DNA of 63,752 nt, filler included, from Polymyxa betae A26-41 (GCA_003693705.1; 6 parts of 6 records of this genome joined end to end with filler, not necessarily neighbours in it), one strand, 5' to 3'; counted from the first letter of the whole stretch, positions 1 through 63,752 are shown. The notes: generated from the sequence alone by a model not told the origin. Made by a program: numbers and translations.

Positions 1-607
1 GTCTCAAATCTGAGACAATTACGAAACTGGGTCAATCCACGATGCGGATTGATCCTGCGGACTGATCCTATGGAAGTATCCACGGAGTCCGAATTGCCAC
101 TGGGAGAGCCGACTCTCGCCACTGGTGTCCCAGTGGCGGCAGAGACTGCGTGAGTCGCTCGCGGAGTCCGGAAAGTCCGGAACTACTCTTGACGGGCCTG
201 AACGAGGTTTGAGGCCTGATATTGAATCCCAATAAAACACAATCCAATTCAACGCTTTATTAAAACGTGTCGCGTTTTCGAGACGAAACCGCTACAAGTT
301 TACGGTAATCTGATCGTGGTATTTTCGTTGGAGTAAAGTTTGAATGTATGCGCTGTCCGAAGTCTCCATCATTTTAGATTCGAAATACTCGATGCAACGT
401 CATGAATCATGCTAGGAGTGGGCACGCACAGAGTAGCGGTGATTGGCTTGAGCAATTCCCGTATCTCCGAAATTTCCTGACCCATTCGGTCGATCTTGAT
501 GGGCAGCTGTTTAAAAGCAGTAATCATTTGGTCTTGGAAATCGGCATTCACCAAATGGATGGCATCTGGACTTATATGAATCGTTTGAATTATGATGATA
601 TATTCTG

Positions 608-937
608 CTACCAACCATTGGGGTCAATGATCTCATTGTTCTCATTGACTTGACCAGCATAAAGCGCTTTTGCAATCAATTCTTCAACAAATTCGCCAGA
701 TCCAGTTTCAAGTTCAATCGGCATTTTCAAGCTCCAGATGTGGCGAACTTGTTCGCGGTATGATTGTTCTCGATCATGAGGGAGATCATCACTGAAAACC
801 AGACGACGGGCGGAAGCCGTATCTAAGTTTCTAGTTGTGTCATCAAAAGTCGTGGCGGCCTCCGATTGGGGGGATTCCAAAGATACTGCAGCAACCATGA
901 CGATGGAAAGATAGATTCCGAACAGACAATGTCTCAA
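608..937 (-). CDS. Hypothetical ORF with hydrophobic N-terminus; unassigned
   Basis: ORF track only, non-ATG start; no motif recognised. Confidence 0.15.
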   Translation of the reverse strand: MRHCLFGIYLSIVMVAAVSLESPQSEAATTFDDTTRNLDTASARRLVFSDDLPHDREQSYREQVRHIWSLKMPIELETGSGEFVEELIAKALYAGQVNENNEIIDPNGW

Positions 938-1198
938 TTGCCCACGCAGTTTTCCAGGACAAGTTGCGTCTCAGTTTATATTTATACATCCATCCCTATT
1001 TCCATGAACATCATGATGGGACGATGAGGTGACCTTGACACCAGATGAAACAATGTCGATATACACAAGCGATGACCTGGATGTCTCACCAGCAGACAGT
1101 GAACCTACTCTGGACGTTGAGGTTCGGAAAAAAGAGAACGATCACAGACTCTCAGTAGGGACGAATTTTACGAAGAAGACAGTTTAGTCAGAAAAGGT

Positions 1199-1765
1199 TT
1201 GAAGCGTGAGTCCGAGAGAGAATCACAACTTGGCAGGGGAAATTTCAAACCTCAAATGACTAAAATCTTCTGGAATCCAGCAATATCGTTGTTCAAAAAG
1301 GAGCTCTCAGGGCCCAAATCAAAAGCGATCCGGTTTGGAGACTCAACATTGCAACATCAAACAACAATCAAAGTAACCACTGCGAAAATCCTCTGCGATA
1401 AAAAAGTTAATATCCTGATTAGATACCCAAACAATGGAATGTTGAAGCGCCCCGGCCCTCAACAAACTACAACAGCGCTGTGGTCAAGTCTAAATGAATC
1501 TTTCAGAAAATCAATTGCAGTTAACGTTGTTGCTGATCACAACTCTCGCCAGTTCAAGATGATTCTTAGCAAAGATGTGGTCGCGGATATTCACAACAGT
1601 ATCCGAAAGCGCAATAATTACTGTGTACCTTTGGCAGATAAAAAATATGTGCCTAATATACTAGGACGCGAAAACCCCTTACGAGAACTGCCACCCATTG
1701 TTTCCAAATTCAAGCAGTCATTAGAGATTACAAAAATCGGTAAGCCCACAACTTCAGATAAGTAG
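1199..1765 (+). pseudogene. Basic hypothetical ORF fragment converging on the Plavaka-like transposase, possibly its accessory ORF
   Basis: 188-aa open frame with TTG start; acidic coding-like sequence upstream (~1020-1185) lies in another frame. Confidence 0.25.
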
Positions 1766-1834
1766 CACAGACAGTGAGCTAGCCTTCCTTCAGATATTGA
1801 GGTGATTTGCGCAGAACATGCCAACCAGAACTCT

Positions 1835-4800
1835 TCAATTTATATCAGTTACCTGATGACCACCATCAATAACTTTGAAAATGAAGCGAGAATGCCTAAT
1901 ATAGATGTTGTTGCATTGATCATGATTGAGAACGTCATTCTCATGACACGAAGAGCCCTCATGCCCGCAATAATGCTTCATCATTAGCTTAAACTTAAAA
2001 TCCTTATGTGAGTAAATGCTGAGCACGCTTGACGAAGTACCAGTGAAATAGAACTGGTTGAATGACCGAATGTCATAGATGCGTGTTCCGACTACATATA
2101 ATTTGTCCTTGTCGGGCTGAATGAAGCCTCGCACAAGAATTATTGTGTTGCCCGGATTCATGACTTTGTCGAGACAAGATAAGAATTCGCCTGTTCGCAT
2201 CCTGGTTTTTCTGCATCTATAACACTTATAAAGCTGCCAGCCTCTAACAGCGTCACATATTTTGGATATGGTTTCTTGAGGTACACAATCATCGAACTGG
2301 ACAGGATCGAGACCCTCGTCTAGTGTCTGAGAGAGGTTGATTACTGCATCTGACATCTCTTCTGCAAACGTTTCCAGCCACCACAAATTCAGAGCACAGG
2401 TCTTTGTAATCTGAAGGCCACCATCCACCGTCTCTAATGTGGGCATTGACAGCTCGTAATTGGTGGTGTATGGCAATGTCTCTGGAAATTTCAGACAATT
2501 GCTTTTCGATATAAAATCACGATCCGTGACATGGGTCGATTCCAAAAAACTCACCAAATCAATCAATGTCACAGGTGCAGTGATGTTATGGTTTTCTGAC
2601 CTGCTCCAATGTGAGGGACTTCCAAACAATTTGCTCAGATCGCGCAAATGGTTCAGAGCCGTGTGGCCCTTGACATGACCCAAAAATCGAATCCCATTGC
2701 CCGACAGTGGTCTTGTAAAGTTTGCCCCAACGCTCGAAACTGTTCTGGGTGGTTAAATGGGCGTTGATATGCCAGTCTCATCATCTGATTCAAGATTACA
2801 AGTATCGAATGTGCGTAAGTGTCACCCAACCTCCGCAACCGTGTCACAAATGATCAGAGCTTTGCCAGAAGAGCCATCGTTATAGTTCAAGGACCGCAAA
2901 ACCAAAGGCAACGCCATTATGGTGGCTCTGAGCTCTTTGCCAACCATAGCGTTAATATGCTTCAGAATATACTGACCATTGAGCCTGGCGGGAAGTTCAA
3001 CCCAGTTGGTCTCGTTCAGCGCTTCCTCCACAATATCGATAAGTTCATGATCCATTAACAGCAGTTGTTTCAGCAACAGCTTCAAAATATTTTTGCAAAG
3101 TCCCAAACTCCAAGTGTGCAAGAGCTCCGGACCGAACAACAGATATGGATCAACTTCCAATTATTCTCGCATATTCTTCAATTAAAGATGTACAGTAGGG
3201 CGAAAGAAGAGCGATTCCAGTTGTTTCCTGCATTGTCTTGATTTCCGAGGTTGAAGCTCTTGCTGCCCATTTTGATATGGCTACAGCTTGGCCCAAAGTT
3301 CGCCTGCCTGAAGGATCTGGAGCGTAGTTCGGCACGGCAGCTGGAAGTTCAGCGAGCCCATAATCCTGTAGAGAGAAATGGAACGACCACGATTCTTCTA
3401 CGCAGGCCATGATGTGGAGTTATTAATGGATCAATCCTAAGGTTACAGAGTTCAAATGTAGGCAAATGAATTTTGCCAAGTTTGTTCCCGACCGGCACTG
3501 ATTAATTTACTTCAATAACTGCAGCCACAGATAAGGTAATGGATTCCGTTCACACAAGGCAAACAGATTCCAGGTACCTTGATCTCTCAACCTTTTCGGG
3601 TGTGATGTACAAGTGGTATATCTGCTTAAGCGATCAGGTAGAGCTTCGGGGTGCCGAACCCAATATCAGACTTACATACTAATACCGAAGTTTGCCTTAG
3701 TTCGACTTACATTCAAATCATCTCCACCTGCACCAATCCCAATAAAGAACACTGGAATAGGTCGCTCGCAGCCATTGGCATACTCCATAGTAGATTTTTC
3801 CAACGATAATCAGCAATCTTGGTGACTTGTTGGCGTTCCTGGACGGGAAGCATTCGAGCCGAAACGTTGCTTGCCACTGGCAACCTGTCTCATGTTGCAA
3901 TAAAATGAGCCAAGCGGTTTCAATAGAACATAATCGATCCCCAGAAAAGCTGTTAAACCGATAATCGTACGACGCCTCTTTGAAAATTGGAACTCGACAA
4001 CGATTTGCATCCAAGGAGACGTCGGGTGGGGTCCAAGAAGGCAATATTATCAGCAGTATTTGAAAAAGTTTGTCAGCACACAGGAGAGACTCACCTTTCA
4101 CGAAGTGGAAATCACCGCACCAGAAAACCAAGTCTTGTTCTGTAACACTATTGGAGGGCAAAACTGCACAAGGAGCAGGATACTTTGCTCTCAATAAGGC
4201 AGATTCTCTCAGCTCGAAGTCACCGGATACCGCTGGTAATCTTGGGTGTAAATCAATTTCAGAGGCCAGTTTCGGATTAGTACACAGTCGGCGTAAGTAT
4301 TCTCTTATGCTTAGCATTAGGAAAGGCTTGTGACACGGACTCTCGAATTCTACGAAACCGAGTGAAGGCAAGCAGACTGTTTTTTGCTCCCACAATCTCT
4401 TTTTGTGCCTGTCATCTCTAAAGGCAAACTTCTCGCTGTTCCAATTGCCGACCTCAAAGGCAGTAGGGAAATTGTGTGGTAGATGGAGATCAAGAAAACA
4501 ATACTTCATCCACTCACGATGCTTATTATCTGAGTATTCGCCCAGGTGGGAAGCACTCCAGTTGATAGCTGACATCCAGTACTTGTTTGGCCATGGCCAA
4601 TAGAGAAAAACTAGATGAACTGGAGAGTTAGGTGCCCGAAATTCTGGATATGGAATGATACACCGTTGAGCACAAATTTTGTCTGCGACAATTCAGCTGT
4701 TTGGTTGCTATGCAGAGAATCTCAATGTCTATCCTACAAGAGTCTGGTAAATTATCTCCTCTGTCAACCATGTGCATAGAGTTGTCAACGGAAGGTGGGC

Positions 4801-5330
4801 TGTATGCTAGATCATTGGTAGCCACCAATTCATCACCGTCTGCGCAAACATCATTGGACAGATTTTGGAGGTCTTTTCTCTCTGATCCAGAGGATTCACA
4901 AGCCTGTTTTCATTATCTGATCGGTGATCACATTAAAAAGAAAGTGAGAGTACTTCAATCATTGCGACCACGCTGTCATTCATGAGGGCAACGAAACGTT
5001 CCAATAGAGAGTTTTGCCGGCAACTATGCTCTAAATCAGAGCACGACGCGATACCGGTGATGCTCTGTCTTTGTTGATTGAATTGCACATTCATATAATC
5101 GAGATGTGAGATTATCAAATCGACATCGGATCTATGATTATGTGTAAATGCTATTCATGCTGTTGGCAGATCTGGCACAGGTCTACATACGAAGATGCGG
5201 TCATAAACTTGCGAATACAGGCAACAGCTTTAGTCTTGTGGACTTTGCGCTGATGATGACATCGTAACTGATATGGACGGCAAGCCTGCGTCTCTGCACC
5301 TGAGCCTACACACGCCCAGCATGACTTCAT
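1835..5330 (-). mobile_element. Degenerate Plavaka/CMC-like DNA transposase pseudogene
   Basis: Co-oriented fragments: N-terminal C2H2 finger MKSCWAC...LRCHHQRKVH from 5330; IREYLRRLCTNPKL..IDLHP (3718-4575); ELLHTWSLG resembling the D/ExLHxxxLG motif (2822-3160); several frameshifts and stops. Confidence 0.55.
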
Positions 5331-5378
5331 GATAACCGAGTCAAAGAACCGTTATGAGAAAACTGCGCACAATGACAT

Positions 5379-7260
5379 CGTTAAGACGACCAGGGGGTCG
5401 GAAGACCAGTTACAAAGAGAGACGAAATTGAGACGAAATAGACACGTGTTCAGAGAGAGACAAAGAACTCTAGTTGTATTATTAGAAAGGAGAAGCGGTT
5501 GCGGTGTCCGCAGAGAGGTTAGGGGGAACCTCATATATCAGTAGCAGAATAAACAATTAAAAAGTAAAAATAAAAACTTCGCGTCACATCGCCCTCTTCA
5601 TTTGAGTTAGACCGAGTCAGAACAGGAGCAGGAAGGAATAAGAAGATGGCATAGATCCAGGGTTGTCAAGTTGGGACAGCATGAGCACAATCATCATGAA
5701 CAGGAAAGAACACTTCAGGAACAGAACAGGAGAAAACGAATAGTAGGATTTAAGTATCGGACAGGACACAATCGATGAGGTTAGACGTCGAGCAGAGAGA
5801 GTAACTCAGGGGGACAAAATTCTGCATGCCGGAGACGGCGCTTGATGAAGACGGGACAGTCCTTCAGAAGTTGCGAAAGCGGCTCCCAGGTATTTTCTGC
5901 AGATTCAAAGCCAGACCACGAGATGAAAATTTCCCAATCATTAATTTGGGAATTGAAACGAACATTTCTAATATCCTCAATCTCAAAGCCATAACCATCA
6001 TGACCAAATTGTTTTAAAATCTCCTCAGTAACATTTAATTGAGAATCAGAAGACGAAGACGAGAACAATGACAATCAAAAAGTCTCTCAGACAATAAATC
6101 TCTAACAGTGAAAACATAATCAGATTTGACGGAAACGATTTGAAAAGGTCCAGACCAACGAACTTGTAACTTATTTCGATTAACTTTCAATGCATTCGAA
6201 ACCAAAACATAGTCACCGATAGAAAAGTTAGGCAGGACTGCCTTACGACGACGATTAGCAGCAGTACGTCGCGACGACCGAGATTCATCAACATCTTTAT
6301 GCCATTGAAGAAGCGATGCTTGCAAGTCAGATACAAGCTCTTGTAATTGAAGAGGCGTCGACGGCACAGGAATAACAGCTTTCGTTCGAGGATTGTAGAC
6401 GGCATCAAGCGGAGAGGAAGGAGGTAAACCCATAAACAGGGTAACAGCACCAGGTCGATCAGGGGGAGTAGAATGGCTCAAAGCAAAACGGATCAGAGGA
6501 ACAAGAATAGGCCAGTCAACCAAGTCAAGGCGAAATTCAGAAATTAAAGAGCAAAATACATGCAAAATATGACGATTAATGACCTCAATAGTGCCATTAG
6601 ACCAAGGACAGTAAGCAAGAGTGAAATGATGATTAATGTGCAATTTTAAACATAATTCTTCAATAAGAGAGTTTAGAAAGTGAGAACCACGATCAGAAAC
6701 AAAGATAGAAGGGATGCCATATCGGGTGATCCAATCAATCAAACATTCAGCGGCAAAAGACGCAGTAGGATTTAAGCAAGGAAATAATTCAACAAAAGAT
6801 GATAAATCGTCACGAACAACGAAAAGGTATTTAAATTGCTTCTTACGAGATAGATCGATTTGTAGATAATCGAAGTGAAGCACTGAGTTGCGAACAACAG
6901 CATGGGTAGCCGGGCCAAAGGGACGTGGAACAACTTCTCCTCCTCGATTTACAGTGCAGTGCAGACACTGTTTATAAAAAGAGGATACATCTTCGGCAAG
7001 TCCACTCCAGTAAAAGCGTTCCTGAATAGAAGATAAAGTAGCTTTGATGCCTCGATGTCCAGAAAGGCCACAATGTGAAACCACCAAAAATGCGAAACTT
7101 TAATTCGAAAGCATCAGGAGGAATGAAAACAATACGAGATTGAGTTAAATAAACCTCATTTTCAACCATAAAATCGGAACGAAGATGATCATTAATAGAA
7201 AAATAATTAGACTGAATGGAAGAAATTCCAATCATCGAATCAAATTCTCCGTTTTCAAAT
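5379..7260 (-). mobile_element. 3' fragment of a chromoviral Ty3/Gypsy LTR retrotransposon (integrase, chromodomain, PPT, 3' LTR)
   Basis: HHCC (H..GHRG..CLHC), rve core (HFDY, SDRGSHF, SNGTIE), KLQVRWSGPF, chromodomain (FEIEDI..ISWSGFESAENTWEP) after a frameshift; PPT GAAGAGGGCGA at 5599-5589 followed by TGTGACG at 5588; far LTR end near 5379 is approximate. Confidence 0.9.
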
Positions 7261-9110
7261 AAGTTTGGTTAATGTTTAAAGACGCTCTGCCTTCTCTCAG
7301 ATTTTTATCGACACAATATGTCATATTTAAGCTGTATGGAGCTTCGTTCGATGCTATTCGGATGACATCCATTTCTCTGAACCGGCATTAAACAAGAGAG
7401 CGCAGATCCACAACACCCTTTTTTGCTTCAAAAAGCTTTCTGAATTGCTGCAAAATCAGCATGTTTGAATCCTGTAACAAATTATGCTGACTTGATGCTC
7501 ATTCCAGAATCTTATACAGATATATCTCATTACATTTTGCATTGAAAAAGCAGATGGTCGTTGATTGTTTGTTGTAGTAAGGGCTTGATGATAATAAAAT
7601 CACACCCGTCAATATCGAGTGTGGTTGACGCTGGCGGCTTTCGAGACGCAGGGGGCGATGGGGATATCTGTCGCGAGCGACACCAACAACCCAAACCCTT
7701 AAACCCTAGAAACTAAACATGGAGTGGCGTAGCCTCCCAAAATGGATGAAGAGGCCGCACCTGCGAAGCCTCCTGAAGATGACGAAGAGGCTGCACCCGC
7801 GCAGCCCGATTTTAAGGCCGCTCCCGCCAGCGCAGCTGCTTTGACTGGCAGCGGCCCAGTACGACCGGTGTGCCAGTGACGCTTCTAAGAAGCGACCTTT
7901 GCGCAACCCAGCAACCTGTCCTGACCTGTCCTGTTTCTATGTCCTTTTTTATCATTATTCTTTTGAATAAAGCGTGGTTCAATTCCGCTTGACCACTGTC
8001 TGCCGACTTCCTTGAGGCTTAATTTCCTGCTCATCTTTACTGTCGCCCGGGCGTACTGGCCCGGATGTACACGATATAATACAGTCACTCTGTTTTCATT
8101 CCATCTGCGTTCACACCGTTTTCGTAGTCTCGACTACTTCATCATGATCACCACAGATATCACTTTTAGCATCAGGAACTGTATTCCGGTTCATTATACT
8201 TCTCTTAAGAAGATTACGAGACTTTAAACCTGGCGTTTTTTTCATGGAAGGCCAGGTTTGATAGGCAAATTCAACTTTTTCGCTCGATCGTCATTCGGTA
8301 CAACATCCAGTCAAACACCGACTCAACAAACCTGATCATCAGTTCGTGAATGGAACAAATGGCTACTTACAACTGTAGCTTAATGGCAGCTATCAGCAGA
8401 GATGAGAATTTGCCGTTCGACAATCTTTCCAAATGTAGGTTGTGGAAGGAATTTTTCGTTGTATGTGGCACATTTGAATCAAGCACAGAACAACATCGGG
8501 ATTATATTAATAATCTTGTACAGGAATGACTTTTGCGTTGATTGTTCAAAAACTTCGATCGCTGAGCTCACACTGGGCTTCATATTTTTGTAGAATTCAG
8601 ATTTAAAGCATCGTTCGTGATATCAGCAAACTATTCGAATCGGATCCAATCCTGCATTAAAGTTTGGTAAATGCGATGCTAAAAGGGTTATTTGCCTTCT
8701 GCTGCTTTCAAGATCAAACAATTCGGCTAGAAATGGCGCTCACTCACCCTTGTATTGCAGACTGCGTTATATTACCTACCCGTCTTGTTATGAATTTTTG
8801 CTAACACCGTTCACAGATACTTCTTGAAGGAGATTGCGGAAACTCGGCAGCGTGCTCCGGCAAGCAGGAGACAGAGCTGCTTTGGAGACTTCAAACCCAG
8901 AATTACGTCTTACTGCAGCCTAAGGTCGAGTATGTTTTGATGTGTTTAAGATCAGGGCTACCTTCAGACCTCGCTGACGAAGGTCGAAATCCAAATTCAC
9001 CGGCAGCTGCAGCCTTGCCAAGATCCGCAAAGGCATGATTTTTGTTGAATTTTTTCAGCTTGTATTCGCAATACATTATATTTGACAGATTTCGTGATTT
9101 ATTTAAAAGG

Positions 9111-10628
9111 TTAACGAATACAAACAGCCTGGAGTTCATTCTTTTGGAACTTGATCAGATGGATGCCCTGAGCATCAATCACTAACAGCTCCCCATCAGG
9201 ACCAGTAACGACTTGCTTCGGCTTATAGAACGCCTTTAGGTATTGCGGACCGTAAAATCCGTTTCGTGTAATTCCCTTCGCTTGATAGTGATAGGTGTCC
9301 AATTCAGTCATTTGTGGTTTCTTTAGATCAATGACACAGATGCGGTCATGGTCTGTATCCGCCACGAACAATCTGCCAGTTTGAGGACAAATGGCAACAC
9401 TTTTTGGGTTCGAAAAAAGTTGTTTTTTTGAGGATGTCTCGAATGTAATCGTTGCAGATGACTTTGTCTTAAGGTTGATCCTTCTGATACGATTAGTGCT
9501 GGCGTCAGCTACATATATCATAGATTCGGTAGGATCTAATGCGATACCGCAAGGACGAATGCAAGTGTGCTTATAATCCGTAACCTTGTTTTTGACCGAG
9601 ATTACATGAATCTCATTGCTACCCTCTTTAACATAGTATATTTGTCCGGAATGATCAAATTTCATATCCAAGACGTTTTCAGCAGCAATTTTTGGCAGCC
9701 AGTACTTTAGCAACGAGGTATAAGTCCAGCCTTCGCCCATATTTGCAAGGATCACCGATTTTCTGGTCGAAATGATAGAGTTGCAGCATGCAAATTTGCA
9801 GTTCTCGACGGAGTCTGTTGACGCCACTTCATTCCATTCACCAGATTTGAGGATGAAGAATTTCGCTGTTGATGCATCGCAATAGATGATTTTCTCATCA
9901 CAAAAGATGATAATTCCACTCTCGGGGATCTCATCAAACATGTAGCCGCACGGATACGATTTCGGTATCTTTTTCGATGCCACGACTATGCCAATCCCCA
10001 CAGCAGCAACAAAGCAGAAAGACATGATGACCCAGCGCGCTTCTATGTAGCAGCCGTTGCACGGAGCCAAGTTCAAGCAGAGTAAAGCGATGGCTGTGAA
10101 AAGAAACCCATAAACTGCCAAGACAGACAAATCACGAGAGGGAGAGTGCTCTCTCAAATCCTTGACCAGCTTTTCTCTGTCCTCTTTCCATTTCCCTTCA
10201 GGAGGATAGAGCTGTAAAAAGCAAGCGCCCATACATAACCTCAACGATCGGGGAATTGCAAAGTTGGTCAAATATGCGAAGAAAACGGAGCCGAAATTCC
10301 ACCATTCGCTAAAATTCAGACATCCATATATCATGCCGAACCAGACCAAGAAAACGAATGGGGCAAAGTTCAATATCAATAATCCTAATAAAAATCGGAA
10401 GGAGAAAGCCCACCCATGAGAGTTCCAAGGATTGTAGAACACACGTAAGATCTGATAATGTCGATGTGAAGCCGCGTGTACAGCCCATGTAAGACCATAC
10501 AGGAAAAGAAAGAGTCCTTGAGCGCCGAGATATGGATTCTGACTGCACGAATTGTCGGAATCTGAAGACATTGATGTCGAAACTGCCAAAAGCTTGAATT
10601 CTGACGCAATGATCAGAGAGAAGCTCAC
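9111..10628 (-). CDS. Intronless multi-pass membrane protein with C-terminal NHL-repeat beta-propeller
   Basis: 505-aa ORF (non-ATG start; first ATG is residue 20); about 5 hydrophobic segments, then NHL repeats PCGIALDP..IYVADASTNRIR, PKSVAICP..LFVADTDHDRI, PKQVVTGPDG. Confidence 0.75.
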   Translation of the reverse strand: MSFSLIIASEFKLLAVSTSMSSDSDNSCSQNPYLGAQGLFLFLYGLTWAVHAASHRHYQILRVFYNPWNSHGWAFSFRFLLGLLILNFAPFVFLVWFGMIYGCLNFSEWWNFGSVFFAYLTNFAIPRSLRLCMGACFLQLYPPEGKWKEDREKLVKDLREHSPSRDLSVLAVYGFLFTAIALLCLNLAPCNGCYIEARWVIMSFCFVAAVGIGIVVASKKIPKSYPCGYMFDEIPESGIIIFCDEKIIYCDASTAKFFILKSGEWNEVASTDSVENCKFACCNSIISTRKSVILANMGEGWTYTSLLKYWLPKIAAENVLDMKFDHSGQIYYVKEGSNEIHVISVKNKVTDYKHTCIRPCGIALDPTESMIYVADASTNRIRRINLKTKSSATITFETSSKKQLFSNPKSVAICPQTGRLFVADTDHDRICVIDLKKPQMTELDTYHYQAKGITRNGFYGPQYLKAFYKPKQVVTGPDGELLVIDAQGIHLIKFQKNELQAVCIR

Positions 10629-13600
10629 TCTTCAGAGCTGAAATTTTTGGCACGCGCCCTCGAACTCATTCTGCCTTCGTCGCGTTTTTCAATTTCAGGA
10701 TTACGCCGCAACGATAATGGGTTCGGAATACAGGACCGACTTCATCATCAATAAAGTATTTGATCAACACAGAGCCGCCCGCGCGTCTCCTGCAGATGAA
10801 TTCGGTCCTCGGCGGCCTCCCCACACGGATTTTTCTCTATTTGCCAGATAAAAACCAATTTGAAAAAGACGGAGCCTTCATAAGCGTAGCCACAAATGTG
10901 ATATTGTTCAGACACGCTGTAAACTCCAGCATTGTTGGTCTTCACCTGCAACTTTCTGTATCTCGTCATGGAGATGTTGACACAAGTTCACGAAGTATTA
11001 GATCAGCATCAGGCTAGGAATCCGTTGATCCATGGAAAATGCATACTGCATGATATACGCCTGATCAATCTTCTAAAATTTATTGGTATAATTGGTGCAG
11101 TTTTCTTCAATTGTCTTTCTCTTTCTTACCTGTTTAATTCTCTCTGCAATAGCTCTTAAAATTCCTTCGCAAACCATCATTTACTTCCTGTTTGTGATCT
11201 AAGTTTCGGGCATGATAACGTTGATTTCGGCAAGTAATGATATCCCCTTTCAGGCATTCTCGTAATTTCTTAAACTGTTGCCGCTAATTTTGTATCTGTA
11301 CATTCACACATTCAGGGCCCTGTCCAAAGAACAGTAATGCTTCATGACTTCATGGCGCACACCCATCATCATTCGTCAATCAAACGCCATCAACACACAG
11401 AACTACAGTTCTTAGAGCCCGACGGCCTGCATGCTGTGCTCAATAAATTTAATTCGTTGAAAGGGACGCTGTTATTCATGAAGGTTGAAGAGACGCCAAT
11501 AAATTAAAATGGTCCTGATATGATTGACTGCAGAGATGTTTTAGTTCAGCAGCATAATGTTAAAGAATACAGGAGGAGGAAATATACAGTGATTAAATTG
11601 ACACCCATTCGAGAAGGCAGATAATGTTTGGCCCATAAAGAATGGCACCCATAGAAATAGAGAAATAACAATAGAAAAATCAACCCCGGAATCAGACCCT
11701 GAAATAGCAATCTCAATTTTGAAATAAAAGGGGGTAAACATCACTCAGTCAATGAGAATAAAAAATGACAAATGACAATCTGGACACCTAAAGCAGGAAA
11801 AACTTTTTAATAATGACAAAGAAACGAACCTCATATTCAACTAATCTGATCCAGAAGATATGAGCGATTACACAGACGCTGAGCAAGCCAATAGAGACGG
11901 CGGTGGGAAGACAGTGAATTGTTCATAATGAAGGGACAAATGTTGGGAGCAATCCAGCGATAAGCAGCAGTGTCATTAGTACACAATTCTCTGATGGATT
12001 CCAGAACTGTTCCAAGAGGCAATCCAAGAGCGTATTAATCAGCAATCTGGAACGTGAAAGCAGAGATGATCAATAAAAGAAAAGGGGAAATAACCAGTCC
12101 GAAAACATCTTCAGTAAACTCTCTAAATGATGAAGAATCGATGACCTGAAAGCCCTTCCAGACCGACTTGAATGTTACGTTGGTGAAGGCGAGATTGAGG
12201 AATCCCTGACCATGTGTGGTCGCCATGATATCGTAAGAAGATTAAAAGAATTTGGCTGAAGGTGGAAATAAGACGCCCGATCCTGTCGAATGCAATAGAG
12301 CGCGCAGACGCATTCTGTCCTATGAAGGCGTATTATGATCAATGTGTGGACAGGAAATCAACACAGGCTGTAACATTTCCGCACCTGCAAAAAACACATA
12401 AGAGATCCGAGCATCAGTCCGGAATGGATATTATTCCGGATCGGAGATTGTTGTAAAAAGGCTCCTGAAATATTCTCAAGCAACGTTCGTGAACATTTCA
12501 AAGGGCGATTTTATGAACCTGATGGGACGAAAAATCGACCTGCCACTGCTCAGTACAGGCTTACAATTATCTTGTATAAATAATATCTAATTTCATCGAA
12601 CTGAATCATGTCGAGCATTATCTAGCTGCTATTTAGGTGCCATATCTCAGCAAAAGCCATATCTGCCGACACCATTTTTTCTTGGGAATTTCTTCACCCA
12701 CGAAACTTTGCGCATAGAAGACCATTAAGGCTGACTGGCATTTTATTTGTAACAAATTCCGAAACAGCTGTCCTGTATCGTAGTGCAGTTATGAGTGTAA
12801 CAGAGCCGGCTCAGAGGCTGATCGAAAAAGCGGCTCGATCTCGTCCTTCTCCTTGATCAATATCTGAATTACAACCTCAAGACCATCAGATGGTATCTAA
12901 TGAACCTATTAGTGCTTTTCACCTTGCTCATGATGTACAGCATCACGCCGGTCTATGGCCGAACTGCCTCGAAGTGCCAATTTCAGCGGAAATTCGCAGG
13001 CACTTTCTGTTTTTACAATCACTAAATTAGGGCATGCGGGTTTGTCAGTATGCAAACACAGGATTGTCACGAAGCAGTATTGAGAATAACCAGGAAGAAT
13101 GGAATGGAATGGAATCGTTTAGTTTGTAGAGTGTAATCAACGGGCGGTGACGCAACCACACTCGGCAAATACTCGGAAATAAAGCCAAATGTATTTAATA
13201 CAGAATCAATCGAAACAAGCTATCTTTGATGAAACATCGCTCATCTTTCCATCTCGATTTCGTATCATCATAAAACGCGTGCAGCTTCGTCTTCATCAAA
13301 AAAGTCGAAATCCGGACATTTTCAAAAAGGAGGTCGCCTTTTCAGATTTGAAAATGAGAAGAAAGGCAATAAAATAGTCTAATCAGGAACTTTAAACCTT
13401 GCATATGCTGAACCACTGTTGAAGTGCTTTGCTGGTTTAACCGAATCCGTAGCGAGCTAAAAAGTGCGTATCCGCTCTCTTCCATTTTCTATTCGTCTGT
13501 CGAGTCGCTCTCAACGTCGCTTCTCAATAGTTGCCATTGTCGCCATCTGGGTCTGAGCAGCGTAATCATGAATCAGCTGTCATGTTCTCTGCGCTACCCT

Positions 13601-14184
13601 TTCGCAGCCAAAAGTAAGCTTTACAGAAGAGTATCGAAAATACGCATGACGCTGAATTTGATAATGGCAGGAATGCTACATTCAAAATTGTTCACAAACC
13701 GGCTGGATACTTCTTTCCAATCGGTAATAGTTCGATTTCAATCTAGTTTTTGATAACATCGGTTGCCACTGTTTAGGCACATTCTCGTAGAAGTCTGTAT
13801 ACATTTTCTGAAACTCTCGATCGCCGATTCGTGCATCACCCTTTCGAACTACAGGTTCACGGAGGATTTCGCCCTGTTCCTTGTAAAACAGCCCTCCACC
13901 GATATGTTCTTGGTGCATCGGGCGCCGCAAGAGCGAAGGATGTTCTCAATCCGCAGTTTCATCGTGATTGGGTTTCATTGTTTCAACTCCAGGATTCTGG
14001 GTTCTCATTACCAAACTTTTTCCGAAGAGAGGTTATGAGAGCAATCATGACTACGAACTCGATATGTTGATTGAAATTCATGCTGTAGAAACTGCGCATG
14101 GACTTCACAGCAACTAACTGACCAAAAGGTACAATAACAGCTCCACAGCTGTTAGTCCTGGGCCAACTTAAGCAGTACTCCACA

Positions 14185-14284
14185 NNNNNNNNNNNNNNNN
14201 NNNNNNNNNNNNNNNNNNNNNNNNNNNNTTAATTAATTAANNNNNNNNNNNNNNNNNNNNNNNNNNNNNNNNNNNNNNNNNNNN
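14185..14284. other. Artificial contig linker
   Basis: 100 bp of N around TTAATTAATTAA (stops in all six frames). Confidence 0.98.
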
Positions 14285-15317
14285 ATCCGGGGCAATCTGT
14301 CGCTAATCAGTTCAGTTGTCTAGTAGGCAAAACTGGCGACATTTGGACCCTGGCCAGCATCTATAAGAACCCGCCTGGGCCCGGTCCCGACGAAGTAAAC
14401 GTTAGTCCCGGTAAGCGTAAATGGGCCTGGGTTTGGGCAGCGAGCTCTGATAACGCCGTCGACCACCGAAAGGAATGGCTCGCCATCGTCCATCGCCGAA
14501 ACCGTGGCTTACCCCAAGGAATATGGGGGTACGAGTGTAAAACATATCTGCTGATTTTGAGAGAATGTTTCAGTCTCTCCCTTATAGTTATGAGGTACAA
14601 GAAGAATCTTTAAAAAGTGCTCTTTTTCCACGTTCCCGCTTAAATACCTTTACGTCTTCCCTTAGATTGTGATGTGCGTGTTAAAAACAATTCTTTGCTC
14701 ATAAACTGGTTTGTCATTTGCCAACAAAAGATGGGGCGTAGAGCTATGAAATGTCTCTAGTTTTATTGTAGAAACAGACATTGAACCTTTAAGGTAAGCA
14801 TTCGCAGTGGGATAAAGTGATTCGAGAACTTCTGATTGGGTCCAGATCAGGAAACTTCGACAAACGCAGACGAGTTTCGTATTGCCAATATGCGCAACTA
14901 CGAGCTGCTGTAACCCTTTTCCCATGTCCAGTTACTGCTGAATATAGATTCCGGCGTGGATCCAAAAATGGAACCACCCGACGTCACCTCCACGGTGAAA
15001 CAATGTCATGACCCAAATCGGTAACCTTTTGGATTTATTTTCGGAATAATCACGTGTATCCCAACATGACCCGGCGAGGTAGTTGAGGCCGTCGGCCCAT
15101 GTCCAGCAACGCAGGTTTCAATTGAATTCCGTAACCTCTGGATCCATTTTCAGATTAATCTCATGATATTCAAACCGACCCGACACTGTAGGTAGGGTTT
15201 GCAGACAGACGAGGCCGGTGCCGCATGTCCGAATTACGCAGGTTCCATCGTCCTATCCTGATCAGAATCCATTCATTCGGTCGTCGATTACAGACTCCAC
15301 CTTTCCTATTATTTATA

Positions 15318-16286
15318 ATGGTCGATTGCTTTTGCGACCCCCATCCTAACGGGGTGGAATATGTCCAGTTCCTTGGGAATGTGTTTGGAGAATGGTAAGC
15401 GGATCTGATCCATTCTGGAGTCGTTCTCAGCTTTGTCATAGTCTGTACAAAGAAATGAGCGTTCAATGGATGCCGTTCATATTTGGAATGGCCAGTACCC
15501 TTGTCTGGATATTTGCTTTGGCTCCCCAGATCTATGCCAATTTCCGAAATAAGGTCTGCCTGGTATTCTTCTGGTGTATGTGTCTGATTGTTTGCATAGA
15601 CCACTGAGGCTCTGTCCCCTATCTTTATGACTATTTGGCTAGCTGGTGATATGCTCACTTTCGCCGGGTCTATAATTGGTGGACAGCGAGTTACCATGAC
15701 GGTTTGTGGATTTTAATTATGCTTCAATGACGCTCTCATGCTCTCTCAACGATGGTATTACTCGAGAAGGAATATTAATGCCTCCAAGTCCCAGAAGGCT
15801 GCTATTGCTTTGTCTGCCTTTGTTCGGATCAGCGGCGGTGTTGTCGGCTTCTCTGCAATGGGTACTTCATCAGCTTCAAGCCGGACTTTACTTGCCCTCG
15901 AAGGGCCCAAACGATGCGATGCAGACGATATCGATAACGCTCGTTTTGTCATTGGCAGTATCATCTCGTGGATTGCTGGATCCTTGTATTTCGCCTCCCG
16001 AATTCCGCAGATCCTGCATATGTTCAAGCGCCTAAGCGTCGAGGGCCTTGATATCCGAATGTTCATTCTGTGTATTGTCGCGAATGTTTGCGGAGGATTG
16101 CAATTCATCTTCTCTGCCGCATTACAGCACCAGAATAATGAGTTCAAGCTAGGACGTTGGTCTGCTATGACGCTTCCGTTTGTGATCGGCAGTATTGGCA
16201 CCCTTGTCTTCGACTTCGTCATTATTTCTATGTTCGTGGCCTTTCAGGCTGAGCGAACCGTCGCAAAGGATGTTGAAAGGCAATAA
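15318..16286 (+). CDS. PQ-loop (PQLC2/Ypq-type) vacuolar/lysosomal amino-acid transporter with an in-frame TAA at 15714-15716
   Basis: Exons 15318-15394, 15442-15553, 15600-16286; two PQ loops (ALAPQIYANFRNK|TTEALS..WLAGD and YFASRIPQILHMFKRLSVEGL). Confidence 0.9.
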
Positions 16287-16828
16287 ATGATTTGTAATTA
16301 TTGAAGTATTCAGCGACTAAATTTTGACAATGAAATGCACTGCGGTGTAGATCGACGACAACATGTGCAGAGTGTGAGAGAGATTTTCAAAGACCTTGAA
16401 TAACTAGTTGTTTGCCATGTGACAATTGCTTTAACGCTCAAGTCACCGCGAAAGCTGAATCATAATCTGGCTGTTGACAGGAAAACATCTTTCACCGATT
16501 CTTAGACCAACGGAATTGCAACAACGCTGAAGTGTCCTATTCCAAGGCGATGATTGTACGAGTCGTTCAACGGGACTCATCACACTATGTCTAAATTAGC
16601 TCCAAACACAATGTCGTTTACGGTACAGACAGCTGCTATGATTTAAGGATGGTTTCTCGTACTCCCTTTCCAATGGAGTAAATGGCGCAACCTTTATTCT
16701 GTAACGATTTCACTTTGAGCACGTGGCCTGACCTCACGTTACAGTCGTGATCTAGGCTGCGCTCCGCTTCCAGCTATGCTGCTGGTCGTTATGCTTCAAC
16801 TTTGATTAACACGGATGCTGTGGATTAA

Positions 16829-19807
16829 ATGGGGGAAATCGTATCGCCGTCGGAACAGATCCGATTAACAGGTCGATAAATGGTTCTACTGAGTTGAGTT
16901 TTGCCGAATTTGCCGATCAGATCCGCTGCCAGATGATTATCAAGATGGATTTGAGCAGGTCCCCAGGTTGCAGGAACGGAAACCGCGTATTCACGTATCC
17001 GTCTTCTTCGTCGGATTAGGCACTCTTCTGATTGTTCTCGTCTTGTTTACGATTGTTCGAGGCATTGCTAGGACAGCCAAAGTTCTAGAAGAGGCTGAAT
17101 TACATGGCAATGCATGTGATGTGTTCTGCGATGTATGCCCACACCAGTTGTTTTTCGATAATCTTAAATTTTTTGTCATCTGCCTTCTCGCATAATTGCT
17201 TCGATTATTGACAATCTGCTTGTTTGGAGTCTCCAAGCAATCCGTCCATCATCCTTGATGGGTTCGAATAATTTGGCCATGCATTTATAATTCCTTTGGG
17301 AAGCAATGCTAAAAATATATTATAGGGCGATCTGCTAAAGACGCTGCAACTTTCTGGTTTATTTAACCTGAGTAAAGACTTCGTCGATATGCCGCTGAGA
17401 TTTGAGCCTTCTGCCGTGATGAAGCATTGGCAAGAATTACCTGATCACAAACTTCACACGCTGGCGGCATTCGTTAATTCCAATTTTCTTCCACCAGGAT
17501 CCGATTTAATGCATACAGTTCCAATTGATTTCGTCGAAACTCCTCCATTGATCAACAATCTCAAAGACAATGCTTTAAGGTGGGCTCATTGTGCACTGAT
17601 CTCTCTGTTATTTCTACTGTTCAGTGTCTGAGTAAGCTCGTTTGTTAGGGCGTGGGCTTCCACAGTTCACGGTTTATTTAAGGTTCTTGCTCATCAGCCG
17701 ATTCCACACGTTTCTGAATATCCGATGAGACATACACTTCTAAGGCTGCGACATCCCATCATGATCGTCCCTGGAGGAAGGTACGTCGATGTCTTCTCTT
17801 TATCTTTTTATTCCAACTTTTTTAGGTTTCGCGAAGTCTATTACTGGTATCAAAGTTGATGACGATGAGAATCGCTACAAAGCTGAGTTTGCAGGGATAC
17901 TTACTGGATAGTTAAAGGTCTACTAGCAGTAGATATGATCGATACCGCCAAGCAGATTGTTGAGAACTTACTGGACTTTGCAGAAGACAACTCGTATGTC
18001 GATGAAACTCTCCTATGCGGAAGACTCTGTAGTGTTCTAACCAGGTATATAATCAGGTTTGTTCCGAACGGCTCTAGACGATACTACACGTCAAGGTCTC
18101 AGCCGCCAATGTTGACCTTGATGGTCGAAGATATCTTTGAGGCATTAGAAAAGCGAGGAGATCACTGGGATGCCATGAAGTCAGAACTGGGTTTTGTTGC
18201 TTTCTTGACTATCCGTTCTTGTTTGAGAATTCAGTGTTTCCACTGTGCTTTATTCAGTTAAATTTCGTGTTTGTTTGCTCTCATTCACGCGTTATATTGC
18301 AGCTTTCTTCAATACAGTCTCGGAATCCTCGATAGTGAATACCAGTGGTGGATGCGGCATGATCATCATGCTGTTCATGTTTATGTGGATTCTGGTACCT
18401 ATACTCTTAACAGGTATTCTTTTTCACTTTCAGAATACGTTGGGTTTTAAAATGTTAGCTTCACTCTTTAAATTATTCCTAATGACAATGGGTCAAAAGA
18501 TATTGGAGTGATGCTCAAAGCCCTCGACCCGAAATGTATGCGCACGACTTTTTAAAAGCCCAGACTCTGCCTGTCAATGAATCGAAACATTACTATCAAA
18601 ATGTGGCTGCTACCGCAGAGGTGATTTTTCTAACATCGATACTGTCGTCTTACATCGTCTGAACATTGTATAGAGTGGATGGGACTTTTCAAACCGGTGG
18701 ACAGCCACTGATGATGAATATATCACTCGAGATATTATACCTGTTGATCTCAATTTCATCTTATGCAATGTTGAAACCGCATTGTCGAGGTTGCATAGAA
18801 CCGCTTCACATTCTCTCGAAGCGGACCATTACAAACGTAATCCCACAATTTTTTCTGTAATTGTTCGTTTTCTTGGTATTCTTACCTCCATATTGTTTTT
18901 TTATCCTTTTATTCGTGAAACTTTCCATAAATGTCTTGCAAGGGGTCCATGAAAGGCGTGTTAATGCAATGTTCGAGGTGTTATGGTCTTACGAGGATGG
19001 TGAATGGGTATGATGAGAGTTTAGATTTAAAAAAGGATGACTGAATTTTCTCTCAAGATGGATTTCAACTTCAAGACTCTAAAACGAGGCCAGAAGGGTG
19101 TCTCTTCCAATTATTTTCCTCTTTGGGGCGATTGCCTCAAAAACCACCCGCGTGCCGCCGAAACGGGTAATCTCTCAGCTGATTTCATCTTATAATATGC
19201 TCCTTACCGCGTGTTAGATGAAATTACGATAGAATCGTTGATGTCGAGCGGCATCATTCTCGATGGTGGAATCGCCACGAGCGCTAAGCCGACCGGTACC
19301 GATATCTATCAATGGGATTGGCCAAATGCTTGGGCCCCCATCCAACATATTCTCCACGAAGGGTTATCACGCCCGGATCGTTCGGACAAAGTGAAAGTTC
19401 TTGCCAAAGAGGTCAGTGGAACACCAAAGAGTTTGATTATCTCACTTTGGCGTCTTTGCTCTGTTGATTTAATCGGGATTAACGATCCTTTAATTGTGCT
19501 CAGATCGCGAGGCGCTGGATTCAGACAACGTTCTTGGCGTATCAGCGGACTGGATACATGCATGAAAAGTACGATGCCACTAAAATCGGTGGCGGTTAGT
19601 TGAACCAGCTCAAATTGTCATCAATGAATTTAAGCTTTGCTAGTGGGCGGCGGCGGCGAATATGTTGCTCAAGTCGGATTCGGGTGGACCAATGGTGTCG
19701 TCCTGTCATTCTTGGCGCAGTATGATTCAGAACAATTCCGAATTGACACACAACGGCTGGAAGACTGTGAATCATTGCAATTCTTAGATTGCCAAGTGGT
19801 CGTCTAA
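16829..19807 (+). CDS. Alpha,alpha-trehalase (GH37) with N-terminal TM anchor, multi-exon
   Basis: Spliced motifs SKDFVDMP, VPGGR|FREVYYW|DTYW, PNGSRRYYTSRSQPP, PRPE, AE|SGWDFSNRW, PVDLN, QWDWPNAWAP, MHEKYDA, GGGGEY..QVGFGWTNG; frame traced across GT-AG introns to TAA at 19805-19807. Confidence 0.95.
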
Positions 19808-20111
19808 TCTGCATCTCATTGTTTAAACCGTTACTATATATTGTCTATTTAACACCTCACTTGCATTGCTGAACATTGCATTCTATGCTGAACACCCACA
19901 TCACTATGGGCAAATGGTCGAAATGCGTCTTTCTGTGGTATTTTTGGCAATTGTTTTTCCTGTTCAGCAACCCAATGATGAGCCATTTCCGACAGTGAAG
20001 GTTGATTGTTTATTTTGAACAATGTGCGGCTGTCTTATTTCAGATGGCTTCCCTGTTGACACCGAGCGAAATAACGGAAATGAGAATTCCAGTCCATATA
20101 ATGAACAGAAG

Positions 20112-20999
20112 CTACCGCGCTGTTAGGCGGCGAGAGAAAGGCAATCCGCCGCTCTTCTCTGCTCTGCCGCTCTTCTCTGCCAGAACATGGAGATATTTGG
20201 CTGGAATCGGTGGTTCGAATCCGCCATCAACGATTTCCCAGGTTCTCGACCTGGTCCAAATCTCCTTACAAACGGGGCAGCGAGGTATTTGACCTCGGTT
20301 GACCACATTGACGATGGCAGCCGCCAGGCAGTCTTGGTGGAATCCATATCCACAGCGAGTCTGCCAGCAACTAACCTGCTGCTCGCCAGCGAATTCCTGC
20401 TGGCAGATCCTGCAAGCCGAGTTCTGCCGGGGTCTGTCGAGCTTGCCAAATGGCGTATCCAGCCAGAATGCCAGCTGGGCGAAATCCGCTCGCCTCAGGG
20501 TCTGCCACTCGAGGGTGCCATCGTAACTTCGAAGGAATCGGCGCATCTCCCGAGCCCAATTCGATGCCGTCCATTTTAGATAGCCCCATGGATCCCATAA
20601 TGAGAACAGCCACTCCACTACTCGACAGGTACGCAACCTCACTAATCTCTTTAGCAGGGTTAGTGTTATCTCGGAGACGTCGTCGTAGAATCGAAGCAGA
20701 CAGGCGGCGCCGACGACGTCATCGGTTAGCAGGCGCCATTGGGGTGTATCGGAAAGCGTCAGAAGCTTGCGGACGCGCCATTCGATGGCGTCAAGAAGAT
20801 TCTTGATGAGATTCCGAAGCGATTTCAGACGATGTGCATTGGCAAGGCCAATGACAGGCCAAGACGACCATCGCTGAAGGCGCACGAATCGGGATCTTTT
20901 CACGTGCAAGCGGCGTATAACAGGGACTAGGAGCTGGTTTTCTTTCCAGGCCAAGTAGCTCTTGAGATAGGCCTGGTCGCTCCAAAATGGGTAGATCAT
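20112..20999 (-). CDS. RING-finger protein (RING-H2-like E3 ligase); 5' end uncertain
   Basis: CRIC-x16-CGYGFHQDC-x16-CPVC near the C-terminus; intronless. Confidence 0.75.
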   Translation of the reverse strand: MIYPFWSDQAYLKSYLAWKENQLLVPVIRRLHVKRSRFVRLQRWSSWPVIGLANAHRLKSLRNLIKNLLDAIEWRVRKLLTLSDTPQWRLLTDDVVGAACLLRFYDDVSEITLTLLKRLVRLRTCRVVEWLFSLWDPWGYLKWTASNWAREMRRFLRSYDGTLEWQTLRRADFAQLAFWLDTPFGKLDRPRQNSACRICQQEFAGEQQVSCWQTRCGYGFHQDCLAAAIVNVVNRGQIPRCPVCKEIWTRSRTWEIVDGGFEPPIPAKYLHVLAEKSGRAEKSGGLPFSRRLTAR

Positions 21000-21369
21000 A
21001 ACGACGAGAAGGACTAGTATGGGCAGAGGTCGCTGCCAATGGCAGATGCCTCTGTCTCATAGCAGTATACAGTCACGCTACTGACATTCATCTGATTCAA
21101 ACGAATGAGGTAAGGTGAAGAGTCATCTTCGATAGCTGTATCTTATATGTCAAATGGTTTAAGTTCGATTACAAGAGCTTTGAACTGGTTACAAACAACT
21201 ATTTGCTGGTCCCTGGTCCTGCATTTTTTTTGGAAGTTCACTTTAATCACTTGACTTGAACTGCATTGTTTTTACAGGCAGTGTCTGACTCAGACAAGCC
21301 TAGAGAAGGCATCGCAGTCCAGAAGCTGGTCCAGAACGATTCTGCATCATTGCTTGAAAGCTTTTCGTT

Positions 21370-21828
21370 ATGAACATCGCAATATCTATTGCTGTGATTG
21401 TTATCCAGTTAGCTGCTGCTGGTACAATGCCTTCGACTGCAATCTGTGAAAGTATCAGTCAAGATATAGCTACAAAACGGTATCCAGAGAGTGTAACGAT
21501 CAGCTCGAATGCAGATGGTTTTATAACTGCTGAACGCTTCTACGACAAACCTTGTATCGACACAATCCGATTGAAGCCCCACTGCCAAGAATCGTGCAAT
21601 GACCTCTATAAACAAGCCCTCGATCGACTTCGGAAATGTGGCTATTCAACAGGCGTAGTTATTACTGAGAAAGACGATGGTGTCCGTATACTAGAAGATC
21701 TGGGATTTTTGAAGAGCGATACCCTGAAACGAGCATCGTTGAGGGATATAACCTGGAGAGATGTGCAGGTTTGGAGAAAAACTCTGAACTCTTACACCTA
21801 CCACGATATCACTCTTTTCCGGGGCTAG
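21370..21828 (+). CDS. Small secreted Cys-containing protein (effector-like candidate)
   Basis: 152-aa ATG-TAG ORF; signal peptide MNIAISIAVIVIQLAAAG; 5 Cys; intronless. Confidence 0.65.
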   Translation: MNIAISIAVIVIQLAAAGTMPSTAICESISQDIATKRYPESVTISSNADGFITAERFYDKPCIDTIRLKPHCQESCNDLYKQALDRLRKCGYSTGVVITEKDDGVRILEDLGFLKSDTLKRASLRDITWRDVQVWRKTLNSYTYHDITLFRG

Positions 21829-22779
21829 TTTCATTGAACATTTCTATTTGAGAAATACATAAAACTGAACATCGTGATATGGAGGTCTCAAACTTTTATC
21901 TGTCAGAGTGTCGTCTGCCACTCCCCCGAAGAATTAATAATCATAGTAATACATAAATACTTTGTTCTAAGGTGGGGTATGTACATACAGATTAGACTCA
22001 GAAGAGTTATTTATATTTAGTGTTATGCTGCAGCTTTAGCTCTGCCGTGGAGATTGCTTTAAAATGCGAGATTCAAAAAGTCAGTCTGCCAAAATTTAAC
22101 CGACGGTTTGGCGGTTAAAAATTAGCCCGACGCACTTTTTCTAGTTCAGAGTGTTATTATTTAATCAAGCACAAGGCCATTCTGGTGTTCCGGCTAAATT
22201 CAAACCTATCAGGAATACACCCTGATGATGATGATGATGATGATATTTGTGCTGCAGCGATCGCTTGCGAATGTGTGCCAACATCGTTTGGAGTCTGTCG
22301 CCTGAGGGTTTAACATTCAGCCACTGAACCTGCAATGAATGACATTCCACGATTTTCTATCACCTTTATCTTCCTCCTTGTCTTCGAGGGACACACGACA
22401 ACCTGGTAATGCAGAATGAAATGTTTTCGTTGTCATTTGGTTTTAAGTTGTAGAAATTGACAGATTATGAGCCATGTCAAATTGGCAATGCACTTCTCTT
22501 GTAGATCGCCTTAAACGGGAGATAGTCATGATGGCTAAAATTTATCTGCTACCTTATCCTTTAACCTGATGGCAGTTACCTGTTGGTAGTGCCTTTCTAT
22601 TGTCTATCTTAAATTGTTTTAAACAGCTCTGAATCGCATAGCTACAAGAAATAGACCTACGCTTTCGGCATGGAATTGTGATCATTGTATTTCAATGGCA
22701 AAATGGCAGCTGGTAACGGGTTTCTCATTTTCGTTTATGGAATGGAGTCTTCACATATCGCTTACTTGTTTTGTCGTTG

Positions 22780-23340
22780 TTAGCCCGAATTCTTGGATGT
22801 TGGGGTTCGAATCGACGTTCTTCTTACCAAATCGCTATCATGAGGCATGTGCTTGTAGAATGACAGCTTGACAGTGGGCTTTATATGAGACTTGACTGGA
22901 TATGGAGTCTTCGCAGGTCGACATCTTGTAGTCTCTCTTGAAATTGGAATCTTGATAGTGCAAACCAGTCCCCGTTCACTTCTGACGGGTAGACAGGAAT
23001 TACATTCAGCTTGGATGGATCGAAGCTGGCGAATCCAGTAATCGGCATTGGCGCTCTCTAGCTCGATGTAATCGCTAATAAAGCCCAGATCTTCGCAGAG
23101 GTCGATTTGGAATCGGTTCGGGAATGTCTGGTTGACATGCTGTATACATTGGAAGGGAATCATGATGGATTCCGCCGGGTTCCCATTCAGACGAGAGTAT
23201 CTCTGGATAAATAGATGTCCTGGGACGAAGAAGGCCCTGACATTGCGGCGGTATCGTCCTGAGCCCAGCGCGTTTCGAGATGCCAGCAGCATGATCTCAG
23301 CGGTTGCAGACGATGCTGATGATAAAGAGGGAGCCATCAT
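22780..23340 (-). CDS. PH-like domain protein with basic tail, paralogue 1 (frameshift near C-terminus)
   Basis: High similarity to copies at 24208 and 28338; beta-rich segment ending in PH-type helix IELESANADYWIRQL. Confidence 0.6.
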   Translation of the reverse strand: MMAPSLSSASSATAEIMLLASRNALGSGRYRRNVRAFFVPGHLFIQRYSRLNGNPAESIMIPFQCIQHVNQTFPNRFQIDLCEDLGFISDYIELESANADYWIRQLRSIQAECNSCLPVRSERGLVCTIKIPISRETTRCRPAKTPYPVKSHIKPTVKLSFYKHMPHDSDLVRRTSIRTPTSKNSG

Positions 23341-24207
23341 CAGGAGTGAATATCAATAGAAGAATGAAGACGAAAGCCACAAGTCCGAGTATTGACGATA
23401 TTCAGCATTAGATCGAAGCAAAGAGTTTTAATAGATTCGATAGGCTACCGATCAATGACAAAACTTCGTATGGAACTTCAATGCAGCACATCCGCTGTCT
23501 GTTTTGAAGTGAGGCGTCAAATGTCACTGCAATGCTGAATCTTGATCTCTAACAAAGATTTGCTTAGGAATCACTCAGCCTGACGACGAGATTCCAAGAT
23601 CGAAGATATGTTAAAACCAGTAATAGTACATCATTATGCTCAGCCATTTGAATGCCTACTGCAATCAGAAACTGGCGGATTTCTAATCCATTCAATCCGC
23701 CAAATTCGACGATCATGACCCAAGGCGACATTTTCTAATGTTGACCATCAGATCGTTGCAAGCTGATCACATCCTGGTCATGCTCAGCGCTATTCAAAGC
23801 TTCCAAGCCAACGTATTGGCAATTGTGCCAGCATCGGCTACAATCCGGAATTCACGAACATGTCTTGCTATCAGCGCCCTGACTATCCAAAAAACGGAAT
23901 TCACAGCCAAGGCTTAGTGACTCCTAAGCAAATGTTTGCTAAAGAGATCAAGGTTCAAGATTGCAGTGACATTGGCGCCTCACTTCAAAAGCAGGCAGCT
24001 AATGTGCTGCAGCGAAGCTTGATACAAACATTCGTGAAATATATAGAGCCCATCGAAACTATCAAAGCCTTTTCCCATTGGAACTAATGCAGAATATCGT
24101 CATAATCGAATTTGTGGCTAAAACGTTCGACCGACCGACACAAAACAGACCTAAGCATGCGTTAAAGGCAAATCTCGTCTTCATTCTACTATTGATATTC
24201 GCTCTTG

Positions 24208-24823
24208 ATGACGGCTCCCTCTTTATCGTCAAAATCGTCTGCAACCGCTGAGATCATGCTGCTGGCATCTCGAAACGCGCTGGGATCAGGACGATACCGC
24301 CGCAATGTCAGGGTCTTCTTCGTCCCAGGACGTCTCTTTATCCAGAGATACTCTCGAAAGAATGGGAACCCGGCTGAATCCATCATGATCCGCTTCCAAT
24401 TTATACAACAGGTCAGCTAGACATTCCCAAACCGATTCCAAATCCACCCTCTGCGACGATCTGGACTTCATTGGCGATTACATTGAGCTAGAGAGCGCCA
24501 ATGCGGACTACTGGATTCGCCAGCTTCAATCCACCCAAGCTGAATGTGTTTCCTGTCTGCCCATCAGAAGTGAACGGGGACCGGTTTGCCCCATTAAAAT
24601 TCCAATTTCAAGAGAGACTACAAGATGTCGTCCTGTGAAAATTCAATATCCAGTCAAGTCTCATTTAAGCCGCGCTATAAAGATGTCATCGAATATGCAG
24701 ATGCCTCATGATAGCAATGTGGTAAGAAGAGCGCCAGTTCGAAATCCTCATCCAAGAATTCGGGCTATCAATGACATCACAAAAAATCGCTATGTGAAGG
24801 CTCCATACCAAAAACGACATTGA
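24208..24823 (+). pseudogene. PH-like protein paralogue 2, pseudogene
   Basis: CAG>TAG at 24418-24420 and a 1-nt insertion near 24446 relative to paralogues 1 and 3. Confidence 0.75.
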
Positions 24824-24967
24824 GAAATCAGAATCCTGTCGCCAGTTGTCAACATTCTACTGCTCTCTTTTCATTTTACCATTGAGATACAATGATCACG
24901 ATTCCATGCCAGAAACCTGGGTCTAAACCTTGTAGCCATGCGGCTCAGAGCTGTGTAAATCGGAGTA

Positions 24968-25549
24968 CAGTAAAAGTTTCTAATAAGGCCCTGGGGAATT
25001 TTGGCAGGGTCCAGGGTCTTAGCCAAACTGAGTGTCGAGGGTCTTATCAAGGTGCCAACGTCATTCTGAGGGCCTTAATATAGAAACTGCGAATCTAATC
25101 ACTTTTGAATCGAAATCTATAGCAAATTCGTCGCTTTCTCAAGAGAGATACGTGTTGATAGCCAAAAGAAATTTTTATTTGTATATTGGACGACTATTCT
25201 CCATTTTGGCAAGGAAATAGGAGCCAGGAACGAAAGGCTCGCCGAAACAATCTTGTCCCAGACTGGCACCGGGTTCAATTTGGTTGATAATTACTACTAG
25301 TACTATACAGTCCTCCACAACCTTCGCAAAATCGATTCAGTATTAATCAAAACTGTTAAAATTGTAAATTGAGCTTTCAGGTCGATGGTCAGGGCATGTT
25401 TACGCTATCGAGTCTATTGAAATTAGGATTTGTACAGGAACGTTCCTAATAAGACCCTGGGGAGCCGGATTTCCAGCGTCCAGAGTCTTAGGCATCACAA
25501 ACCAGGGTTCAGGGCCTATATGAGAAAACCCTAATAGAAACATTTACTG
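24968..25549. mobile_element. Tc1/mariner (pogo-like) MITE
   Basis: TIR CAGTAAAAGTTTCTAATAAGG vs CAGTAAATGTTTCTATTAGGG (rc of right end); TA on both sides (24966-67, 25550-51); subterminal AAGRCCCTGGGG repeats. Confidence 0.75.
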
Positions 25550-26304
25550 TAATAGGTAGAATGGCTCCTCCATCAGTTAATAAGATTTGTCCGAAACGCT
25601 GTTTTCAAGTTGGAAGCTGATACTGTCTAAAATTTTCACCTGGCGCAAAGAATCCGGCCGGATTGAAGGCCGCCAACACTGTAAAAAGGACTTACGAACA
25701 AGAGCTGGAGTGTTCACCCTGGGTCACCCATGCTCTCTTAAGCGGTCGCCACAATCTTTACTGCTTTCATCAATAAAAAAAACTGATCCAATTATAAGTA
25801 CACAGGGCGAAGTTAAAATAAAACTCCTTTAGCTGGATTGGATTGGATTGGATTCGACTAGGTCGCTGATATATGGTCAACAGGCGGCAACCCTCTAGCT
25901 GTTCTGGAATGCTTGACGAGCTCTTTTCTCAAAACCTCTCTCGTGATGCAGATCTTGGAGAAGAGCTCTGCTAATGGACGGAATAGAAACGTTTTTCAAA
26001 TCCGGGAAGCTAATGAATGACATTGCATGATTTTTCGTTGAACATTATCGTCCGCCTTGTCGTCGAACCATACGACCTTCTGGTAATGGCGAATGGAATG
26101 TTTTTGTTGGTTTGGGTGGAACTGTAGAAATAGACAGCTTATAAAGAATGTCAAATTGCCAAAGCACGTCTCTTATAAACGGAGAAAGTCGTGAAGGCTA
26201 AATTCATATCTCTGGAATGTTGACCATGATTCAGTTCGATGGCAGTTACCTATGGAAGTGCCATTCTATTGGCTATCTCAAATTGTGTTAAACAGCTCTG
26301 AATC

Positions 26305-27477
26305 GGGAAACTACTTCTGTCTGTCGACAGATGCGCAGCCTGCTGTCTGTCGGTTCGCAATGGCGGCGAATCATCTTGCTAACAACTCACCTGTTTTGCA
26401 CAAACCATTATACGTCATCAGTTCTATACTGGTGCATGTAAAATTACGCTCAGTTGCTTGCCGTCGCGTTATTCCATAATAACTCAATTTTGTGTAGGGT
26501 TTGGACAGCGCAGTGATCCGTTCATCATTAAAATGAATTTTGCAATTTATGAAAATCCAATCTGTGAACAATTGCAACGACAGCTACAGTCGTGTTAAAA
26601 CAAATACGCAAGTAGTTCAAGTGCATTGAGCTTCATTCAGAAGCTGAATTCTGACAAGGAGAAAGTGTGCGGGGCTCATGAATCCAAACGTTTACTGCGA
26701 AAACGGTGGGCAGTTTCCGGGCAGATGGGTCAAACTCGAGAACCAAGGGGAAAGGGACAAACCCGAGCTGCGAAAATTTAGCCTGCTGCAAATTTCTTCA
26801 GCACTTCATCAGTATTGTTGGACGGCAAGAAACTGAATCTTTAAAAATCATTAAAAAACTGTTTCAAGAACGGCGCGCATATAGCGATTTTTGTCAAGAA
26901 AAATTGAAACTGGTGTATCGTATGTCTTGTAAACAAACGTTATCAAGGTCTGTCGTGTGAGCGATGAGACAGTCGCTACCTGGAAGGTTACATCGACCAT
27001 TGGTGCCGTTCAGAGATTCATGCGATTGTGATTCTTTCCGAACCACCTACATCCCCTGTCGTCACATTTGTTCTGTGGCAATTTCAAGTCAGATCGATCC
27101 TTTCAATGTACTGCTTGCAGTGTTTCAAAAATTGTTAGCTGACATTGACTGACAGGTTTCTCTTCTACCAAATGAATGGCGTCTCTGTAACCATCTCTCT
27201 ATTCTTTAATTATGCGGGAAAATGGCGTTGAGGCAACAGATCATCGTAAAGGATCACGCTGCCCGTTTTTTCAATAAAGTCATACTGAAGCTAAGAGGCC
27301 TAGTGTGCGAACGTCTACCAGACAGAGCAAGATATATACCACAGAGAGGGAGAGACTGGGAGAGAGGGAGAGAGACAGATGGTGCCGCTGCGCATATCTG
27401 CCGACAGACAGCAGGCTGCGCCACCTGTCGACAGATGCGCAGCCCGCTCATCTGTCGACAGACAGAAGTAGTTTCCC
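26305..27477 (+). mobile_element. Non-autonomous Mutator-like element (MULE) with SWIM zinc-finger remnant
   Basis: TIR GGGAAACTACTTCTGTCTGTCGACAGATG at both ends; 9-bp TSD CTCTGAATC (26296-26304, 27478-27486); CDC..IPCRH SWIM motif in ORF 26964-27152; empty site in paralogous DNA at 22627-22635. Confidence 0.93.
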
Positions 27478-27597
27478 CTCTGAATCGCATAGCTACAAGG
27501 TTTAGACCAAGGCATTCGGCATGGAATCGTGATCTTTGTATTTCAATGGTAAAATGAAAAGAGAGTAGTAGATTGTAAACAGCTGGCGACGGGTTTC

Positions 27598-28338
27598 TCA
27601 ATGTCGCTTATGGAATGGAGTCTTCACATATCGCTTACTTGGTTTGTCATGCATTCTTTGATGCGGAGTTCGAATTGGTGCTCTTTGTACCAATTCACTA
27701 TCATGAAGAGTCTGCTTGTAGGATAAATGAGACTTGACGGGATGTGGAGTCTTCACATAACGCTTACTTGTTTTGTCATTGTTAGCCCGAATTCTTGGAT
27801 GAGGAGTTCGAACTGGCGCTTTTCTTACCAAATCTTTATCATGAGGCATCTGCTTATAGGATGACATCTTTATAGTGCGCTTTAAATGAGACTTGACTGG
27901 ATATGGAGTTTTCACAGGTCGACATCTTATAGTTTCTCTTGAAACTGGAATCTTAATGGGGCAGACGGGTCCCCGTTCACTCCTGAAGGGCAGACAGGAA
28001 ACACATTCAGCTTGGAAGGATCGAAGCTGGTGAATCCAGTGGTCGGCGTTGGAGCTCTCTAGCTCAATATAATCGCCAATGAAGTCCATTTCGTCGTAGA
28101 GGTCGATTTGGAATCGGTTTGGAAATGTCTGGTTGACATGTTGCATAGATTTGAAGGGAATCATGATAGATTCAGCCGGGTTCCCATTCTTTCTAGAGTA
28201 TCTCTGGATAAAAAGATGCCCAGGGACTAGGACAACCCTGACATGGCGACGATATCGCCCTGAGCCCAACGCTTTACGAGATGCCAGCAGCATCGTTTCA
28301 GCAGTTGTAGACGATGTTAACGGTAAAGAGGGAGCCAT
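27598..28338 (-). CDS. PH-like domain protein paralogue 3, intact, with duplicated basic C-terminal repeat
   Basis: 246-aa ATG ORF; KTP(Y/H)PVKSHL...RTPH.R...KRYVKTP unit present twice. Confidence 0.65.
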   Translation of the reverse strand: MAPSLPLTSSTTAETMLLASRKALGSGRYRRHVRVVLVPGHLFIQRYSRKNGNPAESIMIPFKSMQHVNQTFPNRFQIDLYDEMDFIGDYIELESSNADHWIHQLRSFQAECVSCLPFRSERGPVCPIKIPVSRETIRCRPVKTPYPVKSHLKRTIKMSSYKQMPHDKDLVRKAPVRTPHPRIRANNDKTSKRYVKTPHPVKSHLSYKQTLHDSELVQRAPIRTPHQRMHDKPSKRYVKTPFHKRH

Positions 28339-29149
28339 AATGAAGAAGGAATATCAATAGTAGAATGAAGACGAGATTCGCTACTAACACAGGCTTAGGT
28401 CTGTTGTGTGCCGGTCGGTCGAACGTTTTAGCCACAAATTCAATTAAGGACGATATTCAGCATTAAATCCAATGGGAAGAGCTTTTATAGATTCGACAGG
28501 CTCCAGATAAATGACGAATCTTCGTTTCGTATCCTACATATCATGCAATTCGTTATTTGTTGAATCGGCACGAATTCCTCTGGATCTAGTGTTTGGCTGT
28601 GATGGATAGTCAGTGCGCCGATAACAAGACAAGTTCGTGGATTCAGGATTGTAGCCGATAATGGAACAATTGCCAAAATGTTGGCTTAAAAGCTGTGAAT
28701 AGCGCCGAGCATGATCAGGATGTGATCAACTTGCAACGATCTGTTGGTCGACCTTTGAAAGTTTCGCCTTGGGTCATAATCCTCGAATTTGGCGGCTTAA
28801 ATGGATTAGGAATACGCCAGTTTCTGATTGCAGTAGGCCTTCGAGATTGCTGGTCATAATCGTGTACTGATACTGGCTTTAACATATCTCCATCTGGTTG
28901 CTCGTCGTCTAGCTTAGTGATCCCTCAACAAATCTTTGTTAGAGAGATCAAGGTTCAAGATTGCAGTGACATTTGGCGCCTCACTTCAAAAACAGGCAGC
29001 TAATGTGCTGCAGAGGTAGTTTAATACGAAGATTCGTCATTTTATCTGGAACTTTTCGAATAGATAAAAGCTCTTCCCATTCGATTCTAATGCTGAAAGA
29101 TCGTCTCCGAATGCTCTTGCCGAAATAACGAACCATTTGAATTTTTGAT

Positions 29150-30700
29150 AACCCCGCCAAAAGAATCGATTCTCCCGCACCTTTCTGGACTGCCGGAGAA
29201 TCGATTCTCCCGAACCTTTCTGGACCCCCCGTAGAATAGTATTGGATGAGTCATGTCAATAAGGATGGCCAAGCTGTCTCGGCTCTATCGATTGTATGCA
29301 TGGTCGTGGAAAAACTGTCCAGCAGGCTGGGCATTGCATGTTCACAGGAAAAGAAGGAGTCCCGCGCCAACCGTTGTTCTTGAGCCAGTTGCTGATCGAT
29401 CTTGCCATTTCTGGCACTACTTCTTCGGAATGCCTGCATCGTTGAATGACATCAACGTTCTCGACCGGTCTCCTTATCGGCCGAAAGTTACCTACAAGGT
29501 TAATAATGGCCATATTTACACAATACCGTTTTGGCTAGCCGATGGAATCGATCGAAATCACCATTGCATTGTCAAAACAATATCCAATCCGACAACACGG
29601 AACCAGGAGCTGTTAACATCAAGGCAGGAAAGCTAGCGTAAAGACATCGAGCGAGCATTTGTGGGATGCTCCAATCACGCTTTCACATCTTGACTTACGT
29701 CATGTAAGTTGTGGTCACGCGATGCAATGCTCTCAGTTATGAAGACTTGCATTCTATTGCATAACTTGATCCTAGATTATGAACAGCAGAGCAATCTGGA
29801 TAGAGAGTGCATACTTGACAAGCGGTTCCAGGCAAAGCATCTTTTCACGGTTAGTGCTCAAAGAGCAGATAATATTGGTTGGAATGAAGAGCGAAGGATG
29901 ATCGAGCTAGCTCGCATTCAGGATGCTGATGTTCATCGAAAACTGCAAGGTGATCTAATAGAGCATTTTTGAAACCACTTACGTCAAACTAAAATCTAAT
30001 TGACTGTGTTGATTTTGATGATTAATGAATGAATTAATTATGGCAAGCCTAAGGCTTTTCTTGCTGCAGGACCGGCTCTTGCTTTTTACGAGTTAAAGCT
30101 AGATCAGCATCCATTGATGCTTCTTCCTGTTTGATTCTGATGTTTAACTCTGAGGAAACGCTGGGCTTCCTCAGAATCAGGTCTTAACGCAAACAAGGAG
30201 AGACTGATTCGTTCATTCTAGAAAGCTGTGCGTGCTTCAGCGTTTTCTGCAATTCGCTTGTAGAAAGCAGTGCGTTCAGCAGACGATGTTGCTTGTACTT
30301 CAAATCACAATTTTTTTGGCAGCTTTCTTTCCAAGCTCAGTGCGAGAGGCCATCTTTAAAGAGCGTTGAGACGAACACGACCCTGGTGCCACGTCCTCAT
30401 CCGGCACGAGAATATGCTCGCCAGTTTCGACGCCTTCTTCATCCTCTTCAACATAAGTGTCTAACAGATGCGCTTTGTCATATTCTTTGTAAGAACTTGG
30501 GCATATTTTTGGCCTCCATCCATGCCTACTATGCCCATTCTTCTGAACTGTTACACATCTGAAGTTCTCAGAGCTGATTCTGTGTATTCCTATCAATATG
30601 GTCATCAACAGGATAGTCGTTCGGATCCCCAATGAATGCCTGAGCAAGTGACTGATGCAATTCTCCAGTATACCTCTTCTCTTTGTAAAGAACATTTAGA
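29150..30700. mobile_element. PIF/Harbinger remnant: Plant_tran-type transposase (+, ~29180-29972) and convergent ORF2 (-, ~30040-30695)
   Basis: WHYFFGMPASLNDINVLDRSP, WLADGI, RKDIERAF, MKTCILLHNLI, LQGDLIEH; ORF2 with LGKKAAK; frameshifted. Confidence 0.85.
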
Positions 30701-30848
30701 GCATAATCATTAGAATCTACATGCTGCTTTACGAACTTGTCTTTGAAAAGTATATTTCGATCATAATATTAATAAATTAATCTGGAAATATATTGATACT
30801 TTTGAATAAGACCTTTGTAGAATATAGATCATTCGTTTTCAATAGAGG

Positions 30849-31393
30849 TAGGGCTCCGATCGGTAGTCTGGGGTCGGGTACCTGCCTACTACCGGTATCG
30901 AATCCGTATCCGGAAAACCGGATACGATACCGGTAGTATCGGCTACAGAAACACGAAATTGGAATAAAGGAGCGGAAACAACTTTTACTGTTCATTTTGT
31001 CAATGCACACTTGCCGAACAGTGATGAACTGAGCGTCTCTGGCTTCAAGGAGTATCTGCGAAGCCCGATCATATCTCGAACTCAGTTAAATATTCTTTCA
31101 ACCGCCACTGATGATTCATTAATGGAAAGAATGTCCTTGGCAACTTTGCTGAGGTTCGAAAAACTGCTTCGGATGGGGTTTCCAGAATTCCAAGGGATCG
31201 ACTGCTGGATGCTCTCAGCGCAAGCTCAGGTACTTATACTTCATCCATTACCTGTTGCTCTGCCACAGTATGGGAAACTATAAATTTCGGTAGTTTTCGG
31301 TACCCGGGCGGATAGCTCCATAGTACCGGTACCCTACCGGTATCCGATCCGAACACCGATATTCGGGTAGTATCCGACAGAGTCGGAGCCCTA
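30849..31393. mobile_element. hAT-type MITE
   Basis: 11-bp TIR TAGGGCTCCGA/TCGGAGCCCTA; 8-bp TSD AATAGAGG (30841-30848, 31394-31401); subterminal TACCGG/ATCCG repeats. Confidence 0.92.
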
Positions 31394-31447
31394 AATAGAG
31401 GTGATTATTTTCAACAATCTCGTCAACGCGAAAAGTATACGGCAAAA

Positions 31448-33400
31448 ATGATAGGTTCCACCACCTTTCCACCACGTTCCACCAGTTCCACCACCGCAAT
31501 CCCGAGAGTGCGTGGGGATGCCACGCAGGAGGCTGCGCCCGCGTCTGTGTCTCGTAGGCGCGAAATTGACATGCCGTTCAAAATGGAATAAATGCGTCGC
31601 AAGCGAGGTCGCGCTACCAGACTTGTGATTACCGAGGCCATGCAGGAGAAAGCCCAAGAAAGAAGTCGAAAAATTGCTGCAAATCATGTAATTGGTGCAT
31701 GGAGGGCGGCGCTCGTTGACTGGCAGTCGCGTTTTGAAAGATCTGAGCAAAGCCCAATACTCGTGTCATTTCGAATCGCTTCAAGATTTTTTAATTATTA
31801 TAGGTGATTGGCAATCGTTAATCATGCTATCCGAGGATGCACCAGAAGGATTCTGCCCTTCAATTAGTGCGGATTCCATTTGCTCATTCATCAAATGGAA
31901 AACAGAACCTGCAGGAGAGCCCATAACATCACGATCCGGTAACCGCCTTTTAAATTGTTTTACTAACTGTGAAATCCTAGCAAGCTGTTCCTGGAAAGCT
32001 CCTATTAATTTAACCCAGTTCTGCTCCGCAATTGCATGCCTTCACCAGCAGCGCAATCAAACCGGAGCGTATGAAGAACCATGCAGTAACTGTTGGGATT
32101 CTTTCCGACGTGATGAGAAGATAGGTTGCCTTCATCATCTTGGAAAGCCTCGTCTCTTCACGCAAAGTAATGTCTGCCTGTCTTTACAGGTTGTGGACTG
32201 TGTAAAACAGGGGCGAGCAGATCGTGAAGGGTACCGCTCTCAAGGAGACTCCCCATTGTCTCCTGATGAGCTGATGAGATTGCGAAAGCATTTATTGTCA
32301 GAAAATACATTAGATGGGTGGCAAGAATATGTGCATATTTTATTTGACATTAAGGTCTTCCTACGAGACGGAGAAGCAGCCGAATTCGGGATAGGCGAGT
32401 GCCGATTTAAACGAGAATTGATTACTTTTGACATTGAAGGCGTGGCATCTATGGTAGCTGTTCGTGTGAAAGGAAAATCGGACAAAGAACCAGTCACATT
32501 ATGCATTTGGAGAGATGACGATATTTCTGAACTGTGCCTTTTACGCCACCTTCTCGCGTATGTTCATCTAGCTGGAAATAAAGAAGGTCAGTTGTTATTT
32601 CCTGATTTAAACAACCGCGACATTCCGATCCAATATTCCACTTTCAATTTTCGTTTGAAGAAGTTATTTCTTAAAGTGACTATCCGCCATGGACCCTGGG
32701 GTACACATTCATTACGAAAAACTGCATACCTACTAGCATCTTGGTGTGGAGCCAGTGATTTGGAACTGATGGCGTCAGCAAGACATAAATCTCATGACGT
32801 CAGTCTAAGATACAAGAAGGATTCACTTACGTTGCTGGAGATAGCCAAGAACAACGGGTAAATCTTTTGCAAAATGTTTATGTGAGAGTTGATGGTTGAT
32901 TCAATTTTCGTAGCAATCAGTTAATGATATCGCAACCAACTTGGCGACCAATATTCGTTGAGCACCTACAACTAGCTGTTTCGCTAAACATCAACTCGTG
33001 ATCTGGTGATAAGCCGATTGAAAGGCTGGCTTCTGATTTTGTGAGAGATTTGACTCGTAAGAATATTATCACACAAAGTCAAACAAATAATGCCGCTGCA
33101 TTGGAAAATGCAATTTTACGTCACGTGTTTTCAGGGACGATCGCTGCAGAGCTCCCAAGTCTGATCTCTCAGATAGTTTGTCCAGATTTGCGTCAAAAAC
33201 TGCAGTGTGTGGTTGGGCGAGCTATTTCAGCCTCGCATGGTTCGGACATTGTAGAAAACGACACAACAGAGAGTGCCCCGGCCCCGGCAATTCCAGAGCA
33301 TCAACCAGAAGTCGTGACAGTAAGAATAAGGCGAACTATATTTATATCATAATTTATTTGACACTATGATAAGCAGGATCGCCCGGAGAAGAGAATGCGC
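31448..33400 (+). mobile_element. Crypton-like tyrosine recombinase gene with introns and nonsense lesions
   Basis: YR catalytic set in ORF 31692-32861: FLRDGE (R), KGKSDK (K), THSLRKTA (HxxR), ARHKS (H), LRY (Y); CxxC..CxxH upstream; intron ~32859-32913; in-frame stops at 31589 and 32999; no RT nearby. Confidence 0.8.
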
Positions 33401-33683
33401 CCGTGAAGGAGAGTTCGACGTTCAGGAAAGAGAACTGATTGTCATGCCCATTGAGCATGACAGTACTCGCAGCCGCCCAGCCGACCACCAGGCAGTCGTA
33501 CTGGCCCTTCCTGAGGGGCTGCGCAGAGGGCTGCGCCCCTGCTGACGATTCCTATAGGGGAAGAGCCCTAACTGTCACGGACTGCGCTCGTCTCCCTACT
33601 ATGAATGGCGAGGAGCGGCCTCCACGCAACCATTCCGATCAACTCCAAAATTCATACGTTTCTCATCTCGTCTCCGACTCTCT

Positions 33684-33783
33684 NNNNNNNNNNNNNNNNN
33701 NNNNNNNNNNNNNNNNNNNNNNNNNNNTTAATTAATTAANNNNNNNNNNNNNNNNNNNNNNNNNNNNNNNNNNNNNNNNNNNN
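33684..33783. other. Artificial contig linker
   Basis: N-TTAATTAATTAA-N, 100 bp. Confidence 0.98.
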
Positions 33784-34307
33784 CAAAACTTTGCCAGAAC
33801 CCCAAAACTTTGCCAGAACCCCAGTGACAATTGGTTTTTTGTAGGCTTTCAGATGAACAAATCGCGAGTGTGATTGAGCTAACTGCAGTACCAAATTCAC
33901 ATATCATAGGGCTGTATAGAGATGTATTCCCGCAATGGTCTGTTGTATCGTATATCTGATCTATTGGTAACATAAACATATGTAGGTTGATGTATCACCG
34001 TCAGCAGTCATGTCCATATGATATCAACTCGGTATTAGCTCGGATATCGTCTTGTATAATGTGTCAGGCGTCTAATGAGGACTGGGCTGATACTGAACAA
34101 TGTAATGTTACTGATGCCAGTACTCATGAAGTCCTTCACATCTGGAGTTTAATTCTTCAGCAGTGAGTCTTATGCTGACTATTTCTTCACTTTGTGATTG
34201 TCCAGTTTCTCGCAAATTTGCTTTTCTATTACGGATATTTGAATTTTTTTTTGTCGTTTACTGGAAAATCTTTTTTTTTTATTGTCGTTTACTGAAATTT
34301 TATCTTA

Positions 34308-34901
34308 TTGTCGTTTTCTGAAAAATTCAACCTTGTATCTGCGGGTATCTCGGCTTACAATGTTGTTAGAGATTTAAAAGTGCGTGGTGAAAAGGTGTCG
34401 ACCTCATCTAATGTTCACAGCCTCATCAAGGATCTTCTATCATCGTTTTTCCGTCGACAGCCGTGCCTCGATGCCGGTTTCATTGCCCATTTCGTCGCTC
34501 TGGTCGTAAGCTCCGAGGACAACACGCTCGCCGTCATCTTCCAGGTCGTGAAACGTTGCCTGCGACAGTACGACGCTCTACCGAACGCCCTGCTGCAACG
34601 AATTTCGTCGTTCGCTCTGTCACCGCTCTGCAACAGCAAACGGCTCTTCTACGGAGACATTCTCGGTCACTCTCCGGAGCTGTTCGTCTTTAACAACGTC
34701 AATCACCTGGCCGTACTGGCTCTCATTCACGACGCGGAATTCCGCAACGTTTCGGAGTCGTCGGATTTCGGCTTTCTGCGTTACCTCGCCCGCGCCCTGT
34801 TCGTTACAGCTCCCAGCATCGTCCAACATCTCGTGGCTTTCACAACTGACATCAATGTGATCAATTTCATCTGTAACGTAAACCTACTGGGAGGTCCGTG
34901 A
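34308..34901 (+). CDS. Hypothetical helical protein fragment
   Basis: 197-aa open frame with coding-like composition; no motif recognised. Confidence 0.3.
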   Translation: MSFSEKFNLVSAGISAYNVVRDLKVRGEKVSTSSNVHSLIKDLLSSFFRRQPCLDAGFIAHFVALVVSSEDNTLAVIFQVVKRCLRQYDALPNALLQRISSFALSPLCNSKRLFYGDILGHSPELFVFNNVNHLAVLALIHDAEFRNVSESSDFGFLRYLARALFVTAPSIVQHLVAFTTDINVINFICNVNLLGGP

Positions 34902-36169
34902 ATTTGGTTCGTCGTTTGTTCGCTGCTAAGAACACGTCGAATGATTTAGACAGACTGCAGAACACGCCATTCTGTGATAATGACGGGTCGCCAGAAGTTC
35001 GTCTTCTGCGGGAGAAGATTTTGGAAAAGTTTCCGCGTCTGGCTTAATTGAGCCTGCTTTAACCAATAATACGCATTGACACAAAACCTTTATTTATATC
35101 TGATCGTTTCTTCTATGATAGATTTCCTTTTGTTTTTTTGGGCTTTCAATTGATGACGTCTTCCGAAATTCTAACTGCAAATTCTTTATCAATTCCTGAT
35201 CTCTTTTCATTGCATTATATCACCGCCATTTGCTCAATAGTCTTACGGACCTCTTTATCGACAACTGAACGTGTCTACCAAAATGCAGTGACGAAGACCT
35301 GCCTGCTCATCTCTAAGCCTTACGGGCTTCTTGTTGCATATCAAGCTCCTGCTTAACGCTCTGGTGTCTAGAATCAAATATCTTCATTGTACTTAGTTTT
35401 CGTCTCTACTCAATCTCTTATCTATTATTGCCAGTTATTCTGGGTCTGATTCACCAATCTCTTATCTCACTTAGTATTATTCTCTTGCGATCCACTTCTT
35501 GTATGGTGATCTCGTTATCTGAATATCACATCGTGCTGGGCTGTGATTACTGGTGACTTTTTCTTGCTCTTTCCATAGTAGTTCTTAGGGTTTGGCATTC
35601 TTATTCCCAAATGAAACATTTAACATTTCTCGATCCGATAAGACTGAAGTGTTAAAAATGAAGGATATTGCCGTTATTGCCGAACCTACTCCCGCCGCCG
35701 GCTCCGGGCGACCCCGCCTGGCCGTCGTACTAGACCACGTTGCTTTCCGCTCTGTCGACATACGGCCGACCCGCGAAGACAGCCGATGACCATTAGTCCG
35801 TCTGGAGCGCCTTCTTCGAGTTACGCCTCATCTCTTGCATGATCGTAATGTTATCGTAGCAAGACTGAAATACACAAAAATCGTTTAACGTTTTTAAAAA
35901 TTCACCGCAACTTTCAAACAAAGCTGCGCGACTGTAGATTTTTGATTATTTTAAGCCAATGTGCGCTTTCTTCATTCCTTTAAATCTGTTGGGCTGAAAG
36001 TCTGGGTTTGTCATGCCTTTCTCTTCGCTGCATAATCTACCCTTTGGGATCCAACTCTCAGCGATATAATCCTTGAGCAGCCAGCCACATCTGAGCGCAG
36101 AATTTCGATGCGTTTTGTCCACGCAAAATCTCGCATCAGACTTTATTGGCCTGAAAATGCTTGGTCAAG

Positions 36170-37830
36170 CGATTCCCTTCCTGATACTGAGTCTCTCAGA
36201 AAGCTTGGCTACATTCAGCTCTGATGTTCCAGTCTCTCTGGATGAGACTCATGTTGGCGCCTCTCCTCTCGACCTTCACGTTACAGACACCAGAGTAACA
36301 TTGCTCTGTCAGAAAAACGTCACATTTCTCTAACATGCATTATAGGAAACGACTCTCTACGATTCATACTCAATCTCTGATCTTTCTGATTTTAACAACT
36401 TCAAAGATTCTGCCTATGATTTTAATATAGATTTTAATGTATGAAATGATTATATAGCTGTGATGGTATACAATTCATTTTTTCTTCAGATATTCAATGA
36501 GAATGAAAGCCATGAAGCATTGGACACTCCACACGATATTGGAACATTCTCAACATCTTTTTTTTACATCATGCAGATTCCTCATCATCTTTATTCCATG
36601 ATACAGATTCCTCAACATCATTTTTATATCATACAGATTCTGTTACTGATTTACCTCCTATTCAGGAAACAATCAATGTAATGTTTCAATATCAAGTATC
36701 ATATCTTAGAAATCGCTAAAACTTTCAAAAGCAGATTGATGGAAATAGTCCTAAAGAGATTCATGTCACTGTCTCTGCTCTCGACCTCCATCATACAGAG
36801 TTCGAAGTATGATTGATCTGTAAGCAAGAAATCGCGTTTCTCTAACATGCGTTATAGGCACTGATCCCCTCTAATTCATATTCAATTGAAAATAACTCGG
36901 AAGTTCCCTATTTCAACAACCTCTTTGATACCTCATATAACCTGGATGTAGATTTTAGTGTATCAAAAAATTCTATAACTGTTATAATATGAAATTGATT
37001 TTTTTTATTCAGATATTCGATGGGAATGAAATTTGTGAAATGCTGGCCACTACACCTGATATTGAAACAACACCAACATCTTTATTACACCATACAGATA
37101 ATGTTACAGATATACCTCCTATTCAGGAAACTATTCATGTAATGTTTCATTAGCAAGTTAAAGCTGGCTGACATTCTCATCATCAGATTGATGGACATAG
37201 TCAGATCACAGACTATCTTAATGAGACTCATGTTACTGTCTCTCCTCTAGACTTCCACGTTACAGACACCAGAGTAACATTGTCAGAAAGAAGTCCCGTC
37301 TTTCTAACATGCATTATAGGAACCGATTCTCTATAATTCATATTCAACCTCTGATCGGTCCGATTTCAACAACTTCATAGATTCTACATTTGATTTTAAC
37401 CTTGATGTTGGTTATAATGTATGAAATGATTATATAACTGTGTTGGTATAAAATTCATTTTTTTTTTAGATATTCAATGAGAATGAAATCCATGAAACAT
37501 CGGACATTCCTGTTGGAGTGTTCGGAACATTCTAGTGGAGTAAGATGGCCGCACCCCGCTCCAGTGGAAACATGCGTGGAACATTCTGTGGACTTTATAT
37601 GTGCGACAAACATATTGAATAAATCAGAGTAGCTATACACACCGAGTGTGAGATTGTGTTGTTTGAGTTTATCGCATCCATCGTCTAGGACTTCGCACCC
37701 AGCATCCCAACAATTCCACCTCATGTTGGAACTTGATCAACATCTTTATTACATCATACAAATAGTGTTACAGATTTACCTCAGGAAACTATCAATGTAA
37801 TGTTTCATCATCAAATCTCACATCTTCAAA
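36170..37830 (+). repeat. Three diverged ~500-bp tandem units, each carrying the same exon/intron pattern
   Basis: GAGACTCATGTT..GTAACA..CTAACATGCATTATAG recurs near 36243, 36756 and 37223, followed by GTAT..TTTTTTCAG and TCAGGAAAC..GTAATG. Confidence 0.8.
37511..37712. mobile_element. Solo LTR (202 bp)
   Basis: TGTTGG...CCAACA termini; 5-bp TSD ATTCC (37506-37510, 37713-37717); absent from the two sister repeat units. Confidence 0.9.
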
Positions 37831-40401
37831 ATCTCTGAGCTATTCGTACTCAGAATGATGAACCAGTTGAACCGATATCCCGGAAACGTCTTCGTATTGA
37901 CGAGACATCATCGCCAACCTACCTTCCGTATTCCATCAATTATGATGTGACTGATATCCATGACTATAACAGTCTCTGCGAATTTCTTATGAGTTTACGG
38001 ACCCTTTGTCTTGCAGTTATATTGACTATAGAGTAGATTAAAGAGCCGAATGAAGAGGAACTTCTTTATCTGTCTTCAAAGTCCGATAATGATGCAGATC
38101 GATACTCCAAGATCAACCGTCCTTTAATTATCAATGTGAAAGGACATGAACTGGATTTGAGTGAAATCCAAAAATTCCAATATGCTCAAAGCACTACAGA
38201 ATCTGATTCTGATTGCGAATCTGTATCGGAAATTGATGTTGGGCTGCCGGATAATTGGAGGGGTTTGGAGGAAGTCTGATGGGAAACCGCGCAAATGGGT
38301 CTATTTATGTCGTACTGTACTCCGATGTGTCATACAATGCTGCCAGAAAGATCTTCGCATGTTTCAGGTATCTGGGGGAATCGCTTCAGTCATCGGGAAC
38401 TGTCGAAAGAATGTTCCGGAGTTGAATGCCGATCTAAGATGTTCACAACCCATCAGACGGTCCGAGATAGTTCTATCGACCCTCCTGCTCTACAGAGGAA
38501 CAAAAATCCGTCCGTAAAACGGATGAAATTTAGTTCACCATCAAAGGGTTTCGTTCTGCCAAAGAAAATAGCGATCTGCCTGAATTTTTGAAATTGTTTG
38601 ATTTTGGGGTGGAGAAGACACGGACTACACCACTCTGTGTGCTTTTCTGGTGAGATTTATTCATATTGAATGCGGAATCTCACCTGAGCTGTAATTCAGA
38701 GAAAGTAGCCTGATGATGACGAGTACGCGTTTCTCACAGAAAAAAGCATCTTGATCCCAACGGATGGTAACATAACAGGTGAAAGAGACCCCATTATTAT
38801 CAAAGTTCTCGATGAGCAGCTCATATTGACCGAACTCTCGCAACTCTCATCGTCGACGACCACGTTACAGAAGCTGATATTGGTGGCCAGTTTATGTCTC
38901 AAATTGATTCGGGCCAAGATTACCGACCCGAAAGTGGACCTGAGACGTGATGGCTGGTGGCTTTGGCAATGGCGAACATGTTTCCCATTACTTTCATGTG
39001 TTCGAATATGCTGACAGAATGATCTTCGGATTTTTCAATCTCGATGGGGAAATCCGATTCGGCATACTGTTTTTCGGATGCTTTGCTCTTTGAACGAAGG
39101 CGGGAGTAAACAGTGCGGATTTGAGACGCTCATTGTCAGTAACAATAGGAGATATTCCATCAAATCACAGCTTGTGTCGGATCGAAAAGGCGTTGTTCAT
39201 TGTCTATTGAGATATTCTCTGAAAGGAATTGAGACGGTACTACTGTGTTCAAGTTGATTTGTGTTTTCTGAATATATCACAGAAGATCATTTTGGAGTGT
39301 CTTCGGCTAATGAATAATTACCTGAAGAAGCAGAAATTGGATTCATCATCTTTTCTGAGTGAATATCTCCGAGATACTCTAAATCTATTATTATTCTGTC
39401 TTGAGCATCATTGCAATAATGATGCCAATTATTTCTCTCATATATTCGGAAATTATATAGATCATTATCAATTTAAACAGAATTATTGTCCTGGACATAC
39501 TGGACAATATCCTGCTCAATCTGCAATATATGCTAACTTGAGTACTTAAATCAGTAAAAAAGAATCAATTTGACTCCGTTATACAAGTGCGTAATGCTCC
39601 CTAATTTTCTATCATAAAACGACTCACCAAACAATACCAAGATTCCAATTTGTACTGTTTCTGCAATAGCGAATTTTTCCAGATGCAAATGCGGATTCGC
39701 TAAGGGGTCCTCCGGATCTCCTTCAACAACTTCAAATTTGCTTTAATAAATTCTGTCAATAGTTGATAGATGGACACTCTATCGGTGTCCAAACAAAACA
39801 GCAGATTTCTGACTGCAAAATGGCGTCACACTAAATCCTTGGAATTCTTTAAGCCTCGTCTTCATTTGAATGAATTTGGGAGAGAACGCTGGAGTGCTGC
39901 GTGCCAGTTGGGGCGCCATTGGGGCCGAGTCAATTCGGAGATTGAAGCAGAGAGGAAGTCGCTTGAGCCGCGAATGTGAGACCTGTAACTATACAGTGAA
40001 GCGACATCATAAGAGCTGTTATCATGGAAGAAGAATGAGAGATGAGAAGTCGAGGCAATGAGACAAAAAGTGAAGAAATTGGAATTTGCTGGACTCGATG
40101 AGAAAGATTCTCGGGAATGGGACCAATAGCAGATGCGATCGCACCCGATCAGGGTGACATGCTAGCCCTGGCGATCGCGGGGCCGTTTCCGGAAGCAAGG
40201 AATAATCGGGAGAGAATGGAGTCGTTGTCATAGGAGCGGCGCTGGACATCAGGCAGCTGTGGAAGCCATCGAAGAGCACCGATTCGAGCGGTAATACAGG
40301 CTCAGAATTCTAAACAAAATCTCCAAAAAACTTCCAAGTTTAAATATGTGGAACCAAATAATAGATGGGGAGCCACTGAGACACTTAGTATATATGAGAA
40401 A

Positions 40402-42447
40402 TTATTGAATGAAACGATCTTCGAATTGCTGCAAAGGGAAATACATCGCGGTAACTGGACGTCCGTTAAAGGCTCTTGTCTTTAAAGTCTGGCGGGCATT
40501 AATGCCATCCGAAACGTTCACGAAGCAAACCAAGACTTTGCTAACCCCTGGAGGATCGTACTCTTTCCCTTCTTTACTTGGCTTGGGAATCCAAACCTGA
40601 AGAACATAAAAATACAACGACACACCAACAAATCTAGCTTTAGACAGCACAATGCCATAAAAAACAAAGCAAATAAGAAAAGTTACATACATCTGCAACA
40701 GGGCCGTATTTCCGGCATTCAGCACGAACATCCAGCGTGATGTCCTCGTATTCTGCAAACGACGGTTAGTTACGAGGATGAAATATCAAAGAGGCTCCAA
40801 AAATGATTTTACAGTATTAGGCTCAAAACATAAAAGCAGATAACCCGGAAAAAAATCAAACCTTCGTCATCTAGAAGCTCGTCGCGTGTGCACAGATTGC
40901 TCAATATCACAACATTGGACACCTCTGTATCACTGCCTTCCTTCAGGATAGGAGTAGCTAATGTGCTAGCTCGGAGACGCCCAGTGCAATCTTCTGGTGC
41001 GGGTGGAAGACCTAGACAATAAAAATCAATCCGGAGTGAAGGCATAGAGCAAGACTGAAATTGTCGAAACATAAATCAGGGACCCTTTTGTCTACACAAG
41101 TAAACAAGCGATTCTGGTCGCATCTTAGATGGACCAATTCGAATCACATTCGTTGCGCAAGGATGTTATCATCATTTCAAATGAAAAGAAAATGAGAAAC
41201 AGACATACCCGCTATATCCATGACGAACGTTTCCAAATGGGGCAGGACAGGAGTATAATCGGCAGGGCGGCCAACACGCAAGGTTCGGCCACCGAGTTGA
41301 AGCCCATCCCATCGATCAATGCACCGCGTCGCATCGGAAACCGACCGCATCTGTGTTCAGCATTATGGACCAATTTCAACAATGAGATCTTAAGCATCCC
41401 ACCTCTACAAACTGTTTCAGATGAGTCAGTAAACGCATAGTTCCTATTCAACCGAAAATTATATCCAGCTTAAGAGCGCAAAAACGAGTCAAAGCCAAAC
41501 GTCTGGCAAAAACCTCCAAGAGGCAAATAGCAGCATCTAACTCGAAAGGAAGACCATAAGGAGATAACAGATAGGAAAAAACATATGGTGATGACTAAAA
41601 GGAAACCGAAGAACAAACAAAGAGCTCAAAAGCAAAAGTAAACGAGCGAAATGTAAAATAAAGCAAAGCACAATCAAAGTTGTAGCTTACACAGAACGAG
41701 CCATCCGAACTTGTCCAGACAGAGACGACTGGATGAGGAGTTGTAATACCGCCTAAAACCAGAAATCAGAATAAGAAAAGCGATTTGACAGAACATGCGA
41801 AAGTTAATTAAATCAGATATCCCATAATCTACATACAGAACCATTAGGCTATAAAGCATAATCCATAAAAATGGCTCAAAGATAGAACTCAGAGGGTTCT
41901 ATTCGTTGCGCAAGGATGTTCTCATCATAGAAAAATAAAAAAAAAAAGCGAAACTGAGCATTACAGTTTGTTGCGGCGTTGGTGAAGAAACTGATGAGAG
42001 CCGACTCTGAATATGTCGACGCCAGCGGCATGTTGCCAACATAGATTCTACGAGCTTGTTTAGTAACCTATAACAAAGACAATATCAGTAAATTTGAAAC
42101 ACACTAAACATTCGCAAGGCAAAAATAGCAAACAACAGCAAAAGATTGCAATTGGCTGGCTAAAACGTAATGGCAAAACTCAACAAAAAGTTAAAACGCC
42201 ATACCTGAGGGTTAGTCCCGATTTGTTGCTGTGAAAGCAGTTGTTTGATAAGGTCAGAGTTGGGCTTGGTAGGGGAGCGACCACGTCGCTCTCGGCTGGG
42301 CGAATTGCGTGACCTCGACCTCGAGCGGGACCCCGGCGAGTCATTACCAGACACATGACGACGGCGCCGACGATCCCTGGACCTCGAGCGGGAGCGCCGC
42401 CGGGGCGAGCGGGATCGCGACCGCGACCGACGCCGAGAGGATGGCAT
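40402..42447 (-). CDS. U2AF large subunit (U2AF65)-like splicing factor: RS domain, one RRM, UHM
   Basis: Exons 42447-42205, 42067-41965, 41752-41691, 41411-41403, 41350-41209, 41011-40862, ~40752-40691, ~40596-40402; RS tract, QARRIYVGN, FC|FVE|MRS, LRVGRPADY, ELLDDEEYEDITLDVRAECRKYG, RAFNGRPV. Confidence 0.9.
41076..41175 (-). ncRNA. Intronic box C/D snoRNA candidate with U6-antisense guide (copy B)
   Basis: Box C ATGATGA 41175-41169; guide CATCCTTGCGCA 41165-41154; D' ACGA; internal hairpin; C'-like GTGTAGA; 11 nt; box D CTGA 41079-41076; ~63 nt upstream of the 3' splice site. Confidence 0.8.
41813..41928 (-). ncRNA. Intronic box C/D snoRNA candidate with U6-antisense guide (copy A)
   Basis: Box C ATGATGA 41928-41922; guide CATCCTTGCGCA 41918-41907; D' ACGA; hairpin ATAGAAC/GTTCTAT; C'-like ATGTAGA; 11 nt; box D CTGA 41816-41813; ~60 nt upstream of the 3' splice site. 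Confidence 0.8.
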
Positions 42448-45279
42448 CGACAACCAAACCGATAGCCGAATGAGAGCATGGCGGAACTGCGCGGGTTGCG
42501 CTACGGCAAGGGTGGTTGCGCCCGTCACCGCCTTGGAGGCTGCGCATCTTTTCTAAGGCTTTCTGCACTTTAGTCGTCTTATCTCTCTCTTTTCATGTTC
42601 GGATTGTAGAGACGTCTAAATGGAGTCGTTGCATTGATTTGATTTGCTGTTTGTGACTGATCAAAGAAATTTGATGTTCCATCGAACACGCCCACACGTT
42701 TAACAGATCGAAGAATCGACATTAAGGCAGGAATATCTGAGAGAATTTTATCCGACATCTTCGACCTATTCTTTACCAAACTGAATGCAGCTCTAAAACT
42801 CTTTCGAATTCTACGGATATATTGTCAAATTGCAAAATTGAAAGACCTAAACAGATAAATATTCGACTAAGAGCTCTTTAGCAGAAGCAAAGCGATAACC
42901 AAAAAGGTGAAATATCGACGGAAATTCGTCAACATTCCGAAGAGGCTGACACCAATTTTCGAATTCAGACAGCCTGAAAACTCCTTCCCAACCTAACAGG
43001 GCCAGAACGACGTCGGGATTCGAGATTGGGTTTATCAATTCAGGATATCTATGAGGAGATCGTCGGGGACCTCGTAGCTGAACGGGAAGACGATGTCGAA
43101 GGGCGGCAGAACCCGAGTGTGGATTCGGGAGAGGACGGGTACGACCAGATTCGGGCGGCGGGCCCGTTCGCGATCCCGAACGATTGAATATCTCATTCGC
43201 TGTACCAATATTCGCTCAGGTTCCTCGAGACCATCAAGCGCAGCTCAATATCAACGGCACAGTCCTCAAACTCATAAATCCATCTTCTTGAATCCAGTTC
43301 GCCGTGTCGCTTTCCCGCTCCCTTCGAATGTCTCAGCTGATTTGGAGTTGGAAATTTCGGAACAGTACGACCAACGTTGCCTTCACATTGTTATGCTGGT
43401 ACTGGAAATTTCGATTGGATTGGATGGTATTAGTTATCGGGCCTTTCTGCAAGGTTGGCGGCACTTTCTTCTAGTGCTGGACTGCTGGGCACAGACCCGA
43501 AGGTCCGTTACTATTGCTAATGCGGAGGCCAAACCCTTGGAGGCAATCGGCGAGTTTCACTTCAAACGGAGGGCTCAGAGACCTACCATTGAAGAATGGT
43601 CACCGGTTGGCCCAATCCTAAACCCTAAACCCCAGCAATGCTGAGATCTCATGCTGGTCTACCAGCTTCTATCACATACTGTATACTAATTGGACAGCCG
43701 TGCTTGCAACGTTTCTACAGCAGTTTTTTCATGGCTTTTGTCTGTTTCCAATGGACAGCAGTCTGTCAAGGTTTAGGGTTTTCAGTATGCTCTTCTGTGG
43801 CGTCATAGAGCCGAATCGAAAATTGAACATTTAATATGATGTTTTAGAGTTTCCTTTCTGCAACAAAATCTGAAATTGTTTTCTTTTAACGCCCAATTGA
43901 TTCCCACAAATCCTGATATTTCAGGTTGGATAGATGGCAGCTTCAACAGAGACGGTTTAAATACGGAGTACATAACAAGTGGAGCTGCTGCAACATTACA
44001 CATCTCGGACCCAAATCCACTCAGTACTATACTTGAACTTGAGATCCACACCTCAATACAGAGAGAACATGTGACCTTCAAGCTATGAAGCAGAAATCCT
44101 CGCATTACAATCTGGCATTCGCTCACAGTATCCGTAGAATAGTCCCATTCTTATCTTTACGGATCATTCATTATTTTGTTTGCAACAACTATCATGCCTT
44201 CCGTACAAATGCAAATTTGTCAATGCTGTCGTGAAAGACGTTGCCGAAAAGCTACGGTAGCTGAATTTAGCGAAGAAAACGAACGCGAACTTCACTTCAT
44301 TCCTAGTCACACAAAACAGATTGCAGAAAGTGATACGATAGACGAACTAGCCTGCAATAGATGGAGAATTGAACATGACCCATTATATTCTGTATAGAAT
44401 TAACGTATACTGTAGGCAGTTACAAAGACAAAAACTACGATCTTTTTCAGAGAAATTTTAGAAAACCAAGCGGATTTGCAAACTACTCGAAACGAACTCC
44501 TCAAATAGACGGTTATTCTCGAACACAGAGTCGAGATGGTAACACAGATTACCAGATCTGCTTTGATAGCCCTCTATTAAACAGAGAACGAACAGGTCAC
44601 AATCGAGCTCGATCCCATTTACAAAACTTAAAAATAGAACCCAGCGATCTATGTCGACACTGCCTTAGAACGAGTGAAACTAGTGAACATCAACTGCTAA
44701 ACCCTAACAAATTTACAGATCAACTGAAAAATATCGAAAGAAATACAAACAAAATGAAATTGCAAACATCAAAGACGCTCTGTTTACGCAAGCCAATCTC
44801 ATGGCAAAGTTTAAAGCATATTCTCACGGCTGTTACATTTAGCTGGCACATAGAAAAAAGCTGGGAATCCATTAGGGGAGTAGTAGAAAGGATAGGGTAC
44901 ATGATGGGTTCGAGTCCCTGTAGGATTGGGCGGGTGCCTACCTTAACTTATCGAGACTCTCTTAGGTCCTGCTGATAGGGCCGCTTACGATCAGCAATTA
45001 TCGAAACAGGAGAAATACTGTAAAGCCCCGAGATCGTTACTCGTTAGTAGTTGGGCAATTTGCCAAAACTTTCCAGCCATGCGATTTGGAAATAGCGCTG
45101 TCTGTTGACCAAAAATCAACCGAATTGAATCGAATCCACTCTTTTTACGGACAGCTCTCATGAATGTAACAAAACATTAACAATTTTGATCGGGCTGCGC
45201 GCTTTCAAGCTCGCAAACTTCAACACGGCCGGGTACTCTCGGCCAAAAAGACGATCAATCTATAACGCTAATCAGCCGA

Positions 45280-45852
45280 ATGGGTAAACGAGCGCGGACC
45301 ACAAATTCAGCGCCGGCTCCGGACTTGAATCAAGCCCTCAAAGGATCGAACGCCCATGCTCCACTGCGTGTTGAAGATGAGAGTCCGTACACGTACACCA
45401 TGTCCGGCGAATGATGTTATGCTGGCAACGTGTTCACCACCAGAGACGTTGCCCAACTGTGCAAGGAATTCGCGAGTCGGCTGGGACCAGGCCATGTCAT
45501 TGTCCCAGAGATTTGTAGAGGCGGGATGCGCTGGTATGATTGGCCAGGAAAGAAACCCGGCCAGTACAAGACTGTTCGATTCCTTGCGTACAATCAGGAT
45601 TCTTTCTGGCCTAAAATCGAGCAGGATTATCCGGACTTGTTGCAATCATGGCTGAAGAACGGCCCCGAGATTATCGGCAAAAGGTTGTATGAACCATTGA
45701 AGTTTTGCTTTAGAGCTTTTCACGGTGCTCCCGTCTGGACCATGGAAGAGCTTCAGAGTCTTCAAGATGCATTCCATTCGCTGGGTCATTGCTGCGACTT
45801 AGTGCCTCAGCTGGTTTCATACGGAGATTTGGGGAAACCAAGCATCAGATGA
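45280..45852 (+). pseudogene. Intronless hypothetical gene with one in-frame TGA (45412-45414)
   Basis: ATG 45280 is in frame with the 140-aa ORF 45430-45852; protein-like motifs GGMRWYDWPGK..YKTVRF, WP, AFHGAPVWTMEEL. Confidence 0.5.
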
Positions 45853-47292
45853 TTGGCTATAGAAGCGTCTGCTTGTATTTTACAAGGCTTTAAAAGATCC
45901 GAATCTTTGACTGTTGCACACTATCCTGCAGATTGTAATGGAGGTTATTTGGGCTACACTTTGCCTGTAATTTTCGCCACGTTGGTCAATGCATTAATGA
46001 CCTTTCGTCGTCTTCTTTTGAACCATCCATCGATGATGTGGTCGTCAATGCCGGCAACTTACCATTCACAGCGCCAATGCTTGTGGAGACGAAGTCCTAC
46101 CGGCAAATGTCTGAGTTTGATTCTCACAGCAAGTGATTATATTTAGGGAATATGCATACTATAGTTAGTATAGTCTATTATATTATAGTTACTCTAATAT
46201 ATCTGTATACTAACAAACAAAATCAAGTTAGTAACAATTTTGTGTGTTACTAACAACATTGATAGGGGTAAGCCTGACTTCTTGCTACTTTTTGTGACGG
46301 CATGACAATCCAAATTCAGGCGGTTCGGAAACCGTCTCATGGGTGGCCGATTGTGTAAATGCAACGTAAAACCATGATATAGAGATAGAGCGACGTCTAG
46401 GACCTGTGTCCCGGTACACCTCCAACAGCAAAAGAGGGAGTAATACATAAAGTAATTATCTGCAATTGATATACAATCATATTATCTTTAATAGACCCAT
46501 ACTACATCGTCCATGTTGAATCCGAATTATGAAGGAATTCGGTTCTTGTTCATCTGCTTGACTTCGTTTCAATCTCGCTCAAGAATGACGATTTTCAATG
46601 TTTTTCGGCTATCAGTCTGTTTCCATACATGAACTGCGGTGACTCAATCAACCATGTTATCGTTATTGTTTGAACTAAATCTTCACAGATGGTAATGTAT
46701 TTCTTATCCGTCTTGATCTGGGTAGATCTCTCATTCATCTCATTATGTCTTTTTACGCGCTGAATAGCAACTGTTTTGCAAAATCGATTCGACTACCAGT
46801 TAGGAAAGCATTCTTCCTAGATCTGGATAAAAAAATATGCGGAGCTGGTCGTGACATTGCCGATGAGCCCAGCTAAGCCAGATCGTTCAACATTTAAAAC
46901 GTGCTTTATATCACTTCAGATGCTGACGGAAAAACTCCATCCTACTGCTAATCAGTTTGAATGCCAAAACACCAACAGAATTGTAACATTTACGATCAGA
47001 TACTCAAACATTTGAATTAAGCACTATTAGTATCCGGTCTAAAGCCAGTTGTTCCAGAGCTGTGTCAAAGATATTAAAGCCAATGTCAGGCAAGTACGAC
47101 CAAGAGAATGTGAACGAAACTGCTAAATGCATCGGAAATCGCAGCCACGAGCGGGTCAGTGTTTTCCCACACTATGGATATCTGTTTCTCTACAAGCTCA
47201 TAACTCCCTTGAATAGGAACAGCCCCAATATGAGCATGTTAGCTCGGCCACAGAATGACCGACGCTGTAGGAGGAGCGGCCTTCGACCTGAA

Positions 47293-47392
47293 NNNNNNNN
47301 NNNNNNNNNNNNNNNNNNNNNNNNNNNNNNNNNNNNTTAATTAATTAANNNNNNNNNNNNNNNNNNNNNNNNNNNNNNNNNNNNNNNNNNNN
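47293..47392. other. Artificial contig linker
   Basis: N-TTAATTAATTAA-N, 100 bp. Confidence 0.98.
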
Positions 47393-47538
47393 ATTTTATA
47401 AGCTCCTAACCCTACGCCTTAGGAAGCCAGCTCCGCTCTGGCTTTGCTCGATATTTCGCTCTGACGTCGAGGAACCAGCTCGGGAAGTAAAAATACTCTC
47501 GACTCCCTCTTCTGAGACAATATGCTGGCTGGAATTTA

Positions 47539-47701
47539 ACGGGCGTTTTCCACCATATCTCTGTTCAATCGCGGTGACGCTTCTCGACAGACACTGAGAA
47601 CATTTTTCTATCCGCCAGTGGATAGTTGGACTGCTTGACTGGTGGCGGATGGTCGAAAAGAGTCATCGCGATTGAACACAAGACGGGCGGAAAATGCCCG
47701 T
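47539..47701. mobile_element. Tourist-like (PIF/Harbinger) hairpin MITE
   Basis: Ends ACGGGCGTTTTCC/GGAAAATGCCCGT; inner IRs TGTTCAATCGCG/CGCGATTGAACA and ATCCGCCA/TGGCGGAT; TTA on both flanks. Confidence 0.7.
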
Positions 47702-49713
47702 TTAATGTTAGCACCTTAAACTTCTATTACAACGAAATAAATATTCTGTACGACTGCGATTCGTTTCAACCAAGAAGGTACTAGAGTAGAATATTGCAAA
47801 TACTAGAAAGATCCCAAAAGAGCAGCTCCGTGCAGGTCAGAAAGTAAACAATCAAACTGAGCGCGTAACGTACCAACACCGACTGACGGTTAACAACTAG
47901 GTAGGTTGCACAGCTTGCTGGTGAGCTGTGATTGTGACGGATGAATCTGGATCCTGATCACCCTTTTAGTGGGCTGCGTAGAGAAATTGTGACTGGTTCA
48001 GCTCTGATGACTCCAGTCACAGTTTACAAAATCGCCTAAAGCAAGGCTAAAGTTGCATTGAACTCAGTTTGCAAAACACAATTACAGTTACCTCCTTTCA
48101 GATAATTTGCCAACACAATTTAACGCCGGCTGAATCACTTCTGGTCAAGAACAGAGCCAGACCAAAAAGATGACCAGAAAGCGCTTTTCAACTCTTTGAT
48201 AATAGTTGATTCCAATAAAGAGCAGATGTCAGCAAATCAATATTTTTTAGGTTTGACGTCCTTCATTCTTGTTTTGAAGTAGCGACTTGACAACTGACAA
48301 CAAGATGCTGAGATAGCAAAGACAACAGAAAAGTCCAATACAAACAGGTTGATCCCAAAGCTGTGACAGCAAATTATCGACTGGAGGAGAAAATATGAAA
48401 ATATTTGATCGAGATCGCTTTGAAAGTTGTGTCTTCTATCTTAACCTTACATCTTGAATCATGCAAATGCATTCAATCTGTTTTATTTAGACTATTTGGC
48501 CTCGCGAACCCTCGGTTTGTGCCGCAGCAGCTACCGCTTCAGGATCGACGACCGCAAAAGTATGTGATCCTAAACGTCAAATTCAGCACTGATATACAAT
48601 TGCAAATAAAAAAACATTTTTGTTCTTTCAAATGTCTTGAGATCCTTGCAAATTCTTCGAAGTCGGGTTTTCGACGATATTCCCTGCCGGCTGTTCAAAC
48701 CTGAGCTATCTCAGCTTAAAACCAATATGGAGACGTTGGCTCTTACTTCACTATGAGTTCGAGCGTGAATTCTGTTTGGATACAATGCAAAATTCGCCTC
48801 TTCGAAACCAGATACATCAACCTCACCTGCAGCTGAAGATGAAGTTTAGCAAGATATGGAATTATATAAAAGACATGATCATATTACCTTCATAAAATAC
48901 AACAGGATTGTAAGAATCATGTTGAAAATTCACAATGCACTCTCGGTCAGCTCAGCATCTTGTGATTTCAACCCGGAAGTGCCGAATCTTTTTGACTCGA
49001 ATACTGGCAAAGTCTTTGATAGTCACCCTGTGGTTTCTGACATGAGAGCTCGAGAGTACGCACTGTTACAGAGATAATCAGCGTTTCTAAAGAATAGGGC
49101 GATGGCAGCTTCACATACTGATACGAAGCGAAAACAAACATCAATCACGATAAGCGTGATGGCTAGGAGATGATCTAGCAAGTGATAACGACTGTCGTTG
49201 ATAGGATCAATGAGGTCGGACGGAACTGGCCCTGAACTGCTTCATGTGTAGAGGTAACTGAACCTCTGTATCCGAAGTCATCTAAGGATAAGCGACTTTA
49301 AACACAGAGATAACGCTCGATACCTAAAAACAGTAATAAGGTGTAAGATATATCATGACGGCCATGTTGGCTGAAATCAAAATTCGTGTTGATCTTCATC
49401 TGTACTCTGTAGCAAACCTGTTACTTCGCCAGTCGTGATAATACGTAACCTCTGGAAAACTGATCTGCAAGCGTTGGGCGTTCCAACGAATGCGTTTTAT
49501 TCCGGAGTGAGTGGCGCGTCGTCATCGCCTGGTTTGGTCCGGCCGGCCTGTAGGACGTGGGGACGCGGGCGCCTCCTCTAGACGACCGTGCAAACAAGCA
49601 GGTGTGTGTGTGTGTTGTGTGTGTAGTACTTGGCAGAGCCTCCCTTCACACCTCAACACCAGCTACTTTGTGAGAGTCATAGAACACGGCGCTGCTCTTT
49701 CTATATTTTAAAA

Positions 49714-50988
49714 ATGCTTCCCCTTTCCACCTCTCTAAAGAGTTCGCTGTTGAGCTGGCGATCTTTCTTCATTGTCATTGTCGTGCTCCAGTTGTTGGGG
49801 AGTGCAATATTCATGACAAAATCCAGCCTTTTCAATATGTCCACTCTCTCTTATCTGATTTCCCCAGCTGCCTCCACACCAAGTAAAGAGCATGATGACA
49901 AAGCATCTACCCAAGCGGACATTATCCAACCTTCCCTGCCTTGTTCTGGTAAAATTGGACTTGTTGTGCGAACCTTTGGTTCAGATTCACATGTGTTTGC
50001 AAGTCTTGTTCCCCAGCTCAAAGCATTTGTAAATGCTGAGGATTTTGAGATCCACTTCATTCTTGACGAAGAGGGTGAAAAAGATCATATCATGGGAGCA
50101 ACGTTGGAAGAACTTGGTTACTTCGTGCATTACGAAGCCATGCCTCCGGAGTCTGTCCTGTCACCACGCCCCTTCGCTGATTTGGGCGGAAAGTATGCAG
50201 GCCTCGGCTATATGAGAGGGCAATACGCGATCTATTTCCTGGACCAATGGCTCGATTGTGAAATCGTTGGCGTTATCGATAGCGATGCCCACTTTTCTTC
50301 GTTTTTGACCAGAGAGGTTGCGGTTCGGAATAATCAGGTCATCATCCAAGGTCATGAGAACAGTTATCCTGGAGATTTGCGTGCTGTTGGCACTACAAAC
50401 ACCTTCAGCATGATGCACCGGAATAACTTTCCCCAGTTCTTGTATCGCGATGCCTGGGAGGTTGCTCGTACTCATCTAAAACGGATGTGGGGAGGGAATT
50501 CATTTGAAGAAGCCTACTTACAGTGGGTTACACAACCAACGAATCCAATCAACCTTATCTCCCACATGGCCTTCTTCAACGACCCTACCAACAAGTATAG
50601 GCTAGTTATGAGTGAAAATCGTTTAGAATTCGCTGTTCCGGCGGTGGCGTGGAATTTTGATGCAAACTACAAACACCATGCGTGTTGTCGAGACTATGGC
50701 GTCGGCTGTACGGACGAGATGATGAAGGATACCAATCACCTTTTTAATCCACGCGTATCAGTATTCCCCAAAGCTGTCGACTGGCATCATCTTGAAGATG
50801 CCGCTCGAATTCATTACGAGAATGTTCATTCGAGATTAGCAACTCTCGATCCGGATGAAGTTGCTGTCATGCGTTCGTATTGTGTGAACATGACCCCTGA
50901 AGGTTGGGTTCCAATAACTCCCAAAGTTTCCGTCATGGACCGCTTGGTTGCGGCAAATGACACACTCCCCAACACTCCTCTCAAATAA
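49714..50988 (+). CDS. Type II membrane protein, putative GT-A fold glycosyltransferase
   Basis: Intronless ORF; N-terminal TM (FFIVIVVLQLLGSAIF), S/T/P stem, IGLVVRT strand, DxD motif VGVIDSDA. Confidence 0.6.
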   Translation: MLPLSTSLKSSLLSWRSFFIVIVVLQLLGSAIFMTKSSLFNMSTLSYLISPAASTPSKEHDDKASTQADIIQPSLPCSGKIGLVVRTFGSDSHVFASLVPQLKAFVNAEDFEIHFILDEEGEKDHIMGATLEELGYFVHYEAMPPESVLSPRPFADLGGKYAGLGYMRGQYAIYFLDQWLDCEIVGVIDSDAHFSSFLTREVAVRNNQVIIQGHENSYPGDLRAVGTTNTFSMMHRNNFPQFLYRDAWEVARTHLKRMWGGNSFEEAYLQWVTQPTNPINLISHMAFFNDPTNKYRLVMSENRLEFAVPAVAWNFDANYKHHACCRDYGVGCTDEMMKDTNHLFNPRVSVFPKAVDWHHLEDAARIHYENVHSRLATLDPDEVAVMRSYCVNMTPEGWVPITPKVSVMDRLVAANDTLPNTPLK

Positions 50989-51325
50989 TAAATATTCACG
51001 AACTGATCGGCACTGAGAAGTATTTATGTTAAATGTGGATGAAGGGAAGGAAAGAGTTGAAAATGCAGAATTGCTGGAAATTGTTTAGGATGGGAGCTTG
51101 CTTTTCATAGATGAGCGAAAACCAATATGAGAGTTTACCATTCAGCAGCGCTCTACTTAATCTGGTCACGGTCTTGCAAACTAGCATATTCAAAAATGTC
51201 ATGTGAGGATCTTCTTAGAAGCAGGCCTTCACTGTCAGGACTTGGTCGTAAATTGGACAGTACCTACTTTGTCCGCTGGGTTGTAAGCGAGATAGACCAG
51301 ATTAAAAAGCGCTATCGCATGAGTC

Positions 51326-51510
51326 TGTTCGCTTGGGAGCTAAAACGATGCGAAGCTAACGAGATTAGTAGCAGAATGAAATTGTTTATCAGATAGAAAA
51401 AAGGTCAGTACCAGCAGTGAGAGGATTGATCGGCGCCAAAGCGACCGTACTGGAGCGTACTGGACCAGATTGTGGTCACGTGATCAGGCACGTGACTGGG
51501 AGCCTCAACA
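51326..51510 (-). repeat. Copia 3' LTR
   Basis: TG..CA; one visible difference from the 5' LTR (CCGTACT vs CCGCACT). Confidence 0.95.
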
Positions 51511-54500
51511 CTCTCCCTCGTCGAGATGATCCTCGGTGTCAGGTTCTCCGAGTAACATCGCGGACTTGCGGCAAAAGTCCACATTGCCGAGGGGCTTTGT
51601 CAGCGGGTCGGCGATCATGTTGGTGGTTGCGCACTTTTGAATCTTTATGTTGCCATTTGTGATCATGTCTCGGATAAAGTTTACCCGAAGTGCGATGTGT
51701 TTGGTACGTGCTGGAGTCTTTCGTCCTTGAACTAGGGCGATGCAACCTGCGTTATCTTCATATATGTCGATTGCTTGATTAGGGTCCTTTAAGTGCATAT
51801 CCTGCTAAAGATTGCCTAACCAGGAGGCTTCTTTCGCTGCCTCGCATAAGGCGTTGCACTCCGCTTCAGTAGTCGATAGAGCGGTGATTCGTTGGAGTCT
51901 TGAGGACCAAGATATTGGTCCGTTGGTGAAGAAAATCCATCCCGAAGTTGACTTCGAGTCTGAGAGTTCACTCGCAAAATCTGAATCAGAATATCCGTAG
52001 ATGGATCTGGACTTGACGTCACGGAATATGATTCCTTTAGTTGTAGAACCTCGGAGATATCGTAAGATGCGTTTGACTTGGTTAACATCGTGTGAAGATG
52101 GATTTGCGACATTCCGGGCAGCTGCATGAACGGCCTGGGCGATGTCGGGACGAGTGGAGTTACTTATGTATAACAAACTGCCAATAGCCTCGCGATAAGG
52201 AAATGTGATCTGCTCACTTTCCTTGTGGGCTTCTGGACGCTGGCCCTTGAGGGACGGGGTCTTGACAGCGTTGGAGTCGGCCATATTGAAATGGTCAAGA
52301 ACTCGCTCAATATATGATTGCTGTGTGACGGTAACACGGTGGCTGCGCTCATCATGTGTGACCTGCCAACCAAGAATGCGCTTGGCCTCTCCCATGATCT
52401 TGACACGTAGATGTCGCGCAATCTGGGATTCAAAGTTGGTAACGTTACTCGCCGTTTTTGATGCGATGATAAGGTCGTCAACATAAGTCGCAATAAGTGT
52501 AACTCCGGTCTTTTCAGACTTTTTGATAAATAGACATTGGTCGTGTACGGACTTTTCGAAACCAAGTAGTGATAGAAGACCTGAGAGGTGCTTGTACCAG
52601 GCGAGACCTGCCTGTTTGAGCCCATAAATTGCCTTATTGAGCTTACAGAACAAGGGCTGCTCTCCCTCGTTGCGGACTTCGAATCCTTCGGGTTGGGATA
52701 TGTAGAGCTCCACATCGATGTTGGCGTTTAAGTAGGCGGTATCGACGTCATGAGGATTCTAATGGTCGTGCTGGACGCTACAAGAGAAAACGTGTCATCG
52801 TAATCCACCCCAAGACGTTGGGCGAAGCCTTGGGCAACCAATCTGGCTTTATAACGCTCGACGTTGCCGGCATCATCCAGCTTGGCCTTGAAAACCCATT
52901 TGGATTTGATAGGTTTGCGTCCGGCTGGAAGTGGGCAAAGTGTCCAGGTTTTGTTATCAATCAGAGATTGATATTCGCTTTCCATAGCGGATCGCCATTT
53001 CTGATGATCTTCTCGGGAACAGGCCTCTTTATAGGAGTTGGGTTCGAGAACAGCATTAACTTCATGATTCCGGCGTTGCTGGCGCCGTAAAAAGGATTCA
53101 ATATATTCCCGTTCTTGCATTTCTTGAAATGTTTGAACGGGTCTCCGGACTCTTGAAGAAGTTCTAATAGTAGGTTCGATGTTCGAGTCTTGCGATAATG
53201 TCGGTACATTGTCGCGTATGGGTTCCGTTGCGTCATCAGATGGCGTTTCTTCTATGTTTAAAGGGGTATCATGGACAGTAGATAGCTCGTTGTCAATCAT
53301 AAATGGTCGCTCATTGATAATGTTACTCGTATCTGTAAGTACGGAATGTTCTTCATCCCCGGACATTTCGTCAAAGATAGGGGTCGGATGAGGTTCATGC
53401 ATAAAATTGCGCATCAATTGGGATGTTGTCATCAAAGTCGTTATTTGCCACTGTGTTGTGAGGCAGAAGACCTTCATCAAAAGTTGGGTCCCGTGTAGTG
53501 AAGATCTTTCCGGTATCGTCATCTTGCACCACATAACCTTTCTGAGTTTGAGCATAACCCAGGAATGTGCAGACAGTAGCCTTGGGGTCGAATTTCTTGC
53601 GTTTTTGGTGAGGGACATGGGCAAAAACGCGACATCCGAAAGTACGGATATGTGCCAGGTCTGGAATGGCTCCAAAGAACATTTCATAAGGGGTTCGACC
53701 ATTGTTGGCGGAAGATGGGATCCTGTTTGTGATGTGCGCTGCTGCAGCCATCGCATAGGCCCAATAACTATTTGGAAGTCCAGCTTGAAGCATCATCGTG
53801 CGGGCACGGTCCGCAAGAGTCCGATTCATACGTTCGACTACGCCATTTTGTTGAGGATTGTATGGGATTGAAGTCTGGAGTCTGATGCCTTTGGACTTCA
53901 ATTTTGACTCGAAATATCGTGACGTGAATTCCCCGGCGTTGTCGGCTTGAATAGTCGTAACAATCGCTCCGATCTGGGTCTCGTAATATTTGATACATTC
54001 CATAATCAAATCAGGCGCAGTATCCCGTTTGGATAGGAAATACACAGTGACAAATCGTGAGAATTCATCGACGATTGGCATTGCGTAGCGAGAGCCTTCG
54101 ATACTGGGAGTCGTCATGGGTCCGCAGATGTCAACGTGAAGAACCCTCCCTGGTTGAGTCGCCCGACGGGAATGGTCTCGGGTTTCAAACGGAAGCTTCA
54201 CGGACTTTCCGGTTGCGCACGCGGTACAGACGCGCGACGGACCAGGTTTCGATTCGATAACGGACACTCCAGTAAGGGTCTTGCTGTTGATAGCGTCGAT
54301 AATGGACCGAATCGGGGCTTGTGCGAGTCGTTTATGCCATATGTCCATGTTCGCGGAAGCAGAGTATATATCATGTTTCAGTGGTTCGCCTATGACGTAA
54401 AGACCGTTCTGCAATTGGCCTTTGGCAACCACTCGGCCGTTTTTCTCAAGCAGGCAATGCTTGGAATCGAAAATGGCGCGATCGATATCTCCATCGATAC

Positions 54501-55969
54501 AGGCTTGACCGATAGAAAGGAGACTTCGATTGGCAGATGGGACATGCAAAACGTTACTCACGCGGAATCCGAGGTCCGCTGAGCCGCGGCCGTTGACTGG
54601 GACGCTGTCGCCATTAACCAGAGAAATGTATTCTCCAAACACCTTGCGTGTTGGCTTCATATTGGGGCAAATCGATGTAGAGGCGCCGGTATCGATAATC
54701 CATTTGCCATCATCGTGATAACTGCTCGAAACAGCGGTGAATGCGCTGTTGATATGATGCGTGTCTTTTGAGAATCGTTGTTGATTCAAACGGCAACGTT
54801 TCTCATAATGTCCGGTCTTTCCGCATTTTCGGCAGAAATGGCTGCGCTGGCGACATTCGGTCTTTTGATGTCCGGATCGTTTGCAGTATCCGCACCGGAA
54901 CTCGGAATTCGTGGCCGTGTTGGCGCTATGGGCTTTTTTGGAGACGGGATTATCCTTAACGAACTCTAAGAGCGATCTTTCCAGGTGCTCATAATTCTTG
55001 AGTTCGGGTGATCCGTACATAATTGCATCACGAACGCCTCTCATACTTGACGGTAATTTCTTGATAACAGTAAGAAATAATTTTGAGTTAGTGATGGGTG
55101 CGCCACAACTTGATAAAGAATTGCGTACGAGCTTGACTTGATTGATAAACTCCGATATATCACAGGAATCATGAAGAGTGAGACGTTCTAAGTCAGCTTC
55201 TGCAGCGAGAATATCAGCTGCGGCCTTGCCTTCGAAATGCTTAAGGAGTCTGTCCCAGGTTGATGATAAATCCGGGCAATCAACAGTCAGAGTCTTGAAA
55301 TACTCCGAAAGTGATCCGAGAAGCAAATGATAAGCCTTTGAGTGGCATCGGTGCCAGTCAGATTGACGCGCGGTTCCGTGGTTAGGGCCGCGGCCTCCGG
55401 GGCAAGCTTCATGCGTATTGGACTGAGCTGTCGATAGCATGAATTGGATAAGAGCAGATTCAGCTTCTTGGTTACGACTTTGGAGGTCTGTATTGTTGGG
55501 GTCCTCCTCCAGTGCCTGACGGGCTTGTTCCGCATTATGAAACACCGTGGTGAGCTGGGGACGATCGATAACAGTGCCAGTGTTAACGTTACTACTTGGA
55601 CGTGTTGGATGAGAGAGGCCGGAAAATGCCGTAGGATGTTGCGGACGCGGTTCGTCACCGGTAGCAATCGTATAGGCGTCGAGTCGTTCAAGACCGATGA
55701 TGGCTTCTCGTCTCCATAGGTGCCAATTGGATTCTTTCAGCAGAAATGATGTTAGTGCACTCGCTGATTTCATCTCGTTGCTCATCGTGCTCAGATTCGC
55801 AGTGATGTAATAGGAGGATTAGTCGTGTCGGAGATTTCTCTCACAGTTTTCACGAATCCTTTGTCAGCAGTTCGGACAGGCAGTTCGGAGTGCGTCAGTC
55901 TCTCCCTGTTCTGTCCCTGAGACGTATCCTATTTCGGTCACTAACGAAGCGTCACGGACTTGCGTGTGG

Positions 55970-55983
55970 CTGGGCCGATAACC
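55970..55983 (-). promoter_or_regulatory. Primer-binding site of half-tRNA(iMet) type
   Basis: GGTTATCGGCCCAG directly after the 5' LTR; one mismatch to the copia-type GGTTATGGGCCCAG. Confidence 0.75.
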
Positions 55984-56168
55984 TGTTCGCTTGGGAGCTA
56001 AAACGATGCGAAGCTAACGAGATTAGTAGCAGAATGAAATTGTTTATCAGATAGAAAAAAGGTCAGTACCAGCAGTGAGAGGATTGATCGGCGCCAAAGC
56101 GACCGCACTGGAGCGTACTGGACCAGATTGTGGTCACGTGATCAGGCACGTGACTGGGAGCCTCAACA
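55984..56168 (-). repeat. Copia 5' LTR
   Basis: Direct repeat of 51326-51510. Confidence 0.95.
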
Positions 56169-56197
56169 CTCAACAATTGTCAAAACCGTTCTAATCA

Positions 56198-56297
56198 NNN
56201 NNNNNNNNNNNNNNNNNNNNNNNNNNNNNNNNNNNNNNNNNTTAATTAATTAANNNNNNNNNNNNNNNNNNNNNNNNNNNNNNNNNNNNNNNNNNNN
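56198..56297. other. Artificial contig linker
   Basis: N-TTAATTAATTAA-N, 100 bp. Confidence 0.98.
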
Positions 56298-57865
56298 AGT
56301 TGTTTGGCGCGACCCAGTTACGCAAAATGATAAGGTGACTGTTCTCATTCATCTCCCATCCGGAGCCAGTAATGTGCAGTTCAACCTTAACTCGGATGGC
56401 CGCTCCGCAGTTACTACATACCAGTGGCCAAAAGTGGCATACATGATGGAGGACCTTTTTGGGCAATGGGTTAAATCGGAGTCCCTGGAGCTCCTACCAT
56501 CCGAAGGTTATAGCCTTGCAGACAGAGCTCGAAAACTTTCGAGACAAAGTCGATGCAGCCCGACAGGGCTGCATTGAAATATCGCTTCCCATCACAGTTC
56601 AGACCGATACCTCAACCTGGACTAAGTATGGTATTAAGCGGCCCGATGGTGCCTTAATATTGGTCGTTAAGCTGATGGCCTACCAAAAAATATACACCGT
56701 CAAGCAGACGGACACGTTTGTTTCATTTATTTAATAATCTTATTAATACATTCACATAACTTTTTCCAAAATAATCTTGAAATTTGAAATTTCCCGCACC
56801 TCCCAGGTAGGCCATAGAATATTCGTTTCCATTGACAGCAAACTGTACATGAGGGGCTACTCCCTTCAGTAAGCGGTTCATCAATGGTGACCGGTCAACG
56901 ATATTAATGTCGTTGTTGGATCCTGGAATGCCAATATAGGCATGCCAAATCCATAAATCGCGGCTGGCGATAGCCTCCATTACAATTGATTTGTTCCCTT
57001 CCCTATCTAAGAACTGCCCATGTTCTGAAACAGGGNNAGGTGAGATGCGTGCAATCCAATGAGCCAAACATTCCTAAAAATCCACGCTTTGCGCTCTGTT
57101 GCAGGTTCCGTTCAACATCGTCTACAGTGGGCTCACGAAGATATTCAGCTCCAAACTTCTCTACTATTGCGGCACAGAATCGCTGATGATCGAGATTCAA
57201 AATCAGTAGTTTCTGGATCCTATATAAAGTCTCACCCTTAGCGACAGTAATGCTGTTGATTCTCCAACTCGAGCGTATTCTTCAACACCATCAGCTGGTA
57301 AACTGTAGCAAAGCATCCGATGAGCTGCAACACATTTCTGAACAGTAGATAATCCTGGAAGTCCTAACGAGTCGACTTTTTGCTCGAAATAATCATCAAC
57401 TTCCACAACTCCTCTCATTATCCTTTCAAATAGGGTGCGCCTTTATTAAAACAAAAGAAATATTGCCCAGAGGCCAGCAAACAGTAAGCGAACCTCATTC
57501 TGAACCGACGACGAAACATGGTATTAGTGAATACAGGCCGAGTGATGAAATAGTCCTTCATGATCCGCTCGTGACCGGAAACTCTGTCTCTTTCAAAGTT
57601 CGCGCCACGACAAGGACAGAACCTCCTCGTGTCGTTGGTTGAGGCTCAAACAGCTCGGCAAAGAATTGCTCAATATCGTCATCCGAATCGGATTCAGCCC
57701 AAGATTCGATATCAAGGAGCAGTCGCTGTCGCCAAGCATCCATTATAGAAGAATCGAGAGCTAGCACAGACGCAGATAGCAATATAGCGGTTGTGTATAC
57801 CGTCGTGGTGCGGTGCAGAAATTTTAGAGATGGCGCTAAAAGTTTTAGCGCCATCCCAATGCTGT
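56298..57865. mobile_element. PIF/Harbinger remnant: transposase (-, ~57745-56780, 3'-truncated) and convergent ORF (+, ~56330-56734)
   Basis: KDYF..FRRRFRM, YFEQKVDSLGLPGLS..QKC, GFLGMFGSLDCTH, EAIASRDLWIWHAYIGIPGSNNDINIVDRSP; hairpin GATGGCGCTAAAAGTTTTAGCGCCATC at ~57829-57856. Confidence 0.9.
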
Positions 57866-58639
57866 ACGCAAAGCAAAACATCCAATATACAGTAGAGTTT
57901 ACAGTTCTGCGGTGGAGTTGCTCTAAAGACTGAAAGCCTCAGAAAAAACCCAAATATCATTATAACAATTTATCTGTCAACAATACACATTCCAAAAATA
58001 CCAGAGCACTTAAAGTTTAGTGTTTGAGTCGATGACTATGAAAACCAATAAAATTACGATCGCAGTTCATAAGCATTTCCACTGAGACCGATGAACCTGG
58101 GATAGAGAATATCTTTCCCAACTTCACTAAGACCCGATTGGATTGACCTGAGGGCAGTCGCAAGGGAGGCTGAGATACTTATCAACTTCGTCCATGATCT
58201 CAGCGTTTGACAGGCAAAGGTGATGATTTCCATCTGTCTCGCTTGCTTATCTGATCATAAACTGTCCCCTTGGGATTATTGGGTGTTGAACAATTTCCGT
58301 TTGAACTGATTTCAGCATTATTGGGGTCAATCTCGGTTCCAGATGCTGAATCAAGTGATACGTCACCGGATCGCGCAAAGCCAGCTTTTATCGGCCACAG
58401 TATGCACATTTCTGCCAATTCCGTGAAATAAATGCGCATTTAAAATCGAGTCTGCATTTTCCTGCTTTAAACAAAGAGAGCGCGCAGATTGGTATAAGAT
58501 GGAACTGCAAAAAAATGCGAACTCAAATTTCTATGTGCAAATTTCTGCAAATGCTATAACAGCATTTTTACCAAGTATGATACCAGAGCTTATTGGGTTT
58601 ACTTTTCCTATTCCAAATCTATTCTGTCATTCTGATCGC

Positions 58640-60270
58640 GCTAATGCTGATGTTAGTGGGCGGTGGCGATGGTGAAGAAGATGGCAGTTCTCACTCTATT
58701 TGCTCCCTATTTCTCCATTTTCCGGGGCCGCTTTGTTCCGTCTATCAATTATCTTTCTTTATTTGATTTCATTACTTCCAATTTTATTTAAAACAGTCTG
58801 TTGGCATTTGCTCTTTTTTTGAATGTCTTTCTAACTATGCCGATGATATCACTATCTTTGTTATGCGATATCGAACATCGCACAACCTACTCAGTAGTCT
58901 GCAGCGTCTGTTTTTACTGTTTAAAACAGTTTTCTGACATCGTGCTCTTGCTATAGATGTGTTAAATAGGCTATTGATGGCCATGGGAACGAATGCGGTC
59001 GGTATTCTCTCTATTGTTTATCTTTTGGGGGGCTGCCCAATTATATATTTAGAAATTATTCTGGCTTTATTTAGTGCTACAGATTTTCACCTTTACTGAA
59101 ACAGGGTAATCGCATTTGCTCTTTGTTTAGATTATTATTCAAATTTTGCCGAAGCTATTACATTGAGATCGATTTTCACAGAACGTCACCGAGTCTACTC
59201 AGTATCTTTTCAGCCTTTGTGTTTCCTGCTGCAAGTGCTGTCTGACATCGTGCTATTGCTAGGTGTGCTAAAAGGAGTGTCGGTGGCGATGGGGACGACG
59301 ATGGTCTGCATTTTCTCCTTTTCCTCTCTTTTCTTAAACTTCTCAGGGGCGGCTCTGCCCACTTTGGAAATTCTTTTGCTATATTTCAATGCTCTTCAAT
59401 CATACAAGGTTTAAGGCAAGCTAGTTTGTATTCGTTCATCCATTTGTTCTACCATGTTTGCAGATGCTATCAGCCTATCAATCTTTATAGGGTTTTCTTC
59501 GAAAGGTCGCCGACTCGTTTCATTTCTCTTTCAACATTTCTCTTCCTCTTTCAAAAGTTCTCTGACATCGTGTTGATGCTATAGATGTGTCAATCGGGGT
59601 GGACTGCCGGCGATGATGATGAAGATGGTCCATTATATCTCTCACTTCTCACTTTTTCGGGGCCGGCTCTGCCCAATTTTAAAATCTTCTCGCTTTATTT
59701 CAATGTTTATTATTTAATGTTTACAATATTCGAATCATAAATGTTTCTTTCTTTAATGGTTCCTTTAGTTTTACGGTTTTTGCCCGAGCTATGAATAATC
59801 ATTCTTTTGGCTTTATGGGGTTTTCATCAAACGTCGCCCATTCATCTCATTTCTTTTTCAGCATTTCTTCTTTTTCTTTCAAAAGTTCGCTAGCATCGTG
59901 CTGGGGCTATAGATGTGTCAATCGGGGTGGACGCTGGCGATGTTGATGAAGATGGTCGCTTCTATCTCTCACTTCTCACTTTTTCGGGGGCGGCTCTGCC
60001 CAATTTTAGAACTTTCTTGCTTTATTTCAATGTTTATTATTTAATGTTTACAATATTCAAATCATAAGTGTTTTTGTCGTTAATGGTTCCATCAGTTTTA
60101 CGATTTATGCCCAATCTGTCACTCTTTTGGCTATATTGGGTTTTCCTCGAACGTCGCCGATTCAACTGATTTCTTCTTTCACTTTCGAAAGCTTGCTCAT
60201 CGTGTTCGTTCTATGGATGTGTTAATCGGGGTGGACGTCTTCGGTGGCAATGCAGATGGTGGATTATATA
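58640..60270. repeat. Diverged AT-rich tandem array, about 5-6 units of ~300-330 bp
   Basis: Recurrent CATCGTG..ATAGATGTG..AATCGGGGTGGAC..GATGG..GGGG.GGCT.TG motifs near 58650, 58950, 59250, 59580, 59910 and 60210. Confidence 0.8.
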
Positions 60271-60329
60271 GCTACTTAAATTTATTAATAAACGCTGATG
60301 GACACTTTCTAAACAACAATAAACTTCAT

Positions 60330-61860
60330 TTTTATTTCCGACATCATAGCTGACTCTAAATTAATGATTACACATCATTCTGACTCTTCCAATCTTGACA
60401 TTCTAATGGCGAAGTAGCCTTTAACTTTGTTTAACTTACCCAGCATGATATTAACAGGCTCAACTGAATCAATCGAGACCCATCCCGACCAGTTACTTTT
60501 TCCTATGTAGACATCTCTTCGATTATTGGCAGATTTGTTTCGATGTCAGTAGTGAAAGCAGCTCCTGGACCTTGTAGAATCCTGTATTAGTCAACAAAAG
60601 CAAAAACGATGGGCTGATCACCATTATTCATCACCAGCTTTGTAAACCATTTTTCTGCTGCGAACCAATGCGAGAACTTGGACTTGGCAGATTTCGCTAT
60701 CCTGACTTGAAGCCTATGGTTGCTCGTTATAAGCCCTTTGCTTCTTTCGAAATCTCGCGACCTAAAAAGCTAACCTTTGTGAATAATTCTTTTCAGAAAT
60801 ACAAATTGACCTAAAACATGGCTTAATACAAAACGAAACAAGAGTGGTCGGAATCACCTTGCAAAGCGTCAATCAACGATGAATTGAAGTTCTCGCTTTT
60901 TAAGACCTGCATAAGCGCTGTGTGATGCTGCTGGAAGTAAGCAATAGGATGTTTCAACAAGCTGGCTTTCGAAGCCGGTTTGGGAAGTTTCTCATTAAAC
61001 TTTTCGACTGCACTCTTGTACAGTGTGTCCTTTTGGAATAGTTCTTCATGCAATCGCCCTAAAGTATCAGTCAGACCTGAGCGTTTTCTATTTGAATGTC
61101 TTGATTCATCAATCTGTAAATCAGCAATTTTCAAGCGAATCTGCTCTGATTCATTGACATCTGTAAATCCGTCTGCGACAAGATCATCCGATTGTCCAAA
61201 GGTCCAGGCTCTCAATTGGCTGTTGGTGAAACGCTCGTGGTATTGATATCTATATTCAGATCATTGTAAGATGGATGATTGCACATATCACACAAGATGT
61301 TACCGGAAACCAGTTATGACAACCTGTTTTGAGTAACTTCTCATGATGATTGCCCGCGCGAAGCATGATTCATAGACTTGATAGGTCTCATGAATCGCTC
61401 AGCCAAAAGTTCCATGATATTCCTACGAAAGGACCCAGATCTTTGAGAATATGGCCAACAACATGCAACATATAGTGGACAGGTAAAGACATGCACATGG
61501 AAGGAAGCCGCCGCTACATTTCAGATTTATACACCACTTTGAAATGTTCGTCAGTATTACCTCTTCCAGAATAGTCAAGGCCTCAGTTATTTTTAGTTGA
61601 ATTGTCTCTAATTGCGAGCGCTTCAGAGTTGTGCTCATACAACTCGATATCGCATCAAAGAACGAATACAAAGCCTTTTCGAAGGATTTGGCGTCCTTCG
61701 ATTCCGAAAATAAGCCCCTGGTGAGATATTTAAATAAACCATGCACCAATACGTAGTACTGTGAGCAGCACAGCCGGTATTACCGTTTGAGAACGGATTT
61801 TTAAAATCCATTTTTTCCCATACAAAAACCTCAATAATCCACGTTATAACACCCAATAAC
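60330..61860 (-). mobile_element. CACTA/En-Spm transposase C-terminal remnant (DUF4218-like)
   Basis: ITEALTILEE..LPSMCMSLPVHYMLHVVGHILKDLGP.. then, after a frameshift, LLAERFMRPIK, resembling H-L-x-H..LGP..ERFM. Confidence 0.65.
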
Positions 61861-61919
61861 CTTATTTTTCGACGAATCTTTGTAAATTTATGATAATTTA
61901 TAAAAATATATGATTTTCA

Positions 61920-62019
61920 NNNNNNNNNNNNNNNNNNNNNNNNNNNNNNNNNNNNNNNNNNNNTTAATTAATTAANNNNNNNNNNNNNNNNNNNNNNNNN
62001 NNNNNNNNNNNNNNNNNNN
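61920..62019. other. Artificial contig linker
   Basis: N-TTAATTAATTAA-N, 100 bp. Confidence 0.98.
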
Positions 62020-62540
62020 GTCGCGTATTCCAATGTTGGCGTCAAGTCTTGACAGAGTGCCGCTGTAGAATCTTCGACAGAGGGGATGGCTGTTGGGTCG
62101 AGGTTGCAGGGGTCTGTGACGGTGTTGTCCACGTCTTCATTTGTCGGTGATGATGGATGGGTCGAGTTGCCGTTCCGGGGCAGGGTAGAGTCTTGCTGGT
62201 TCGTGCTCATCGAAAAAAGATGTGGTGAACGGGAGATGGAGACGCGAGGTCGATGGCACACGATCCTTTATTGGTGATTGTAAGTAGAAAAGAAGTTGTC
62301 TGGAGTAGGGAGCAAGAAAAAGACTGGCTTTGGCGGGTCGCGGAAAACTTCACAAATTCATAAGGCGCGTGCCTTGGACAGCACGACGGGGCCGCAGCGA
62401 CCTGCTGGCACGCGTCCTTTCCGCGGACATTGGCGGTGGGGACCCGGCGATTCTGGATTGCGGCTCCGAGATTGTCGTGGGCACGACAGTATGAAAAACC
62501 GGATATCTGATGGCCATCTGGGTGGAGGCACTGTGGAACA
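62020..62540 (-). mobile_element. Possible 5' LTR (62540-62279) plus gag start of an LTR retroelement cut by the contig end
   Basis: TGTTCC...CTTACA bounded segment followed by low-complexity ORF MSTNQQDSTLP running into the gap. Confidence 0.35.
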
Positions 62541-63491
62541 TATAATGTTATCTGCCCGTCATTCTACGGTTTGTAGTGCTCAGAAATAATTTCAAGAGTA
62601 CAACTGTAATTGTTTTATAATTATATACGTACCAAGATTTAAAACTTTTCTAGGGAAAATGCTCTTCTAAAGTATGCTTCTGAATGGAAACCTATTCATG
62701 TATCAAATCCCGGTGCAATGCTTGCTTTAAAATTGAATCAACCTGATCGTCCGAGCCTCGCAATTCATGCTGGTGCATTTTTGCGACGTTTGTTTTTAAC
62801 AGATTGCTGACATCTAGGGATTCTCGAAATATCGTCAAGATTTCAGCTGCAATTATCAAACTGCAAGACGAAGAAAACGTTGATCAAAAAATTGATGCTG
62901 TTTTGTTACGATTACAGCAGGGGCATGAACTTCTGCGCTTGGTGTCACGGAAGATGGCGTCCCAGACGGAAAACATTTCGGAAGATACGTGTCCTATGGA
63001 TTGTCCTAACAATGAACAGGTCCTTGATGAATCTCCTGCTGACCGAGATGATCAGCCATCAGCCCCGAAAAGACGAGTTGATGGTGATTTCGATGTAGAG
63101 CGTGATCTTAGTAAGTTCAAAGATTCGCGATCAAAACTGGCATAGATACGTCAGTTATCTGAACTCTCTGTTGGACGTAGAGTTTGTGAGTATTCACGAT
63201 CATTTCGTTGATTCCATTAATCCGTGGTTTCTCAAATTATGAAATGTTTTTCGGAGCACTGTAACAGTGACGAGAGCGAGTTTATACGTCGCTGGGGTAA
63301 CAATTTCTCTCATGCTGACTGGAAAAAGCGGAAATGTCCCGTGTCGAATCCACAAGGTGACGAATGCGGTTTCAAAGATAGTCAATAAAATACATCGATC
63401 TTGAGATTAATAAAAGGCATGTGGTCAAAATATGGGTACGCAGTTTATTTGACCTACCCTGCCTACCTCTGACCATACATGTATATTATGG

Positions 63492-63746
63492 TAGAGCGGA
63501 TTCTTCAGATCGCGATTTCAGGTTATTACAAAATCTGGCAGCACTTCGGTCAGATCGTAATGATTTGTGTTTTAGTTCCAGCTCGAGTCCCAGCTTCATT
63601 CAGCTCAGTCCGTACGGACACCGTACGGACTGAGCTGAATGAAGCTGGGACTCGAGCTGGAAATAAAACAGAATTGATTACGATCTGACCGAAGTGCTGC
63701 CCGATTTTGTAGTAACCTGAAATCGCGATCTGAAGAATCCGCTCTA
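63492..63746. repeat. Near-perfect 255-bp palindrome (foldback/MITE-like)
   Basis: 126-bp arms 63492-63617 and 63621-63746, 3-nt spacer ACA, about 6 mismatches; terminal TA. Confidence 0.92.
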
Positions 63747-63752
63747 AAGAAT

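What the first reader, a model, noticed from the sequence alone, without database searches (positions are those of the whole stretch)
41076..41928. Two paralogous intronic box C/D snoRNAs in a splicing-factor gene, both antisense to the U6 internal stem-loop
Seen: introns 2 and 5 share ATGATGA-N-AACATCCTTGCGCA-ACGAAT, then unrelated hairpins, then RTGTAGA, 11 nt and CTGA, each ending ~60 nt before the 3' splice site. Only boxes and guide are conserved, which suggests selection. Known: U6 contains UGCGCAAGGAUG (nt 64-75, human numbering), the exact complement of CATCCTTGCGCA, and C/D guides methylate the base paired 5 nt upstream of D/D'. Inference: with ACGA as D' the target is C68 in the ISL loop, which is not among the vertebrate U6 methylations I recall (Am70 lies in the same duplex). 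A GGG before box D in both copies might pair with U6 CCC61-63. This suggests an undescribed link between expression of a U2AF-like factor and modification or chaperoning of U6.
Basis: partly seen in the sequence, partly recalled or inferred. Interest (0 to 1): 0.85.

Follow-up and report, generated by a model that had tools for sequence, protein, structure and literature searches.

The report
Paired intronic U6-targeting C/D snoRNAs
Two introns of a U2AF65-like splicing-factor gene in a relative of the clubroot parasite each carry a small nucleolar RNA gene whose guide matches the catalytic stem-loop of U6 spliceosomal RNA; they are real, but they belong to a kind already seen in plants (SnoR26) and mammals (SNORD23).

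Summary
Introns 2 and 5 of a minus-strand RS–RRM1–UHM (U2AF65-like) gene each hold a box C/D snoRNA-like unit: 41928–41813 and 41175–41076. Each has ATGATGA, a 12-nt U6-antisense element, ACGA as D', a stable unrelated hairpin, RTGTAGA as C', 11 nt, then CTGA, and ends 60 and 64 nt before the 3' splice site.

A related metagenome contig keeps copy B in the orthologous intron. There the C box, guide and D' match at 29 of 30 positions, against 82% in the flanking exon and about 40% in the spacer.

A metagenome scan found the same C-box/guide/NNGA design in other eukaryote-like contigs, with a cleaner CAGA D'. Some of these hit Rfam SNORD23 (E 3.5e-6, below the gathering score). SNORD23 is the mammalian "orphan" since caught in chimeric reads with U6.

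The D'+5 rule puts the target at U6 C68 in the ISL loop. By my numbering this equals Arabidopsis U6 Cm63, a RiboMeth-seq site assigned to SnoR26.

So this is a new member of a known kind, not an undescribed link. The Plasmodiophora brassicae ortholog lacks both host introns. Expression, this organism's own U6 and its rRNAs could not be checked.

The parts
41813..41928 (-). snoRNA copy A, in intron 2; 116 nt from box C to box D
   Evidence: Sequence. Found by covariance model R1, which was built without any window sequence (25.6 bits, E 3.8e-6). Best Rfam family in a local scan is SNORD23 (16.9 bits, not significant).
41922..41928 (-). Copy A box C, ATGATGA
41907..41918 (-). Copy A D' guide, CATCCTTGCGCA; complement of U6 nt 64-75 (human numbering)
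   Evidence: A perfect 12-bp duplex has about -19 kcal/mol, computed on the register-shifted 12-mer 41153-41164.
41903..41906 (-). Copy A D' box, ACGA; the only GA-containing tetramer in the conserved block
   Evidence: It aligns with CAGA in L003/L010.
41837..41900 (-). Copy A internal hairpin between D' and C' (closing stem AGAACC/GGTTCT)
   Evidence: z = -3.8
41828..41834 (-). Copy A C' box, ATGTAGA (degenerate)
41817..41827 (-). Copy A 11-nt stretch upstream of box D, TTATGGGATAT; not conserved between copies
41813..41816 (-). Copy A box D, CTGA
41076..41175 (-). snoRNA copy B, in intron 5; 100 nt from box C to box D
   Evidence: Sequence. R1 hit of 17 bits, E 1.4e-3. Ortholog present in L001.
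41169..41175 (-). Copy B box C, ATGATGA
41154..41165 (-). Copy B D' guide, CATCCTTGCGCA
   Evidence: The C box + guide + D' block is 29/30 identical to L001.
41150..41153 (-). Copy B D' box, ACGA
41108..41147 (-). Copy B internal hairpin (closing stem GTGATTC/GAATCGC)
   Evidence: z = -4.0. L001 has a GGGATT/AATCCC stem at the same place, with changes on both sides of one pair.
41091..41097 (-). Copy B C' box, GTGTAGA
   Evidence: The 10-nt window TGTAGACAAA (41087-41096), which overlaps this box, is 9/10 conserved in L001.
41080..41090 (-). Copy B 11-nt stretch upstream of box D, CAAAAGGGTCC
   Evidence: Only 6/11 conserved in L001
41076..41079 (-). Copy B box D, CTGA
40402..42447 (-). Host gene for a U2AF65-like protein (RS domain, RRM1, UHM; no RRM2). 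Exons: 42447-42205, 42067-41965, 41752-41691, 41411-41403, 41350-41209, 41011-40862, 40752-40691, 40596-40402.
   Evidence: Exon translations, each checked separately against the P. brassicae ortholog. P0002 matches U2AF65 RRM1 and UHM structures and Pfam RRM_1.

Best explanation
These are two redundant box C/D snoRNA genes. Each is most likely released from its intron (2 or 5) of a U2AF65-like gene when the pre-mRNA is spliced (inferred). Each would assemble into a fibrillarin snoRNP (inferred). The 12-nt guide next to the internal D' box (ACGA) pairs with the loop and 3' strand of the U6 internal stem-loop, nt 64-75 in human numbering. That pairing requires the stem-loop to be opened (inferred). 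The fifth-nucleotide rule places 2'-O-methylation on the loop cytidine equivalent to human C68, which by my numbering is Arabidopsis Cm63 (inferred). A hairpin between D' and C' brings the internal boxes together (shown by folding). The 11 nt upstream of box D is not conserved and is probably not a second guide. At most it adds a few pairs with the C-run of the other ISL strand. The design matches plant SnoR26 in predicted target and mammalian SNORD23 in antisense element.
For: The box order, spacing and exact 20-mer are shared by two otherwise unrelated introns. In the orthologous intron of a related species (L001), the C box + guide + D' are 29/30 identical and the C'-box window is 9/10 identical. 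The flanking exon is 82% identical, the spacer about 40% and the intron flanks 40-58%. Hairpins sit at the same place with different sequences in every lineage. The same C box + CATCCTTGCGCA + NNGA design, with a terminal stem and a clean CAGA D', occurs in eukaryote-like metagenome contigs. The L003 type hits Rfam SNORD23 at E 3.5e-6. A model built only from those contigs finds both window copies and nothing else in the piece. SNORD23-U6 chimeric reads have been reported twice. Arabidopsis U6 carries Cm63, assigned to SnoR26, alongside Cm57 and Am65, which correspond to human C62 and A70. An offset of 5 therefore makes Cm63 equal to C68; that step is my inference. The D-box ends lie 60 and 64 nt from the 3' splice sites, in line with splicing-coupled snoRNP assembly (established knowledge).
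Against: This organism's U6 and rRNAs could not be obtained, so the target rests on the near-universal conservation of the U6 ISL. No terminal C/D stem is better than chance. D' (ACGA) and C' (UGUAGA) are degenerate. Neither copy reaches any Rfam gathering score. Methylation of C68 is not known in vertebrates. For mouse Snord23 the authors argue for Am70, and an earlier study predicted Um64. I could not see the SnoR26 sequence, so the equivalence with the plant guide rests on target position only.
Confidence: 0.6

Rival explanations
1. They are real U6-binding C/D snoRNAs, but C68 methylation is not the outcome. Either they direct methylation of the neighbouring A70-equivalent, as proposed for mouse Snord23, or they act mainly as a chaperone that opens or holds the ISL before U4/U6 annealing.
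For: Mouse chimeric eCLIP places Snord23 at U6-Am70, which has a high RiboMeth score. A 2023 preprint lists the human Am70 guide as still missing. Arabidopsis Am65 (= A70) has no assigned guide. New snoRNA-target contacts often show low methylation, which suggests methylation-independent roles. All lineages carry a short U6-like or G-rich motif between C' and D that could pair with the other ISL strand (note).
Against: To reach A70, the D' box would have to be CAAC here and CACA in L003/L010. Neither has the GA needed for a K-turn, and neither is conserved. ACGA/CAGA is conserved as NNGA and sits flush with the duplex. Arabidopsis does methylate the C68-equivalent.
Confidence: 0.22
2. They are real C/D snoRNAs whose true target is not U6 but an rRNA or another RNA with similar sequence.
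For: Most C/D snoRNAs target rRNA, and this organism's rRNAs could not be screened here.
Against: A perfect 12-nt match to a 107-nt RNA is very unlikely by chance (about 1e-5 by my estimate). The identical guide recurs in unrelated lineages whose relative SNORD23 is physically linked to U6. From my recollection, unchecked, the most similar conserved rRNA stretch is the 18S 3' end, which has two mismatches.
Confidence: 0.08
3. They are not functional snoRNAs. They could be decaying snoRNA-derived copies, or intronic cis-elements that affect splicing of the host pre-mRNA, for example by titrating U6.
For: There is no expression evidence and no convincing terminal stem, the internal boxes are degenerate, and the host is itself a splicing factor.
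Against: Conservation across species is higher in the boxes and guide than in the adjoining exon, and the hairpin is maintained by compensating changes. The same architecture occurs in unrelated host contexts. In L010 an open frame lies between the two copies, though I did not identify it.
Confidence: 0.07

Closest known systems
Arabidopsis thaliana SnoR26, the assigned guide of U6 Cm63 (Wu et al. 2021, PMC8053127)
   Same: The predicted target is the same: the fourth nucleotide of the ISL pentaloop. Arabidopsis C63 equals human C68, using the offset of 5 implied by C57/C62 and A65/A70 (my inference). Both are box C/D guides for U6.
   Different: I could not obtain the SnoR26 sequence, so shared ancestry, which box carries the guide, and the length of pairing are all unknown. 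No plant family appeared in the Rfam scans of the window copies. Whether Rfam holds a SnoR26 model I do not know. The organism here is a rhizarian, not a plant, and the genes are intronic in a protein-coding gene.
SNORD23 / HBII-115 (Rfam RF00603), a mammalian 'orphan' C/D snoRNA
   Same: The 5' part is the same: UGAUGA, about 3 nt, then CAUCCUUGC antisense to the U6 ISL. SNORD23 is the best-scoring Rfam family for copy A. Intermediate metagenome sequences link the two: they hit SNORD23 at E 3.5e-6, and a model built from them finds the window copies. SNORD23-U6 chimeras have been observed.
   Different: The window copies do not reach the family threshold (16.9 bits against a gathering score of 64). 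They are AT-rich and lack the terminal stem. They also lack the ~45-nt GC-rich segment between C' and D and the G-run before box D. They have a longer perfect guide (12 nt against 9 in the mammalian consensus) and a recognisable D' box. The human host gene is GLTSCR2, not a U2AF-like gene. The identical guide could be convergent, because the U6 target is invariant.
Classical U6-specific methylation guides (mgU6-47, mgU6-53, mgU6-77, MBII-166)
   Same: They are intron-encoded box C/D RNAs that direct 2'-O-methylation of U6 in the nucleolus. From memory, mgU6-53 also has two paralogs in introns of one host gene.
   Different: They target other U6 positions (A47, A53, C77, C60). None pairs with the ISL loop.

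Membership tests
Box C/D snoRNA (generic) | Box C (RUGAUGA) near the 5' end and box D (CUGA) near the 3' end | tested here: met
   ATGATGA and CTGA in both copies, 116 and 100 nt apart. Both are conserved in L001.
Box C/D snoRNA (generic) | Short terminal stem pairing the flanks of C and D | tested here: inconclusive
   Duplex energies of the 12-nt flanks are no better than shuffles. Copy B has 4 adjacent pairs including one G-U, and copy A has none. L003/L010 relatives have clear 4-5 bp stems.
Box C/D snoRNA (generic) | Internal D' and C' boxes, with the guide ending next to D' | tested here: met
   ACGA (NNGA) sits flush with the 12-nt antisense element. (A/G)UGUAGA follows the hairpin. These align with CAGA and AUGUAGA in relatives. 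Both boxes are degenerate.
Box C/D snoRNA (generic) | At least 10 bp of complementarity to a stable RNA, with the target paired to the 5th nt upstream of D/D' | tested here: inconclusive
   There is a 12-nt perfect complement to the canonical U6 ISL sequence, which is established knowledge consistent. This organism's own U6 and rRNAs were not available.
Box C/D snoRNA (generic) | A stable small RNA bound by fibrillarin/Nop56/Nop58/Snu13 | not testable with these tools
SNORD23 (Rfam RF00603) | Score at or above the Rfam gathering threshold (64 bits) | tested here: not met
   No hit in the 13.5-kb scan. Copy A scores 16.9 bits in a local scan, and copy B has no hit. The L003-type relatives score 32-41 bits.
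SNORD23 (Rfam RF00603) | Antisense element to the U6 ISL directly downstream of box C | tested here: met
   CAUCCUUGC is shared with the family consensus.
Plant SnoR26 (U6 Cm63 guide) | Predicted methylation of the U6 C68-equivalent (At C63) | tested here: met
   The D'+5 rule with ACGA gives the C paired to the guide G five positions upstream, which is C68. Arabidopsis Cm63 is assigned to SnoR26. The numbering equivalence is my inference.
Plant SnoR26 (U6 Cm63 guide) | Sequence or structure homology to SnoR26 | not tested
   The SnoR26 sequence is not in the held supplements and no other paper held it.

The most novel reading that the evidence does not exclude
The window copies, the metagenome relatives, mammalian SNORD23 and perhaps plant SnoR26 could be one ancient, pan-eukaryotic U6-ISL guide family. 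Its ancestral, canonical D' box would aim at loop C68, and mammalian SNORD23 would be a degenerate descendant, which would explain the U64/A70 dispute. The short U6-like or G-rich motif between C' and D would then clamp the displaced 5' strand (C60-C63), making the snoRNP a two-handed ISL opener as well as a methylase.
Probability: 0.2. Interest if true: 0.6.

Novelty: new member of a known kind. Interest (0 to 1): 0.4.

Why it matters
U6 forms the catalytic centre of the spliceosome, and its ISL binds a catalytic metal. How and why the ISL is 2'-O-methylated is under active study (LARP7, THUMPD2).

These rhizarian genes and the metagenome relatives show the SNORD23-type antisense element next to a readable D' box. 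That gives a clear, testable prediction, Cm68, as in Arabidopsis. It bears on the unresolved question of what mammalian SNORD23 does (Um64, Am70 or no methylation).

It also adds snoRNA annotation for Phytomyxea, a group with almost none. The host-gene link to splicing is probably incidental.

Tried and rejected
- **Rfam:** scans of the whole piece and of each copy reached no gathering score. The weak snoR1, mir-1175 and snoR35 hits are chance.
- **Pfam on single exons:** nothing, because the pieces are too short.
- **Copy A ortholog:** a protein search with the exon-2 ORF found no candidate, so copy A has no ortholog evidence.
- **P. brassicae:** the ortholog locus (L015) has no intron 2 or 5 and no U6-antisense motif. 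Its one model hit is a different C/D-like RNA.
- **Metagenome hits discarded:** L002, L004/L006/L009/L014, L005 and L012 look like bacterial coding sequence and were treated as chance.
- **Taxon of L010:** an Atlas search with an L010 ORF gave nothing.
- **Literature:** searches for Cm68 and for fly-style 'MeU6' names gave nothing useful. The SnoR26 sequence was not in the held supplements.
- **Second guide rejected:** the 11 nt before box D is not conserved among copy A, copy B and L001.
- **A70 rejected as canonical target:** it would need a D' box without GA.
- **Spliced model:** I never joined the host-gene exons. They were translated and searched one at a time by reference, and the joined-protein search was left out.

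Full report
**What is there**

The gene lies on the minus strand. I translated the exons one at a time and never joined them. The joined-protein search was left out.

The exons are 42447-42205, 42067-41965, 41752-41691, a 9-nt micro-exon at 41411-41403, 41350-41209, 41011-40862, 40752-40691 and 40596-40402. Each exon matches, in order, one gene on contig CDSF01000165.1 of assembly GCA_001049375.1. Papers that cite that accession give it as Plasmodiophora brassicae (lineage).

That ortholog is protein P0002. It matches solved U2AF65 RRM1 over residues 33-141 (E about 1e-19) and the U2AF65 UHM over residues 176-268 (E about 1e-15). Only about 35 residues lie between them, so there is no RRM2. 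Exon 1 of the window gene encodes an RS-rich tail.

**The observation**

Intron 2 (41964-41753) and intron 5 (41208-41012) each contain, in order:
- ATGATGA;
- one base, then AA;
- CATCCTTGCGCA;
- ACGA, then AT;
- a hairpin;
- (A/G)TGTAGA;
- 11 nt;
- CTGA.

The shared 20-mer occurs exactly twice in the window, with none expected by chance. Outside the boxes and guide the two copies do not align. The spacers fold into hairpins far more stable than shuffles (z = -3.8 and -4.0). The D boxes end 60 and 64 nt before the 3' splice sites.

**Evidence of selection**

The ORF that covers exon 5 found a single relative, at 82% identity over the ORF, on a 638-nt ENA metagenome contig, L001. L001 carries the orthologous exon followed by an intron holding the same snoRNA. 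Identity to the window along that alignment is as follows:

| Segment | Identity |
|---|---|
| Exon 5 | 116/142 (82%) |
| 5' intron flank | 19/33 |
| C box + guide + D' | 29/30 |
| Internal spacer | 17/43, plus gaps |
| C'-box window (TGTAGACAAA) | 9/10 |
| 11 nt before box D | 6/11 |
| D box | 4/4 |
| 3' flank | 10/25 |

L001 also has a hairpin at the same place, with a different stem sequence (GGGATT/AATCCC against GTGATTC/GAATCGC). That includes one pair changed on both sides. This is the pattern expected of a functional C/D snoRNA with one functional guide.

**Relatives elsewhere**

I scanned metagenome contigs for TGATGA-N3-CATCCTTGCGCA-NNGA. The scan returned bacterial-looking chance hits plus two eukaryote-like types:
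- **L003 type:** L003, L007, L008, L011 and L013.
- **L010 type:** two copies 1.8 kb apart on L010.

Both types have a 4-5 bp terminal stem, the same guide flush against a clean CAGA D' box, a hairpin, an (A)UGUAGA or UGCAGA C' box, a longer 3' segment and a G-run before CUGA. The L003 type hits Rfam SNORD23 at 32-41 bits (E down to 3.5e-6), below the gathering score of 64.

A covariance model built only from these seven sequences finds both window copies and nothing else significant in the piece: 25.6 bits (E 3.8e-6) and 17 bits (E 1.4e-3). Scanned alone, copy A has SNORD23 as its best Rfam family, but only at 16.9 bits and only over the C box and guide. Formal SNORD23 membership is therefore not met. 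The U6 target is invariant, so convergence on the same guide cannot be excluded.

**What is known**

SNORD23 (HBII-115, hosted in GLTSCR2) was long listed as an orphan. Two later studies changed that:
- CLIP chimeras linked it to U6 with a predicted Um64, which was not observed.
- Chimeric eCLIP in mouse again found Snord23-U6 and argued for Am70.

RiboMeth-seq of Arabidopsis U6 found Nm at U27, A43, A48, C57, C63, A65, G75 and G84, with C63 assigned to SnoR26 and A65 unassigned. Human U6 is methylated at C62 and A70. Within the conserved ISL, only an offset of 5 places C57, C63 and A65 on a C, a C and an A respectively. Arabidopsis Cm63 is therefore the C68-equivalent. That step is my inference.

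I found no paper naming Cm68 in any snRNA.

**Mechanism**

The conserved block contains only one tetramer with the GA needed for a K-turn or K-loop. It is ACGA here and CAGA in the relatives, and it abuts the last guide base. Counting five positions upstream gives the guide G that pairs with C68, the fourth base of the G65-A69 loop. The loop limits follow the U64-A70 closing pair.

Reaching A70 would need CAAC or CACA as D', which is neither box-like nor conserved. I therefore favour Cm68 (confidence about 0.6). A role at A70 or a chaperone role gets about 0.2.

Pairing over nt 64-75 requires the ISL to be open. The guide in effect replaces the ISL 5' strand. UGCGCA is self-complementary, so the guide contains the same hexamer as U6 itself.

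The stretch between C' and D is not conserved as a guide. In every lineage, though, it holds a short AAGG(G/A)U, GAUG or G-run motif. That motif could pair either with the snoRNA's own guide or with U6 C60-C63. Extra pairing near methylation sites is reported as common in Arabidopsis. I did not test this statistically, and L001 lacks the GGG.

**Limits**

- No expression data could be obtained.
- The organism's U6 and rRNAs could not be fetched.
- The terminal stems are not better than chance.
- Copy A has no ortholog evidence.
- The P. brassicae ortholog keeps only the two introns around the micro-exon and has no such snoRNA nearby. The snoRNA-host association is therefore lineage-specific and probably incidental.

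**Verdict**

This is a real and well-conserved pair of intronic U6-ISL box C/D snoRNA genes, and a new member of a known kind: plant SnoR26 by predicted target and mammalian SNORD23 by antisense element. Interest is moderate. Its value is the clean D' box, which makes a sharp prediction about which ISL nucleotide this guide family modifies.

Noticed in passing
window 36200-37900: Three diverged direct repeat units about 460-520 nt apart, plus a 30-nt tandem array at 36549-36640. The weak Rfam snoR35 hit (36527-36606, 19 bits) falls inside the array and is probably spurious.
   Followed up: partly
window 40402-42447 (-) and L015:6001-6969: The U2AF65-like host protein has an RS tail, RRM1 and UHM but no RRM2, both here and in P. 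brassicae. Whether it is the organism's only U2AF large subunit is unknown. Exon 8 found only two relatives among 1.84 billion representatives.
   Followed up: partly
L015:6001-6969: The P. brassicae ortholog has lost introns 1, 2, 5, 6 and 7 relative to the window gene. It keeps only the two introns that flank a micro-exon.
   Followed up: yes
L015:7778-7877 (-): An unrelated C/D snoRNA-like element lies just downstream of the P. brassicae host-gene ortholog. It reads AUGAGGA ... CAGA ... AUGUAGA ... CUGA with a CCCC/GGGG terminal stem and a different guide.
   Followed up: no
L010:5741-5861 (-) and L010:7587-7707 (-): In this unidentified eukaryote-like contig, two near-identical copies of the U6-ISL guide snoRNA lie 1.8 kb apart, with an open frame (6039-6329, -) between them. 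This would echo the two-copies-in-one-host arrangement of the window, but I did not identify the frame as an exon.
   Followed up: partly
window 41817-41827, 41080-41090; L001:598-608; L003, L010: Between C' and D, every family member holds a short motif resembling the U6 3' ISL strand (GGGAU, AAGGGU, GAUG, AAGGG) or a G-run next to box D. The motif can pair with the snoRNA's own guide or with U6 C60-C63. I did not test this against chance.
   Followed up: no
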